DNA from: Pseudoxanthomonas sp.
GTDB taxonomy: Bacteria > Pseudomonadota > Gammaproteobacteria > Xanthomonadales > Xanthomonadaceae
Assembly: GCA_047607085.1 (NCBI GenBank)
Contig: JASGDT010000045.1
Span: forward strand, 34,142 to 98,141
Direction: 5' to 3'
DNA length: 64,000 bases
Below, in pieces: positions 1-64,000 of the stretch; positions within the stretch are counted from its first letter, which is position 1; each line of letters begins with the position of its first letter. The position numbers were made by a program, and so were the translations under genes. Under the pieces are notes generated by a model. The model ran no database searches. It was not told where the DNA came from and saw only the letters and a program-made list of their open reading frames with translations.

Positions 1-279
1 GCGCTGCTGGTGCAATTCTGGTCGTCGGTGGTGCTGGGCGCGCGCGAATACCGCGGCAACCCGATGGCCGTGCACCGGCCATTGCCCATCGACGACGAAC
101 ACTTCGGCCGCTGGCTGGGTCTGTGGCGCGCCACCACCCGCGAAATGCTGCCGGCCGCGCAAGCCGACCTGATGTACGACCACGCGATGCGCATCGGCGC
201 CAGTTTGCGTTACGGCATGGGCCTGGACCCGTCGCGGCCCAGACCGCTGAAGTTGCCGGTGGTCGGTTTCGATACATAG
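1..279 (+). CDS. Group III truncated hemoglobin, 5'-partial
   Basis: FWSSV..G...Y.GNPMAVH and HF.RWL.LW..T motifs of group III truncated globins; frame is open to the window edge. Confidence 0.75.
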   Translation, partial: ALLVQFWSSVVLGAREYRGNPMAVHRPLPIDDEHFGRWLGLWRATTREMLPAAQADLMYDHAMRIGASLRYGMGLDPSRPRPLKLPVVGFDT

Positions 280-372
280 AAACCGCCGAAAAAAATCCTT
301 CTTCGACGTGACGGCATTTGCCGGCAACGCCCCACCGGCGGACAATGACGCTCCCATCCAAGGAGCCCGCGC

Positions 373-1545
373 ATGTCCATCGTCCGCATGACCGACCTCG
401 ACCTTTCCGGCAAGCGGGTGTTGATCCGCCAGGATCTGAACGTGCCGATCGACAACGGCCAGATCACCTCCGGGCAGCGCATCATCGCGTCGGTGCCGAC
501 GATCAGGCTGGCACTGGAAAAAGGCGCGGCGGTACTGGTGACCTCGCACCTGGGCCGCCCGAAGGAAGGCGTGTGGAGCGAAGAAGACTCGCTGGCCCCG
601 GTCGCCAAGCGCCTGTCCGATCTGCTCGGCGTCGAAGTGCCGCTGGTGCGCGACTGGGTCGATGGCGTCGAGGTGCAGCCCGGCGAAGTGAAGCTGCTGG
701 AAAACTGCCGCATGAACGTCGGCGAGGGCAAGGACGACGAAGCGCTGTCGAGGAAATACGCCGCCCTGTGCGACGTGTTCGTGATGGATGCTTTCGGCAC
801 CGCGCACCGCGCGCAGGCTTCCACGCATGGCGTGATCAAGTTCGCGCCCGTCGCTGCCGGCGGCCCGCTGCTGATGGCCGAACTCGATGCGCTGGCCAAG
901 GCGCTGCAACAACCGGCGCATCCGCTGCTGGCCATCGTTGCCGGCAGCAAGGTCAGCACCAAGCTGGAACTGCTGTCGAATCTGGTCAACAAGGTCGATC
1001 GGTTGATCGTCGGCGGCGGCATCGCCAACACTTTCATCGCCGCTGCCGGTCATGCGGTCGGCAAGTCATTATGCGAACCGGATTTGATCGACACCGCGAA
1101 GAAAATAGTGACTGATGCCAAGGCACGCGGCGCGGAGATTCCTCTGCCGGTCGATGTGGTGGTGGCCAAGCAGTTCCTGCCCGACGCCGAAGCCACGGTG
1201 AAGGCGGTTGACGCCGTGGCCGAGGACGACCTGATCCTCGACATCGGCCCGCAGACCGCGCAGCAGTACGCGGCGCTGATCGCCAACGCAGGCACCGTGG
1301 TCTGGAACGGCCCGGTCGGCGTGTTCGAATTCGAAGCCTTCGGCAAGGGCACCGAAACCCTGGCCCATGCGATTGCGCAATCGCCCGCGTTCTCCATCGC
1401 CGGCGGCGGCGACACGCTGGCGGCGGTGGACAAGTACGGCATCGAGAAGGAGGTGTCGTACATCTCCACCGGTGGCGGCGCATTCCTCGAATTCCTCGAA
1501 GGCAAGACCCTGCCGGCGGTGGCTGCGCTGGAAGCGCGGGACTGA
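373..1545 (+). CDS. pgk: Phosphoglycerate kinase
   Basis: [37 protein letters not shown] motifs; AAGGAG SD upstream. Confidence 0.98.
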
Positions 1546-1552
1546 ACCGCCC

Positions 1553-1650
1553 GGCGACGGCATTTCCGCAGGAGCGGCGTGAGCTGCGATGAGGCTTTCA
1601 CGGGAAAGCCCGGTCGCGGCTTGCGCCGCTCCTGCGGAAATGTCGTCGCC
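1553..1650. repeat. REPIN (inverted REP doublet) with extended arms
   Basis: GCAGGAGCGGCGTGAGCTGCGAT (1568-1590) and inverted GTCGCGGCTTGCGCCGCTCCTGC (1613-1635); arms extend a further 15 bp; central GGCTTTC/GAAAGCC hairpin. Confidence 0.85.
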
Positions 1651-1678
1651 GACTGTCTCCCACGGACATCTCATTCCC

Positions 1679-2326
1679 ATGCCCACCATCTTCTTCGACC
1701 TCGACGGCACCCTGATCAACTCGCAACTCGGCATCTTTCGCTGCACCCTCCATGCACTGGAAGAACTGCAATGTCCGGTACCGGACGACGCCACGCTCAA
1801 TGCCTGGATCGGCCCGCCGCTGCGCGACAGCTTCGCCACCGTGCTGCCCACGCCGGATCTGGTCGAACAAGCCCTGCATCTGTATCGCGACCGCTACGAC
1901 AGCGCCGGCTGGCGCGAACACACGGTTTACGAAGGCATCGGCGACGCGGTCGAAGCCCTGCATGCCGGCGGCTATCAACTGGCCGTGGTCACCGCCAAGA
2001 ACGAACCGCACGCGCGGCGCATCGTCGAACACCTGCCGTTCGGCCATCGCTTCGCCGGCGTGATCGGCGCAACCCTCGACGGTCGCCTGAGCCACAAGCC
2101 GGAATTGGTGGCAGAAGCCCTGCGCCGTCTGTCGCTGCCGCCGGGCGATGCCATCGCGATGATCGGCGACCGCCGCATGGACATGGAAGGCGCGAAAGCC
2201 CACGGCCTGCGCGCCGTCGGCGTGTTGTGGGGCTTCGGCAACGAAGCCGAACTGCTGGGTGCGGGCGCGGACGCCCTGGTGGCGCAGCCATCGGATTTGC
2301 ACCAAGCCTTTGCCGCGCTTGCGTAG
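1679..2326 (+). CDS. HAD-IA hydrolase, phosphoglycolate phosphatase-like
   Basis: FFDLDGTL motif I, KP and IGDR..D motifs; start moved to the MPTIFF ATG. Confidence 0.9.
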   Translation: MPTIFFDLDGTLINSQLGIFRCTLHALEELQCPVPDDATLNAWIGPPLRDSFATVLPTPDLVEQALHLYRDRYDSAGWREHTVYEGIGDAVEALHAGGYQLAVVTAKNEPHARRIVEHLPFGHRFAGVIGATLDGRLSHKPELVAEALRRLSLPPGDAIAMIGDRRMDMEGAKAHGLRAVGVLWGFGNEAELLGAGADALVAQPSDLHQAFAALA

Positions 2327-2441
2327 CATGCTGGTCTGTTATTGGTGCCGTCATTTCCGCCGGAACCGGCTGAAAAAGACATCGGTTGGCGCTCGATAAA
2401 CCCTTGCCTGTGTTAATTTCTCCGGCGGAGGGAAGACCGAC

Positions 2442-3908
2442 ATGCAAGCAAACCAAAGACGTACCAAAATCCTCGCCACGCTGGGCCCGGCCACCGATGC
2501 GCCCGGCGTGCTCGACAGCCTGTTCCGCGCCGGCGTGAATGTCGTCCGGCTGAATTTTTCCCACGGCGACCCGTCCGGCCAGGCCAAACGCGCCGCCGCC
2601 GTGCGCGCCGCCGCGCAGCGGGTGGGTGCGGAAGTCGGCATCCTCGCCGACCTGCCGGGGCCGAAGATCCGCATCGAAAAGTTTGCCGAGGGCAAGGTGA
2701 CGCTGAAGGCCGGCGAGCGCTTCGACCTGGTCGCCAGCGCCGATGCGCCGCCGGGCGATGCCACCCAGGTCGGCGTCAGCTACCTGGGCCTGCCCGGCGA
2801 CGTGCAGCCCGGCGACGTGCTGCTGCTGGACGATGGCCTGATGCAGTTGCAGGTGCAGGCGGTGGAAGGCGAGCGCATCGTCAACACCGTGCTCAACGAC
2901 GGTGTGCTGTCCGACCGCAAGGGCTTGAACAAGCAGGGCGGCGGCCTGTCGCTGGGCGCGCTGACCGAGCGCGACAAGGAACTGATCGGCATCGTCGCGC
3001 AGATCGGCGTCGATTTCATCGCGGTCAGCTTCTGCCGCAACGCCGAGGACATGAACGAAGCGCGCCGCATCGCCCGCGAACATGGCAGCGACGCCGCGCT
3101 GGTGTCGAAGATCGAACGCACCGAGGCCATCGAAAACCTGGCCGAGATCGTGGAGGCCAGCGATGTGGTGATGGTGGCGCGCGGCGATCTGGGCGTGGAG
3201 ATCGGCGATGCCGAACTGCCCGGCCTGCAGAAGAAGATCATCCGCGAATCGTTGGCGCGCAACCGCGTGGTCATCACCGCCACGCAGATGCTGCAGTCGA
3301 TGGTGGAAAGCCCGATCCCGACCCGTGCCGAAGTGCTGGACGTGGCCAACGCGGTCATCGACGGCACCGATGCGGTGATGCTCTCGGCCGAAACCGCCGC
3401 CGGCGCGTATCCGGTCAAGGCGGTCGAGGCGATGGCGCGCATCTGTCTGGGTGCGGAACGGCAATTCGTGTTCGACACCGATTTCGAGAAGGCCCCGCGC
3501 AACCTGCAACACGCCGACCAGGCCATCGCGATGGCGTCGATGTTCATTGCCGAGCACATCGGCGTGGGCGCCATCGTGGCGATGACCGAATCCGGCGGCA
3601 CCGCGCGCTACCTGTCGCGCTTCCGCGCCAACGCGCCGATCTACGCCTTCAGTCGCCACGACGGCGCGCGCCGGCGCATGGCGCTGATGCGCGACGTGAT
3701 TCCGATCGCCTTCGACAGCCGTGGTTTGGCCCCGCGCGAGGCCGGCCGCGAGGCGCTGCGCGTGCTCAGCGACCGCGGCCTGCTGGCGCAGGGCGACCGG
3801 GTGATCTTCACCAGCGGCGACCACATGGAGAAGCACGGCTCCACCAATACTCTGCGGTTGCTGCAACTGGGCGAGGGCGGCAGGGCCGAAGGACTGGGCG
3901 AGATTTGA
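2442..3908 (+). CDS. pyk: Pyruvate kinase
   Basis: TKILATLGPAT, RLNFSHG, KIER, MVARGDLGVE, DAVMLSAETA. Confidence 0.98.
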   Translation: MQANQRRTKILATLGPATDAPGVLDSLFRAGVNVVRLNFSHGDPSGQAKRAAAVRAAAQRVGAEVGILADLPGPKIRIEKFAEGKVTLKAGERFDLVASADAPPGDATQVGVSYLGLPGDVQPGDVLLLDDGLMQLQVQAVEGERIVNTVLNDGVLSDRKGLNKQGGGLSLGALTERDKELIGIVAQIGVDFIAVSFCRNAEDMNEARRIAREHGSDAALVSKIERTEAIENLAEIVEASDVVMVARGDLGVEIGDAELPGLQKKIIRESLARNRVVITATQMLQSMVESPIPTRAEVLDVANAVIDGTDAVMLSAETAAGAYPVKAVEAMARICLGAERQFVFDTDFEKAPRNLQHADQAIAMASMFIAEHIGVGAIVAMTESGGTARYLSRFRANAPIYAFSRHDGARRRMALMRDVIPIAFDSRGLAPREAGREALRVLSDRGLLAQGDRVIFTSGDHMEKHGSTNTLRLLQLGEGGRAEGLGEI

Positions 3909-3960
3909 CTCGATAGCCAAAGTAGTGCTATTCCCTCCCCCGTGGGAATGACGCGAGGGC

Positions 3961-4632
3961 ATGACGATGCGAGTTCGTAACCTGTTGCTGGCAGCAATGG
4001 CCGCCACCGTGTTGCCTGTCGTGGCTGCTGATCGGATACCCATCGCCAACGAAGGCGCCATCGGTGGCCGCTGGGTCCCAGTACCCGGTACCATGTTCAC
4101 GCCCGCCTATCCCGATGCGTATGCCAAGGATCCGGAACAGGTCTGCGTCGCGGTCGGCTATTTGCTCAATGCCGATGGGCACACCTCGGACTTCTCGTTG
4201 CTGAAATCCTGGAGTTCCGGTGACAGTTCCAAGGCCCGCATGAAATTCTGGCAAACGTTCGCCGGCGACGCTTCGCAGGCGCTGGCCCGGTGGCAGTTCG
4301 TCCCCGCGGCGGGGGTTGCCGAACCCAAGCCGGTGTATACCGTGGCCACCTTCGTCTTCGGCCCCGGGGATTCCACGGCCACGCAAGAGCACTGTGCAAT
4401 TTCCGATCTCGCAATGCGCCTGGTCGAGTTGAGGTACAACGAGCGTGCGGGCCGGCTCATGGGACGCGGCATCTATGCCAAGCTCGACATTGATCCGAGC
4501 CTGGAAACGCGCCTTCGGCTGCAGGCAATGGCTGATCGCGAACGAGAGGAACGAGCCCAGGCAGCCAGGAATACGAAGACCCCGCAGTCGTCACAGGTGG
4601 AATTGCTGAACGGTACTTCGGGCAAGAAATAG
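3961..4632 (+). CDS. Exported hypothetical protein with TonB C-terminal-like region
   Basis: Sec-type signal peptide, then P.YP..A...V.V.Y.L..DG and W.F.P pattern reminiscent of TonB CTD; start may be 3967. Confidence 0.6.
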   Translation: MTMRVRNLLLAAMAATVLPVVAADRIPIANEGAIGGRWVPVPGTMFTPAYPDAYAKDPEQVCVAVGYLLNADGHTSDFSLLKSWSSGDSSKARMKFWQTFAGDASQALARWQFVPAAGVAEPKPVYTVATFVFGPGDSTATQEHCAISDLAMRLVELRYNERAGRLMGRGIYAKLDIDPSLETRLRLQAMADREREERAQAARNTKTPQSSQVELLNGTSGKK

Positions 4633-4775
4633 GCGCCGCTCTTGACTTTGCCGTCGCCTGCCCAAGCAGCAGCCATGGCAACGGCAACGGTCCACGTCAG
4701 GGAAGATGCTCCCACGGGAAGCTGCGCGGTCTAAAATTGGTCTTTTCCCGCTGCCGCATTCCCGGAAGGACCGAC

Positions 4776-5780
4776 ATGAGCATCGAACAACTCGCCGAAA
4801 CTGCCCGGGCCATGGTGGCTCCGGGCAAGGGCATCATCGCCATCGACGAATCCACCAGCACGATTGCCAAGCGTTTCGCCGGCGTCGGCATCGACAATAC
4901 CGAGGAAAACCGCCGCGCCTACCGCGAGTTGCTGCTGACCACGCCCAAGCTGTCGGACTACATTTCCGGCGCGATCCTGTTCGACGAAACCATCCGCCAA
5001 TCGACCAGGGCGGGCGTGCCGTTCGCCAGGTACATGGCCGAGCACGGCATCATCCCCGGCATCAAGGTGGACAAGGGCACGCACGCACTGGCCGGCTGCC
5101 CCGGCGAAGTGGTGACCGAAGGCCTCGACGGCCTGCGCGAGCGCCTGCAGGAGTACTACAAGCTGGGCGCGCGCTTCGCCAAGTGGCGCGCGGTCATCAG
5201 CATCGGCGAGGACATTCCTTCGGGCAGCTGCATCGAAGCCAACGCCCACGCGCTGGCGCGCTACGCCGCGCTGTGCCAGGAGCAGGGTCTCGTGCCGATG
5301 GTCGAGCCGGAAGTGCTCATGGACGGCAACCACGACATCGAAACCTGCTACGAAGTCACCGAAGCCACGCTGCGCTCGCTGTTCAGCGCGCTGTACGAGC
5401 AGAACGTGCTGCTGGAAGGCACGATCCTGAAGGCCTCGATGGTCATCTCCGGCAAGGATTGCGAAGAGCAGGCCGACGTCGATGAAGTCGCCGAATCGAC
5501 GGTGATGTGCCTCAAATCCACGGTGCCGGCGATCCTGCCGGGCATCGTGTTCCTGTCCGGCGGCCAGACCGACGAACAATCCACCGCACACCTGGATGCG
5601 ATGAACAAGCTGGGCAACCTGCCGTGGCCGCTGAGCTTCAGCTATGGCCGCGCGATGCAGGCCGCGGCGCTGAAGCTGTGGTCGAAGGATCTGGTCGGCA
5701 ACTTCGCCAAGGCGCAGGCGGTGGTCCACGAGCGCGCCAAGGAGAATGGTTTGGCGGCGCTGGGCAAGTGGAACGGCTGA
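4776..5780 (+). CDS. Fructose-bisphosphate aldolase class I
   Basis: GIIAIDES, FAKWRAV, PMVEPEV, FLSGGQ, FSYGRA; GAAGGA SD before ATG 4776. Confidence 0.97.
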   Translation: MSIEQLAETARAMVAPGKGIIAIDESTSTIAKRFAGVGIDNTEENRRAYRELLLTTPKLSDYISGAILFDETIRQSTRAGVPFARYMAEHGIIPGIKVDKGTHALAGCPGEVVTEGLDGLRERLQEYYKLGARFAKWRAVISIGEDIPSGSCIEANAHALARYAALCQEQGLVPMVEPEVLMDGNHDIETCYEVTEATLRSLFSALYEQNVLLEGTILKASMVISGKDCEEQADVDEVAESTVMCLKSTVPAILPGIVFLSGGQTDEQSTAHLDAMNKLGNLPWPLSFSYGRAMQAAALKLWSKDLVGNFAKAQAVVHERAKENGLAALGKWNG

Positions 5781-5831
5781 TTGCCGTTGCAATCGCACAT
5801 CACCGGCATCCACCAAGTCGCCATTCCCTTT

Positions 5832-5878
5832 CCCTCGCGCGCTTCGCGCACGCGTCCCTCTCCCGCAAGGGGAGAGGG
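5832..5878 (+). repeat. Double-hairpin intergenic palindromic repeat
   Basis: GCGCGCTTCGCGCA hairpin followed by CCCTCTCCC-GCAA-GGGGAGAGGG, between convergent fba and cysK. Confidence 0.7.
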
Positions 5879-5893
5879 AGAATCAAAAGCCGA

Positions 5894-6853
5894 TCACCCC
5901 AGCGACGCCAACCACTCGTCGTCGCTGCCATCGGTCACGCCCTCGAACAGCGCGGTCGAGAAGTAGCGCTCGCCGGTATCCGGCAGCACGGTCAGGATCA
6001 CCGAGCCCTCCGGTGCGCTTTCGGCGGTCTGCAACGCGGCCCAGGCGGTCGCGCCGGCGGAGATGCCGACGAAGATGCCCTCCTCGGTGGCGAGGCGGCG
6101 CGAGGTCGCCAGCGCGTCGGCGTCGGGCACGTTGACGAACTGGTCAACGACGCGCGGGTTCAGCACTTCCGGCACGAAGTCCGGCGCCCAGCCCTGGATC
6201 TTGTGCGGGGTGAACGTGCCGCCCTGCACCAGCGGCGCGGCGGCCGGTTCGGCGGCGACGATCTTCACGTCCGGGCGTGCGACCTTCAGCACTTCGCCCA
6301 CGCCGGTCAGGGTGCCGCCGGTGCCCCAGCCGCTGACGAAATAGTCGAGCTTGCGGCCGGCGAAGTCGCGCAGGATCTCCGCGGCGGTGGTCTGGCGGTG
6401 ATAGGCCGGGTTGGCCGGGTTGGCGAACTGGCGGGCGAGGAACCAGCCGTGCTTCTTCGCCAGTTCCTCGGCCTTGCGCACCATGCCGGTGCCGCGTTCG
6501 GCGGCGGGGGTCAGGATCACCTTGCCGCCGTAGGCGCGGATCAGCTTGCGGCGTTCGATGGAGAAGGTTTCCACCATCGTCGCGACGAACTTGTAGCCGC
6601 GCGCGGCCGCAACGGCGGCCAGCGCCACGCCGGTATTGCCGGAGGTCGCCTCGATGATGGTGTCGCCGGGCTTCAGCAGGCCCTTGGCTTCGGCGTCCAG
6701 CACGATGGCTAGCGCCAGACGGTCTTTCACGCTGCCGGCGGGATTGAAGGATTCAACCTTGGCATAGACCGTGCGGCCGGCGGGCGAGAGGCGGTTGAGC
6801 TTGACCACCGGAGTGTTGCCGATGGTGTCGAGGATGCTGTCGTAGATGGCCAT
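5894..6853 (-). CDS. cysK: Cysteine synthase A
   Basis: IGNTPVV, KVESFNPAGSVKDR (PLP lysine), EATSGNTG, GWGTGGT, PHKIQG, PDTGERY; GGAG SD before ATG 6853. Confidence 0.96.
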   Translation of the reverse strand: MAIYDSILDTIGNTPVVKLNRLSPAGRTVYAKVESFNPAGSVKDRLALAIVLDAEAKGLLKPGDTIIEATSGNTGVALAAVAAARGYKFVATMVETFSIERRKLIRAYGGKVILTPAAERGTGMVRKAEELAKKHGWFLARQFANPANPAYHRQTTAAEILRDFAGRKLDYFVSGWGTGGTLTGVGEVLKVARPDVKIVAAEPAAAPLVQGGTFTPHKIQGWAPDFVPEVLNPRVVDQFVNVPDADALATSRRLATEEGIFVGISAGATAWAALQTAESAPEGSVILTVLPDTGERYFSTALFEGVTDGSDDEWLASLG

Positions 6854-6896
6854 GCGAATCTCCGGAGGTGTGTGCGGCAAGGAGGGAGTGGATGAA

Positions 6897-7883
6897 TCAG
6901 GCTGCCTGCGCCAGTTCCGGCGCGGGTGGTTCATGCGAAGCGGTGGTGGCCAGCGGCGGCGCGCCGAACCAGTGCAGGGTCTGTGCCAGCGCGGCGACTT
7001 CGCCGACCACCAGCAGGGTGGGCGATTGCACCGCGTGTTCGCGTGCGGCTTCGGGCAACTGCGCCAGCGTGGCGGTGACCACGCGCTGCTGCGGGCGCGA
7101 GCCGTTTTCGATCAGTGCGATGGGCGTATGCGGCGCGCGTCCGTGTTCGATCAACTTGTCGCGGAAGTTTTCCAGTTCGGCCACGCCCATATAGACGGCC
7201 AGGGTCTGCTTTGGTGCGGCCAGCGCGGCCCAGTCCAGCGCCGGGTCGGCGTTGTCCCTGGCGTGCGCGGTGACGAAGCGCAGCGACTGCGCGTGTTCGC
7301 GATGGGTCAGCGGGATGCCGGCATACGCGCCGCAAGCCAGTGCGGCGGTGACGCCGGGGATGACTTCGAAGGCGATGCCATGCGCGCGAAGCACTTCCAG
7401 TTCTTCGCCGCCGCGCCCGAACACGAACGGGTCGCCGCCCTTCAGCCGCACCACGTAACGGCCGGCGCGGGCATGTTCGACCATCAGTTCGTGGATGCGT
7501 GCCTGCTGCGCGTGGTGGTTGCCGCCAACGTGTTTGCCCACTTCGATGAAGTCCGCATCGCGGTGGGCCAGCGCCAGCACTTCGGCGCTGACCAGACGGT
7601 CGTGCAGGACCACGTCGGCCTGATTGAGCGCGCGCAAGGCGTTGAGGGTGAGCAGGCCGGGGTCGCCCGGGCCGGCGCCGACGAGCGCCACCGAGCCTAT
7701 CGGCCGCGCCCGCAAGCGACGCGGCAGAACGCCGGCCAGCAGGCGATCGAGCCTCAGGAGCCTGCGCGACGGGAGCCAACCGGGCTGCAAACGCGCTTGC
7801 GCGGCCCGTTTTTCCGCCGATTCTTGGCCCGTAGTATCGCTACGGGCCTGCAAATCGTCGAAAAATCGTTCTCGCGCAATCAC
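6897..7883 (-). CDS. Uroporphyrinogen-III C-methyltransferase (C-terminal half of siroheme synthase CysG only)
   Basis: [35 protein letters not shown]; only about 60 aa precede the methyltransferase domain; GTG 7883 chosen for GAGG SD (alternative ATG 7955). Confidence 0.88.
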
Positions 7884-8097
7884 GCTTTCGCCTCGGTTGT
7901 CTCCATCGCGCAGGCTCCTTGGCAGCGAATCGGTCACGGCAGATTTTCCGTCCATCTTCGGGCCGATGAACCTAACTCTCGGTTATCAGCCGGTGAAATG
8001 GCCTGCGGCTTGCTTCTTATTCCGTTGGGTTATTAACCTGGAATTCAAAATGCGCTAGATTGCCGGCTTCCCCTGTTCATGTTTGCCGGCGCGAGCC

Positions 8098-9081
8098 ATG
8101 ACCCTGACCCAGCTCCGCTACCTGATCGCCATTGCCGACGCCGACCTCAACATCACTTTGGCGGCGGCGCGCGTACACGCGACCCAGCCGGGCCTGTCCA
8201 AGCAATTGAAGCAACTGGAGGACGAACTGGGCTTCCTGCTGTTCGTGCGCAAGGGCCGCAGTCTGGAATCGGTGACCCCGGCCGGCGGCGAAGTCATCGC
8301 CCGCGCCCGGGCGGTGCTGGCCGAAGCCAACAACATCCGCACCTATGCCGCCAACCAGCGCCGCGAAAGCCAGGGCGAACTGGTCATCGCCACCACCCAC
8401 ACCCAGGCGCGCTTCGTGCTGCCGCCGGCCATCGCCCGGATCAAGCTGGCGTATCCGCAGGTGGGCGTACATCTGCAACAGGCGGCCGAGAGCACCGCGC
8501 TGGATCTGGTCAGCGCCGGCGACGCCGACATCGCCGTGGTCAGCAGCGCCGGCAGCGTGCCGCAGGCGGGGATCGCCGTGCCGCTGTTCCGCTGGCGGCG
8601 GCTGGTGCTGGCCCCGCGCGGGCACGCCTTCGACGCCGGTGACGCCGTGCCGGGCCTTGCCGAACTGGCCGCGCAGCCGCTGATCAGCTACGAATCCTCG
8701 GTGCGCCCGGAATCCTCGCTGCGCCGCGCCTTTGCCGGTACCGGGCTGGAGCCGAACATCGCCCTGACCGCGCTGGACGCCGATCTGATCAAGACCTATG
8801 TCCGTGCCGGGCTGGGCGTGGGCTTGCTGGCGGAAATGGCGGTCAGCGCCGCCGACACCGACCTGCGCGCCTGGCCCGCGCCGCGGCAGATCGAGGAGTG
8901 CATCGCCTGGGCAGTGTTGCCGCGCGAGCGTGTGCTGCGCGACTACGCGCTGGACCTGGTCGTCGCCATCGCCCCGCAGATCGACAAGCGCGACCTGCGC
9001 CGGGTCATGGACGGCAACGCCGAAGCCAAATGGCCGGAGCCGCCAAGCTGGGAAGCCTTGAGCCAGACCATCACGTTCTGA
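8098..9081 (+). CDS. cysB: CysB-like LysR transcriptional regulator
   Basis: MTLTQLRY HTH, TQPGLSKQ, IATTHTQAR, DADLIKTYVRAGLG; located in cys cluster. Confidence 0.93.
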   Translation: MTLTQLRYLIAIADADLNITLAAARVHATQPGLSKQLKQLEDELGFLLFVRKGRSLESVTPAGGEVIARARAVLAEANNIRTYAANQRRESQGELVIATTHTQARFVLPPAIARIKLAYPQVGVHLQQAAESTALDLVSAGDADIAVVSSAGSVPQAGIAVPLFRWRRLVLAPRGHAFDAGDAVPGLAELAAQPLISYESSVRPESSLRRAFAGTGLEPNIALTALDADLIKTYVRAGLGVGLLAEMAVSAADTDLRAWPAPRQIEECIAWAVLPRERVLRDYALDLVVAIAPQIDKRDLRRVMDGNAEAKWPEPPSWEALSQTITF

Positions 9082-9251
9082 AGGAGACTGCGTCTGCAAT
9101 TGACGATTTCCCCGCTTCCCGATGCGATGAATTTTCTCGGTACCGCAATTCTCTACAGAAACGGAAGTCCGCTCGTCATCAAGCATCGCCCGGGCATCTC
9201 ATCTGTCCCGCCTTCATTGGCAGTGCGGCGTTCTAGTCATCGCCCAAGGTC

Positions 9252-9280
9252 TTGCCGCAAGCTCCCATCGGCGGTATAAA
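9252..9280 (+). promoter_or_regulatory. Near-consensus sigma70 promoter
   Basis: TTGCCG (9252-9257), 17-nt spacer, TATAAA (9275-9280). Confidence 0.6.
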
Positions 9281-9425
9281 TCAAGCGCGGGGGGCGCAAT
9301 GCGCCTCCTTTCTCGTTTTTTGCGCCAGGCAAGGCTTCTGGCCATGCCGGTGCGGCCGTTATGTAACCGTTTTCCCAGCATGGGTTATCTTTCGCGGTCT
9401 CACTGCCCCGGAGTTCCCGCCGACC

Positions 9426-10082
9426 ATGTCGCCGTCGCGCCTGCTTTGTTGTCTCCTCGCCTGCACCGCGCTGGCGCTGTCGGCGTGTGCCGCCGTTCCC
9501 ACCAAGGTGTCGCGCAAGGGCAGCATGCTGGCCAAGGAGAGCTTCGATTCGGACGGTACCTATTCGCGCAGCTTCGAGCAGACCCCGGAACAGGTCTGCC
9601 AGACCGCATACCGCGCCCTGCTCAGCCAGGGCTACGTGGCGGTGAAGGTCGAGGCCCGCGCGATCGAAGCGGCCAAGAACTTCCAGCCCGAAGCCGAAGT
9701 GCATGAACAGATGACCATGCGCGTGTCCTGCGTGCAGCAGGCCCATCGCGAAACGTGGATGTTCGCCAGTGCCCAGCAGGACCGCTACAACCTGCGCAAG
9801 AGCAACAATTCCGCCAGCGTGGGCGTCAGCGCGCTGGGTTCGCTGTCGCTGCCGATCGGCAGCACCGACGATTCGCTGGTCAAGGTCGGCAGCATGACCG
9901 TGCAGGACGCCGGCTTCTACCGCGCGTTCTTCGACGTGGTCAAACGCTACCTGCCGCCGCCGCCGCCGGAGCCGACGCCGGAAGACATCCAGCCGGCATC
10001 CGCCGCGCCGCAGGTGCAGGAACTGACGCCGGTGCCGCAGTTCGGCGATGCGGCGGAAAACAACGCGCCGACCTTGCCTTGA
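9426..10082 (+). CDS. DUF2242-family lipoprotein
   Basis: Lipobox LSAC; ESFDS..TYSRSF, QDRY.LRKS..SASVGV...GSLSLPIG..DDSLVKV signature. Confidence 0.8.
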   Translation: MSPSRLLCCLLACTALALSACAAVPTKVSRKGSMLAKESFDSDGTYSRSFEQTPEQVCQTAYRALLSQGYVAVKVEARAIEAAKNFQPEAEVHEQMTMRVSCVQQAHRETWMFASAQQDRYNLRKSNNSASVGVSALGSLSLPIGSTDDSLVKVGSMTVQDAGFYRAFFDVVKRYLPPPPPEPTPEDIQPASAAPQVQELTPVPQFGDAAENNAPTLP

Positions 10083-10100
10083 TGCCCCGCGCCGGGCTGT

Positions 10101-10442
10101 TCATGCCAGCGAAAGCGCCAGCTTCAAACCGGCATCCACCTTGTCCATGACCGCCGCCGGCAATGCCTTGACCTTGCGGGCGAGGATGGCGCGATCCAGC
10201 GTGACCAACTGCGAAACGTTCACGACCGATGGTTGCGGCAAGCCGGAATCCGCCTTGCCGATACGGACGTTGCCCGGTGCCTCGGCCAAGGCAAGGTTGG
10301 AAGTCATCGTCGCGACGATGACGGTGGAAATGCGGCTGGCGTTGAACGGATTGGCTTGCACGACCAGCACCGGACGCTTGTAGCCCGGGCCGAAGCCGAC
10401 CGGGTTGGGCAGATCGGCCCACCAGATCTCACCACGCTTCAT
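10101..10442 (-). CDS. Type II toxin, PemK/MazF family endoribonuclease
   Basis: MKRGEIWWADL, G..PGYKRPVLVVQ, SVVNVSQL.TLDR; start overlaps antitoxin end. Confidence 0.92.
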   Translation of the reverse strand: MKRGEIWWADLPNPVGFGPGYKRPVLVVQANPFNASRISTVIVATMTSNLALAEAPGNVRIGKADSGLPQPSVVNVSQLVTLDRAILARKVKALPAAVMDKVDAGLKLALSLA

Positions 10443-10665
10443 CGCCGATGGATCCAAGCTGGGCGGCGGCCAGGGCGGGATCAACGGCAGCCGGTTCGGT
10501 GGCGTAAACGGCGTTCAGTCGTTCGGTGACCAGCGCGTCCTCGCGTTTGCCCAGATATTCCTCAATGGCCTGTGCATAAAGCTGGCTGCGCGACACACGC
10601 AAGCGCTGCGCCAGATCCTCGGCGGCGGAAAAAACCGGGTCGGGCAAGGAGATGGCGACTTTCAT
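10429..10665 (-). CDS. Ribbon-helix-helix antitoxin (MazE/ChpI-like)
   Basis: MKVAISLPD..F...E.LA.RL.VSRSQLY..AI.EYL RHH pattern; 78 aa, immediately upstream of the toxin. Confidence 0.88.
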   Translation of the reverse strand: MKVAISLPDPVFSAAEDLAQRLRVSRSQLYAQAIEEYLGKREDALVTERLNAVYATEPAAVDPALAAAQLGSIGDEAW

Positions 10666-10704
10666 GCGTGCACGGTATCACCAGGGTATGACCGTGGCAA
10701 GCGC

Positions 10705-10783
10705 GCAGGGTGGGCACGAAGTGCCCACCAAAATGAAGACGCCGATTGCGTCAATGCGTGGACACCGGAGGTGCCCACCCTAC
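10705..10783. repeat. REPIN, GGGTGGGCAC family
   Basis: GCAGGGTGGGCACGAAGTGCCCACC and inverted copy ending GTGCCCACCCTAC (GTAG end on minus strand). Confidence 0.8.
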
Positions 10784-10862
10784 CAGGCTCGCCGATCTTG
10801 CCTTGATCTGTGCTGCCGGGCTTTGACTCAGGCCAGTGAAAGGTACGTAGGGCGTATGGCGC

Positions 10863-10949
10863 ATAGGTCGGGGTGAGCGAAGCGAACCCCGACACAGGCA
10901 GCACGATCAGTTTGGTGATGTTGGGGTTCGCAAGCTCACCCCAACCTAT
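10863..10949. repeat. REPIN, TAGGTYGGGGTGAGC family
   Basis: ATAGGTCGGGGTGAGCGAAGCGAACCCCGAC and inverted GTTGGGGTTCGCAAGCTCACCCCAACCTAT. Confidence 0.85.
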
Positions 10950-11560
10950 TGCACTACGGGGGCAATGGGTGCCGGTTGCCAGCGATAGTACGGCTCATGA
11001 GCCAAAGCCAACAAATCACGATCCTCTGGCGTGTCGCCGTAGGCAAAGACGCGGGAAAACCGTGTTGGCGGGAAATGCTCTTGAACAAGTCGAGCTTTCT
11101 CCGCACGGACGCATTGACGCCCCAAGTACTTGCCTGTGAGCTTGCCGCCACGCTGCTCGAGAGTGGAGCAGAGAAGCTCCACGCCGTGCTCATTGCACCA
11201 ATGCCGAAGGTAGATGTCGAGGCCGCCAGAGACCACCACGACAGTATCGCCTCGCTGCTTGTGCCAAGCGATACGCGCCATTGCCTCCGGGCGCAGGGTA
11301 GTGGGCAGGAACTCATTGGCAAATCTCTGGCCATGCGCCTCCAACTCCTGTACAGGCACACGCCAGAAGCCGAAGAAGCAGATGGCAGCGCGGATGGCAA
11401 CCCCAGACACGAGCTTGGCCTTGTAGCCGAGAATCAACGGCAGGAGAAGAGCCTTGCCGAGCAATAGGCGACTGGGTCGAACGGCTAGATGCATGAAGTC
11501 GGGCATCGTTTCCCGATCCGTGATCGTGCCATCGAAGTCGAACAGTGCTAAATCCGCCAT
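10946..11560 (-). CDS. HAD-IB family hydrolase/phosphatase, atypical codon usage
   Basis: LALFDFDGTIT, VVVSGG, EKAR, AYGDT.ED motifs; many A/T-ending codons. Confidence 0.88.
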   Translation of the reverse strand: MADLALFDFDGTITDRETMPDFMHLAVRPSRLLLGKALLLPLILGYKAKLVSGVAIRAAICFFGFWRVPVQELEAHGQRFANEFLPTTLRPEAMARIAWHKQRGDTVVVVSGGLDIYLRHWCNEHGVELLCSTLEQRGGKLTGKYLGRQCVRAEKARLVQEHFPPTRFSRVFAYGDTPEDRDLLALAHEPYYRWQPAPIAPVVQ

Positions 11561-11710
11561 GTGCCAGGAGCTGTCTGTGGGTGCCAACTATACATGGGCG
11601 GTATTCACCACAGCGGCAGCATTACCTGCCTTGGAGCATGGCGCATGCATGAGAGGCTGAAACGTCCAAGCCAAGTCCGCCACAAGCGTTTCAGCAGGCG
11701 GCTGGCAAAC

Positions 11711-12466
11711 TCAAAGCCCCTCGTGAATCCCGCACTCGCGCTTCAAGCCGAAGAAGCGGGTGTCTTCCTCGCGCATGCCCGGTTCCCAGCGGCGGGTGGT
11801 GTGGTAGTCGCCGATGGAGACATAGCCCTGGTGCCACAGCGGATGGTAGGGCAGGTCGTGCTTTTTCAGGTATTGCCAGACGTCGCGGTCGCTCCAGTCG
11901 GCGATCGGGTTGACCTTCCAGCGATCGTTGCGCAGTTCCAGTATCGGCGTGTTGCGGCGGCTTTCGGACTGGTTGCGGCGCAGGCCGGTGAACCAGGCGC
12001 CGACTTGCAGTTCGTCCAGCGCGCGGCGCATCGGTTCGACCTTGCGCAGGTCGTTGTAGCGTTCGATGCCTTCGATGCCTTGTTCCCACAAACGGCCATG
12101 GCGCGCTTCCATCCATGCGCGGCTCAGTAGCGGGCGGTAGATCTTGAGGTTCAGGTGCAGGCGTTCCACCAGTTCATCGGCGAAGCGATAGGTTTCCTCG
12201 AACAGGTAGCCGGTGTCGATCAGGATCACCGGGATGTCCGGCCGCTGCTGGCTCAGCAGGTGCAGCGACACGGCCGCCTGCGCGCCGAAGCTGGTGGTCA
12301 GCGCGGGGTTGCCGGGTGCGTTGGCCAGCGCCCATTCAACACGGCGCTCGGCGTCCAGCGTTTCCAGCCATGCATTGGTGTCGACCGCGTTGTGCGTGTC
12401 GATGCGGCTGTCATGAAGACCGCTGTCGTGGTGGTCGTCGTTGGCGGGGGCGAAGGCGGCGCTCAT
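11711..12466 (-). CDS. cysH: PAPS/APS reductase
   Basis: [41 protein letters not shown]-terminus. Confidence 0.96.
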
Positions 12467-14169
12467 GCGTGCAGTTCCGATGCGATTTGCCGGTGCGTGG
12501 GGTACGGGGGCAGGGCGATCAGGCCACTGCGGTGGAGGAAGTCGCCGAAGCCTTCGCCTTCATCGCGTTCGCCGGCATAGCGGGCGAACAGCGGCTCCAG
12601 TTCGTCGAGGATTTGCGATTCGGTGATGTTTTCGCGATACAGCGTGTTGAGCCGCTGGCCGCGATGGTCGGCGCCGAGCATCAGGTTGTAGCGGCCCGGC
12701 GCCTTGCCGACCAGGGCGATTTCGCCCAGATACGGGCGCGAGCAACCGTTCGGGCAACCGCTGATGCGCAGCAGGATGGGCGCATCGCGCAGGCCGTGCT
12801 TTTCCAGCAGCGGTTGCAGCTTGTGGCTGAAGTCGGGCAGGTAGCGTTCCGCTTCGGCCATCGCCAGCGCGCAGGTCGGCAGCGCCACGCAGGCCATTGC
12901 GGTGCGCGCCAGCGCGGTGGGCGCGAGGTTTTCCGCATCCAGCCGGTATTGCGCGACCAGGGCGTCGATGTTCGCGCGTTCGCTTGCCGGCACGCCGGCG
13001 ATGAGCAGGTTCTGGTTGGCGGTCAGGCGGAATTCGCCGCGATGGATTTTCGCGATCTCGCGCAGGCCGGTCAGATGCGGTGCGCCGGGACGATCGGCAA
13101 TGCGCCCGCTTGGCAGCGACAGGCCCAGGTGCCAGCGTCCGTCTTCGCCTTCGACCCAGCCGAAGCGGTCGCCGTTGTGGTCGAAGCGGAACGGGCGTGC
13201 CGGTTGCAGCCGGAAGCCGGCGTGCGCTTCCATTTTTGCGATGACGGTGTCCAGCCCGAGGTCGTCGATGGTGTACTTGAAGCGGGCATGCTTGCGTTCG
13301 ACGCGGTCGCCGTGGTCGCGCTGCACGACGACGGCGGCAGCGGCAATCGCCTGCACTTGCTCGGGCGTGGCGAAGCCGATCACGTTGCCCAGGCGCGGAT
13401 AGGTGGCGGCGTCGCCGTGGCTGGCGCCCATGCCGCCGCCGATGGCGACGTTGAAGCCGGCCAGTTCGCCGTTGTCGTCGGCAATGGCGATCAGGCCGAA
13501 ATCGTTGGCGAACACGTCAACGTCGTTGCATGGCGGCACCGCAATCGCCATCTTGAACTTGCGCGGCAGGTAGGCGCGACCGTAGATCGGGTCCTCTTCC
13601 GCGCCGCTGTCGGCGAGTTTTTCCTGATCCAGCCAGATTTCGTGATAGGCGCGGGTTTTCGGCAGGAATGCCAGCGACAGTTTTTGCGCCCAGTCGTGCA
13701 CCTGCGCGTGCAGGCGCGATTGCAGCGGGTTGGTGGCCGAAAGCACGTTGCGGTTGACGTCGCCGCAGGCGGAGATGGTGTCCAGCGCGGCGGCGTTGAT
13801 CGCCTGCATGGTCGTCTTCAATTCGCGCTTGATGACGCCGTGGAACTGGAAGGTCTGGCGCGTGGTGACGCGCAGCGAGTTGCCGGCCCAGGTGGTGGCG
13901 ATGGCGTCGAGCTTCAGCCATTGCGCTGGCGTGAACACGCCGCCCGGCGCGCGGATGCGGATCATGAACTGGTGTGCCGGCTCCAGTTTCTGCCGGCGGC
14001 GTTCGTCGCGCAGGTCGCGGTCGTCCTGCTGGTAGCTGCCGTGGAACTTGATCAGACGCTGGTCGTCGAACGACAGCGAGCCGGTGACCGGATCGGCGAG
14101 GCCTTCCACCAACGTGCCGCGCAGGCCGCGGCTGTTGATCTTGATGTTTTCGACGGAAGGGTGGCTCAT
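12463..14169 (-). CDS. cysI: Sulfite reductase hemoprotein (beta) subunit
   Basis: [37 protein letters not shown] and SGCPNGC siroheme/4Fe-4S ligands. Confidence 0.97.
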
Positions 14170-14206
14170 GGCGTTGGCTTTGATCCGGTGGAACGGTTGC
14201 GGAAAT

Positions 14207-16066
14207 TCAATAAACGTCGCGGCTGTAACGGCCGGCGCGTTGCAATTCGGAGAGGAACTCGGCGGCGGTCTCGGCATCGCCGCCGTTGTGCGCGGCGATC
14301 ACGTCCAGCAGCGCGGCATGCACGTCCTTGCCCATGCCGATGGCGCCGCAGACGTAGAAATGCGCGCCGTTCTGCAGCCAGTCGTACAGGTCGCGGCCTT
14401 GTTCGCGCAGGCGCTGCTGCACATAGATCTTTTCGGCCTGGTCGCGCGAGAACGCCAGGTCGAGGCGATGCAGTTCCTTGCGTGCCAAGGCGTCCTGCCA
14501 TTCGGTCTGGTACAGGAAGCCGGTATTGAAGTGCTGCGCGCCGAAGAACAGCCAGTTGCGGCCGGTCGCGCCGGTTTCGGCGCGTTCCTGCACGAAGGCA
14601 CGGAACGGGGCCACGCCAGTGCCGGGGCCGACCATGATGATGTCGCGCGACGCATCCGCCGGTACGCGGAAGCGCTCGTTGGTTTCGATATAGACCGGCG
14701 CGGTGTCGCCTTCCTCCAGCGCGGCGAGGAAGCCGCTGGCGGCGCCATTGTGCGCATGGCCGTGGGCTTCGTAACCCAGCACGTCGAGGGTCAGATGCAC
14801 TTCCTCGCCCACGCGCTTGCGGCTGGAGGCGATGGAATACAGGCGCGCCGCCGGGGCGCGCAGCGCGGCCACCAGCGCCTGTGCATCCCATGCGGCATCC
14901 CAGCGGCGCAGCACGTCGATCAACTGATGCGTGTCGATCAGCTTGGCGAAGTCGCTTCTGCCTTCCGGTTGCAGCAGCGCGTTCAAGTCCGCAGCGCCGG
15001 CGCGTTCGGCCTGCGCGCTCAGGAACGGGCGCGACAGCCGGGTCAGTTCGCGCTTGCTCGCCAGCCATTCGCGCAGCGGCAGGGTGTTGCCGTCGTGCGC
15101 GACCCGTGCATCGCCATCCAGCTTCGTGGCTTGCAGCACCGCATCGACCAGCGCCGCCGGGTTGCGATGGACGATGCCCAGCGCATCGCCCGGTTCGTAG
15201 TGCAGGCCGCTGCCTTCCAGCGAGAATTCGATGTGGCGCACGTCCTTGTCCGGCGCGCCGTACTCGCCGTAACGGCTGCTTTTGAAGTTGCGGCCGATCA
15301 GGCGCTGGTTGAGCAGCAGTTCGGCGGCGAACGGGTTTTCGTGCGTGTGCAGCGGCGCGCTGGCAGCCGGGCGCAGCGGCGTGACCGTGGCCAGCGGGTG
15401 TGCGTTCGGCGTGGTCTTGAGCAGTTCGCGGGCCTGCTCCAATGCCTGCGTGCGCCAAGGCTTGGCGACGGTGTCGATGTCCAGGTCGGCTTCGCCGGTG
15501 GCGAACAGGCGCTGCGCGCCCAGTTCGGCCAGGCGTGCGTCCAGTTTGCGGGCGATGCCGCAGAACTCGGCATAGCTGGAGTCGCCCAGGCCGAGCACGG
15601 CGTATTTCAGTTCCGGCAGCTTGGGCGCGCGCTTGCCGGCGATGAATTCGACCAGGCCGATGGCGTCGTCCGGCGGGTCGCCTTCGCCCTGGGTGCTGAT
15701 GACGACGTAGAGCAGGCGCTCGCCGGCCAGTTCGCGGGTGGCGTAGGCGTCGGCGCGCAGCAGGCGTACCGGCAGGCCGGCGGTTTCCAGTTCGGCGACC
15801 AGTTGTTCTGCCGCGCGCCTGGCGTTGCCGGTCTGGCTGCCGTAAATCACGGTGGCGCGCTGGCCGCTGGCCGCCGTGGTCGCGGTGGCGGCGGCCAGCG
15901 GGCGCAGCGGCGTGCTCGCCGGCAGGCTGGCCTCGGCCAGCCCGGCGGCGTAGCCGGACAGCCACCACAGTGAGGCGGCATCCAGCCCTTCGACGAGATT
16001 GCCCAGTAGCGCCTTGCGGTCTTCCGGCAAGGGATTGGGTGGCAGCGGAGCGGCGGCGGAGGGCAT
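14207..16066 (-). CDS. cysJ: Sulfite reductase flavoprotein (alpha) subunit
   Basis: Flavodoxin YGSQTGNA and [42 protein letters not shown]. Confidence 0.96.
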
Positions 16067-16248
16067 CGGGTACAGTGGCGGCATACAGCGGGACGACAAA
16101 GTTAGGTGCTGGTTAACCCATTCAGAAACGAATTCTGGTTATGCGCTTATCACCTGCGCTTATTTGGGCGTATGGCACAAGCAGGAAATACTGCGCCGCC
16201 GCCCGGCTCCGCCCGTGTTGGTTATGATTTTTTCTTCTGAAACTTTCC

Positions 16249-17172
16249 GTGTTGCCCCCGATGCCTGCCTTGCCGCACCTGTCCCACCTTGACCGTCTGG
16301 AAGCCGAGAGCATCCACATCCTGCGCGAGGTCGCCGCCGAATTCCGCAACCCGGTGCTGCTGTATTCGGTGGGCAAGGACAGTTCGGTGCTGCTGCACCT
16401 GCTGCTGAAGGCGTTCGCGCCGGGCAAGCCGCCGATCCCGCTGCTGCATGTGGATACGCGCTGGAAATTCCGCGAGATGATCGAATTCCGCGACCGCCGT
16501 GCGGCGGAGACCGGCGCGGAGCTGCGCGTACACATCAACCCGGACGGCATTGCCCAGGATATCGGCCCGATCAGCCACGGCGCGGCCGTGCATACCGACG
16601 TGATGAAGACCCAGGGCTTGAAGCAGGCGCTGGACAAGTGGAAATTCGACGCCGCGATCGGCGGCGCGCGCCGCGACGAGGAGAAGTCCCGCGCCAAGGA
16701 GCGGGTGTTCTCGTTCCGCAACGACAAGCACCGCTGGGATCCGAAGAACCAGCGCCCGGAACTGTGGAACGTCTATAACGCGCGCATCCACCCGGGCGAA
16801 AGCGTGCGTGCCTTCCCGCTGTCCAACTGGACCGAACTGGACATCTGGCTCTATATCTATCGCGAGAAAATCCCGGTGGTGCCGCTGTATTTCGCAGCAA
16901 AGCGCCCGGTGGTGGAGCGCGACGGCGCGCTGATCCTGGTCGATGACGAACGCCTGCCGCTGCGCGAGGGCGAAACGCCGCAACTGAAATCGGTGCGCTT
17001 CCGCACGCTGGGCTGCTATCCGCTGACCGGCGCGATCGAATCCGGCGCCGATTCGCTGGAAGCGATCATCGCCGAAATGCTGGTCGCCACCACCTCCGAA
17101 CGACAGGGTCGGGTGATCGACCACGATCCCGGCGCGTCGATGGAGAAGAAGAAGCTGGAGGGGTATTTCTGA
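16249..17172 (+). CDS. cysD: Sulfate adenylyltransferase subunit 2
   Basis: [44 protein letters not shown]; start may be ATG 16261. Confidence 0.97.
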
Positions 17173-19061
17173 TGGACGCGCTTTCCAACGGCGGGCACGC
17201 CGACATCGCCGCCTACCTCAAGCAGCACGAAACCAAGCCGCTGCTGCGCTTCATCACCTGCGGCAGCGTCGATGACGGCAAGAGCACGCTGATCGGGCGC
17301 CTGCTGTACGACAGCAAGCGATTGTTCGACGATCAGTTGGCCGCGCTGGAAAAGGACAGTCGCAAGCACGGCACCCAGGGCGAACGCATCGACTATGCGT
17401 TGCTGCTGGACGGGTTGGCCGCCGAGCGCGAGCAGGGCATCACCATCGACGTGGCTTACCGCTATTTCGATACCGAAAAACGCAAGTTCATCGTCGCCGA
17501 CTGCCCCGGCCACGAGCAGTACACGCGCAACATGGCCACCGGCGCATCGACCGCCGATCTGGCCGTGGTGCTGGTCGATGCGCGCAAGGGGTTGCTGACG
17601 CAGACCCGCCGGCACAGCTACATCATCTCGTTGCTGGGCATCCGCAACGTGGTGCTGGCGGTGAACAAGATGGACCTGGTGGGTTACGACCAGCGCGTGT
17701 TCGATGAAGTCGCCAATGGCTATCGCGAATTGGCCGCGCAACTTGGTATTCCCGACGTGCAGGCGATTCCGCTGTCGGCGCTGGAAGGCGACAACCTTTC
17801 CGCGCGCTCGGCCAACACGCCGTGGTACGACGGCCCGAGTTTGCTGGAACATCTGGAAAGCGTGCCGGTCGATGACGCGCACGATGCCGCCAGCGGCCTG
17901 CGTTTGCCTGTGCAATGGGTGAACCGTCCGAATCTGGACTTCCGCGGTTTTGCCGGCACGATTGCCGCCGGCGAGGTGAAGCCCGGTGATGCGGTGGTGG
18001 TGTTGCCTTCGGGCAAGCGTTCCACCGTGGCGCGCGTGCTCGATGCCAATGGCGATGTCGCCGTCGCCCGCGCAGGCCAAGCAGTGACGCTGACCCTCGG
18101 CGATGAAATCGACATCAGCCGCGGCGACGTGATCGCCGCTGCCGCCGACCCGCCGGAAGTGGCCGACCAGTTCGCCGCGCACGTGCTGTGGATGAGTGAT
18201 GCCGCACTGCTGCCGGGCCGCCCGTACTGGTTGAAGATCGGCGCGCGCACCATCGCCGCCAACATCAGTGAAATCAAGCACCGCATCGACGTCAACACGC
18301 AGGAGCACCTGGCGGCGAAACGGCTGGAATTGAACGAAGTCGGCTACTGCAACCTGTCATTGGACGAGGCCACCGCCTTCGAGCCGTATGCGAAGAACCG
18401 CACGCTCGGCGGCTTCATCCTGATCGACCGCCAGAGCAATGCGACGGTCGCCGCCGGCACGCTGGATTTCGCCCTGCGCCGCGCCGGCAACGTGCATTGG
18501 CAACACCTCGACGTGGACAAGGCCGCGCGCGCGCGGATCAAGGGCCAGACGCCGAAGGTGCTGTGGTTCACCGGCCTGTCCGGCGCGGGCAAATCGACCG
18601 TCGCCAACCTGGTGGACAAGCGCCTGCACGCGCTGGGTTATCACAGCTTCATTCTAGACGGCGACAACGTGCGCCACGGCCTGAACCGCGACCTCGGCTT
18701 CACCGATGAAGACCGCGTGGAGAACATCCGCCGCGTTGCCGAAGTGGCGAAGCTGATGACCGACGCGGGCTTGATCGTGCTGGTCAGCTTCATCTCGCCG
18801 TTCCGCGCCGAACGGCGCATGGCGCGCGAACGCTTCGCCGAGGGCGAGTTCATCGAAGTCTTCGTCGATACCCCGCTGGCATTGGCCGAATCGCGCGACG
18901 TCAAGGGACTGTATGCCAAGGCCCGCGCCGGGCAGATCCCCAACTTCACCGGCATCGATTCGCCTTACGAAGCGCCGGAGCAGCCGGAACTGCACCTGCA
19001 TGCCGATGCGCATGCGCCCGAGGCGCTGGCGGAACAGGTGCTGGGGGCGCTGGGGTTGTGA
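17172..19061 (+). CDS. cysNC: Bifunctional sulfate adenylyltransferase subunit 1 / APS kinase
   Basis: GSVDDGKST GTPase, [13 protein letters not shown]-terminal [12 protein letters not shown] and [10 protein letters not shown] kinase domain. Confidence 0.97.
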
Positions 19062-19179
19062 AGCTCCCTCCTCCAGGGGGAGGGGGCAGCAAGGCGTCGC
19101 GCTGGCCGGCCATGTGCCATTAGTCATGTCCGCCGCTGGTCGCATTCAAGCGTTCATTGCAAGCCGGTAAACTCGGCCC

Positions 19180-20325
19180 ATGCCGCTTGTGGATCTAAGC
19201 ATGTCCTCTCCGAAGTTCCCGCACGCCCTGTGCCTGGCGGCGCTGGTTGCCGCGCTGTCCGCCTGTGGCGGCGGCAAAACCGATGCCGGCCACGGCCAGC
19301 CGCCGCCCACGGTCACCACCTTGCAGGTGCAGCCGTCGCGCTGGAGCGACGAACTCAAGGCGCTGGGCACGGCAAATGCGCGCGAATCGGTGACCATTTC
19401 CGCCAGCGTCAGCCAGACCATCGCCAGCGTCGAATTCGACAGTGGCCAGTTCGTGCAGAAGGGCCAGGCCCTGGTCACCCTGGTGCAGGGCCAGCAGAAC
19501 GCCGGTGTGGCCGCCGCGCAGGCCGACCTGCGCAATGCCGAGCAGTTGTACGAACGCAACCGCAAGCTGGCCGACCAGCAATTGATTTCCCGCGCCGATC
19601 TGGAAACCCAGCGCGCCACGCTGGAAGCGGCGCGCGCGCAGGTCAACGCGCAGCGCGCCACCGTGGCCGACCGCACGATCCGCGCGCCGTTTGCCGGCGT
19701 GCTGGGCCTGCGCCTGGTCAGCGCCGGTTCGCTGGTCACGCCGGGCACGGCGATCACCACGCTGGATGATGTCTCGCTGATCAAGCTCGACTTCACCGTG
19801 CCCGAATCGGCCGTCTCGCAATTGGCGGTCGGCCAGCGCGTCAACGCACGCAGCGCGGCATGGCCGGAGCAGGTGTTCGAAGGCCGCATCGCCAGCATCG
19901 ATTCGCGTGTGGACACGGTATCGCGCGCGATCACCGTGCGCGCCGAAATCCCCAACCCCGACGGCAAGCTGCGTCCCGGCATGCTGCTGGACGTGGGTGT
20001 GGAGCGCGGCGTGCGCCAGGCGCTGGTGATCCCGGAACTGGCGGTGCAGCAATACGGCGAAACCTCCAGCGTGTTCCGCGTCGAGGCCGACGACAAGGTC
20101 AGGCTGGTGCCGGTGAAGCTGGGCGCGCGCCGCTATGGCGAGGTCGAAGTGGTTTCCGGCCTGAAAGCCGGCGAACGCATCGTGGTCGAAGGCACGGTCA
20201 AGCTGCGCGATGGCTTGAAGATCGACGACGTGACCGCGAAGTCCGCCGCCGGTGATCCCGGCCCGCAGGCGGCCGGCAACGATGCGGGCCAGCAGGCCGC
20301 GCCCGCCACCGAAAAGGCGGATTGA
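19180..20325 (+). CDS. RND efflux membrane-fusion lipoprotein
   Basis: Lipobox LSAC, IRAPFAGV, LRPGM motifs; upstream of RND permease. Confidence 0.92.
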   Translation: MPLVDLSMSSPKFPHALCLAALVAALSACGGGKTDAGHGQPPPTVTTLQVQPSRWSDELKALGTANARESVTISASVSQTIASVEFDSGQFVQKGQALVTLVQGQQNAGVAAAQADLRNAEQLYERNRKLADQQLISRADLETQRATLEAARAQVNAQRATVADRTIRAPFAGVLGLRLVSAGSLVTPGTAITTLDDVSLIKLDFTVPESAVSQLAVGQRVNARSAAWPEQVFEGRIASIDSRVDTVSRAITVRAEIPNPDGKLRPGMLLDVGVERGVRQALVIPELAVQQYGETSSVFRVEADDKVRLVPVKLGARRYGEVEVVSGLKAGERIVVEGTVKLRDGLKIDDVTAKSAAGDPGPQAAGNDAGQQAAPATEKAD

Positions 20326-20328
20326 TCG

Positions 20329-23300
20329 ATGCTGCTTTCCGACGTCTCGATCAAGCGGCCCGTCTTCGCCACGGTGATGTCGCTGATCCTGATCGTGCTG
20401 GGCGTGGTGTCGTTCGCACGCCTGCCGCTGCGCGAATTGCCCGACGTGGATCCGCCGGTGGTGTCGGTCAACACCAGTTATACCGGCGCGTCGGCGGCAG
20501 TGGTCGAAAGCCGCATCACCCAGGTGCTGGAAGACGCGATCAGCGGCATCGAGGGCGTTGACCTGATCACTGCGAGCAGCCGCAGCGGCCGTTCCGACAT
20601 CAACATCGAATTCACCCTGACTCGCGACATCGAAGGCGCGGCCAACGACGTGCGCGACGCGATCAGCCGCGTCAGCAATCGCCTGCCCGAGGACGTGGAT
20701 CCGCCGCAGGTATCCAAGCAGGACAGCGATTCGTCGCCGATCATGTTCCTCAACCTCAGCGACCCGAACCGCAACGCCGAGCAGTTGACCGATTATGCGG
20801 ATCGCTACCTGGCCGACCAGTTCTCGTCCATCGACGGGGTTTCGTCGGTGAACATCGGCGGCGGCAAGCGCTATGCGATGCGGGTGTGGCTGGACGCCAA
20901 GGCCCTGAGCGCGCACGGCTTGACCGCCGACGACATCGGCACTGCGCTGGGCCGCGAGAACATCGAACTGCCCGGCGGCAGCATCGAATCGAAGGATCGC
21001 GATTTCGCCCTGCGCGTGGTGCGCGGCTACCAGAGCCCGGAAAGTTTCGCCGGTCTGGCCGTGGGCAAGGGCGCGGACGGCCACGTCGTCACCCTGGGCG
21101 AAGTGGCGAAGGTGGAACTGGCCTCGGAAGAACGCCGCGCCTGGTATCGCGGCAACGGCGTGCCGCAGATCGGCATGGGCATCGTGGCCACCTCCACCGC
21201 CAACACGCTGGAGGTGGCGCGGCAGGTGCGCGCGACGGTCGAGCGCGTGACGAAGACCCTGCCCGAAGGCATGTCGTTGTCGATTCCCTACGACACCACG
21301 GTGTTCACCGAAGCGGCAGTGGAGGAGGTTTACAAGACCCTGGCCGAGGCCATCGCGCTGGTGCTGCTGGTGGTGTTCGTGTTCCTGGGCAGCGCGCGCG
21401 CGGCGCTGATCCCGGCGGTGACCGTGCCGGTGTGCGTGACCGCCGCGTTCATCGCGTTGTACGCCTGCGGGTTTTCGATCAACCAGCTCACCTTGCTGTC
21501 GCTGGTGCTGTCGATCGGTCTGGTGGTCGATGACGCCATCGTGGTGCTGGAAAACTGCCAGCGCCGCGTTGACCTGGGCGAGCCGCCGTTGCTGGCCGCG
21601 CAGCGCGGTACCCGGCAGGTCGCGTTCGCGGTGATCGCCACCACCGTGGTGCTGATCGCGGTGTTCCTGCCGATTGCCTTCATGGAAGGCAACACCGGCC
21701 GCCTGTTCCGCGAGCTGGCGGTCGCGGTGGCCGGTGCGGTGGCGATTTCCGGCTTCGTCGCGCTGACACTGACGCCGATGATGTGCTCGATATTGTTGCG
21801 GAAGCACACCCGCGGTCGCGGCTTCAACAACTGGGTCAACGACCGCCTCGACGCGCTGACGCGCCTCTACCGCAAGCTGCTGCTGAAGACGACCGGGCAA
21901 GGCTGGCTGCTGGCGGCGGCGATGCTGACCACCTTTGTCGCCAGTGGCCTGTTGTTCAAATACGTGCCGTCGGAACTGGCCCCGGCCGAGGACAGCGGCG
22001 ATTTCAACGTGATGGTCAGCGGGCCGGAAGGCGCGGGCTTCGACTACATGACCAGGCAGATGGCGGAAATCGAACGCCGCCTGCTGGCCTACGCCAGCGG
22101 CGACAAGCCGATCTCGCGGATCATCATCCGCGTCCCCGGCGGTTTCGGCAGCACCAGCGCGGCGATGAACAGCGGCCGCGCCACGGTCTTCCTCAAGCCC
22201 TGGGCGCAGCGCGAACAGACCACCGCGCAGGTGATCGAGGACGTGAGCAAGGCGCTGGCCGACATCCCCGGCGTGCGCATGACCACGGAGATGCGCCAGG
22301 GCCTGGTGCGCGGCGGCGGCCGGCCGGTGCAGTTCGTGCTGCGCGGCCCCACCTACGAAACCCTGGCGCAATGGCGCGACCGCATGCTGCTGCGCATGGA
22401 GGAAAACCCGCGCCTGACCAACATCGATTCGGACTACAAGGAAACCCTGCCGCAACTGCGCGTGGAGATCGACAAAGCGCGCGCGGCGGATCTGGGCGTG
22501 CCGGTGCAGGCCATCGGCAGCACCTTGCAGACCATGCTCGGCTCGCTGCGCGCCGGCACCTACGAGAAGGATGGCGAGGAATACTACGTGGTGATGCAGG
22601 CGCCGCTGTCCGACCGCCGCGACCCGAGCGACATCACCGGCTTGTACGTGCGTTCGACCACCACCGACGCGCTGATTCCGCTGTCCAACCTGGTCAAGCT
22701 GGTTGAAACCGCCGAAGCCGGCACGTTGAGCCGCTTCAACCGCATGCGCGCCATCACCCTGACCGCCGGCATCACCCCCGGCTACACCGTCGGCGAAGCG
22801 CTGCAATACCTGCGTGGCATCGCCGCCGAGGAACTGCCGCCGGAAGCGCAGTTCGACTACAAGGGCGAATCGCGCGAGTTCATGAAATCCAGCGGCGCGG
22901 TGTTCTTCACCTTCGGCATGGCCTTGCTGGTGGTGTTTCTGGTGCTGGCGGCGCAGTTCGAGAGTTTCGCACACCCGGTCATCATCATGCTGACCGTGCC
23001 GCTGGCGATGCTGGGCGCGCTGCTGGGCCTGGCGGCGTGGGGCGTGAGCCTGAACCTGTATTCGCAGATCGGCATCGTGATGCTGGTGGGGCTGGCGGCG
23101 AAGAACGGCATCCTGATCGTCGAGTTCGCCAACCAGTTGCGCGACGAAGGCCGCAGCGTGGCCGAGGCCATCATCGAAGCGGCCGCGGTACGCCTGCGCC
23201 CGATCCTGATGACGTCCGTGGCCATGATCGTCGGCGCATTGCCGCTGATGCTGTCCAGTGGCGCTGGCGCGGCCAGCCGCACGTCGATTGGCGTTGTGAT

Positions 23301-23454
23301 CGTGTTCGGCGTGGCGTTCTCGACGCTGCTGTCGCTGTTCGTGGTGCCGGCGTTCTACTCGTTGCTGGCCCCGCATACCAAATCGCCGGAAGCGGTGGCG
23401 CATGAGTTGGCCAAGCTGGATGCGGAAGTGCCACCGGTCGATGGTTCGCACTGA
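20329..23454 (+). CDS. RND efflux permease (AcrB/AcrD/AcrF family)
   Basis: 1041 aa; GLVVDDAIVVLEN and GLAAKNGILIVEFANQL proton-relay motifs, RLRPILMT. Confidence 0.96.
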   Translation: MLLSDVSIKRPVFATVMSLILIVLGVVSFARLPLRELPDVDPPVVSVNTSYTGASAAVVESRITQVLEDAISGIEGVDLITASSRSGRSDINIEFTLTRDIEGAANDVRDAISRVSNRLPEDVDPPQVSKQDSDSSPIMFLNLSDPNRNAEQLTDYADRYLADQFSSIDGVSSVNIGGGKRYAMRVWLDAKALSAHGLTADDIGTALGRENIELPGGSIESKDRDFALRVVRGYQSPESFAGLAVGKGADGHVVTLGEVAKVELASEERRAWYRGNGVPQIGMGIVATSTANTLEVARQVRATVERVTKTLPEGMSLSIPYDTTVFTEAAVEEVYKTLAEAIALVLLVVFVFLGSARAALIPAVTVPVCVTAAFIALYACGFSINQLTLLSLVLSIGLVVDDAIVVLENCQRRVDLGEPPLLAAQRGTRQVAFAVIATTVVLIAVFLPIAFMEGNTGRLFRELAVAVAGAVAISGFVALTLTPMMCSILLRKHTRGRGFNNWVNDRLDALTRLYRKLLLKTTGQGWLLAAAMLTTFVASGLLFKYVPSELAPAEDSGDFNVMVSGPEGAGFDYMTRQMAEIERRLLAYASGDKPISRIIIRVPGGFGSTSAAMNSGRATVFLKPWAQREQTTAQVIEDVSKALADIPGVRMTTEMRQGLVRGGGRPVQFVLRGPTYETLAQWRDRMLLRMEENPRLTNIDSDYKETLPQLRVEIDKARAADLGVPVQAIGSTLQTMLGSLRAGTYEKDGEEYYVVMQAPLSDRRDPSDITGLYVRSTTTDALIPLSNLVKLVETAEAGTLSRFNRMRAITLTAGITPGYTVGEALQYLRGIAAEELPPEAQFDYKGESREFMKSSGAVFFTFGMALLVVFLVLAAQFESFAHPVIIMLTVPLAMLGALLGLAAWGVSLNLYSQIGIVMLVGLAAKNGILIVEFANQLRDEGRSVAEAIIEAAAVRLRPILMTSVAMIVGALPLMLSSGAGAASRTSIGVVIVFGVAFSTLLSLFVVPAFYSLLAPHTKSPEAVAHELAKLDAEVPPVDGSH

Positions 23455-23470
23455 GCCGTAGAATGGCGAC

Positions 23471-24304
23471 ATGACCAGGTTTTCCGGAAGCCCGCCGCCA
23501 TCACCCTGGGACTCGCGCCCGCGTCCCGCGCAAAAGCCCGCGCATCCGCCTTCTTCTGCCCGCGAAGGGGGGAGGGGGCAAAGCGAACTGCGCCTGCATG
23601 GTCTCAACGCCGTGCGGGCGGTGTTCGGCAAGCGGCCGGAGGCGATACGCAAGGTTTATCTGCTCGAATCGCGGATTCCTGCATTGAAGCCTTTGCTGGC
23701 GTGGTGCGTGAAGAACCGTGTCGGTTATCGCGTGGTCGAGGAGTCGGACCTCGACAAGCTGGCCGCCAGTGCGCACCACGAAGGCGTGGTGGCCGATGTG
23801 CTGCGTGTCGAGCCGTTGTCGCTGGACGCATGGCTGGAGCAAATATCCGCCGGTGCGCAATGCGCGATCTGGCTGGACGGCGTCGGCAACCCGCACAACT
23901 TCGGCGCGATCCTGCGCGGTGCGGCGCATTTCGGGGTGGGTGCAATCCTGTTGCCGCAGGATTCGACACTGGCGCTTTCCGGCGCGGCCGCGCGCGTGGC
24001 CGAAGGCGGGGCGGAGGCGGTGCCATTGGTGCGCTTGCCCGCCGCGCGCGATGCGCTGGCGAAATTGCGCGATGCCGGTTTCACGCTCGCCGCCACCGTG
24101 GTGCGCGGCGGCGATGATTTGTTCGCGCAGCAATTGCCGGAGAGGCTGGTCTATGTAATGGGCGCCGAAGGCGAGGGCATGGATGCGGGGCTTGCTGCGC
24201 AATGCGGACTGCGCCTGTCGATTCCCGGCACCGGTGCGGTGGAGAGCCTCAACGTGGCATCGGCAACGGCGGTGTTCCTGGCGCAGTGGAAACGCGTGGC
24301 ATGA
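23471..24304 (+). CDS. TrmH/SpoU family RNA 2'-O-methyltransferase
   Basis: LDGVGNPHNFGAILR, MGAEGEG, ESLNVASA SPOUT motifs. Confidence 0.93.
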   Translation: MTRFSGSPPPSPWDSRPRPAQKPAHPPSSAREGGRGQSELRLHGLNAVRAVFGKRPEAIRKVYLLESRIPALKPLLAWCVKNRVGYRVVEESDLDKLAASAHHEGVVADVLRVEPLSLDAWLEQISAGAQCAIWLDGVGNPHNFGAILRGAAHFGVGAILLPQDSTLALSGAAARVAEGGAEAVPLVRLPAARDALAKLRDAGFTLAATVVRGGDDLFAQQLPERLVYVMGAEGEGMDAGLAAQCGLRLSIPGTGAVESLNVASATAVFLAQWKRVA

Positions 24305-24344
24305 AGGCCGGTCCCCTCCCGGGCGGGGGAGGGGCAAAGGCGAG

Positions 24345-25757
24345 TCAGAATTCCTGCGGCGGCTTCGCCTTCGCCGGATCGCTGCCGAAATCGCCCTCGG
24401 CTTGCGAAACCAGCCACGCATACACCGCATAGGCGGCGACGTTCTGCGCCAGTTCCTTCGGGTCGATCTTGTCCAGGGTGTCGTCCGCGGTGTGGTGCAG
24501 GTCGAAGTAGCGCGTGCCGTCGTGGCCCAGCCAGGCCCATGCCGCACCCATGCCGGCGATGGGGCTGGTGTCAGATTCCGGTTCGCCTTCATTTGGCAGC
24601 ATTTCCACGCCCAGCGGTGCCAGGGCCGCGCCGATTCCTGCGAAGGCGTCCTTGGCGTGATCGCCGATATTGCCGCCGTTGAAGCCGTAGATGTGACCCG
24701 CTCCGGAATCGCTTTCGGCCACCAGGACGTGCTGCTTCAACTCGGCGGCGTGGCGCTTGGCGTATTCGATGCCGCCGAACAGGCCTTGTTCCTCGTTGGC
24801 GAAGGCGACCACGCGGATCGTGCGCGCCGGTTTCAGCGGCTTGATCAGTTTTGCGGCGGCCATGCTGATGCCGATGCCGGCGGCGTCGTCGATCGCGCCG
24901 GTGCCCAGATCCCACGAATCCAGATGCCCGCCGATCAGCACGATTTCCTCCGGCTTGCGGCTGCCGGCGATTTCGCCGATGACATTCTGCGAGGTGTATT
25001 CGCCGTTGTAACCGCAATCCAGCGCCAGCCGGATTTTCGTCGTGCCCAGCGCGACCAGCCGCGAGAGTTGCTGCGCATCGGGTACCGACAACGCGGCGCT
25101 GGGAATTGCCGCATCGCCGGGCTTGAACCCGGTGCCGCCGGTGTGCGGCACGCGGTGCGAATCGGTGCCGGCGCTGCGCATCACATAGCCGACCGCGCCG
25201 CGCTTGCCGGCTTCGCCCGGGCCGAGGTAGCGCACGCGGCTGCCGATGCCGTAATCGGCGCCATCGCGCTTGGGCCGCATGACGAAATCGACGAAGGCGA
25301 TCTTGCCTTTCAGCGAATCCGCCGGCGCGTCCAGCAGCGCCTGCAAGCCGTCGAAACGCACCACTTCGCCTTCGACCGTACCGCCGGGGCTGCCGCCCAG
25401 TGCGGTAAGGTGCAACGGCTGCGCATGCGCGCCGAGCACTTCGCCGCGTTCGCTGCGGCGCTCCCACTTGGGGAAGGTCACCGGCTCGGTCCACACCTTG
25501 TCGAAGCCCAGTTCCTTGAACTTGGCCTGTGCCCACGCCACCGCGCGCGCGTCGGCTTCGCTGCCGCCCATGCGCGGGCCGACTTCGGTGGTCAGTGATT
25601 CGACGACCTTCCAGCCGGTGTCGTCGGCCAGCGCGGTTTCGCGCAGTTGCGCGGCCTGTGCCAATGCGGCATCGGGAAGGGTGGTGGGCTTCTGCACGGC
25701 GAATGCCGGCGTGGCCAATGCCAGCGAAAGGGCGAGGATCGGCGCGGCGCGGCGCAT
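24345..25757 (-). CDS. Exported M28 peptidase (carboxypeptidase Q-like)
   Basis: Signal peptide; GGHLDSWD.GTGA.DD, FANEEQG, HHT..DT zinc ligands. Confidence 0.9.
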   Translation of the reverse strand: MRRAAPILALSLALATPAFAVQKPTTLPDAALAQAAQLRETALADDTGWKVVESLTTEVGPRMGGSEADARAVAWAQAKFKELGFDKVWTEPVTFPKWERRSERGEVLGAHAQPLHLTALGGSPGGTVEGEVVRFDGLQALLDAPADSLKGKIAFVDFVMRPKRDGADYGIGSRVRYLGPGEAGKRGAVGYVMRSAGTDSHRVPHTGGTGFKPGDAAIPSAALSVPDAQQLSRLVALGTTKIRLALDCGYNGEYTSQNVIGEIAGSRKPEEIVLIGGHLDSWDLGTGAIDDAAGIGISMAAAKLIKPLKPARTIRVVAFANEEQGLFGGIEYAKRHAAELKQHVLVAESDSGAGHIYGFNGGNIGDHAKDAFAGIGAALAPLGVEMLPNEGEPESDTSPIAGMGAAWAWLGHDGTRYFDLHHTADDTLDKIDPKELAQNVAAYAVYAWLVSQAEGDFGSDPAKAKPPQEF

Positions 25758-25835
25758 GGCAAGGCTCCGGAATGACGAGGCCACGAGCATGGCAGCCCGT
25801 GGCTTCGTTTTCCAGCTGACGGAAGTAACGGAAGG

Positions 25836-26243
25836 TTACTTTTTCAGGGAATCGCGGATTTCGCGCAGCAACAGCACGTCTTCCGGCGGCGGCGCGTCTG
25901 CGGCCACGGCGGGCTTGCGCACCTTGTTGATCGCCTTGACCGCCATGAAGATGGCGAAGGCGATGATCAGGAACTGGATGACGGTATTGATGAAGTCGCC
26001 GATGCCGATCACCAGCGCCGGCGCGGTTTCCTTGCCGGCTTCATCCAGCACGGCATCCTTCAGCGTGATCGCCCAATCGGAAAAGTCGATGCCGCCGGTC
26101 AGCAGGCCGACGACGGGCATGATGATCTTCTCGACCAGCGAGGTGACGATCTTGCCGAACGCGCCGCCGATGACGACACCCACGGCCAGGTCGATGACGT
26201 TGCCTTTTGCGATGAAGTCCTTGAACTCGCTTGCGATGCTCAC
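25836..26243 (-). CDS. mscL: Large-conductance mechanosensitive channel
   Basis: [34 protein letters not shown] start with GAGGAG SD. Confidence 0.97.
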
Positions 26244-26281
26244 GGTGTGCTCCTCGATGGATTGTGGGGGTGGCGCGCGGA

Positions 26282-26998
26282 CTATACCGCGCGCGCGGTG
26301 ATGTTGGCCTGAAGCGTGGCGACGCCGCTCAATGTGACTTCCACGCGGTCGCCCGGTTGCAGCGGGCCAACCCCGGCCGGCGTGCCCATGAATACCAGGT
26401 CGCCGGCCTTCAGTGCATACAGTTTCGACAGTTCGTGGAGGATTTCGGCCACGTTCCAGATCAGGTCGCGCAACTGACCATGCTGGCGCGGCTGGCCGTT
26501 GACCGACAGCGACAGTTCCTGCGCATACAGGTCGGCGACTTGCGCGGCGGGCACCAACTCGCTGATCGGCGCGGAATGGTCGAAGCCCTTGGCCGTATCC
26601 CACGGATGGCCCTTGGCCTTGGCCGCGGCTTGCAGGTCGCGGCGGGTCAGGTCCAGGCCGACGCCGTAGCCGAACACCAGCGCCATCGCCTCGTCCACCG
26701 TCAGCACCCCGGCCGGCGCGTCGCGCCCCAACGCGACCACCGGTTCCACTTCGTGGTGCAATTCAGCGGTGCCACGCGCATAGGGCACGTCGGCATTGCC
26801 GGTGACGATGGCATCGGCCGGTTTGCAGAAGAACATCGGCGCGCCGCGATCAGGCTGCGCATTGGCCGGGATGGCACCCATTTCATGCGCATGATCGGCG
26901 AAGTTGCGGCCCACGCAATAGATGCGGTGTACCGGAAAGAAACCGCCGCCGCGCACGGGCACGCGCGGTTGCGGGAAGGCAGCGATCAGGTCGGACAT
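26282..26998 (-). CDS. Fumarylacetoacetate hydrolase family protein
   Basis: [34 protein letters not shown]. Confidence 0.92.
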
Positions 26999-27051
26999 GG
27001 AAGGTGCGCTGTCGGAAGAAGGCGCGACAGTTTACGGCGTACGGCCTGCAA

Positions 27052-27342
27052 TCAACGCGACAGCGGCAGCACCGGGCGGCGCACGAGTTCGTATTCGCCT
27101 TCGACCACGCGGCCATCGTGCGCGTTGCGGCCGGCGAGCGGGGTGCCGCGCTGGCGCAGCAGCCGGTACAGCAGGCCGCCGGCCACCATCGCCACGCCGA
27201 CGAACACGCCCACGAACAACAAGGCGCACAACAACGCCACGCCAAGCAGGCCCAGGCCCAGTCGCAGCAGCGGGTTGCGCGGTTTGCGTGGCGCGAACGC
27301 GGCGCGCGCGCGGAAGCGGTCGAAGCGGAAGGTTCGGAACAT
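27052..27342 (-). CDS. Small membrane hypothetical protein
   Basis: Two-helix hydrophobic segment and C-terminal VVEGEYELV motif. Confidence 0.7.
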   Translation of the reverse strand: MFRTFRFDRFRARAAFAPRKPRNPLLRLGLGLLGVALLCALLFVGVFVGVAMVAGGLLYRLLRQRGTPLAGRNAHDGRVVEGEYELVRRPVLPLSR

Positions 27343-27432
27343 CGGCGGACGTGACAGAATGCGGCCGGGCCGGCTGCGGCCTGCAGTATCCGGTTACCGA
27401 TACATGACCGTGTAAGGACTTCGTTAAAAGAC

Positions 27433-27786
27433 ATGCCGCTGATCGCATTCGACGCATTGAAGGAACGCGAACCCGCCGCCATCGATGCGGTGGTCGAAGG
27501 TGATGCCGAATCGCTGATCCTGTACCGCGACGGCGATGATGTGCGCGCCTGGCTCAACGTCTGCCCGCATGCCGGGCGGCGGCTGGACTGGGCGCCGGGC
27601 CGGTTCCTGCTGGGCAAGGACGGCACGCTGGTCTGCGCGGCGCATGGCGCGGCCTTCGAACTGGCCGGCGGCCTCTGTGTGTCGGGGCCGTGTCGCGGCG
27701 CGGCGCTGCGCGCGGTGGAGGTGGAGGTGGCCGGGGGCGAGGTGAAGCTCAGCCTCCGCGCGCCTGCCACCACGTCATCAGGTTGA
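27433..27786 (+). CDS. Rieske 2Fe-2S ferredoxin-like protein
   Basis: NVCPHAG and LVCAAHGAAF ligands, G.C..GPC. Confidence 0.9.
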   Translation: MPLIAFDALKEREPAAIDAVVEGDAESLILYRDGDDVRAWLNVCPHAGRRLDWAPGRFLLGKDGTLVCAAHGAAFELAGGLCVSGPCRGAALRAVEVEVAGGEVKLSLRAPATTSSG

Positions 27787-29608
27787 TCGCCAGCACCACG
27801 ATCACGGTGTAGATCAGCGACAGCGGCCCGCCGACGCGCCACATCTGCCGGCTGGTGTAGTTGGCCGGGCCGACGATCATCGAGATGATCGGGTTGGACG
27901 AGGTCATCAGGTTGTTCGACGCCGCCAGCGCCACGATCAGCGCGAACGCGGTCGGGCTGCCGCCGGCCGCCACCGCCAGGTTGATCGCCAGCGGCACCAT
28001 CACGATGGCCGCGCCGACGTGGCTGATCACCAGCGAGAACGCGGTGGTCAGCAGCGCGACGGCCAGTTCCAGCAACCATACCGGCATGCCTTCGGGCAGG
28101 CGTTCGACCGTGTGCCCGGCGATCCACGCCGCCGCGCCGCTGCTGTCCATCGCCCAGCCCAGTGGAATCAAGCCGGCCATCAGCAGCACGGTTTTCCAGT
28201 TGATCGCCGCATAGGCTTCGTCCATGCGCAGCACGCCGGTCAGCAGCATGCCGGCCGCACCGGTGACGAGGGTCAGCGCCAGCGGCACCTTCGAGGTCAG
28301 CGCGATCAGCACGGTCAGGGCGAAGATCGCCATCGCGATCTTCAGCTTGTGCGGGCGCTGCTCGCCCTTGGGAAAATCGGTGACCACGACGAAATCGTGG
28401 CTTTCCGCCGCCTGCGCCAGCCCGGCCCAGACGCTGTGGAACACCAGCATGTCGCCGGCGCGCAGCTTGATCTGGCGCACGTCATCGCGCAGCACCTGCT
28501 TGTCGCGGTTGATCGCCAGCAGGCTGATGCCGTGCTGCTTGCGCAGGCGCAGTTCGGCGGCGGTCTTGCCGATGAAGCGCGAATTCGGCGGCACCACCGC
28601 TTCGGAAATTCCCGACAGGCTGGGATTGAACAGATCGCCCAGGTGGCGCAGCCGCGAGGACATGCGCAGGAAATTGTTCTGCGCGAAATCGGTGACCTGC
28701 TGCTTCGGCCCCATTACCCCGATCACGCTGTCCACCCAGATGCGCATGTCCGCGGCAGGCGACAAGCGCGTGTCGTCGCCGCTTTGCAGCGCCAGCAGCA
28801 TCGGCGCGTCGTACAGCAGTTCGGCATCGCCCACGCTCATGCCCACCAGCGGGCTTTCCGCGCCGACGGTCAGCTCATACACGTCGCCATGCAGGCCGTA
28901 AGTGTCTGCGAAATAGTTTTCCACCCGCGTCGGCGCAACCTTGGCGGCGGCGTCCTCGTGCAGCAGGCGGTCGCCGCGAAAGCGGAAATACAGCAGCGAG
29001 GCCAGCACCAGCGCAATGCCGATGGGCAGCGGTGCGAACATGCCCAGCGGCTCCAGCGTGGCCATGCCCGAGGGCAGGTTGTTGTTGGCCGACTGCAACA
29101 AGTCGTTGAGCAGGATCAGCGGCGAATTGCCGACCATGGTCAGCGCCCCGCCCATGACGATGGCCGCGGCGATCGGCAGCAGCAGGCGTTGCAGCGACAG
29201 CGTGGTGCGCGCGGACAGGCGCGCGGCCACCGGCATGAACAAGGCCATCACCGACGGGTTCTGCATGAAGCTGGAATTGAGCGCGGCCACCGCGCTGGTC
29301 AGCAGCAGCAGGCGCTGCTCGATGCCGTGGCCGCGCCGCAGCAGCCACGCGGCCAGCCGGTTCAACGCGCCGGTGCGGTCCAGGCCCGCGCCCAGCACGG
29401 TGGTGGCGATGATGCTCATCACCGCGCTGCTGGAAAAGCCGCCGAAGATCTCCTCCGGCGGGATCAACCCGCTCAGCCCCAGCGCCACCAGTACCAGCAA
29501 CGCCACCAGGTCGCCACGGATGCGCTCGAACAGGAACATCGCCATGGTGAAAACCACCAGCCCGAGCACCAGCTTCATGTCGGTGGTCAAGGTCAGGGCG
29601 GTGTCCAT
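27749..29608 (-). CDS. SLC13-family permease with two TrkA-C domains
   Basis: Hydrophobic N- and C-terminal blocks, TMVGNSPLI motif, central RCK_C-like repeats (SPLVGMSV, SRFIGKT..ELRLR). Confidence 0.9.
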   Translation of the reverse strand: MDTALTLTTDMKLVLGLVVFTMAMFLFERIRGDLVALLVLVALGLSGLIPPEEIFGGFSSSAVMSIIATTVLGAGLDRTGALNRLAAWLLRRGHGIEQRLLLLTSAVAALNSSFMQNPSVMALFMPVAARLSARTTLSLQRLLLPIAAAIVMGGALTMVGNSPLILLNDLLQSANNNLPSGMATLEPLGMFAPLPIGIALVLASLLYFRFRGDRLLHEDAAAKVAPTRVENYFADTYGLHGDVYELTVGAESPLVGMSVGDAELLYDAPMLLALQSGDDTRLSPAADMRIWVDSVIGVMGPKQQVTDFAQNNFLRMSSRLRHLGDLFNPSLSGISEAVVPPNSRFIGKTAAELRLRKQHGISLLAINRDKQVLRDDVRQIKLRAGDMLVFHSVWAGLAQAAESHDFVVVTDFPKGEQRPHKLKIAMAIFALTVLIALTSKVPLALTLVTGAAGMLLTGVLRMDEAYAAINWKTVLLMAGLIPLGWAMDSSGAAAWIAGHTVERLPEGMPVWLLELAVALLTTAFSLVISHVGAAIVMVPLAINLAVAAGGSPTAFALIVALAASNNLMTSSNPIISMIVGPANYTSRQMWRVGGPLSLIYTVIVVLAINLMTWWQARGG

Positions 29609-30045
29609 TACGCGCCGGGTGCTCCGTGTGGTTTGCGCGATTGTGCGCCCATGTCGAAGTTCAACTCAATGCCGTTGCCGGCCGGATCGCGCAGGAAGAA
29701 CTGTTTCTGCGCGGTCAGCGGCACGTCGTCCACGGTGTAGTCGATGCCATGTCGCCGCAGCCGGGCCTCGGTGGCGTCCGCGTCGATGCAGGTGAAAGCG
29801 ACGTGATCGAAAGTGGTGTCGATGCCGGTGTTGCGCACTTCACCGGGCCGGGTTTCGGTCAGATGCAGCACGTCGCGCCCGCCGGCATGCAGCCAGAAAC
29901 CGTGGCTGCGGAACGGCGGGCGCGGGCCTTGTTCCAGCCCGACGACTTCGATGTAGAAGCGGCGCAAGGTTTCGAGCAACTCACGCGGCGCACGCAGATT
30001 GATGTGGTCGAGGCCGATGACAGGCATGATCGATGCGATGTTCAC
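29608..30045 (-). CDS. VOC/glyoxalase family protein
   Basis: [27 protein letters not shown] overlaps trmB stop (alternative ATG 30027). Confidence 0.88.
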
Positions 30046-30779
30046 GCCACACGGTCATACAGCAGATCCCACACGCCGTGGCCCAGCTTCTGCCCGCGCG
30101 TTTCGAAATGCGTCTGTGGCCGCCAATCGGGGCGCGGCACGCTGCCGCGTGCGCCGGCGTGATTGACCAGGCCGGGCGTGGCGTCGAGCACGTCCCACAT
30201 GTGCTCGGCGTAAGCCTGCCAATCGGTTGCCAGGTGAAGCCGCCCGCCAATGCGCAGCTTGCGCGCCAGCAGCGCGGCAAAGGCCGGTTGCACCAGCCGG
30301 CGCTTGTTGTGGCGCTTCTTGTGCCAAGGGTCGGGGAAATAGATGCGCACCTCGTCCAGTGCGCCATCGGCGACCTCGCGGCTCAGCACTTCCACCGCAT
30401 CGTGGTGATGGACGCGGACGTGATGGCTGCCGTCCTCGGCCAATGCATTGAGCAGGCGACCGACGCCGGGCGCATGCACCTCGATGCCGAGGTAATTGCG
30501 CGACGGGTCGTGCTTTGCCGCGAAGCGCAGCGCCTCGCCGTTGCCGGTGCCGATTTCCAGCACCAGCGGCTTGTCGTTGCCGAAGATCGCGGCGTAATCG
30601 CGCGGCGTGCCTTGGTAGTCGATGCCGAACTTCGGCCACTGCTCGTCGAACGCGCGCTGCTGCGCCTCGGTGAAGCGCCCCTGCCGCAGCACGAAGCTGC
30701 GGATCTCGCGGCGGCCCTCGGTGGGAGTGAAAGGCTTGGGCGGCGTCTTCGCGCCGGGGCTGGAGAAGGGGTCGGTCAT
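30042..30779 (-). CDS. trmB: tRNA (guanine-N7)-methyltransferase
   Basis: [34 protein letters not shown]. Confidence 0.97.
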
Positions 30780-30789
30780 TTTCCGACTA

Positions 30790-31584
30790 TCACCCGATCA
30801 GCCCTTCGATCGGACTCGATGCCGACGCATTGCGCTTGCGCGGAATCCTTCCTGCCAGAAACGCCTCGCGCCCCGCCTGCACCGCCTTGCGCATCGCGCC
30901 GGCCATCAGCACCGGATCCCTGGCCCCCGCAATCGCGGTGTTCATCAGCACGCCGTCGCAGCCCAGTTCCATCGCGATGGCCGCATCAGAGGCCGTGCCG
31001 ACGCCGGCATCGACGATCACCGGCACTTTGGCATTCTCGATGATTTCCAGCAGGCTCCATTTGTTCTGGATGCCCAGGCCCGAACCGATCGGTGCGGCCA
31101 GCGGCATCACCGCGACGCAGCCGATTTCCTCCAGGCGCTTGGCGAGAATGGGGTCGTCGCTGGTATAGACCATCACGTCGAAGCCGTCGGCGACCAGCAG
31201 TTCGGCGGCTTTCAGCGTTTGCACCACGTCCGGGTACAGGGTTTTCTGGTCGCCCAGCACTTCCAGCTTGACCAGTTGGTGGCCGTCGAGCAGCTCGCGG
31301 GCCAGGCGGCAGGTGCGCACGGCATCCTCGGCGGTGTAGCAGCCGGCGGTGTTGGGCAGCAGGGTGAATTTTTCCGGCGGCAGCGCGTCGAGCAGGCTCG
31401 GTTCGTTGGGCGACTGGCCCAGGTTGATGCGGCGGATGGCGGCAGTGACGATCTCCGCGCCCGCGGCATCGCTGGCGCGGCGGGTTTCGTCGAAATCCTT
31501 GAACTTGCCGGTGCCGGTGATCAGGCGGGAACGATAGGGCTTGCCCGCGATGACGAGCGGGTCGGTCAGGGTGGGGGTGTTCAT
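30790..31584 (-). CDS. thiG: Thiazole synthase
   Basis: [38 protein letters not shown]. Confidence 0.97.
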
Positions 31585-31752
31585 GGGGGAATTATCGCTG
31601 AAAAGCCGGGATGACCGGATATGACCAGCAAAAAGGCGTGGTTGCCTTCCATGGCGGTGCATTCCCGGTTTCGGAACGTCCGGCCCGCCCATCCATGCGC
31701 GGGCGTTCGCGAACGCAGCCGATGCCTGAGGGCATCGGCAAAGCGCATTCGC

Positions 31753-31953
31753 TCACCCGCCTCCCAGCGCGTGGACGATCTCCACGCGGTCGCCTTCAGC
31801 CAGTACGCGAATTGCATGTTGGCTGCGCGGCACGATTTCGCCGTTCACTTCGACCGCGACGCGGCGCTGGGCCAGGTGCTCGATCTGCAGCAGGTCGGCG
31901 ATGCTGCCGCCATCGGCCAGTTGCCGGGGTTCGCCGTTCAGTTGGATGTCCAT
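31753..31953 (-). CDS. thiS: Sulfur carrier protein ThiS
   Basis: 66 aa ubiquitin-like, AVEVNGEIVPR, C-terminal GGG. Confidence 0.96.
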   Translation of the reverse strand: MDIQLNGEPRQLADGGSIADLLQIEHLAQRRVAVEVNGEIVPRSQHAIRVLAEGDRVEIVHALGGG

Positions 31954-32130
31954 GTGCGTATTGTCGTCCGGAGCGCGTCATGCGCAAAAGTGCATGACAC
32001 GCCCCAATGTTAAAGTTTCATGATGCGCCGCAGCGTGCCGGCGGCGGGGTTTGGTGGAACCATTGCGCGCCATGCGCATCCGTATGGCGCGCATCCAGCT
32101 CGATTCCATCTGTCATTGGGGACAAACCAC

Positions 32131-33954
32131 ATGCAATTTTCCAGATTTCCCGTCCGTTCCGCCCTGGCGCTGGCTTTGTCGGCCGCTGCCTTGCCGGCCT
32201 TTGCGCAGAGCGAATACAGCGGCGTCGTGTTCATCGGCGACAGCCTGACCGATTCGGGCGCATTCCGGCCGGCACTGGTGCAGGTGGCCGGCTCGCAGGC
32301 GGCGGTGCTGGGCCGGTTCACCACCAACCCGGGCCTGGTCTGGTCCGAATTCCTGGCCGACTACTACGGTCTGGCCGACGACGCGGTCGCCGCCAACCAG
32401 GGCGGCGACAACTATGCGGTCGGCGGTGCGCGGGTGGCCGCCGACGTGACCAGCACGTTCGGCACGATCCCGTCGCTGGCGACGCAGACCAGCGCCTACC
32501 TGACGGCCAACGGCGGCAGCGCCGATCCGAATGCGCTGTACACCGTCTGGGGCGGGGCCAACGACCTGTTCGCGGTGGCCGCCGGCGAATCGCAGGCGAC
32601 CATCGTCACCGCGGTGACTACCCAGATCGGCATCATCGCCCAGTTGCAGGCGGCCGGCGCGCGCTACGTGCTGGTGCCGAACATTCCCGATCTGGGCAGC
32701 ACCCCGTCGTTCATCGCGCAGGGCGCAACCGGTATCGCCGCCGGCACGCAACTGGCCACGGCCTACAACAACGCGCTGTACGCGGGCCTGCAATCGGCCG
32801 GTTTGCAGGTGATCCCGCTGGATACCTTCGGGTTCCTCAACGAGGTCATCGCCAACCCGAGCGCGTATGGCTTCGCCAACGTCACCTCGCCGGCCTGCGG
32901 CACGGTGTCGTCGCTGTTGTGCAGTCCGGCGAATTTCGTCAGCGCGGATGCGGCATCCACCTATCTGTTTGCCGATGGCGTGCACCCTTCGACGCGCGCG
33001 CACGAAATCCTGTCGCAATACGCGATCTCGGTGCTGGAAGGTCCACGCCAGATCGCGGTGCTGCCGCAATCGGCGGCGGCGACCGGTCGCGCCCGCGCCG
33101 ACATGGTCGCCGTGCATGTCGATGGCAAGCCGGTCGCTGATGGCGTGCGCTGGTGGGGCAACCTGCGCGGCGACAACCAGCGTTATGACGATGGCGACCT
33201 GTACGACGGCCTGACGCCGGCCGGCAGCTTCGGCGTGGATTGGGCGCGCGGCAACCTGGTGTTCGGCGGCTTTGCCGGCTATGCGCGCGGCAAGCTGGAT
33301 TTCGGTCCCAGCACCGGCGGTTTCGACCAGTCCGAAGCCACGCTGGGCGGCTTCATCGGCTGGTATGGCGACAAGGCCTGGGTCAACGGCCAGCTCAGCT
33401 ACACCAGGCTGTCCTTCGACGTGGATCGTGATATTGCGCTTGGCCCGGTCACGCGCCGGCATTCCGGCTCGCCGGATGGCGACAACCTGACCGTGGCGGT
33501 CGCCGGTGGTTACGAATTCGGCGACGGCGCATTCCGTCACGGCCCGGTTGCCAGCGTGGTGTCGCAGCAGATCGAAGTGGATGGTTATGCCGAAAGCGGC
33601 GGCGGTTCGACCGCGTTGACCTTCCCGGACCAGAAGCGCGATTCGCTGATCGGCAGCGCCGGCTGGCAGGCCAGCTATGCGATGACCGAGACCACCCGGC
33701 CGTATGCGCGGGCGACCTGGGACCACGAGTTCGAGGACGCGCCGGAACAGGCCTTCGCCACCTTGCAGTCGATTTCGGTGGTCGGGCAGTTCGCGGTGCC
33801 GGGGCTGGCGAGCGACAGCGACTACGGCTCGCTGCAGTTCGGCGTGCGCACCCAGGTGTTCGGCGTGGAGGCGAACATCGGCGTGGGCAGCACCTTCGAG
33901 CATGCCGGCGGCGACAATGCCACGGCGTTCCTGACCCTGTCGGGCGGTTTCTGA
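32131..33954 (+). CDS. GDSL esterase autotransporter (EstA-like)
   Basis: Signal peptide, FIGDSLTDSG, GAND, FADGVHP triad, beta-barrel C-terminus ending in F. Confidence 0.93.
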   Translation: MQFSRFPVRSALALALSAAALPAFAQSEYSGVVFIGDSLTDSGAFRPALVQVAGSQAAVLGRFTTNPGLVWSEFLADYYGLADDAVAANQGGDNYAVGGARVAADVTSTFGTIPSLATQTSAYLTANGGSADPNALYTVWGGANDLFAVAAGESQATIVTAVTTQIGIIAQLQAAGARYVLVPNIPDLGSTPSFIAQGATGIAAGTQLATAYNNALYAGLQSAGLQVIPLDTFGFLNEVIANPSAYGFANVTSPACGTVSSLLCSPANFVSADAASTYLFADGVHPSTRAHEILSQYAISVLEGPRQIAVLPQSAAATGRARADMVAVHVDGKPVADGVRWWGNLRGDNQRYDDGDLYDGLTPAGSFGVDWARGNLVFGGFAGYARGKLDFGPSTGGFDQSEATLGGFIGWYGDKAWVNGQLSYTRLSFDVDRDIALGPVTRRHSGSPDGDNLTVAVAGGYEFGDGAFRHGPVASVVSQQIEVDGYAESGGGSTALTFPDQKRDSLIGSAGWQASYAMTETTRPYARATWDHEFEDAPEQAFATLQSISVVGQFAVPGLASDSDYGSLQFGVRTQVFGVEANIGVGSTFEHAGGDNATAFLTLSGGF

Positions 33955-34097
33955 GAATCTGCCCACGATCTTGCCACGCTTGCCGGCTGGCGCGCGTGCG
34001 GTGCTCGGAGTGCCCATGTACCGCACGTATCACTGCGCCTCCTGCGCTCCGCCACGCGCCATCTGGCTGTGCTCGCGACAGATCGTGGACGGATTCT
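33954..34097. mobile_element. MITE-like element with 18-bp terminal inverted repeats
   Basis: AGAATCTGCCCACGATCT ... AGATCGTGGACGGATTCT; no coding capacity; TTCTGA at both ends. Confidence 0.65.
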
Positions 34098-34178
34098 GAA
34101 CGAATCAAATCGTCTTCACGCCGTGTAAGCGCATGGCAAAACACCATGCACCCACTGCAACAGACAAGGAGCGATGAA

Positions 34179-34319
34179 ATGAAACGTGCGATTTCCTGCG
34201 CTGTGTTGATGATGTTCGTTGCGATGCTGGTGGCCGGCTGCAATACCGTGGCCGGTGTCGGCAAGGATGTGCAGAAGGCCGGCGAGAAGGTCGAGGATTC
34301 GGCCGAGAAGCACCAGTAA
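34179..34319 (+). CDS. Entericidin EcnA/B family lipoprotein 1
   Basis: 46 aa, LVAGC lipobox then NTVAGVGKDVQKAGEKVED; AAGGAG SD. Confidence 0.93.
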   Translation: MKRAISCAVLMMFVAMLVAGCNTVAGVGKDVQKAGEKVEDSAEKHQ

Positions 34320-34381
34320 CTGACCTCGGTGCGAGTGCCCTGGACCTGGTGACAAGCGTCCAGGGCTGCGCGATGATGGCG

Positions 34382-34410
34382 GGGCCGGCGCAAGCCGGCC
34401 CTTTTCATTT
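34382..34410 (+). terminator. Intrinsic terminator between the two entericidins
   Basis: GGGCCGGC-GCAA-GCCGGCCC followed by TTTTCATTTT. Confidence 0.75.
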
Positions 34411-34463
34411 TCCACCGCGCGCATTCAAGTGCATGCGCGCGGCCATACCCGGGAGATTTCCAG

Positions 34464-34598
34464 ATGAAGCGCGCATTCGCATTGATCGTCATTCTGTTGG
34501 CAGCCTCGGCGCTGCTGGCGGGTTGCAATACCGTGGCCGGCGTCGGCAAGGACGTGCAGAAAGCCGGCGAGAAGGTGGAAGACGCCGCGAAGGGGTAA
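34464..34598 (+). CDS. Entericidin EcnA/B family lipoprotein 2 (not in supplied ORF track)
   Basis: Hand translation MKRAFALIVILLAASALLAGCNTVAGVGKDVQKAGEKVEDAAKG; GGGAG SD. Confidence 0.93.
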   Translation: MKRAFALIVILLAASALLAGCNTVAGVGKDVQKAGEKVEDAAKG

Positions 34599-34621
34599 CC
34601 GGCGCGCTGCATGCGTTTGGC

Positions 34622-34655
34622 AAAAACGACGGGCCGGAGCATCGGCCCGTCGTTT
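34622..34655. terminator. Bidirectional terminator
   Basis: AAACGACGGGCCG-GAGCAT-CGGCCCGTCGTTT between convergent genes. Confidence 0.75.
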
Positions 34656-34666
34656 CCATGCGGCAA

Positions 34667-35512
34667 TCAACGCCACGCCGGCGGATCGGCGACAAACCCG
34701 CTCGGGAAGGCGTGCGGCGCATCGTGGCGGGAAGGGCGGTACGGGCCGGTGCGCGGCACGATGCCCAGCGCAACCAGACGGCGGACATCCTCATAGCGCA
34801 GTTCGCTGACTTGTGCCGGGTTGCGGCTGGCGCGGACGAATTCGGTCTGCCCGATCGGCGACCATTCGCGCCGGCCATGACCGGTACCGATCTGCTGGCG
34901 GGCCGTGCCGTCGGCGGCGATGGCTTTGGCGCTGGAAGCCGGTGCGGCGGCTTCGGCTTGCGCGTTGCCGGCACGGCCTTCGTGGGCAGGGCTCTCATCG
35001 GCACGCTCGCGCGCGAGCGGCGGTGCGGGCACGGGTGCCGGGCGGACGTAGCGCGGCTTTTCCTCGAACACGGCAATGCCGATCACGCCGACGTTGCGCG
35101 GTCGGCCGGTGCGCGCGGCGTAGCTGTCGCCCAGGTCAGTGAAGACGAACTGCGCGATTTCGTCCAGCGACTTGCGCCAGCCGGAGATTTCCGCGCTTTC
35201 CCACGGGTCCAGCACGTAGCCGGTCTGCGACGGATCGGCGGTCTGGCCGCTGACCGCGTTGACGCCATCGACCGACAGCACCACCAGCACGCGCCGGCCG
35301 GTGGTGTTGGTCATGCGCACGCCGTAGCGGTGGCCGGGGGTGCCGGCCACCCAGGTATCGCCGCGATGCGGGTATTGCGACAGGGTGCGGCCGGTGTCGC
35401 GATCGATCACCGACAGTTCGACCAGATCGCGCGCCGCCAATGGCGCGCAGGCGAGGGCAAGCAGGGCGGAGGCGCCAAGCAGCAGTTTGCCCAGCAGCAA
35501 TTTGCGAGTCAT
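34667..35512 (-). CDS. Exported conserved hypothetical protein
   Basis: Signal peptide; Y.VR.TN....VLVVLSVDG.N, GWRKS, GVIGIAVF pattern; host-like codon usage. Confidence 0.8.
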   Translation of the reverse strand: MTRKLLLGKLLLGASALLALACAPLAARDLVELSVIDRDTGRTLSQYPHRGDTWVAGTPGHRYGVRMTNTTGRRVLVVLSVDGVNAVSGQTADPSQTGYVLDPWESAEISGWRKSLDEIAQFVFTDLGDSYAARTGRPRNVGVIGIAVFEEKPRYVRPAPVPAPPLARERADESPAHEGRAGNAQAEAAAPASSAKAIAADGTARQQIGTGHGRREWSPIGQTEFVRASRNPAQVSELRYEDVRRLVALGIVPRTGPYRPSRHDAPHAFPSGFVADPPAWR

Positions 35513-35688
35513 CGAAGGTTCTCCGGTTGGGCCGGGGCGGCATGCCGCCGGCTGCGGATACCGGGAACGCGTGGCCGTGGGGAATGGGGTTGCCGGTTCG
35601 TGGTTGCTGGCGGTGGGTTCATCGAAAAGGCGACGGCCGGCAGCCGCCGGCTAAACTGTGCGGGTATCGAACAACTCCACCCAAGCGC

Positions 35689-36981
35689 ATGACCACTCGC
35701 ATCCTCACCGGCATCAAACCTTCCGGCATGCCGCATATCGGCAACTATGTCGGCGCGGTGCGCCCGGCGATTGCCGCCAGCCGCGCCACCGATGCCGAAA
35801 GTTTCTACTTCCTGGCCGACCTGCACAGCCTGGTCAACACCCACGACCCGCTGCGCGTGCAGCGCTCCACGCTGGAAATCGCCGCCACCTGGCTGGCCGC
35901 CGGCCTGCAACCGGACAGGGTGTGGTTCTACCGGCAAAGCGACATCCCGGAGATTCCCGAACTGACCTGGCTGCTGACCTGCATGGCCGGCAAGGGCGTG
36001 CTGAACCGCGCGCACGCCTACAAGGCCGCGGTTGACAGGAACCGCGCCGAGGGCGAAGACGACGATGCCGGCGTCAATGCCGGCTTGTTCATGTATCCGG
36101 TGCTGATGGCGGCGGACATCCTGATCTTCAACGCGCACAAGGTGCCGGTGGGCCGCGACCAGGTCCAGCACATCGAGATGGCGCGCGATTTCGGCCAGCG
36201 TTTCAACCACGTCTATGGCCGCGACTACTTCACCCTGCCCGAAGCGGCGGTGGACGACAACGTGGCGACCTTGCCGGGCCTGGACGGGCGCAAGATGAGC
36301 AAGAGCTACGACAACACCATCCCGCTGTTCGCGCCACGCAACGAGTTGAAGAAGCTGGTCGCCGGCATCGTCACCGACTCGCGCGCGCCGGGCGAGGTCA
36401 AGAACACCGAAGGCTCGGCGCTGTTCCAGTTGTACCAGGCCTTCGCCAACGCGGAAGAAACCGCGGCCTTTGCCGCTGACTTCGCCAGGGGCATCGGCTG
36501 GGGCGACGCCAAGCAGAAACTGTTCGAGCGTATCGACGCCGAAGTCGCGCCGATGCGCGAGAAATACGAGGCGCTGGTGGCCAAACCGGCGGACATCGAG
36601 GCGATCCTGCGCGATGGCGCGGCGCGCCTGCGCGCGAAATACGCCACGCCGTTCATCGCCGAGCTGCGCGATGCGGTCGGTTTGCGCGACGTGTCCAGGG
36701 TGTTCGTGGCCGAAAGGCCGAAGGCTGCAAAGGCGGCCGCGCTGCCGTTGTTCAAGCAATACCGCGACAGCGACAACCGCTTCTACTTCAAGCTGCTTGA
36801 TGGCGAAGGCAAGTTGCTGGTGCAAAGCGCAGGCTTCGATGCGCCCAAGGACGCCGGCATGCTGATCGGCGTGCTGAAACAGGCCGAGCAGGCCGAAGCG
36901 TTGCAGACCACCGAGATCGAATTGCAGGTGCCCGTGGACGAAGTGCTGGCGGCGTTGCGCGCGTTGCGCGAAGCGGAGTAA
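35689..36981 (+). CDS. trpS: Tryptophan--tRNA ligase with C-terminal extension
   Basis: TGIKPSG.PHIGNY (HIGH), YPVLMAADIL, GRDQ.QH.E, KMSKS. Confidence 0.97.
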   Translation: MTTRILTGIKPSGMPHIGNYVGAVRPAIAASRATDAESFYFLADLHSLVNTHDPLRVQRSTLEIAATWLAAGLQPDRVWFYRQSDIPEIPELTWLLTCMAGKGVLNRAHAYKAAVDRNRAEGEDDDAGVNAGLFMYPVLMAADILIFNAHKVPVGRDQVQHIEMARDFGQRFNHVYGRDYFTLPEAAVDDNVATLPGLDGRKMSKSYDNTIPLFAPRNELKKLVAGIVTDSRAPGEVKNTEGSALFQLYQAFANAEETAAFAADFARGIGWGDAKQKLFERIDAEVAPMREKYEALVAKPADIEAILRDGAARLRAKYATPFIAELRDAVGLRDVSRVFVAERPKAAKAAALPLFKQYRDSDNRFYFKLLDGEGKLLVQSAGFDAPKDAGMLIGVLKQAEQAEALQTTEIELQVPVDEVLAALRALREAE

Positions 36982-36985
36982 GGCG

Positions 36986-37948
36986 ATGAGCGACACGCAC
37001 GATATCCACGTCATCGAAACCGGCTACGTCCGCCCGGGCCTGTGCGCGGCGTATCTGGTCGTCGAGAACGGCCGCGCCGCCTTGATTGACTGCGGCACCG
37101 CGACCTGTGCACCGCGCGTGCTGGATGCGCTGGCCGCCCACGGCGTTGCCCGCGAAACGGTGGACTGGCTGCTGGTCACCCACGTGCACCTGGATCACGC
37201 CGGCGCGGCCGGCCCGCTGATGCAGGCGTTGCCGAACGCGAAACTGGTCGTCCATCCGCGCGGCGCGCCGCACATGATCGACCCGGCCAGGCTGATCGCC
37301 GGGGCGAAGGCGGTGTATGGCGAGGAAGCCTTCAATCGCGACCACGCCGGCATGTTGCCGGTGCCCGCCGAACGCGTGGTGGTGGCCGAAGTCGTCGGCA
37401 ACGATGCGGGCCATGTTGTCGATCTTGCCGGCCGGCCGCTGCTGTGCATCGACACGCCGGGACATGCGAAACACCATTTCAGCGTGTGGGACGCGCGCAG
37501 CCGCAGCTGGTTTGCCGGCGACATCTTCGGCATCTCGTATCGCGAACTCGACGTCGATGGCCGCGAGTTCATCCTGCCGACCACTTCGCCGGTACAGTTC
37601 GACCCGGACGAGATGCATGCCTCGATCGAACGGCTGGTTGAACGGAAGCCGGCCTCGATCCGCATCGCGCACTACAACCAGGTGTTCGACATCACGCGAC
37701 TGACCGCCGATCTGCACGCACAGGTTGACGAGATGGTGCGCCTGGTCGAACTGGCCGGCACCGACGCCGATCGCCACGCACGGCTGGTTGCGGACCTGTC
37801 GGCGCTGTATTTGCGTCGTGCGCGCGAACACGGCGTGGCGCAGAGCGATGCCGAAGTGCTCGACCTGCTGCACATGGATATCGAGTTGAATGCGCAGGGC
37901 TTGCAGATCTGGTTCGATCGGCGCAAGAAAACATCGGACGGGCCTTGA
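36986..37948 (+). CDS. Metallo-beta-lactamase fold hydrolase
   Basis: THVHLDHAG, TPGHAKHH, FAGD motifs. Confidence 0.92.
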   Translation: MSDTHDIHVIETGYVRPGLCAAYLVVENGRAALIDCGTATCAPRVLDALAAHGVARETVDWLLVTHVHLDHAGAAGPLMQALPNAKLVVHPRGAPHMIDPARLIAGAKAVYGEEAFNRDHAGMLPVPAERVVVAEVVGNDAGHVVDLAGRPLLCIDTPGHAKHHFSVWDARSRSWFAGDIFGISYRELDVDGREFILPTTSPVQFDPDEMHASIERLVERKPASIRIAHYNQVFDITRLTADLHAQVDEMVRLVELAGTDADRHARLVADLSALYLRRAREHGVAQSDAEVLDLLHMDIELNAQGLQIWFDRRKKTSDGP

Positions 37949-38008
37949 CCTGCGGCCAACGCCCGGCACACGGATACAATCGCCGCTTCCCCACCTGCAA
38001 CCAACGCC

Positions 38009-39652
38009 ATGAAGAAACTCATCCTCTGCATGCTGTGCGCATATGCTGTCTCCAATGCTTTCGCTGCACAGACATCCGATCACGGAATCCGGGCGGATGA
38101 ACTCAACCGGCATGTCCGTACCCTGGCCTCCGACGAATTCGAAGGACGTGCGCCCGCCACGCGTGGCGAAACCCGGACCGTGGCCTATCTGATCGACGAA
38201 TTCGCCAAGGCGGGCGTGCAGCCGGGCGGTGAGAACGGCACCTGGGTACAGCCGGTGCCGCTGGCGCGCGCGCGGATCGATGGCGCGGTGAAGGTGCAGT
38301 TGCAAGTCGGCGGAGAAACGCAAACCCTCGCCAACGGCGAGGACGTGGTGTTGCAGACCTTGCAGCCGGTGGATCGGGTGGAAGTGGCGAACGCGCCGCT
38401 GGTTTTCGTGGGTTACGGCATCGATGCACCGGAGCGCGACTGGGACGATTACAAGGGTGTTGACCTGCGCGGCAAGGTCGCACTGGTGCTGGTCAACGAC
38501 CCGGATTTCGAAGCGGGTGCGGGCGATTTCGATGGTCGCGGCATGACATATTACGGTCGCTGGACCTACAAGTACGAGGAATTGGCGCGCAAGGGTGCAC
38601 TGGGTGTGCTGATCGTGCACGAGACAGCGCCAGCCGCCTACGGCTGGGCAACGGTGCGTGCTTCCGGTCTGTCGCCGGTATTCGACATCGAGCGAGCCGA
38701 TGCGAGCGCCTATCACACCCATTTGCGTGGTTGGATGCAGCGCGAGCTTGCGGTGTCATTGTTCCGGCGCGCCGGGCTGGATTTCGAGGCGGAGAAGAAG
38801 AAGGCGCAGGGACGCGACTTCAAGCCGGTTCCATTGGGTGACGCGCGCTTGTCGGCGAGTTTCGCGGTCAAGCGCGAGCGCGTACTCAGCCAGAACGTGA
38901 TCGGCAAACTGGAAGGCGCGGTACGCCCTGACGAAAGCGTGGTCTATTCGGCGCATTGGGATGCCTTCGGTCTCGGCGAAGCAGACGCAAGCGGCGATTC
39001 CATCCGCCACGGTGCGGTGGACAACGCCACCGGCGTGGCCTCGGTGCTGGAACTGGCGCGCGTGTTCGCCGCCGGCCCGCGCCCGCAGCGCACGGTGTTG
39101 TTCATTGCCTTCACTGCCGAGGAAAAGGGCTTGCTGGGCGCGATGCATTACGCGGCGCACCCGGTGATGGCGCTGGAGAAAACCGCGGCGGTGATCAACA
39201 TGGAAATGTTCAGCCCCGACGGGCCGATGCGCGATATCGCTTCGTGGGGCAATGGCCGTGTATCGCTGGAAGCCGACCTCAAGCGCGTGGCCGAAGCCAA
39301 TGGGCGCAGTTACTTGCACAACCCGAATCCGGAATCCGGCTTCTTCTACCGCGCCGATCATTTCGCTTTCGCGCGCGCCGGCGTGCCGGCGATCACCGCG
39401 GGCGCGGGCAAGGACATGCTGGATGGCGGCTTGTCGCGGGGCGAAGAACTGTTCGCGAAGTATTTCGCCAATTGCTATCACCAGCCATGCGACAACTGGA
39501 CGCCGGCGTGGAATGCGCAAGGCCATATGCAGGACACGGCATTGCTGTATTCGCTGGGCCGCGAAATCGCCAATGGCCGCGATTGGCCGCAATGGCAGGA
39601 TGGCTCGGAGTTCAAGGCGGTGCGCGACGCGAGCGCGTCGGCGCGGCAATGA
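38009..39652 (+). CDS. Exported M28 peptidase with PA domain
   Basis: SDEFEGRAP, SAHWD, GAVDNATG, TAEEKGLLG, RADHF, YHQP.D. Confidence 0.92.
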   Translation: MKKLILCMLCAYAVSNAFAAQTSDHGIRADELNRHVRTLASDEFEGRAPATRGETRTVAYLIDEFAKAGVQPGGENGTWVQPVPLARARIDGAVKVQLQVGGETQTLANGEDVVLQTLQPVDRVEVANAPLVFVGYGIDAPERDWDDYKGVDLRGKVALVLVNDPDFEAGAGDFDGRGMTYYGRWTYKYEELARKGALGVLIVHETAPAAYGWATVRASGLSPVFDIERADASAYHTHLRGWMQRELAVSLFRRAGLDFEAEKKKAQGRDFKPVPLGDARLSASFAVKRERVLSQNVIGKLEGAVRPDESVVYSAHWDAFGLGEADASGDSIRHGAVDNATGVASVLELARVFAAGPRPQRTVLFIAFTAEEKGLLGAMHYAAHPVMALEKTAAVINMEMFSPDGPMRDIASWGNGRVSLEADLKRVAEANGRSYLHNPNPESGFFYRADHFAFARAGVPAITAGAGKDMLDGGLSRGEELFAKYFANCYHQPCDNWTPAWNAQGHMQDTALLYSLGREIANGRDWPQWQDGSEFKAVRDASASARQ

Positions 39653-39656
39653 AGCT

Positions 39657-39688
39657 GTTCCCTTCCCTGCGCGGGCAGGGAAGGGAAC
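39657..39688. terminator. Perfect 14-bp hairpin between convergent genes
   Basis: GTTCCCTTCCCTGC-GCGG-GCAGGGAAGGGAAC; no U-tract, may belong to the CCCTYYCC repeat family. Confidence 0.55.
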
Positions 39689-39690
39689 GG

Positions 39691-40080
39691 TCAATCCCAG
39701 ACGTTCGGCGCGGCCCCGCTTTCCGGGCGCTTCATCCGCACCACGCAGAAGCGCTGGCCGGTGGGGGCCTGCATCACCACCCAGCGCGCATCGCGCGGGC
39801 GTTCGATTTCGCGTGCGCCCAGTGCCAGCAGGCGCGCAACTTCGGCCTCGATGTCGTCGGTTTCGATATCCAGATGCACGCGTGATGCGTGTTGCACGCG
39901 CTGTACTTCGACATGCAGGTCGGCGGGCGTGCCGCCCAGCACCGCGTATTTTCCTTCGCCGTCTTCGTTCGGATCGGTGATCGGGAAACCCAGTGCGGCG
40001 CTCCAGAAACGCGCCGACTCCTCCACCGGCGCGTCTTGGCAATCGATGATGAAACCGGCAAGGCGGCTGCGGTGGGTCAT
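39691..40080 (-). CDS. VOC/glyoxalase family protein
   Basis: IIDC....S.RFWS.ALG, RVHLDIETDD, W.VMQAPTGQRFCVV. Confidence 0.88.
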   Translation of the reverse strand: MTHRSRLAGFIIDCQDAPVEESARFWSAALGFPITDPNEDGEGKYAVLGGTPADLHVEVQRVQHASRVHLDIETDDIEAEVARLLALGAREIERPRDARWVVMQAPTGQRFCVVRMKRPESGAAPNVWD

Positions 40081-40089
40081 GGCGGATTC

Positions 40090-41457
40090 CTATGCAGGCA
40101 GGGCCAGGTCGTCGAGCATCGCGCGCAGGAAACGCGCCGCTTCGCCGCCGGTGCAGGCGCGGTGGTCGAAGGTCAGCGACAGCGGGATGACCTTGTGCGA
40201 TTCGAAGCCGCCGACCACCGGGACCATCTGGTCGCGGGCGCGGCCGGCGGCGACGATGGCCACGCATGGCGGCACCACCACTGGCGTGGCGTAGCGGCCG
40301 GCAAACATGCCGAAATTCGACAGCGAGATGGTGTAGCCGGTCAGTTCCGACGCGGCGATGCTGCGGTCCCCGACCTGCGCGCGCAGGCGGTTGACGCCAT
40401 CGCGGATGCCGTGCGCGTCCAGCAGGTCGGCATTGCGCAGCGCCGGCACGAACAAGCCATCGTCGGTATCCACGGCGATGCCGACATCGACGTGCGGGTG
40501 CAGGGTGCGAACCAGTTTGTCGCCATCGAACCAGGCATTGAGGGCGGGCGCCGCCTTGCACGCGGCCACGATCGCGCGCAGCAGGCGCACGGTGACGTCG
40601 TTGCCGGGTTGCCATGCATGGATGTCGGCGTCGTCGCACAGCGAGGTCGGCACGACCTTGCCGTGCGCATCGGCCATCACCCGCGCCATGTTGCGGCGCA
40701 CGCCCTTGAGCGGTTCCGGCTGGCCGCTGGCGGAAACCGATGGCGGCTGGGTGCGCATGGGTTTGCCGGAGGCGGAGAGGTGGGTGCGCTGGTTTTCCCT
40801 TTTCCCCTCGGGTGAAGGCGTGCGAAGCACGGATGAAGATGCAGTTGCCGGTGTCGATGAAGCGGGGAGAGAAGCGGCAGGATTCGCGGCAGCCTGCTTC
40901 ACATCGGCCATCGTGATTGCGCCGTCAGCGCCGGTCGCGCGCACGCGTGAAAGTTCGATGCCGAGTTTCTTCGCCATCGCGCGCACCGCCGGCATTGCCT
41001 TGATGCCGCCAACGGCGACGGCTTGTTCGGCATGTACGGTGTCGGAGGTCCGCATGGCGCCGACGACGGTGCCTTCGTCGGCGCGTTCGGCAGCAGATGC
41101 CATTGCTGCGGGCGCAGCGGCGACCGCGCCTGCATCCCTGGATTCTCTCGAAGGGGGCGAAGCGTGGTGGTGATGGCCGGTATCCTGGCCTTCGGCGCGT
41201 TGCGGCAGGCTGGGGTCCGGTTCGAACACCGCCAGCGGCGTGCCGGTGACGATGACGTCGCCGGCGTCGCCGGCCAGCTTCAGCACCTTGCCGGACACGG
41301 GCGAGGGCACTTCGACCACGGCCTTCGCCGTCTCCATCGATACCAGCGGTTCGTCAAGACGGATGACGTCGCCCTCCTTGACGAACCATTCGACGATGGT
41401 GGCGTCGGGCAGGCCTTCGCCCAGGTCAGGGAGGTGAAAGGTTCTGGTGTCGGTCAT
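40090..41457 (-). CDS. 2-oxoacid dehydrogenase E2 (dihydrolipoamide acyltransferase, branched-chain type)
   Basis: Lipoyl domain LPDLGEGL/METAKAVVE, AMPAVRAMAK E3-binding domain, SLTFDHR..TG. Confidence 0.95.
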   Translation of the reverse strand: MTDTRTFHLPDLGEGLPDATIVEWFVKEGDVIRLDEPLVSMETAKAVVEVPSPVSGKVLKLAGDAGDVIVTGTPLAVFEPDPSLPQRAEGQDTGHHHHASPPSRESRDAGAVAAAPAAMASAAERADEGTVVGAMRTSDTVHAEQAVAVGGIKAMPAVRAMAKKLGIELSRVRATGADGAITMADVKQAAANPAASLPASSTPATASSSVLRTPSPEGKRENQRTHLSASGKPMRTQPPSVSASGQPEPLKGVRRNMARVMADAHGKVVPTSLCDDADIHAWQPGNDVTVRLLRAIVAACKAAPALNAWFDGDKLVRTLHPHVDVGIAVDTDDGLFVPALRNADLLDAHGIRDGVNRLRAQVGDRSIAASELTGYTISLSNFGMFAGRYATPVVVPPCVAIVAAGRARDQMVPVVGGFESHKVIPLSLTFDHRACTGGEAARFLRAMLDDLALPA

Positions 41458-41466
41458 GTGTATTCC

Positions 41467-41564
41467 GTGGGGCGGATCCTGGCCCGCCGATTCTTGTCGG
41501 TGTCTTTCGCCGGGAGACTTCTGGCCCGCGGATGTTTGCGAAGGCGGGTCGGGCCCCGCCCTAC
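41467..41564. repeat. REPIN, GTAGGGCGGG family
   Basis: GTGGGGCGGATCCTGGCCCGCC and inverted GGCGGGTCGGGCCCCGCCCTAC; the latter contains the E1b stop codon. Confidence 0.7.
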
Positions 41565-42589
41565 GCCGCCACCGCCCGCTTCGCCGCCGCGACGATGCGC
41601 TCCACGCTGGGCAGGAACTTCATCTCCAACCGGAACAGCGGCATGTGCGTGTCGTAGCCGGTGACGCGCTCGACCGGGGCCAGCAGGTCGTACATCGAAT
41701 GCTCGGCCAGGCGCGCGGCGATTTCCGCGCCGAAGCCCGCCGTGCGCGGCGCTTCCTGCACGATCACGCAGCGGCCGGTGCGGCCGACCGATTCGGCGAT
41801 GGTGTCGAAATCCAGCGGACGCAGCGTGGCCACGTCTATGACCTCTGCGCTGATGCCGTCCTGCGCCAGCGCATCGGCCGCTTCCAGCGCCTCCTTGATC
41901 TGCGCGCCCCACGCCACCAGGGTCACGTCGCGACCGTCGCGCAGCACGTAGCACACGTCCAGCGGCAAGGCTTCGCCGTCGTCGGGCACCTGTTCCTTGT
42001 ACTGGCGATAGATGCGCTTGGGTTCGTAGAAGACCACCGGGTCCGGGTCGCGGATCGCCGCCAGCAGCAGGCCGTAGGCGCGCTGGGGCGACGAGGGCAT
42101 CACCACGCGCAGGCCGGGGGTGTTGGTGAACAGGGTTTCGTTGGCTTCGGAATGGTGTTCCGGGGCGCGGATGCCGCCGCCCCAGGGCACCCGCAGCACC
42201 AGCGGGCAATGCAGGCGGCCACGGGTGCGGTGGCGCAGGCGCGCGGCGTGGCTGACGATGTGGTCAACCATCGGATAGACGAAGCCGTCGAACTGAGCTT
42301 CGGCCACCGGCTTCATGCCGTGTGCGGCCATGCCGACGGCGATGCCGGCGATGGTGGTTTCGTCCAGCGGCGTGTCCAGTACGCGCGCCTCGCCGAAGCG
42401 CTGTTGCAGGCCGGCGGTGGCGCGGAACACGCCGCCGTTGACGCCCACGTCCTCGCCCAGCACGATCACCGAATCATCGTGCGCGATTTCCCATGCCAGG
42501 GCCTGGGCGATCGCCTCGATCAGGGTGATCGGCGGTGCGGTCTCGGCGGCGGTGAGCGTGTGCATGGGCTTGGCCGTTTCCCGATTCAT
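41561..42589 (-). CDS. 2-oxoacid dehydrogenase E1 beta subunit
   Basis: GEDVG..GGVFRAT, DTPLDE, EAQFDGF, PEHHSE, DVATLRPLD; ATG overlaps E1a stop. Confidence 0.96.
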   Translation of the reverse strand: MNRETAKPMHTLTAAETAPPITLIEAIAQALAWEIAHDDSVIVLGEDVGVNGGVFRATAGLQQRFGEARVLDTPLDETTIAGIAVGMAAHGMKPVAEAQFDGFVYPMVDHIVSHAARLRHRTRGRLHCPLVLRVPWGGGIRAPEHHSEANETLFTNTPGLRVVMPSSPQRAYGLLLAAIRDPDPVVFYEPKRIYRQYKEQVPDDGEALPLDVCYVLRDGRDVTLVAWGAQIKEALEAADALAQDGISAEVIDVATLRPLDFDTIAESVGRTGRCVIVQEAPRTAGFGAEIAARLAEHSMYDLLAPVERVTGYDTHMPLFRLEMKFLPSVERIVAAAKRAVAA

Positions 42590-43668
42590 GCGCGCGCCTC
42601 CAGCGCCAGCGCCGCCGCGCGCTGCGCCAGAACGTCCGGCGGCGGGTCGGCGTACAGGTAGTCGAACATCGCTTCGACCGGCTGTACCGGGGTGTTGAGA
42701 TAGGCCTCTATTTCCGCATCGACCAACGCGGTGCATTCGGCCTTCCACGTCGTTTCCTCTTCCTCGCTCCACTGGCCCTGCGCGGTCAGCCAGGCGCGCA
42801 GGCGCAGCAGCGGTTCGCGCCGCCAGGCGTCCTTGACCTCGGCCTCGTCGCGGTAGCGGCGGGCGTCGTCGGCGGTGGTGTGGTCGGACAGGCGATAGGT
42901 GAGGAATTCGATCACGCTGCCGCCTTCGCCGTTGCGCGCGCGTTCGCCGGCGATGCGCATCGCCTCCAGCACCGCCAGCAGGTCGTTGCCATCGACCTGC
43001 AGGCAATGCAGGCCGCCGGCGATGCCCTTCTGCGCCAGCGTCTGCGCGCCGGTCTGCGCCTGCCGCGGCACGCTGATCGCCCAGCCGTTGTTGATCACGC
43101 ACAGCACCAGCGGCAGTTTCCACGCGCCGGCGGCGTTGAGTGCGGCATAGAAATCGGTCTTGGAACTGCCGCCGTCGCCGCAGGCGGCCACCGCGATGCG
43201 CGGCTCGCCGCGCAGCTTGAACGCCAGCGCCGCGCCGGCCGCGTGCAGGCATTGGGTGGAGATCGGCACGCACCAGGCGAAATCGTGGCGGGCCGGCTCG
43301 TTGGCGTAGTCGTTGCCGCGCTCGTCGCCGCCCCAGTACAGCAGGATCTCGCGCGGGCGCACGCCGCGCACCAGTTGCGTGCCGTATTCGCGGTAGCTGG
43401 GCGCGAACACATCCTCCGGGCGCATCGACGCACCGATGCCGACGTGGGTCGCCTCGTGGCCCAGGCACGGCGCGTAGGTGCCCAGCTTGCCGGTACGCTG
43501 CAGGGCAATCGCCTTGCCGTCGAACACGCGCACGAACAGCATCTGCTTGAACAGATCGCGGATGCGCGGCAGGTCGCGCGCCGCTTCCGGCAGGTCGTCG
43601 CGCAGCGGGCGGCCGTCCGCGTCCAGGTATTGCAGGTGGTCAATCTGGAATTGCGCAGCCACGGCCAT
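42586..43668 (-). CDS. 2-oxoacid dehydrogenase E1 alpha subunit
   Basis: [26 protein letters not shown] motif, [11 protein letters not shown]. Confidence 0.96.
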
Positions 43669-43946
43669 GCGGATCGGATTCCCGGAATTGGTTTCAATTG
43701 ATACGGATGGCGATGGTATGCAATCCGCGACGAAAACCCGTCGTGCAACGCAACAACACCGCGAGGCAGGGAGCGGCTCCGCATCCTTGCGAGGCAGTGC
43801 AACGGGTTGGCTGGGTGGCTGGCGCGCAGGGTAACGGTTGTCGTGCGTGCATTGCGTTAACGAAAGCCAAGTGCGCGGGCCCGTCAGGCGCTATCGGTTA
43901 CTCTTTGCGACCCGCGCGCCGCGCCGCGCGCGCCGACCCGAACCGA

Positions 43947-44810
43947 ATGTCCGTCGAAAAGAATCAACGCGAACTGGAAGCCGGCATCCACACCGACCTG
44001 GGCGGGCGGCTCACCTATGGCGGCTACCTGCACCTGGAAAAGGTGCTGGACGCGCAGGCGCCGTTGTCCAATCCGCCCAACCACGACGAGATGCTGTTCA
44101 TCATCCAGCACCAGGTCAGCGAGTTGTGGCTGAAGCTGCTGATCCATGAATTGCGCGCGGCGATCGTGCACCTGCAACGCAGCGAGGTGTGGCAGACGCA
44201 GAAAGTGCTGGCGCGCACCAAGGAAGTGCTGCGCCAGTTGACCGAGCAATGGAGCGTGCTGGAAACGCTGACGCCCAGCGAATACATGCAGTTCCGCGAC
44301 GTGCTGGGTCCGGCTTCGGGCTTCCAGTCGCTGCAATACCGCACGGTGGAATTTTTGCTGGGCAACAAGAACGCGGCGATGCTCAAGGTATTCCGCCACG
44401 ACGCCCCCGGCGCCGCCGCGCTGGAAGGCGTGTTGAACGCGCCCAGCCTGTACGACGAATTCCTGCGCTACCTGGCGCGCTGGGACCACGCGGTTCCGCA
44501 ACGACATTTGCAGCGCGACTGGTCGCAACCGCACGTCTCCGATCCGGCCCTGCGCCCGGTGTTCGAGCGCATCTACGAGGACACCCACCGCTACTGGCGC
44601 GAATACGCGCTGTGCGAGGACTTCGTCGATCTGGAAACCAAATTCCAGTTGTGGCGCTTCCGCCACATGCGCACCGTGCAGCGAATCATCGGCTTCAAGC
44701 GCGGCACCGGCGGCTCCAGCGGCGTGGGCTTCCTGAAACAGGCGCTGGAACTGACCTTCTTCCCGGAATTGTTCGAAGTGCGCACCAGCATCGGCGCGCA
44801 GCCGGGCTGA
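43947..44810 (+). CDS. kynA: Tryptophan 2,3-dioxygenase
   Basis: [45 protein letters not shown]. Confidence 0.97.
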
Positions 44811-44845
44811 CACTTTGCGGCAGCGCCCTTTATGGGACCGTGCCC

Positions 44846-44973
44846 GTGGAAGCGGCTTGTAGCCGCGACAAAGATCGCCGCGGTCCTTCTCGCGGCTGCA
44901 AGCCTCACAGGGTGTCGGCCACGCAGGGCCGACCTGCAGCTTCCCGGCGATAGGTCGGGGCTACGTCCCCGAC
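44846..44973. repeat. Composite REP cluster
   Basis: GTGGAAGCGGCTTGTAGCCGCGAC with inverted partial copy (44890-44908; same family as 1568) plus ATAGGTCGGGGCTACGTCCCCGAC (same family as 10863). Confidence 0.7.
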
Positions 44974-45119
44974 TGTGCAAGAGATAGTTGTTCTCGCAGT
45001 CGCGCCGCCACGATGCTTGCCAGTGAAAGCGATTTGACGCCGGTGCCGCCCTTCGGCGATTCTGCCGCGTCCCGCCGATGAGTGGGGACGCCTTCCGAAC
45101 CATCCATGGGGAACAACGC

Positions 45120-46655
45120 ATGAGCGGCAGCGCCGACACGCAGGCACCGGGGCAGATCCCGGAATTCAAGCAGGTCCTGGGCCATCCGCGTCCGCTGTGG
45201 ATGCTGTTCATGGCCGAATTCTGGGAGCGCTTCGCGTTCTACGGCATCCGCTGGGCGCTGGTGCTGTACGTGGTGGCGCAATTCCATGGCGGCGACGGCG
45301 CGGGGGAAAAGCCGGCCAACGAGTTGTATGGCGCGTACCTGGCGCTGGTCTATGCGGCGGCGATCTTCGGCGGCTGGATCGCCGACAAGCTGATCGGCTA
45401 CCAGCGTTCGATCCTGGTTGGCGCGGTCGTGATGGCCATCGGCCTGTTCATGCTGGCGTTGCCCAACGAATCGCTGTTCAAATTGGGGCTGGCGACGATC
45501 ATCGTCGGCAACGGCATGTTCAAGCCGATCATCTCCACCCTGGTCGGCAAGGTCTATGCGCAGGGCGACGAGCGCCGCGATTCGGGCTTCACCATCTTCT
45601 ACATGGGCATCAACCTGGGCGCGTTCGCCTCGCCGCTGATCACCCAGTACCTGGCCAAGAAGGTGTTCGGGCTGGAGTCCATGCCCGACTACAAGGTCGT
45701 GTTCATCGCCTCGGCCGTCGGCATGCTGCTGAGCTTCGTCTGGTTCTGGTTCGGCCGCGCGCAGTTGAAGGGCATCGGCGCGGCCACGCCGGAACAGTCC
45801 GGCTGGGGCCGCACGCTGGCGGTGCTGGTTGCTTCGCTGGCGGTCGGCGTGCCGGCGTACTACGCGCTGTTGACCATCGACGCGATGATCCTGCAATGGA
45901 TCCTGATGGCGCTGCTGGTGGCCCCGGCGATCCTGCTGTTGGTCGAAGGCATCCGCGAAGGCAGCGTGCAGCGCGACAAGGTCATCGCCCTGCTGGTGAT
46001 CCTGACCTTCAACGTGTTCTTCTGGTGCTTCTTCGAACAGGCCGGCAGTTCGTTCAACTTCCTCGCCGAGAAACTGATCCAGCGCGACATCGGCCTGCAT
46101 GGCCTGTTCAACGCGCTGGCCGGCGAAAGCAGTTTCCCGGTGTCGTGGTTCCAGAGCGTCAACTCGGTGGCGATCATCGTGCTGGCGACGCCGCTGGCCT
46201 GGCTGTGGGTGAAGATGGGCAAGGCCAACCCGTCGATCCCGCGCAAGTTCAGCTTCGGTCTGGTGCTCAACGGCCTGGCCTTCCTGATCCTGATGTATGC
46301 GCTGAAGAACCTGGTGAACCTGGATACCGGCAAGATCCCGTTCTGGACGCTGTTCTCGGTCTATTGGGTGCAGTCGCTGGGCGAGTTGTGCCTGTCGCCG
46401 GTGGGCTTGTCGATGACCACCAAGCTGGCCCCGCCCAAGCTGGCCGGCTTCGCGATGGGCGCGTGGTTTTTGTCAATCGCGGTAGGCAACAACCTGGCCG
46501 GGATCTTCGCCGGCCAGGCCAGCGGCGAAACCGGCATGACCACGACCAGCGCGCTGTCGGCCTATACGCAGGGCTTCATGATCCTGGTCGGCGCGGGCGT
46601 GGTGTTGTTCCTGATCGCGCCGCTGATCCAGAAACTGATGCACGGCGTGAAGTGA
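45120..46655 (+). CDS. POT/PTR family proton-dependent oligopeptide transporter
   Basis: EFWERFAFYG (ExxERFxYY-like), GNGMFKP, FTIFYMGINLG. Confidence 0.95.
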   Translation: MSGSADTQAPGQIPEFKQVLGHPRPLWMLFMAEFWERFAFYGIRWALVLYVVAQFHGGDGAGEKPANELYGAYLALVYAAAIFGGWIADKLIGYQRSILVGAVVMAIGLFMLALPNESLFKLGLATIIVGNGMFKPIISTLVGKVYAQGDERRDSGFTIFYMGINLGAFASPLITQYLAKKVFGLESMPDYKVVFIASAVGMLLSFVWFWFGRAQLKGIGAATPEQSGWGRTLAVLVASLAVGVPAYYALLTIDAMILQWILMALLVAPAILLLVEGIREGSVQRDKVIALLVILTFNVFFWCFFEQAGSSFNFLAEKLIQRDIGLHGLFNALAGESSFPVSWFQSVNSVAIIVLATPLAWLWVKMGKANPSIPRKFSFGLVLNGLAFLILMYALKNLVNLDTGKIPFWTLFSVYWVQSLGELCLSPVGLSMTTKLAPPKLAGFAMGAWFLSIAVGNNLAGIFAGQASGETGMTTTSALSAYTQGFMILVGAGVVLFLIAPLIQKLMHGVK

Positions 46656-46678
46656 CGGAACACGTTGTCGTCAAGCGA

Positions 46679-46706
46679 GAACCCCGCCTCGGCGGGGTTC
46701 TTCATT
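46679..46706 (+). terminator. Intrinsic terminator
   Basis: GAACCCCGCC-TC-GGCGGGGTTC followed by TTCATT. Confidence 0.7.
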
Positions 46707-46731
46707 CTGGAAACGCCGAACAACAACTTTT

Positions 46732-46826
46732 GTCCGCAAAGTAACGCCAAGTAACGCAAAGGAAAATCGCTGAAATGCAACGGGTTTTCTTTGCGTCTTT
46801 TGCGGACCGGTTTGCTTTTCTTTGCG
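46732..46826. repeat. Inverted doublet built from CGC(A/C)AAG units
   Basis: GTCCGCAAAGTAACGCCAAGTAACGCAAAGGAAAA and inverted TTTTCTTTGCGTCTTTTGCGGAC...; another arm at 56507-56539. Confidence 0.65.
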
Positions 46827-46827
46827 A

Positions 46828-47301
46828 TCAGCCTTCGATCTTCCTCACGCCCTCGCCGGCCAGCTTGTCGATCAGCCGGTCCAGGGTGGCGCGCTCCTCG
46901 TCGCTGAAGGATTCGAACAGCCGGCGGTGGTAGTCCATCACCATCGGCGCGACTTCGTCATGCACGCGGCAGCCTTCGTCGGACAGCGCCAGCACGCTGC
47001 GGCGGCGGTCGTCGTCGTGGATTTCGCGCTGGATCAGGCCGCGCTCCAGCAGGCGCGCCACCGCGCGGCTGACCGCGACCTTGTCCATCGCCGTGCGCGC
47101 CGACACCTCGCCGGCCGACAGGCCGGGGAAGCGCCCCACCACCGCCATCACCCGCCATTCGGTGATCGCCAGGCCGAAACGGCGGTGGTATTCGCGCGAA
47201 ATCGCGCTGCTGATGCGGTTGGACAGCACGCTGAGCCGGTACGAAAACAGGCGGTCCAGGTCGAAATCGACGCGTGCGACGGGGTTGGCTGGCTGATTCA
47301 T
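46828..47301 (-). CDS. MarR family regulator divergent from hppD-hmgA
   Basis: LAITEWRVM, DKVAVSRAV.RL, DRRRSVL.LS.EG winged-helix. Confidence 0.93.
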   Translation of the reverse strand: MNQPANPVARVDFDLDRLFSYRLSVLSNRISSAISREYHRRFGLAITEWRVMAVVGRFPGLSAGEVSARTAMDKVAVSRAVARLLERGLIQREIHDDDRRRSVLALSDEGCRVHDEVAPMVMDYHRRLFESFSDEERATLDRLIDKLAGEGVRKIEG

Positions 47302-47321
47302 GGCGCGCTGCTGCTTGTTTG

Positions 47322-47339
47322 TGGTTTCCAATGAAACTA
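47322..47339. promoter_or_regulatory. Candidate MarR operator palindrome
   Basis: TGGTTTC-CAAT-GAAACTA in the marR/hppD divergent spacer. Confidence 0.6.
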
Positions 47340-47414
47340 TAAAGGGCGAAAGGATTGAACCCCATTCCGCAGCCTGCCGACCGGCGGGTCGCCCGTCATT
47401 GTAGGAGAACCGCC

Positions 47415-48515
47415 ATGAGTGCATATCCCCCGCACGGCACGCCTGCTGCCGTCACCTTCGACAACCCGATGGGCATCGACGGCTTCGAGTTCGTCGAATA
47501 CGCCGCGCCGGCCGGTCAGGGCGCCATGTTGCACGATTATTTCCGCAAGCTGGGTTTCGTGCAGGTGGCGCGGCACAAGACCCGCGCCATCACCACCTGG
47601 CGGCAGGGCGATTGCACCTTCCTGGTCAACGAGGACCCGGACAGCTTCGCCGCGCGTTTCGCCGCGCAGCACGGCCCCAGCGCCTGCGGCTTCGCGATCC
47701 GCGTCAACAAGCTGGCCGAATGGGCGCGCGTGCAGGCGCTGAAGAACGGTGCGGAATCGTTCGACGCCAACGACGAACTGAGCAAGGCGGTGGCCGCGCC
47801 GGTCATCAAGGGCATCGGCGGCTGCATGCTGTACATCGTGGACCGCTACGACGACAAGGGCACCATCCACGACCCGGACTACGAATGCCTGCCGGGCGTC
47901 GAACTGATGCCCAGGGGCTTCGGCCTGACCTTCATCGACCACCTGACCCACAACCTGTACCACGGCAACATGGCCAAGTGGGCCGATTACTACGAGCGCC
48001 TGTTCAACTTCCGCGAGATCCGCTATTTCGACATCAAGGGCGCGAAGACCGGCCTGCTGAGCAAGGCGATGACCGCGCCGGACGGCATGGTGCGCATCCC
48101 GTTGAACGAATCGTCCGACCCGAAATCGCAGATCAACGAATATCTGGATGCCTACCACGGTGAAGGCATCCAGCACATTGCCTGCTTCACCGACGACATC
48201 TACGGGACGGTGGAGCAGATGCGCGCGGCCGGCGTGGAATTCCTCGATACGCCGGAGACGTATTTCGAAGTGATCGACCAGCGCATTCCCGACCATGGCG
48301 AGGACGTGGCGCGGCTGGCGAAGAACCAGATCCTGATCGACGCCGACCCGGAAACCGGCAAGCGCAAGCTGTTGCAGATATTCACCCAGAACGCGATCGG
48401 CCCGATCTTCTTCGAGATCATCCAGCGCAAGGGCAACCAGGGCTTCGGCGAGGGCAATTTCCAGGCGCTGTTCGAAAGCATCGAACGCGACCAGATGAAG
48501 CGCGGGGTGCTGTAG
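47415..48515 (+). CDS. hppD: 4-hydroxyphenylpyruvate dioxygenase
   Basis: NPMGIDGFEFVE, IDHLTHN, EGIQHIA, FFEIIQRKG..GFGEGNFQALFESIE. Confidence 0.97.
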   Translation: MSAYPPHGTPAAVTFDNPMGIDGFEFVEYAAPAGQGAMLHDYFRKLGFVQVARHKTRAITTWRQGDCTFLVNEDPDSFAARFAAQHGPSACGFAIRVNKLAEWARVQALKNGAESFDANDELSKAVAAPVIKGIGGCMLYIVDRYDDKGTIHDPDYECLPGVELMPRGFGLTFIDHLTHNLYHGNMAKWADYYERLFNFREIRYFDIKGAKTGLLSKAMTAPDGMVRIPLNESSDPKSQINEYLDAYHGEGIQHIACFTDDIYGTVEQMRAAGVEFLDTPETYFEVIDQRIPDHGEDVARLAKNQILIDADPETGKRKLLQIFTQNAIGPIFFEIIQRKGNQGFGEGNFQALFESIERDQMKRGVL

Positions 48516-48573
48516 GGTGGGTCTTGACCCGCCGCTCTCGTTGCCATAATTGGCGGGTCAGGACCCGCCCTAC
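48512..48573. repeat. REPIN, GTAGGGYGGG family
   Basis: GTAGGGTGGGTCTTGACCCGCC and inverted GGCGGGTCAGGACCCGCCCTAC; GTAG supplies hppD TAG stop. Confidence 0.88.
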
Positions 48574-48582
48574 GGATCACCG

Positions 48583-49872
48583 ATGGAATCGAACGACTAC
48601 ATGACCGGCTTCGGCAACGAGTTCGCCACCGAGGCCATTGCCGGTACGTTGCCGGTCGGGCGCAATTCGCCGCAGCAGGTGGCGCATGGCTTGTATGCCG
48701 AGCAGCTTTCCGGCACCGCGTTCACCGCGCCGCGCGGGCACAACCGGCGCAGTTGGTTGTATCGCATCCGGCCGGCGGCGGTGCACGGGCCGTTCGCGGC
48801 GTTTGCGCAGGAAAATTTCCGCAACGATTTCGGCAGTGGCCCGGTATCGCCGGAGCAGTTGCGCTGGAATCCGCTGCCGATCCCGGAAACGCCGGTCGAT
48901 TTTGTCGAAGGCATCTGCACCATTGCGGGCAACGGCGGCGCGGATGTGCAGACCGGCGTCGGCATCCACTTGTACGCAGCGAACAAGTCGATGCAAGGCC
49001 GCTTCTTCTACAACGCCGATGCGGAACTGTTGTTGCTGCCGCAGCAGGGCCGCTTGCGCATCGCCACCGAACTGGGCGTGCTGGAAGTGGAGCCGCAACA
49101 GATCGCGGTGATCCCGCGCGGGGTGCGTTTCCGTGTTGAACTGCCCGACGGTCCCTCGCGTGGCTACGTCTGCGAGAACTTCGGCGCGCTGCTGCGCCTG
49201 CCGGATCTCGGCCCGATCGGCGCGAACGGCCTGGCCAATCCGCGCGATTTCGAGACGCCGGCGGCGGCATTCGAAGACGTTGAAGGGGACTTCGAACTGA
49301 TCGCCAAGTTCCAGGGCCATCTGTGGCGCGCCGGCATCGACCACTCGCCGCTGGACGTGGTCGCCTGGCACGGCAACTACGCGCCGTACCGCTACGACCT
49401 GCGCCGCTTCAACGCCATCGGTTCGATCAGTTTCGATCATCCCGATCCGTCGATCTTCACCGTATTGACTTCGCCCAGCGACACCCCCGGCACCGCGAAT
49501 CTTGACCTGGCGATCTTCCCGCCACGCTGGCTGGTGGCGCAGGACACGTTCCGGCCGCCGTGGTTCCACCGCAACGTCGCCAGCGAATTCATGGGGCTGC
49601 TGCACGGCGTCTATGACGCCAAGGCGGAAGGCTTCGCGCCGGGCGGTTGCTCGCTGCACAACTGCATGAGCGGGCACGGGCCGGATGCGGCCACGTTCGA
49701 GAAGGCCAGCCACGCCGATCTGTCGAAGCCGGACGTGATCGCCGACACCATGGCCTTCATGTTCGAAACCCGCGCGGCGATCCGCCCGACGCGGCAGGCG
49801 CTGGATGCGCCGCATCGCCAGCGCGATTACCTGCAATGCTGGGCAGGGCTGCAAAAGCACTTCAAGCCATGA
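48583..49872 (+). CDS. hmgA: Homogentisate 1,2-dioxygenase
   Basis: [55 protein letters not shown]. Confidence 0.97.
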
Positions 49873-49919
49873 CAATGCAAACCCGCTAGAATCGCGCCGA
49901 ATCCTGCAAGGAGACGGTC

Positions 49920-50897
49920 ATGGTGGCAGCCTGGGGAATGTTCGTGTTGGGCCTGGCATTGCTGGCGCTGGGCGGCGACAGTTTGGTCAAGGGCGCATCG
50001 GGCCTGGCGCAGAAATTGGGCGCATCGCCCTTTGTCGCCGGCTTGTTGCTGATCGCCTTCGGCACCTCGCTGCCGGAATTGTTCGTCAATGCCTACGCGC
50101 TGGCGCACGGCCAGCCGGCCATGGCGCTGGGCAATGCGGTGGGCAGCAACGTCGCCAACTTCGGCCTGACGCTGGGCGCGGCCGCGCTGGTCGCGCCGGT
50201 GCTGGCGCGGATGCGCCTGCTGTCGCCGTTGCTGGTGTTGCTGGCGGTGGCGACCTTCGCGCTGATCGTGTTCGGGCTGGATGGCGCGGTAGGCCGCATC
50301 GAAGGCGGCGTGCTGCTGCTGGCCTTCGTCGCGCTGCTGGCCTTCCTGCTGGCGCGCGGGCGCAGCGAATCGAGTGAAGTGCGCGCCAGCGTGGCCGCTT
50401 ACGCCGATACCCGCACCGTGCTGTGGATGAACCTGTTGCGCGTCGCCATCGCCGCCGCATTGCTGTACTACGGCGCGAAGTCCGTGGTTGGCGGCGCGAC
50501 GCAACTGGGCGCGGCCTGGGGCTGGTCGCCGTTGCTGGTGGGTCTGTTGCCGGTGGCGATCGGCACGGCCCTGCCGGAAACCGCCGCCGCCATCTTCGCG
50601 GCCAGACGCGGGCAGGGCGAAATGCTGCTGGGCCACGTGATCGGTTCCAGCCTGTTCAACCTGCTGGTGATCGTGGGCGGCATGGCCGCGATCCAGCCGC
50701 TGGGCTTGCCGGATTTGTTCGTGCGCTTCGCCTTGCCGGGTTCGCTGGCCTTCGTGCTGTTGCTGTATCCGATGCTGCGTGGCGACCTGCGCATCCAGCG
50801 TTGGGAAGGCGCGGTGCTGCTGGCGGCGTTCGTCGGCTGGGTGGTGTTTGCGGTCAATGCCATCGACCAGGCCAGGGACGTGATTCCGCTGCGCTGA
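49920..50897 (+). CDS. Ca2+/Na+ antiporter (YrbG-like, CaCA family)
   Basis: Duplicated alpha repeats GTSLPE...GNAVGSN and GTALPE...GHVIGSS. Confidence 0.92.
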   Translation: MVAAWGMFVLGLALLALGGDSLVKGASGLAQKLGASPFVAGLLLIAFGTSLPELFVNAYALAHGQPAMALGNAVGSNVANFGLTLGAAALVAPVLARMRLLSPLLVLLAVATFALIVFGLDGAVGRIEGGVLLLAFVALLAFLLARGRSESSEVRASVAAYADTRTVLWMNLLRVAIAAALLYYGAKSVVGGATQLGAAWGWSPLLVGLLPVAIGTALPETAAAIFAARRGQGEMLLGHVIGSSLFNLLVIVGGMAAIQPLGLPDLFVRFALPGSLAFVLLLYPMLRGDLRIQRWEGAVLLAAFVGWVVFAVNAIDQARDVIPLR

Positions 50898-50913
50898 GGC
50901 GCGACTGCACGCG

Positions 50914-52107
50914 ATGAATCGAGCCGGCGCCATCGACAACGCGCTGCGGCGGCTGCGCGAATTGTTCCGCCTGCAGGCAGCCGGCGGCATCGTGCTGATC
51001 TTCGCCGCTGCGCTGGCGTTGGCCTTGGTCAACTCGCCATGGCGGGGATTCTACGCAGGCTTCCGGCATTTCCCGCTGCTGGGCCGCGCCGCCGAGTGGT
51101 GGATCAACGATGCCTTGATGGCGGTGTTCTTCCTGCTGGTGGCGCTGGAAATCAAGCGCGAAGCGTTCAGTGGCCAGTTGGCCGGTTTCTCGCGCCTGTT
51201 GCTGCCGGTATTGTGCGCCATCGGCGGCGTCGTCGTGCCGGCGCTGCTGTTTGTCGCCGTCAACCATGCCGACGCCACCGCGATGCGCGGCTGGGCGACG
51301 CCGACCGCGACCGACATCGCCTTCGCGCTGGGCGTGCTGGCGTTGCTGGGTCCCCGCGTGCCGTTGGGGATGAAACTGCTGCTATCGACCATTGCGGTAG
51401 TCGATGATCTGGTGGCGATCCTGATCATCGCGGTGTTCTATTCGCACGATCTGTCCCCGGCCTGGCTGCTGGCGGTGGGCGCGTGCATCGTTGCGATGGC
51501 GCTGTGCAACCGTTTGCGCGTGGCAAATCTTGCCGTTTGCCTGCTGCTGGGCGCGGTGCTGTGGTATTGCGTGCTGCAATCCGGCGTGCATGCAACGCTG
51601 GCCGGCGTGGTCACCGGCTTGATGATCCCGTTGCAGCCCGACGTGGCACGCACCGATGCGCTGGATTCGCCGCTGGAGCGGTTGGAACACGCGCTGCACC
51701 CGTGGGTCGCGTTCGCCATCCTGCCGCTGTTCGCCTTCGCCAATGCCGGCTTGTCGCTGGCGGGTTTCCGCTTCGACGACCTGCTGGCGCCGGTGCCGCT
51801 GGGCATCGCGCTGGGCCTGCTGCTGGGCAAGCCGGTGGGCATCGTCGGCACTGCCTTGCTTGTTCGCGCGCTGGGCTGGGCGCGCCTGCCCGAGGGCATG
51901 GGCAATGCCGCTCTGGTCGGGCTGGGGCTGCTGTGCGGCATCGGCTTCACCATGAGCCTGTTCATTGCCGAACTGGCTTATGGTCGCATCGAAGGTCATT
52001 TCAAGGAATCCGCCGTGCTGGGCGTATTGTGCGGTTCGGCGATTTCGGCGCTGCTGGGCTGGCTGTGGCTGCGCGTGGCGTTGAAGCCGGATGCGGCGCA
52101 GGCCTGA
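50914..52107 (+). CDS. nhaA: Na+/H+ antiporter NhaA
   Basis: WINDALMA, ATDIAFALG, AVVDDL (D163/D164 equivalents), SGVHATLAG, LLGKP, GIGFTMSLFI. Confidence 0.96.
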   Translation: MNRAGAIDNALRRLRELFRLQAAGGIVLIFAAALALALVNSPWRGFYAGFRHFPLLGRAAEWWINDALMAVFFLLVALEIKREAFSGQLAGFSRLLLPVLCAIGGVVVPALLFVAVNHADATAMRGWATPTATDIAFALGVLALLGPRVPLGMKLLLSTIAVVDDLVAILIIAVFYSHDLSPAWLLAVGACIVAMALCNRLRVANLAVCLLLGAVLWYCVLQSGVHATLAGVVTGLMIPLQPDVARTDALDSPLERLEHALHPWVAFAILPLFAFANAGLSLAGFRFDDLLAPVPLGIALGLLLGKPVGIVGTALLVRALGWARLPEGMGNAALVGLGLLCGIGFTMSLFIAELAYGRIEGHFKESAVLGVLCGSAISALLGWLWLRVALKPDAAQA

Positions 52108-52128
52108 CGGCTTGCGCCACGGCCACGC

Positions 52129-52611
52129 TCAGTATTTCCAGCCCATCTTGCGGTAGAACTTCGCCAGCACCCAGATCGGGCCGATCAGCAGGTAGGTGAG
52201 GTCGGTGAAGAAGCTGGGCTTGCGGCCTTCGAACAATTTGCTGTGGCCGACGAACTGGCCGATCCACGCCACCGCGAATACGCCGACCGCCAGCCACAGC
52301 AAGGTGCCGGTGCCATAGCGCATCGTCACCAGCCGGCACAGGCAGGCGAAGGTGAAGAACACCACCAGCATGCCGAACGCGATGGGGCGCGACAGCTTGT
52401 AGTAGTACATCCAGGTGGCGAACATCGCCAGCGCCGCCCACACGCCTGGCTTGAACCAACTGCCATGCACGGGGATGCACCACAGCAGCGCGATCACCGA
52501 CCACAGGATCGCCGGCACGCAGACCACGTGGATGAGCTGGTTGCCCGCATTGCGATGGTCGCCGGAATAACTGGCGAAAAAGCGGTCGATGGGGCGTTCG
52601 GCATCGTTCAT
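52129..52611 (-). CDS. DUF962 / Mpo1-like membrane protein
   Basis: Y..DH.N..NQLIHVVCVP, WIGQFVGH..FEGRKPSFF.DL..LLIGP. Confidence 0.85.
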   Translation of the reverse strand: MNDAERPIDRFFASYSGDHRNAGNQLIHVVCVPAILWSVIALLWCIPVHGSWFKPGVWAALAMFATWMYYYKLSRPIAFGMLVVFFTFACLCRLVTMRYGTGTLLWLAVGVFAVAWIGQFVGHSKLFEGRKPSFFTDLTYLLIGPIWVLAKFYRKMGWKY

Positions 52612-52644
52612 CGGTTCCTCCCGGACGAGCAGGAATCAGTCGCC

Positions 52645-53574
52645 TCAATCCACCAGGATCCCCGCCAGCTTCTGCAGGGCTTCGGCGTACTTGGCGCGGG
52701 TGCGTGCGATCACGTCCGCCGGCAACACCGGGCCGGGCGCGGTCTTGTTCCAGTCCAGCGTTTCCAGATAGTCGCGCACGAACTGCTTGTCGTAGCTCGG
52801 CGGGCTGGTGCCGATCCGGTATTCGTCCGCCGGCCAGTAGCGCGAGGAATCCGGCGTCAGCACTTCGTCCATCAGGTACAGGCGGCCGTCGGCGTCGGTG
52901 CCGAACTCGAACTTGGTATCGGCGAGAAGAATCCCGCGCTGCGCGGCGTAGTCGGCGGCGAATTTGTAGATGCGCAAGGTGGCGTCGCGCACCTTCTCGG
53001 CCAGTTCCGCGCCGACGGTCTTCACCATCGCGTCGAAGTCGATGTTTTCGTCGTGATCGCCGACTGCGGCCTTGGTGCTGGGGGTGAAGATCGGGTCCGG
53101 CAGTTTTTCCGCCTGTTGCAGGCCGGCGGGCAGTTCGATGCCGCTGACCTTGCCGGTCTTCTGGTAATCCTTCCAGCCACTGCCGATCAGGTAACCGCGG
53201 GCGATGGCTTCCACCGGCACCGGCTTGAGCTTCTTCGTCACCACGGCGCGCTTGGCGTACAGCGCCGCATCGACGCCGCTGGGCAATACGCTGGCCACGT
53301 CGATGCCGGTCAGGTGGTTGGGCATCAGGTGCGCGGTCCTGGCGAACCAGAAATTGCTGATCTGGCACAGCATCTCGCCCTTGCCGGGGATCGGGTCGGG
53401 CAACACCACGTCGAAGGCGGAAAGGCGGTCGGTTGCAACCATCAACAGGCAATCATGGCCGGCGATGCCCGCTTTTTCCAGGAGCGCGCGCGGCAGGTCG
53501 AACACATCACGCACCTTGCCGCGATGGCGCAGGTTCAAGCCGGGCAGGTCGGATTGCAGCAACGTCGTGGACAC
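52645..53574 (-). CDS. purC: SAICAR synthase
   Basis: [55 protein letters not shown] with AGGAG SD. Confidence 0.97.
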
Positions 53575-53712
53575 GGGCACTCCTGGACAGCGATGGCGGC
53601 TGCCGACGGACCCGCGGGTTGGGGGCCCGCCGTGCAGCGGGCCGCACAGTGTACGACTGCGCGGGCGGGCCGTGGCGTAAAATGGCGGGGATTTTTCGCC
53701 AAGGGACCGCCG

Positions 53713-54042
53713 ATGACGCGCTGGTACGGCAAATTGCTGGGCTTCGTCGCCGGCTGGCTGCTGCTGCGGCATCCGCTGGGCGGATTGATGGGCCTGCTGC
53801 TGGGCCATGCCTTCGACAACGACTGGTTCAAGCTGTCAGGCGAAAACCCGTACCGCGCCTTCGGCCTGACCAGCGACGCCAGCGATGCCGAAGTCGATCA
53901 GGCGTATCGCCGGCTGATTTCGCAATACCACCCCGACAGACTGGCCGGCGCCGCGCCGGAACTGCGTGCGCGGGCCGAAGCAAAAAGCCGCGAACTCAAC
54001 GCCGCCTACGACCGCATCAAGAAACTGCGCAAGCGTGCCTGA
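53713..54042 (+). CDS. Membrane-anchored J-domain protein (compact DjlA-like)
   Basis: N-terminal DjlA-like TM ([13 protein letters not shown]) directly joined to a J domain with HPD. Confidence 0.88.
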
Positions 54043-54070
54043 CACGCTTCAACCCCACCGAGCCATCGCC

Positions 54071-54772
54071 ATGTCCGACTGCCTGATCGCCCCGTCCATC
54101 CTCTCCGCCGACTTCGCCCGCCTGGGCGAGGAAGTGGACAACGTGCTGGCCGCCGGCGCGGACTGGGTGCATTTCGACGTGATGGACAACCATTACGTGC
54201 CAAACCTGACCATCGGCCCGATGGTGTGCAGCGCGCTGCGCAAGCATGGCGTGAGCGCACCGATCGACGTGCACCTGATGGTGGCGCCGGTGGACCGCAT
54301 CGTCGGCGACTTTGCCGAGGCCGGCGCCAGCCTCATCAGCTTTCACCCCGAAGCCAGCGCGCACGTCCACCGCACCGTGCAACTGATCAAGTCGCATGGC
54401 TGCAAGGCGGGCCTGGTGCTGAACCCGGCCACGCCGGTCGATGTATTGGACTGGGTGCTGGAAGAACTGGATCTGGTCCTGCTGATGAGCGTGAACCCCG
54501 GCTTCGGCGGCCAGGCGTTCATTCCGTCGGCGCTGGACAAGTTGCGCGTGGTGCGCAGGAAGATCGACGCCATCGGCAAGCCGATCCATCTGGAAATCGA
54601 CGGTGGCGTGAAAACCGACAACATCGCGGAGATAGCCATTGCCGGCGCGGATGCCTTCGTCGCCGGCTCGGCGATCTTCCGCGAGCCGCGCACGCGCGAA
54701 GCCTACGCGGCCACGATTGCGCAGATGCGTGCGGAAGTCGCCGCTGCAAGGCGGATCGTCGCGCGCGCTTGA
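54071..54772 (+). CDS. rpe: Ribulose-phosphate 3-epimerase
   Basis: [44 protein letters not shown]. Confidence 0.98.
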
Positions 54773-54817
54773 GGCACAGGCTCGCGCAACCCCCGCCGGG
54801 CGGGTTAAAGTAGCGCG

Positions 54818-54964
54818 GTGAACCCACAGGCGAACCCCCGCGAATTTCCTTCCGCACGCCGGTCCTGGCGATGGTGGCCCGTTGCCGTCGCCTGCCGCGT
54901 CCACGCCTCCCGGAAGGAAACTCCCCTTGATTTCGCAAGCACAGTTCCAGCAGTTCGCTGCTGA
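54818..54964 (+). CDS. Putative Trp-rich leader peptide (TrpL-like), overlapping trpE start out of frame
   Basis: GTG-started 48-codon ORF with S-W-R-W-W at 54863-54877; TAAAGT -10 box 6 nt upstream; anti-SD inside. Confidence 0.7.
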   Translation: MNPQANPREFPSARRSWRWWPVAVACRVHASRKETPLDFASTVPAVRC

Positions 54965-56405
54965 AGGCATCTACAACCGCATTCCCGTCGTCCGCGAAGT
55001 GCTGTCCGACCTGGACACGCCGCTGTCGGTCTATCTGAAACTGGCCGATGGCCCATACACCTGCCTGTTCGAGTCGGTGGAGGGCGGCGAACGCTTCGGT
55101 CGCTACTCGATCATCGGCCTGCCGGCGCGGCGCGTGTTCCGTTTTCGCGGGCACGTGCTGGAAACGCTGGAATACGGCGAAGTCATCGAAACCCGCGAGG
55201 TCGCCGACCCGCTGGCCGAAGTCGAACGCCTGCGCACGCAATACGCGGTGCCGCAGCTCGACGGCCTGCCGGGTTTCAGCGGCGGGCTGGTCGGCTGGTT
55301 CGGTTTCGAGTGCATCGAATACATCGAGCCGCGACTGGCGCGCACCGACATTCCCGACGAACTCGGCACGCCTGACATCCTGCTGATGCTGGCCGAGGAA
55401 GTGGCGGTGTTCGACAACCTCAAGGGCCGCCTGTACCTGATCGTGCATGCAAACCCGGCCGAACCGCAGGCGTGGGCGAAGGCCAGCCGCCGCCTCGACG
55501 AACTGGCGCACCGCATCCAGCAGGCCGGCGTCGGCTACCCGCGCGCGCAGGTGTCCGATGCGCTGGACGAAACCGATTTCCGTTCGTCCTTCACCCGCGA
55601 GCAGTACCACGACGTGGTGCGCAAGGCGCAGGAATACGTGCGCGCCGGCGACATTTTCCAGGTGGTGCCCTCGCAACGCCTGCGCGTGCCGTTCCGCGCG
55701 CGGCCGATCGACGTGTATCGCGCCTTGCGTGCGCTCAACCCGTCGCCGTACATGTATTTCATCGACACCGGCGGTACCCAGGTGGTCGGTTCGTCGCCGG
55801 AAATCCTCGCCCGCCTGCGTGATGGAGAAGTCACTGTTCGCCCCATCGCCGGCACCCGCCGCCGCGGCCACACCGAAGCGGAAGACAAGGCGCTGGAAGC
55901 CGAACTATTGGCCGATCCGAAGGAACGCGCCGAACACGTGATGCTGATCGACCTGGGCCGCAACGACGTGGGCCGCGTGGCCGAAGCCGGCAGCGTATGC
56001 GTGGCGGAGTCCTTCGTGATCGAACGCTACAGCCACGTCATGCATATCGTCAGCGAAGTCACCGGCAAGCTGAAACCGGGCCTGGGCTACATGGACGTGC
56101 TGCGCGCCACCTTCCCCGCCGGCACCGTCAGCGGCGCGCCGAAGATCCGCGCGCTGGAAGTGATCCGCGAACTGGAACCGGTCAAGCGCAACGTCTATTC
56201 CGGCGCGGTCGGCTACCTCGGCTGGCACGGCGACGCCGACACCGCCATCGCCATCCGCACCGCCGTCATCCAGGATGGTCACCTCTACGTGCAAGCCGGC
56301 GGCGGCGTGGTCTATGACTCCGACCCGGATATGGAGTGGAAGGAAACGATGAACAAGGGCCGCGCGCTGTTCCGCGCGGTGGCGGAAGCGGCGAAGGGGT
56401 TGTGA
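54927..56405 (+). CDS. trpE: Anthranilate synthase component I
   Basis: LFESVEGGERFGRYS, LNPSPYM, GSSPE, RPIAGT, KERAEH.ML.DLGRND, FPAGT.SGAPK; TTG start with AAGGA SD. Confidence 0.97.
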   Translation: MISQAQFQQFAAEGIYNRIPVVREVLSDLDTPLSVYLKLADGPYTCLFESVEGGERFGRYSIIGLPARRVFRFRGHVLETLEYGEVIETREVADPLAEVERLRTQYAVPQLDGLPGFSGGLVGWFGFECIEYIEPRLARTDIPDELGTPDILLMLAEEVAVFDNLKGRLYLIVHANPAEPQAWAKASRRLDELAHRIQQAGVGYPRAQVSDALDETDFRSSFTREQYHDVVRKAQEYVRAGDIFQVVPSQRLRVPFRARPIDVYRALRALNPSPYMYFIDTGGTQVVGSSPEILARLRDGEVTVRPIAGTRRRGHTEAEDKALEAELLADPKERAEHVMLIDLGRNDVGRVAEAGSVCVAESFVIERYSHVMHIVSEVTGKLKPGLGYMDVLRATFPAGTVSGAPKIRALEVIRELEPVKRNVYSGAVGYLGWHGDADTAIAIRTAVIQDGHLYVQAGGGVVYDSDPDMEWKETMNKGRALFRAVAEAAKGL

Positions 56406-56618
56406 TGCAGCCGTTGCGGATACAGTCGTTTCCAACATTGACTGATGTTCTGGAAGCGGTGCTGCGTATGCTCCCGGCCGCGCACCTAAACCCTGAAATC
56501 CAAAACTTTTCTTTTGCGTTCTTGGCGCTCTTTGCGGACTGATTCGCTTTATTCAGACCTTCCCTGAACGCCGGGCGTGGGCGGCATCGCGAATTCCGCG
56601 CCCGAGTGCATCGTGTTC

Positions 56619-56638
56619 CCGCCCCGTGGCGGTTTTTT
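56619..56638 (+). terminator. Intrinsic terminator after trpE
   Basis: CCGCC-CCGT-GGCGG followed by TTTTTT. Confidence 0.7.
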
Positions 56639-56675
56639 GGGGCCTTCCCGGTTTCCCGAGCACGGGCTGCGGTTC

Positions 56676-56705
56676 CCATTCGTCGCTGAATAACGACAGT
56701 TCGTC
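56676..56705 (+). promoter_or_regulatory. Tandem AlgR/LytTR-like binding boxes upstream of pilin cassette
   Basis: CCATTCGTC and CAGTTCGTC, 9 bp each with a 12-bp spacer. Confidence 0.55.
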
Positions 56706-57003
56706 GCTCCGCACGCCAAGCGTACCCGTGCGGACACAGTTTGCCTTTCGGCCGATCGAATGCCGGAACGGAGACTTTTCGCCAATAAAAAGCGTGGCTT
56801 TCACCACAACTCTGCCTGGTGGTCGGCCGGCGCGGGCGGGGAACGGGTCGTGGCGGTCCGGCATGTGTGTCAAGCATGCAAAAAACTGGCAAACCTTCGA
56901 CACGAGCCATCGGTAGCGTTTTCGCTCAGTGGGCAATGGTGGAAACAGGCGGACGGGGATGGACCCGACCCATGCGTCCAGCAACGGATACCGGAGGCAA
57001 TAG

Positions 57004-57579
57004 ATGGCGGCAAGGGTGGAGTACCGACAGCGTGCGGCACCAGGGTTCACATTGATCGAGTTGATGGTGGCGATCGCCGTGCTGGCGATCATGGTCGCGA
57101 TGGCCGTGCCCAGCTTCACCGCGCTGATCAACGGCAACCGCCTGACCGGCCAGGCCAACGAACTGATCGCCGCGCTGCAGGTGGCGCGTTCGGAGGCGGT
57201 GCGCCGCAACGCCCGCGTCGCCGTGTGCGCCAGCAGCGACGGCAGCAATTGCGATACCGCCGTCGAGGACTGGCCGTACTGGCTGGTGCGACTGGTTTCG
57301 ACCAGCGAGGTGCTGCGCGTGCATCGCGTGGACGCGCGCGTGCAGGTGCTGCCCAGCGCGCGGATCAGCGATAACGACAACCAGATCGTGTTTTCTGCCG
57401 ATGGCCTGGCGCGCGACGCCAGCGGTGCGCTGTTGGCCGCCGCCATCGGCGTGTGCATGGCGACCGATTCGCCGCAACAGAACCAGCGCCGGGTCGGCAT
57501 TGCCGCCGGCAGCCGCATCAACACGACCGCCGAAGACACCGACGCCAGCTGCAATGTGCCCGACGATGAAGACGAATAA
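57004..57579 (+). CDS. fimT: Type IV minor pilin FimT/FimU (GspH-like)
   Basis: G|FTLIELMV prepilin site, ARSEAVRRN..V.VCAS. Confidence 0.9.
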   Translation: MAARVEYRQRAAPGFTLIELMVAIAVLAIMVAMAVPSFTALINGNRLTGQANELIAALQVARSEAVRRNARVAVCASSDGSNCDTAVEDWPYWLVRLVSTSEVLRVHRVDARVQVLPSARISDNDNQIVFSADGLARDASGALLAAAIGVCMATDSPQQNQRRVGIAAGSRINTTAEDTDASCNVPDDEDE

Positions 57580-58057
57580 GCTTGCGCCGCGCACGCGCGG
57601 CGGCGGAAAACGCCTGCAGGCCGGCGAACTGCTGATCGAGGTGCTGATCGCCGTGCTGGTGACCGGCATCGGCCTGCTCGGGATCGCCGCGATGCAGGCC
57701 ACCGCGCTGCGCAACAGCCAAAGCGCGCTGCAACGCAGCCAGGCGGCGACGCAGATACATGCCATTTTCGACGCGATGCGCGCCAATCGCGCGGTGGCGC
57801 TGGCCAGCGGTTACGCGCTCAGCCGGACCTGCACGGTGCCGACGACGGGCACTACGCTGGCGACCAGCGACATCAGCGAGTGGATCCAATCCCTGCACGA
57901 CACCCTCGGCAGCGCGGCCTGCGGCACGATCTCGTGCAGCTCCGACGTATGCACGGCGACGGTGGACTGGGACGACAGCCGTGCCAGCGACGCCAGCGAA
58001 GACGGCGTCGCCAGCGGCGCTTCCACCTACAAGGTCAGCGTGGAGGCGCGACTATGA
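57566..58057 (+). CDS. pilV: Type IV minor pilin PilV
   Basis: G|ELLIEVLIAVLV..IGLLGIAAMQ, RSQA, DAMRAN, V.WDDSR; position in cassette. Confidence 0.9.
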   Translation: MKTNKLAPRTRGGGKRLQAGELLIEVLIAVLVTGIGLLGIAAMQATALRNSQSALQRSQAATQIHAIFDAMRANRAVALASGYALSRTCTVPTTGTTLATSDISEWIQSLHDTLGSAACGTISCSSDVCTATVDWDDSRASDASEDGVASGASTYKVSVEARL

Positions 58058-58971
58058 GGCGCTTGGCCCGGGCAAACCGCATGCATGGCTTCAGTCTGGT
58101 CGAGCTGATGGTCGGTCTGGTGCTGGGTCTGCTGGTCACCGCCGCGGTGATCGGCATCTTCCTGTCCAACCAGCAGACGGCCCGCGCCACCGAGGGCCTG
58201 TCGCGGGTGCAGGAAAACCTGCGTACCGCATTCGAACTGATGGCGCGCGACCTGCGCGTGGCCGGCGGCAATGCCTGCAATTCCGGCAGCTTCTACAATG
58301 CGCTGACCAGCGGCACCGGCGAATGGTGGGGGGCGATCAGCAGCTGGTCCGGCGCGCTGCAGGGCTATGCCGGCGACACCTCCTTCGCCAGCGGCGGCCC
58401 GGCGTTTGGCAGTAGTCAGGGCGAGCGCCTGGCCGGCAGCGATGCGTTGCAGATGTTTTCCGGCGGCGACGCGGCGGCATCGGTCGCCAGCGACAGCGGC
58501 AGTGTATTCACCGTCAATGCCTCCGACCACGGTCTGGTGGCCAGCGATGTACTGCTGGTCTGCGACACCAACTACTCGGCGGTGTTCAACGCCACCTCGG
58601 TCAACGGCACCGCCATCGGCCATCCGACCACGATCAGCTACGACGCCAACGCCGTACTGTCCCGCTTCAACCCGGTGCGCTGGTATCTGGCCTACAACGC
58701 CAATGGCGGCACTTCGCTGTACCGCAGCCGGGTCTATGCCGGCGCGGAGCAACAGGAAGAAGTGGCATCCGACGTGTCGGGCCTGGCCTTCACCTATCTG
58801 GTCGATGGTGCCAGCGGCTATGTCGAGGCCGATTCGGTCAGCGATTGGTCGGCGGTGACCGCGGTGCGGATCGAACTGACCGTGGACAGCCCCGACAAGG
58901 TCGGCACCGACGGCAAGGTGCTGCAACGCACGCTGACGCACGTGGTCGAATTGAGGAACCGCAACGCATGA
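58054..58971 (+). CDS. pilW: Type IV minor pilin PilW
   Basis: G|FSLVELMV, QENLR.A.ELMARDLR.AG; ATGA overlap with pilV. Confidence 0.9.
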   Translation: MRRLARANRMHGFSLVELMVGLVLGLLVTAAVIGIFLSNQQTARATEGLSRVQENLRTAFELMARDLRVAGGNACNSGSFYNALTSGTGEWWGAISSWSGALQGYAGDTSFASGGPAFGSSQGERLAGSDALQMFSGGDAAASVASDSGSVFTVNASDHGLVASDVLLVCDTNYSAVFNATSVNGTAIGHPTTISYDANAVLSRFNPVRWYLAYNANGGTSLYRSRVYAGAEQQEEVASDVSGLAFTYLVDGASGYVEADSVSDWSAVTAVRIELTVDSPDKVGTDGKVLQRTLTHVVELRNRNA

Positions 58972-59510
58972 ACGCGAATCGACCTTCTGGCCGCCGCGCC
59001 AGCCAACACGGGGTCTCGCTGCTGGTGGCGCTGCTGCTGCTGCTGGCGATGACCCTGCTCGGCCTGGCGGTGTTGCGCAACACCACCCTGGAGGAGCGGA
59101 TGAGCGGCAACCTGCTCGACCGCACCTATCAGTTCCAGGCCGCCGAATCGGCGCTGCGCCAGGCCGAGGCGCTGATCGAAGCCGGCAGCATCACCGTGCC
59201 CGACAGCGGTTGCAGCGCCGGCATCTGCGCCACGCCCGTGGCCGGGGACGCCGACCGCTGGCTCGACGACAGTTTTGCCGGCTGGCAGACCAGCGACGGC
59301 ACCGGCAACCACGACGATGCCGTCACCACCCAGTACTTCATCGAATACATGGGCGACGGCGCCTACGGGCCGGACTGCGCGACTTCGAAAGCCACGCCTT
59401 CCTCGGGCGATCCCAACTGCTCGATGCTGCGCTACCGGGTGACCGCGCGCAGCAAGGGCGATGCGCGCGCGTCGGTCATCCTGCAAAGCAACTATCTGGT
59501 GGCGCAATGA
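58968..59510 (+). CDS. pilX: Type IV minor pilin PilX
   Basis: G|VSLLVALLLLL (no E5, typical of PilX), LEERMSGN..DR..QFQAAESALR, YRVTARS. Confidence 0.9.
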   Translation: MNANRPSGRRASQHGVSLLVALLLLLAMTLLGLAVLRNTTLEERMSGNLLDRTYQFQAAESALRQAEALIEAGSITVPDSGCSAGICATPVAGDADRWLDDSFAGWQTSDGTGNHDDAVTTQYFIEYMGDGAYGPDCATSKATPSSGDPNCSMLRYRVTARSKGDARASVILQSNYLVAQ

Positions 59511-62500
59511 AAAGGTGGAATTCAATGCTCCAGGGCAAGTCCCTGTCCTTGCGCCATGGCGGTTACGCCATTGCGGCCCTGGCATTGCTGGCATTGCTGG
59601 CGGTGCTGGTCGGGCCGGTGGTGGCCGATACCAGCACGGCCGGCCTGGACATCCCCGACAGCCCGCTGATCACCGACTCGACCATCGCCCCGAACGTGCT
59701 GTTCGTGCTCGACGATTCGGGTTCGATGGAAAGCGACTACATGCCCGACGACGTGCCCACGGTCGTCACCGGCAGCACGGCCAGCACCAACACGATTGAT
59801 TGCGCCACCACAGGTGGCAACAACTCGACCGCCACCAACTACACCAACTCGACCGCCATCGGCTACCTGGCCTGCAGCGCCTACCCGCGCAACACGCTCT
59901 ACTACAACCCGGCCACCACCTACTATCCGTGGACGCTGCCGACCTCGGACAGCACCACCACCAACCGGATGACCGGCGGCACCACTTACGGTGCTGCCTA
60001 TGCGGACACGATGTTCGTGCCCTACAGCGGCACCGGCCCGGCCGGCAGCGGCGCTGTCACCACCACCAGTACCACCACCAATCTGGCCAGCAGCGTCAGG
60101 ACTTTCTATGTGCCCAAGGACACCAGCCAGACCGCCAACAGCTATCTGAGCCTGGCGACCAATTACTACCGCTACCAGATCCTGACCGACGGCACGGTCT
60201 GGCGCAGCGAATACACCACTTACACGTCGAGCAATACGAGTTCCACCAGCGGCACCATCCAGAGCAGCGTTTCGGCCAGCAGCGGCAAGTTCTCCACCGC
60301 CTATACCTTTACGGTGCCGGACGGCGTTACTTCGGTCACGTTCAGTTCCAGCGGCGCCAGCAGCAGTTACTACCTGTACGTCAAGGCAGGCTCGGCGGTC
60401 AGCAGCACCAACAACAGCAGCGCAGCCTGCAGCGTCACCACCACGACCAGCGCCAGCAAGAGCTGCACGGTCAGCACCACGACCTCCGGCACGGTCTATT
60501 ACGTCAACATCTACGTTCCCAGTTCCAACAACAACCAAGGAACCGGGAACACCAACAACAGTACGACTGTCAGCGGCGTGACCCTCGCTTACAGCTATTC
60601 CGCCGGCGGCTGCGACACCACCACCGGCTCCACCACCTATGGCTGGCGCAACTGCACCGAGACCACGCCGACCGGTCGCACCGAAGCCGCCGAACTGGTC
60701 AACTACGCCACCTGGTATTCCTACTACCGGACCCGCATCAAGGCGGCCAAGGCCGGCGCCAGCGCCGCCTTCGCCGAACTGGACGATTCGGTGCGTGTCG
60801 GCTTCCGCACGATCAACAGCAAGGGCGTCTGCGGCGGCAGCGCCAGTTACAGCAACAGCAGCACCGGCACCTGCAAGACCAGCTATTCCAGCACCTACAA
60901 CCTGCCGACCCAGGACGTGCCGATCCCGGTCACTTACAACAACGGCGTGTTCTCCGACAGCAGCACCACCAGCAATAGCTACGCCTACAACAACCGCACC
61001 CAGTGGTACAACCGATTGTTCGCCACGGTAGCCGCCAACAGCACGCCGTTGCGCACGGCATTGGCGAATGCCGGCGTCTATTTCAGCAGTTCGGATTCGA
61101 CCGGCGCCTATGGTCCGGAAAGCAGCAGCGAGCAATACGCCTGCCGGCAGAACTTCAGCATCCTGACCACCGACGGCTTCTGGAACGACAGCTACAGCAA
61201 CTCGACGATCGGCAACTCCGACAATGCCGATGGCACCACCTGGACCAGTTCCAGCGGCACGAAGCTGGGTTACACGGCAGCGGATCCGTACAAGGGTGGG
61301 CTGGCCTCGGACAGCACTTCAACGCTGGCCGACGTGGCCAACTACTACTGGAAGAACGACCTGCGCACCGACCTGGCCAACAACGTGCCGACCAGCAGCA
61401 CGCTGTCCAGCAACAGCACGCCGGACCTGGCGTTCTGGCAGCACATGGTCACCTTCACCATCGGCCTGGGCCTGAGCGGCACGGTCAACGAGGACAGCGT
61501 CTATGAGGTCCTGAACCAGGGCTACGCCACCTACACCTCTGGCACCAGCACCGTCACCGGCTGGCCGACACCGACCAGCAACAGCACCACCACCATCGAC
61601 GACCTGCTGCATGCAGCGGTCAACGGCCACGGCACCTATGTCGCCGCCAACGATCCGGATTCGTTCGCCACCGGCCTGACCAATGCGCTGGCGTCGGTGA
61701 CCGCGCGCATCGGCTCGTTCTCCAGCGTCACCACCAAGAACACCAGCGTCAGCAGCGGCAACTACCTGTTCGCCTCCAACTACGTCTCCAATGTCTGGAC
61801 CGGCCAGCTCTATGCCTGCGCGGCCACCGACAGCAGTTGCAGCAGCCCGCTGTGGACGACGGCCACCACTCTGGAAGACCAGTACGGCTACCCCGCCACC
61901 GCCACCACCATCGCCAACCGCGGCATTTACACCTGGAACGGCAGCGCCGGCGCCACCTTCCCGACCACGGCGCAGCAGACCACGCTGGGCGGTTCCGATG
62001 TCACCGACTATCTGCGCGGCGTACAGGACAACGAGCTGCTGCAGGACGGCACCTTGCGCAACCGCACCACCCTGCTCGGCGACATCGTCGATTCCTCGCC
62101 GACCTACGTCAGCGCCACCAACACCGTTTACGCCGGTGCCAACGACGGCATGCTGCATGCCTTCAACGCTGCGACGGGCGCGGAACTGTTCGCCTACATC
62201 CCGGCATCGGTGGTTGGCGATGACCTGGCTTCGCTGGCCAGCACCAGTTATTCGCACAAATATTTCGTCGATGGTCCGATCACCGTCTCCACCACTTCGC
62301 AGACCAGCAGCAAGAACATCCTGGTCGGTGCGCTGGGCCGCGGCGGCAAGGGCCTGTACGCGCTGGACGTGACCAGTCCGACCAGTTTCGATGAAGACGA
62401 CGTGCTGTGGGAAGTCACCGAGACCACCGGCACCGCCGGCAACATGGGCAAGATCCTGGGCCAGCCGTTCATCGCCAAGCTCAACAACGGCGTGACCGCG

Positions 62501-63508
62501 CTGGTGACCGGCAACGGCATCAACAGCAGCAATGGCTGCCCGGTGCTGCTGATCTACAACGTGACCACCGGCGCGCTGATCAAGCAGATCAGCGCCGATG
62601 ACGACTATTGCGGCACCGGCACCACCTACACCACCACCAACGGCCTGAACGCGCCGACCGGCTGGGACGACGACAGCAGCGGCACGGTCGATTACGTCTA
62701 TGCCGCCGACTTGCAGGGCCACATCTGGAAGTTCGACCTGTCCGCGACCTCGACCAGCAGCTGGGCGCTGTCCAACGGCTCCAAGCCGGTGTTTACCGCC
62801 ACCTACGGCAGCACCACCGCCCAGCCGGTCACCAGTGGCGTGATGCTGGCCGAGAATTCCAGCACCGGCGACACCTGGGTGTTCTTCGGCACCGGCAAGT
62901 ACCTGCAGACCTCCGACATCACCGACACCTCGGTGCAGACCATGTACGGTTTCATCGACTCGACCAGTTCCACCACCAGCATCACGCTGACCCCCAGCGA
63001 CCTGACCGCCCGCAAGATGTACGAGACCACCAGCAGTTCGACCGGCGAGACGGTGCGCTCGTTCGAGGACAACGACGCACTGGATACCGATACCGAGGGC
63101 TGGTACATCAATCTGGTGGTCGATGGCGGCACGGCCGAGGGCGAGCGCGTCATCACCACGCCGCAATCCTATGGCAGCTACCTGATCTTCAGCACGGTCA
63201 TCCCCAGCGTCAGCACCGGTTGCAGCTCCAGCGGCACCAGCTGGATCTACGCGCTGGACATGTTCACCGGCACCAGCAGCGCCGAATCCTACTTCGACCT
63301 GGACAGCGATGGCGACACCAGCGACGACACCACTACCGCCGGCACTGCGGTCGGCGGCGTCTCGGTCAGCAGCGGCATGGCCAGCCTGGCGGCGCTGCTG
63401 AACGGCAAGCTGGTGACCAGCGATTCCAGCGGCACCCTGACCAGCGTCACCACCGCGTCGATCACCGGCAGCCGCGTTTCCTGGCGCGAAATCCGCAAGG
63501 AGGACTGA
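59507..63508 (+). CDS. pilY1: Type IV pilus tip adhesin PilY1 (PilC/PilY), Ser/Thr-rich, 1333 aa
   Basis: Signal peptide, vWA MIDAS-like FVLDDSGSM, TPLR, QHMVTFTIGLG, beta-propeller motifs LGDIV.SSP, GANDGMLHAF, YFVDG, VYAAD..G..WKFDL, FGTGKY, RVSWREI. Confidence 0.93.
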   Translation: MKRWNSMLQGKSLSLRHGGYAIAALALLALLAVLVGPVVADTSTAGLDIPDSPLITDSTIAPNVLFVLDDSGSMESDYMPDDVPTVVTGSTASTNTIDCATTGGNNSTATNYTNSTAIGYLACSAYPRNTLYYNPATTYYPWTLPTSDSTTTNRMTGGTTYGAAYADTMFVPYSGTGPAGSGAVTTTSTTTNLASSVRTFYVPKDTSQTANSYLSLATNYYRYQILTDGTVWRSEYTTYTSSNTSSTSGTIQSSVSASSGKFSTAYTFTVPDGVTSVTFSSSGASSSYYLYVKAGSAVSSTNNSSAACSVTTTTSASKSCTVSTTTSGTVYYVNIYVPSSNNNQGTGNTNNSTTVSGVTLAYSYSAGGCDTTTGSTTYGWRNCTETTPTGRTEAAELVNYATWYSYYRTRIKAAKAGASAAFAELDDSVRVGFRTINSKGVCGGSASYSNSSTGTCKTSYSSTYNLPTQDVPIPVTYNNGVFSDSSTTSNSYAYNNRTQWYNRLFATVAANSTPLRTALANAGVYFSSSDSTGAYGPESSSEQYACRQNFSILTTDGFWNDSYSNSTIGNSDNADGTTWTSSSGTKLGYTAADPYKGGLASDSTSTLADVANYYWKNDLRTDLANNVPTSSTLSSNSTPDLAFWQHMVTFTIGLGLSGTVNEDSVYEVLNQGYATYTSGTSTVTGWPTPTSNSTTTIDDLLHAAVNGHGTYVAANDPDSFATGLTNALASVTARIGSFSSVTTKNTSVSSGNYLFASNYVSNVWTGQLYACAATDSSCSSPLWTTATTLEDQYGYPATATTIANRGIYTWNGSAGATFPTTAQQTTLGGSDVTDYLRGVQDNELLQDGTLRNRTTLLGDIVDSSPTYVSATNTVYAGANDGMLHAFNAATGAELFAYIPASVVGDDLASLASTSYSHKYFVDGPITVSTTSQTSSKNILVGALGRGGKGLYALDVTSPTSFDEDDVLWEVTETTGTAGNMGKILGQPFIAKLNNGVTALVTGNGINSSNGCPVLLIYNVTTGALIKQISADDDYCGTGTTYTTTNGLNAPTGWDDDSSGTVDYVYAADLQGHIWKFDLSATSTSSWALSNGSKPVFTATYGSTTAQPVTSGVMLAENSSTGDTWVFFGTGKYLQTSDITDTSVQTMYGFIDSTSSTTSITLTPSDLTARKMYETTSSSTGETVRSFEDNDALDTDTEGWYINLVVDGGTAEGERVITTPQSYGSYLIFSTVIPSVSTGCSSSGTSWIYALDMFTGTSSAESYFDLDSDGDTSDDTTTAGTAVGGVSVSSGMASLAALLNGKLVTSDSSGTLTSVTTASITGSRVSWREIRKED

Positions 63509-63927
63509 TGAAACGTTCACGCCGACCGCGCCGCGGCGCCGGTTTCACCCTGATCGAGCTGATGATCGTCGTGGCGATCGTTGCGATCCTGGCCACGATT
63601 GCCTATGCCAGCTATTCGTTCGCGGTGGTCAAGAGCCGGCGTGCCGCCGCCGCCGGCTGCCTGCAGGAGCGCGCGCAGTTCATGGAGCGCTACTACACCA
63701 CCAACATGACCTACGCCGATGCGCCGGAACCGGCGCAATGCGACACGGTGTCGGACTTCTACGTGCTGGCCTTCGTCGGCGAACCCGACGCCAGCAGCTT
63801 CGAGATCAGCGCGACCCCGCAGGGCGCGCAGGCCAGCGCGGACACCAAGTGCGGCACGTTGAGCATCGACCAGACCGGCGAACGCAGCATCAGCGGCACC
63901 GCCGCCGATGCCGGGGATTGTTGGTAA
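63508..63927 (+). CDS. pilE: Type IV minor pilin PilE
   Basis: G|FTLIELMIVVAIVAILATIAY.SY, A..MERYYT, D.KCGTL.IDQ.G. Confidence 0.93.
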   Translation: MKRSRRPRRGAGFTLIELMIVVAIVAILATIAYASYSFAVVKSRRAAAAGCLQERAQFMERYYTTNMTYADAPEPAQCDTVSDFYVLAFVGEPDASSFEISATPQGAQASADTKCGTLSIDQTGERSISGTAADAGDCW

Positions 63928-64000
63928 GGCAACGGTCCGGCGCGCGGCCGCGTCCCGGAGATTCGCCGGGCAGGTCGACAGGCCGGATTCCGCACCGCTA

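Follow-up and report, generated by a model that had tools for sequence, protein, structure and literature searches.

The window, a stretch of 64,000 nt of a Pseudoxanthomonas contig, carries immediately ahead of trpE an element that is almost certainly a tryptophan-sensing leader. It combines a short, apparently leaderless reading frame containing a W-R-W-W run, a segment of that frame complementary to the Shine-Dalgarno (SD) region of trpE, and a stop placed inside trpE itself. By comparison of upstream sequences, the element is conserved in many genera of the Xanthomonas/Lysobacter family. We consider it probable that the leader acts on the translation of trpE, a ribosome stalled at the tryptophan codons unmasking the SD. 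The case is built on the anatomy of the leader and its conservation, on the predicted sequestration of the SD, on the absence of a terminator, and on constraints of a coding type acting on the reading frame and its stop.

Anatomy of the trpE leader

The features of the locus are listed in Table 1. A first-pass annotation of the window had reported a GTG reading frame with three Trp codons in four positions, and this frame is present at 54818-54964. It begins with VNPQANPREFPSARRSWRWWPVA, ends in RC before the stop, and translates in full as VNPQANPREFPSARRSWRWWPVAVACRVHASRKETPLDFASTVPAVRC followed by that stop. The Trp codons occupy positions 54866-68, 54872-74, and 54875-77, and the WRWW run ends 49 nt before the trpE start. 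Assignment of the downstream gene to trpE is confirmed by its Anth_synt_I_N and Chorismate_bind domains; its TTG at 54927 lies 8 nt past the AGGA core of the SD, and its product has 492 residues. Orthologues of the window trpE across the family show 70-88% identity and the same start context. The synteny of rpe and trpE is not kept in relatives, where the genes upstream of trpE vary between loci.

Table 1. Features of the trpE leader region, in window coordinates.
Feature	Position	Strand	Remarks
rpe (ribulose-phosphate 3-epimerase), upstream neighbour, context only	54071..54772	+	Pfam Ribul_P_3_epim, E = 1e-87
-10-like box TAAAGT	54806..54811	+	6 nt (AGCGCG), then leader GTG at 54818
Leader ORF, 48 codons, GTG start, without SD	54818..54964	+	TGA at 54962-64 inside trpE, -1 frame
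Anti-SD TTTCCTTCCG, 5' arm of outer helix P1, within leader ORF	54845..54854	+	
P2 (middle helix) 5' arm, ACGC.GGU	54856..54863	+	Partner 54894-54900; MFE fold
Regulatory codons TGG CGA TGG TGG (W R W W)	54866..54877	+	
P3 (inner hairpin) 5' arm, overlapping the Trp codons	54867..54875	+	RNAalifold consensus
P3 3' arm (GCCGUCGCC)	54884..54892	+	MFE fold, RNAalifold
P2 3' arm (GCCGCGU)	54894..54900	+	MFE fold
trpE Shine-Dalgarno region CGGAAGGAAA, P1 3' arm	54911..54920	+	
trpE (anthranilate synthase component I), TTG start	54927..56405	+	Pfam Anth_synt_I_N + Chorismate_bind
trpE codons 12-13, GCT GAA, source of the leader TGA in the -1 frame	54960..54965	+	

The leader GTG stands exactly 6 nt after the TAAAGT box and has no SD, as the first-pass annotation had it, and this arrangement recurs: all 32 leader-bearing genomes have an in-frame start codon (ATG or GTG), likewise without an SD, placed 6-9 nt downstream of a TANNNT box. 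Such a short distance implies a transcript starting at or next to the start codon, i.e., a leaderless mRNA, with the transcription start in the window probably at or beside 54818. In one relative (L029), a full promoter was called, TTGCCA-16-TAAAGT, ending 7 nt before the GTG; the promoter scan of the window (54500-55200 region) called none, the -35 being poor. The window leader starts with GTG, which is weaker than AUG as a leaderless start. Leaderless transcripts are reported to make up 14% of the mRNAs of Xanthomonas campestris pv. vesicatoria (PMC3300014).

Distribution of the element

Upstream DNA of trpE orthologues was read directly in 57 genomes of the family, almost every one of which belongs to a separate genus, and the full set of leader features was found in 32 of them. 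The Trp-codon cluster and its reading frame, which the first-pass annotation proposed to trace through relatives, are conserved (frame in 32/32). A covariance model built from 27 leaders and run over 301 genomes across the order matched 31 of these, once per genome and always within the same family, with no match in the approximately 259 genomes of other families. The element is present in Thermomonas (L071) and absent from Rhodanobacter and Frateuria. Further afield, the Comamonadaceae have other, apparently leaderless leaders with a W-P-W motif.

All 32 elements from the locus analysis precede trpE. One extra copy, in genome G215, precedes trpG-trpD and keeps the anti-SD, the SD, the start codon, and the -1 frame; it seems to control trpG-trpD by way of a relay ORF of 53 codons. 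When the genome was searched for further leaderless ORFs rich in W, the only hit was a false positive lying inside a coding frame, presumably the end of leuA.

The element matches no known family. Rfam cmscan of positions 54600-55100, with E values up to 10, gave only chance-level matches to unrelated families, and a riboswitch or T-box was rejected, there being no match to a known ligand- or tRNA-binding Rfam family. The leader peptide belongs to no Pfam or NCBIfam family, and no similar called protein was found in 5.8 billion clusters. Our literature search found no description of the element in this family; Vitreschak et al. 2004 and Merino et al. 2008 may mention Xanthomonadales.

Constraints on the reading frame and its stop

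In the 32 genomes, TGGCGATGG, encoding WRW, does not vary by a single nucleotide, even in its rare CGA codon, and the residue that follows is usually W and sometimes R or P. The first Trp codon (W1) lies 30-60 nt from the leader start, mostly 45 or 48. Its distance to the trpE start is 58, 61, 64, 70, 79, or 91 nt, which is always 1 mod 3, so that the leader is in the -1 frame relative to trpE in 32/32 cases and all spacer indels are multiples of three. That the window leader runs through the trpE TTG in another frame had been noted in the first pass; it does so in the -1 frame, and terminates at the TGA at 54962-64, 35 nt into trpE.

This stop is itself conserved. In 26 of the 28 alignable leader-bearing genomes, it is derived from a rare Ala codon, GCT, at the same position of trpE: GCT-GAA or GCT-GAC yields TGA and, where TrpE has Asn, GCT-AAC yields TAA. 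Where the leader is absent but Ala-Ala-Glu-Gly is likewise encoded, the codon is GCC and no stop arises; the two leaders that end elsewhere are also without the GCT-built stop. We read the termination point of the leader as being under selection. Together with the -10/start spacing seen in 32/32 genomes and the frame-preserving indels, this provides indirect but strong evidence that the leader is translated.

The choice of frame can be rationalized. A leader in frame 0 would give a constitutive leader-TrpE fusion, and one in the +1 frame would end at an NUGA overlapping most trpE starts, coupling leader translation to trpE. The -1 frame would avoid both fusion and coupling, and the built-in stop would limit out-of-frame translation. 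In Sinorhizobium, uORFs that overlap the main ORF by more than 13 nt were found to act by occluding the RBS, whereas ATGA overlaps lead to coupling (PMC13285730).

The occlusion seen there, together with the clear selection on the leader frame and on its stop inside trpE, would suit a regulation mainly by ribosome traffic, not by RNA structure. Ribosomes in the -1 frame would occlude the trpE SD and start when Trp is plentiful, and stalling upstream would clear them; in a variant, termination 35 nt downstream would feed re-initiation and set the basal level of TrpE. However, initiation on leaderless mRNAs is usually not frequent enough for an RBS to stay occupied. Moreover, one leader (L017) stops right after WRWWP and never reaches the RBS, yet keeps its Trp codons, anti-SD, and SD, and the lineage-specific, conserved complementarity of the anti-SD would be left unexplained. 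We regard the traffic reading, including its re-initiation variant, as rather improbable.

The invariance of TGGCGATGG, rare codon included, could also mean that the peptide works as a small protein in its own right, or that the motif is a conserved site, acting as RNA or bound by a protein, that has nothing to do with translating the ORF; PMC7298713 ascribes a trans function to the Sinorhizobium trpL peptide. Outside WRW, however, the leader peptide is poorly conserved, and the SD and trpE codons determine the sequence of its C-terminal half. The failure to find a protein family, a called homologue, or an Rfam match also argues against such explanations. The constraints on start codon and frame further indicate that translation itself matters. 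A functional small protein was rejected on the grounds of poor conservation outside WRW and no family match, and this group of explanations as a whole appears highly improbable.

Predicted sequestration of the trpE Shine-Dalgarno sequence

As claimed in the first pass, TTTCCTTCCG at 54845-54854 and CGGAAGGAAA at 54911-54920 are perfect reverse complements, allowing a 10-bp duplex over the trpE SD. When the 5' part was shuffled 500 times by mononucleotide, a helix equally good over the SD arose in only about 0.2% of cases. The further claim that the Trp-codon stretch can pair with a downstream arm also stands, as helix P3, formed between GGCGATGG(T) (54867-75) and (G)CCGTCGCC (54884-92) and including a single G.U pair. 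The MFE fold of the window leader computed with RNAfold is one nested three-helix hairpin of -45.3 kcal/mol (z = -1.9), and the same nested P1/P2/P3 arrangement is the MFE structure in about 30 of the 32 leaders.

Base-pair probability matrices extend this prediction to the 32 leaders. The purine run of the SD pairs with a segment 5' of the Trp codons with a mean probability of 0.83, compared to 0.42 in dinucleotide shuffles, and its pairing exceeds that of its own shuffles in 31/32 leaders (Wilcoxon p = 9e-10). One leader-bearing genome, L035, displays no SD sequestration. When partners were swapped within narrow windows, the own anti-SD:SD duplexes had a mean of -15.2 kcal/mol versus -12.6 kcal/mol with permuted partners, and 0/20000 permutations reached the observed value; RNAduplex on wide windows gave a weak own-versus-cross difference with noisy shuffles. 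The arms of P1 vary by lineage yet fit their own partners, as in CTTCCG/CGGAAG, GCATTTCC/GGAAATGC, GGCGTCTTTC/GAAGGACGCC, and CTCCTT/AAGGAG.

Within one clade, RNAalifold returned the nested P1/P2/P3 as the consensus, with double-sided covariation in 2/24 pairs. Applied to a MAFFT alignment of 27 leaders, it returned the inner hairpin P3 only, with double-sided changes in 0/8 pairs; the changes seen in P3 among relatives are one-sided G.U/G-C or U.G/U-A switches that keep the pairing. A structure-neutral, fixed-column covariation scan of 19 equal-length leaders did not recover P1 and P2, because the register of the anti-SD slides between lineages. Of the anti-SD/SD helix with compensatory changes that the first-pass annotation proposed to look for in relatives, the pairing is thus conserved, whereas true double-sided covariation is sparse. 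Taken together, these models predict that the trpE SD is sequestered by sequence of the leader ORF.

Absence of a terminator

No terminator or U-tract had been seen before trpE in the first pass, and we found no terminator-like site in 54500-55200. The loop limit of the terminator scanner missed the obvious terminator of the Alcaligenaceae locus L078, and a census of T-runs with direct reading was relied on instead. In the 32 leaders, this census found no T-run of at least four after any hairpin; a terminator scan of L029 was also negative. The Alcaligenaceae trpE leaders (L078 and L095) have a classical WRWW leader and then a clear hairpin followed by TTTTT. A classical terminator-based attenuator was rejected, with no terminator, no U-tract, and no Rfam match.

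In the window and its clade, UUGAU(UU) follows the long hairpin within 0-3 nt, at the trpE start, which allows for a weak transcription-termination component there. The same Trp-sensing leader might then have premature transcription termination as its output, with SD masking secondary, either through Rho acting on the C-rich untranslated stretch or early trpE, or through weak intrinsic termination at the P1-P3 hairpin and UUGAUUU. Consistent with this, C is abundant and G scarce between P3 and the SD, only 3 nt separate the window hairpin from UUGAUUU (in which 5 of the 7 nt are T), the translational attenuation of mycobacteria comes with polarity (bioRxiv 10.1101/834739), and the Alcaligenaceae relatives use true terminators. 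However, the U-tract is not conserved, the other clade ending in CCGCGUGAC, and the terminator scans are negative. Rho alone would give the wrong sign, since stalling at the Trp codons would leave the C-rich stretch accessible instead of covering it. The conserved feature is complementarity to the SD itself, and the G215 copy keeps an SD, a start codon, and an ORF reaching trpG, all needless for a terminator device. Termination as the main output is therefore unlikely in our estimation.

Proposed mechanism and modelled effect of stalling

From these data, we infer ribosome stalling at the Trp codons, the direction and size of the response, and translation as the level of control, in the following scheme. 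Transcription would begin at or beside the GTG at 54818 and, with the 5' end located there, 70S ribosomes would translate the 48-codon leader without an SD. In the free mRNA, the nested P1, P2, and P3 would lock the trpE SD in a long hairpin, the OFF state. When charged tRNA-Trp is plentiful, the ribosome would pass the Trp codons, cross the trpE RBS in the -1 frame, and terminate 35 nt into the gene, after which the hairpin would re-form. When tRNA-Trp is scarce, it would pause at W-R-W-W and so cover part of the anti-SD together with the 5' arms of both P2 and P3. Closing P1 would then require a loop of about 60 nt with a ribosome inside, making the SD much easier to open, so that 30S subunits could load and TrpE be made. 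If trpE mRNA fell in the OFF state, this would be a secondary effect of Rho polarity or of decay of untranslated RNA.

The geometry of stalling was modelled with a ribosome footprint of -15 to +16 around the P site. Between the 3' end of the anti-SD and W1 lie 9-25 nt (median 15). When W1 occupies the A site, about 45% of the anti-SD falls within the footprint, a share that drops to about 3% at W2 or W3. The cost of opening the RBS (-15 to +12 of trpE, averaged over 32 leaders) is 14.5 kcal/mol in the free mRNA and 9.6, 10.5, and 11.7 kcal/mol with a ribosome masked at W1, W2, and W3, respectively. The modelled gain is only 3-5 kcal/mol, and masking at W1 lowers the cost in 30/32 leaders. The first-pass annotation had proposed that a stalled ribosome covers the anti-SD and thereby frees the trpE RBS; the modelled opening cost does fall, whereas the coverage is only partial, so that covering the anti-SD is only part of the story. 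In the models, unmasking seems to come mainly from the loss of P2 and P3 and from P1 having to close a ribosome-filled loop, with a contribution from partial coverage.

In a scan of ribosome positions, the modelled RBS became easier to open with the A site anywhere between about -30 and +6 of W1. The optimum, at -24, falls right on the anti-SD; W1 is a secondary optimum, and the effect is zero from +15. The Trp codons thus lie at the 3' edge of this range. Under equilibrium folding, one ribosome at W2 or W3 does not abolish P1, nor does one at W1 in L029, but P1 is lost with a second ribosome queued about 30 nt behind.

These folds raise the possibility, which we hold tentatively, of a two-ribosome device, in which a collision (disome), not the stalled ribosome itself, does the unmasking, the leader being interlocked with trpE and forming a portable module. 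The 45-48 nt from the 5' end to W1, a conserved distance, would be just enough for a second, trailing ribosome. Such a ribosome would stand exactly on the anti-SD, the modelled optimum for the A site being 21-30 nt upstream of W1. In the queue version, the -1 frame and the GCT stop would have been selected against TrpE fusion and NUGA coupling, and to end out-of-frame translation early.

Comparison with known systems

Among proven systems, the leaderless poly-Cys short ORF of mycobacteria (Ms5788A; Canestrari et al.) comes closest; translational control and downstream polarity have been demonstrated for it (bioRxiv 10.1101/834739). Like this ORF (5' RUG), the trpE leader is an apparently leaderless sensory ORF, predicted to form a highly stable duplex with the SD of the next gene, and has no terminator; the release of the SD by stalling at end-product codons is what we propose for the trpE leader as well. 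The trpE leader differs in sensing Trp, not Cys, and in its gamma-proteobacterial host. In mycobacteria, the Cys codons themselves pair with the SD, whereas the anti-SD of the trpE leader is a separate segment 9-25 nt upstream, the Trp codons lying in P3. The mycobacterial leader stops before the gene, whereas the trpE leader reads through the RBS in a fixed -1 frame to a stop inside trpE.

Similar to E. coli trpL (Rfam Trp_leader, RF00513) and Sinorhizobium trpL, the element presents tandem Trp codons before trpE; as in classical trpL, these lie in the 5' arm of a hairpin (segment 1:2 in trpL), and stalling would correspond to the ON state. In contrast to classical trpL, it has no 3:4 terminator or U-tract, no Rfam match, and no SD of its own, its leaders have 42-58 codons instead of about 14, and its output helix would sequester the SD. 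The actinobacterial LEU element before leuA also combines a predicted leader peptide with a base stem that includes the SD, and its action has been proposed to be translational (PMC1262725). In that element (Seliverstov et al. 2005), a prediction from another phylum and for another amino acid, the Leu codons themselves pair with the SD, and a pseudoknot was proposed.

In ermC/cat-type regulation, as summarised in bioRxiv 10.1101/834739, a ribosome arrested on a leader ORF likewise remodels hairpins and exposes a downstream SD; the arrest there, however, is caused by drug and nascent peptide, the helices are adjacent (1:2, 3:4) and not nested, and the leader has its own SD. Leaders of Deinococcus deserti, including that of trpEGD, resemble the proposed leader in being translated from a 5'-terminal AUG or GUG, or from a transcription start at -1, and in preceding amino-acid operons; they have been interpreted as transcription attenuators, with no SD-sequestering architecture or gene overlap described (PMC4007540).

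Implications

Trp attenuation is a textbook example of control by ribosomes, and in proteobacteria it is known to act on transcription. Many genera of one gamma-proteobacterial family appear to have rebuilt it into a terminator-free, leaderless, translational switch. In this switch, the sensor ORF is interlocked with trpE through a fixed frame and a stop written into a trpE codon. If this is true, leaderless translational attenuation, so far proven for cysteine in mycobacteria, would reach Gram-negatives and tryptophan, and a conserved, unannotated element of well-studied plant-associated and clinical genera would be explained. It would also offer a clean system for asking how far from the stall site a ribosome, or a queue of ribosomes, remodels mRNA. 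For the family itself, it would reveal a constraint on the first codons of trpE that annotation and codon-usage analyses would otherwise misread.

Elements around the trpE leader of the source genome

The Arg codon between the first and second leader Trp codons (window 54869-54871) is CGA in all 32 leaders. CGA is a rare codon in high-GC genomes, and the G+C content of the source genome is 66%; slow decoding at this position might add to the ribosome pause. In P3, the predicted inner hairpin of the leader, the A of the window's CGA codon has the U at 54888 as a possible pairing partner.

The stretch separating the rpe stop codon from the -10 box contains a short G+C hairpin (CCCGC-CGG-GCGGG), at the place expected for a -35 element. 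This hairpin may act as a weak rpe terminator or as an insulator. Transcripts reading through from rpe would carry the leader GTG internally and without an SD, and would therefore presumably remain locked in the OFF state.

Coordinates of the hairpin, the trpG-side leader and the duplicated module
Feature	Location	Strand	Remarks
Short G+C hairpin	window 54792-54804		between rpe stop and -10 box
TACAAT box of trpG-side leader	~window 63998-64005		
trpG-side Trp leader	C45:98183-98230		~42-89 nt past window 3' end; peptide MRSAKSNSAQWWRFP*
Module copies at L168	G215:C2:181500-189500; 1530-1258 and 6030-5917	minus	

Absence and apparent decay or duplication of the leader within the family

Family members lacking the leader have in common a GGCATACT motif near the trpE start, 30-50 nt before the gene, in about 25 of the 57 genomes (loci L014, L016, L020, L021, L023, L026, L028, L031, L032, L041, L043-L045, L047-L053 and L056). 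Its commonest form is CTGGCATACTG, with a few genomes one base off, and the TrpE N-terminus of these genomes differs from that of the leader-bearing ones. At L011, the trpE locus of a 2.8-Mb, single-contig, low-GC genome (G009), a remnant-like stretch homologous to the leader is found 120 nt 5' of trpE, reading TTCATGATGATGTTTACCCGTTGTCGTTGTCC where TGGCGATGGTGGCCCGTTGCCGTCGTCC is expected. The leader Trp codons and start codon are lost, trpE has GCC instead of GCT at the leader-stop site, and the covariance model of the leader gives no match at this locus. This stretch looks like a decayed leader.

The genome G215 (locus L168) contains two copies of the trpE-leader module. The copy 5' of trpE has a single Trp codon (RRWR). 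The second encodes …DARWWWPS…; its anti-SD (GTTCCT), SD (AGGAAC), GTG and -1 frame are all preserved. The GTG of this second copy starts a 53-codon ORF, which overlaps the trpG start through its TGATGA; trpG (Pfam GATase) is followed by a putative trpD, identified by eye. The arrangement looks like a duplicated switch that would be relayed via translational coupling.

Trp leaders of other types

In Burkholderiales, the trpE genes are also preceded by Trp leaders, 130-210 nt upstream. Those of the Alcaligenaceae Pusillimonas (L078) and Castellaniella (L095) are of the classical type: they encode …YWRWW…, and a hairpin with TTTTT comes after it. The leaders of the Comamonadaceae Delftia (L092), Ramlibacter (L098) and Variovorax (L107) read MF(I/V)H…AWPWR… and start 8-9 nt 3' of a TACACT-like box; no U-tract is evident after these three.

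About 260 nt 5' of trpG, the source genome has a second Trp leader, unlike the trpE one. This leader has an SD of its own (GGTGGA), and its stop codon is spanned by a hairpin of 7 bp (CGCTTCC/GGAAGCG). Because this leader is distinct and its W-W-R-F-x-stop ending and hairpin recur in the genomes G010 (MTRNIPFNVVHWWRFS*) and G060 (MISAAMSSFGKWWRFL*), the Xanthomonadaceae seem to use two unrelated leaders for Trp sensing.
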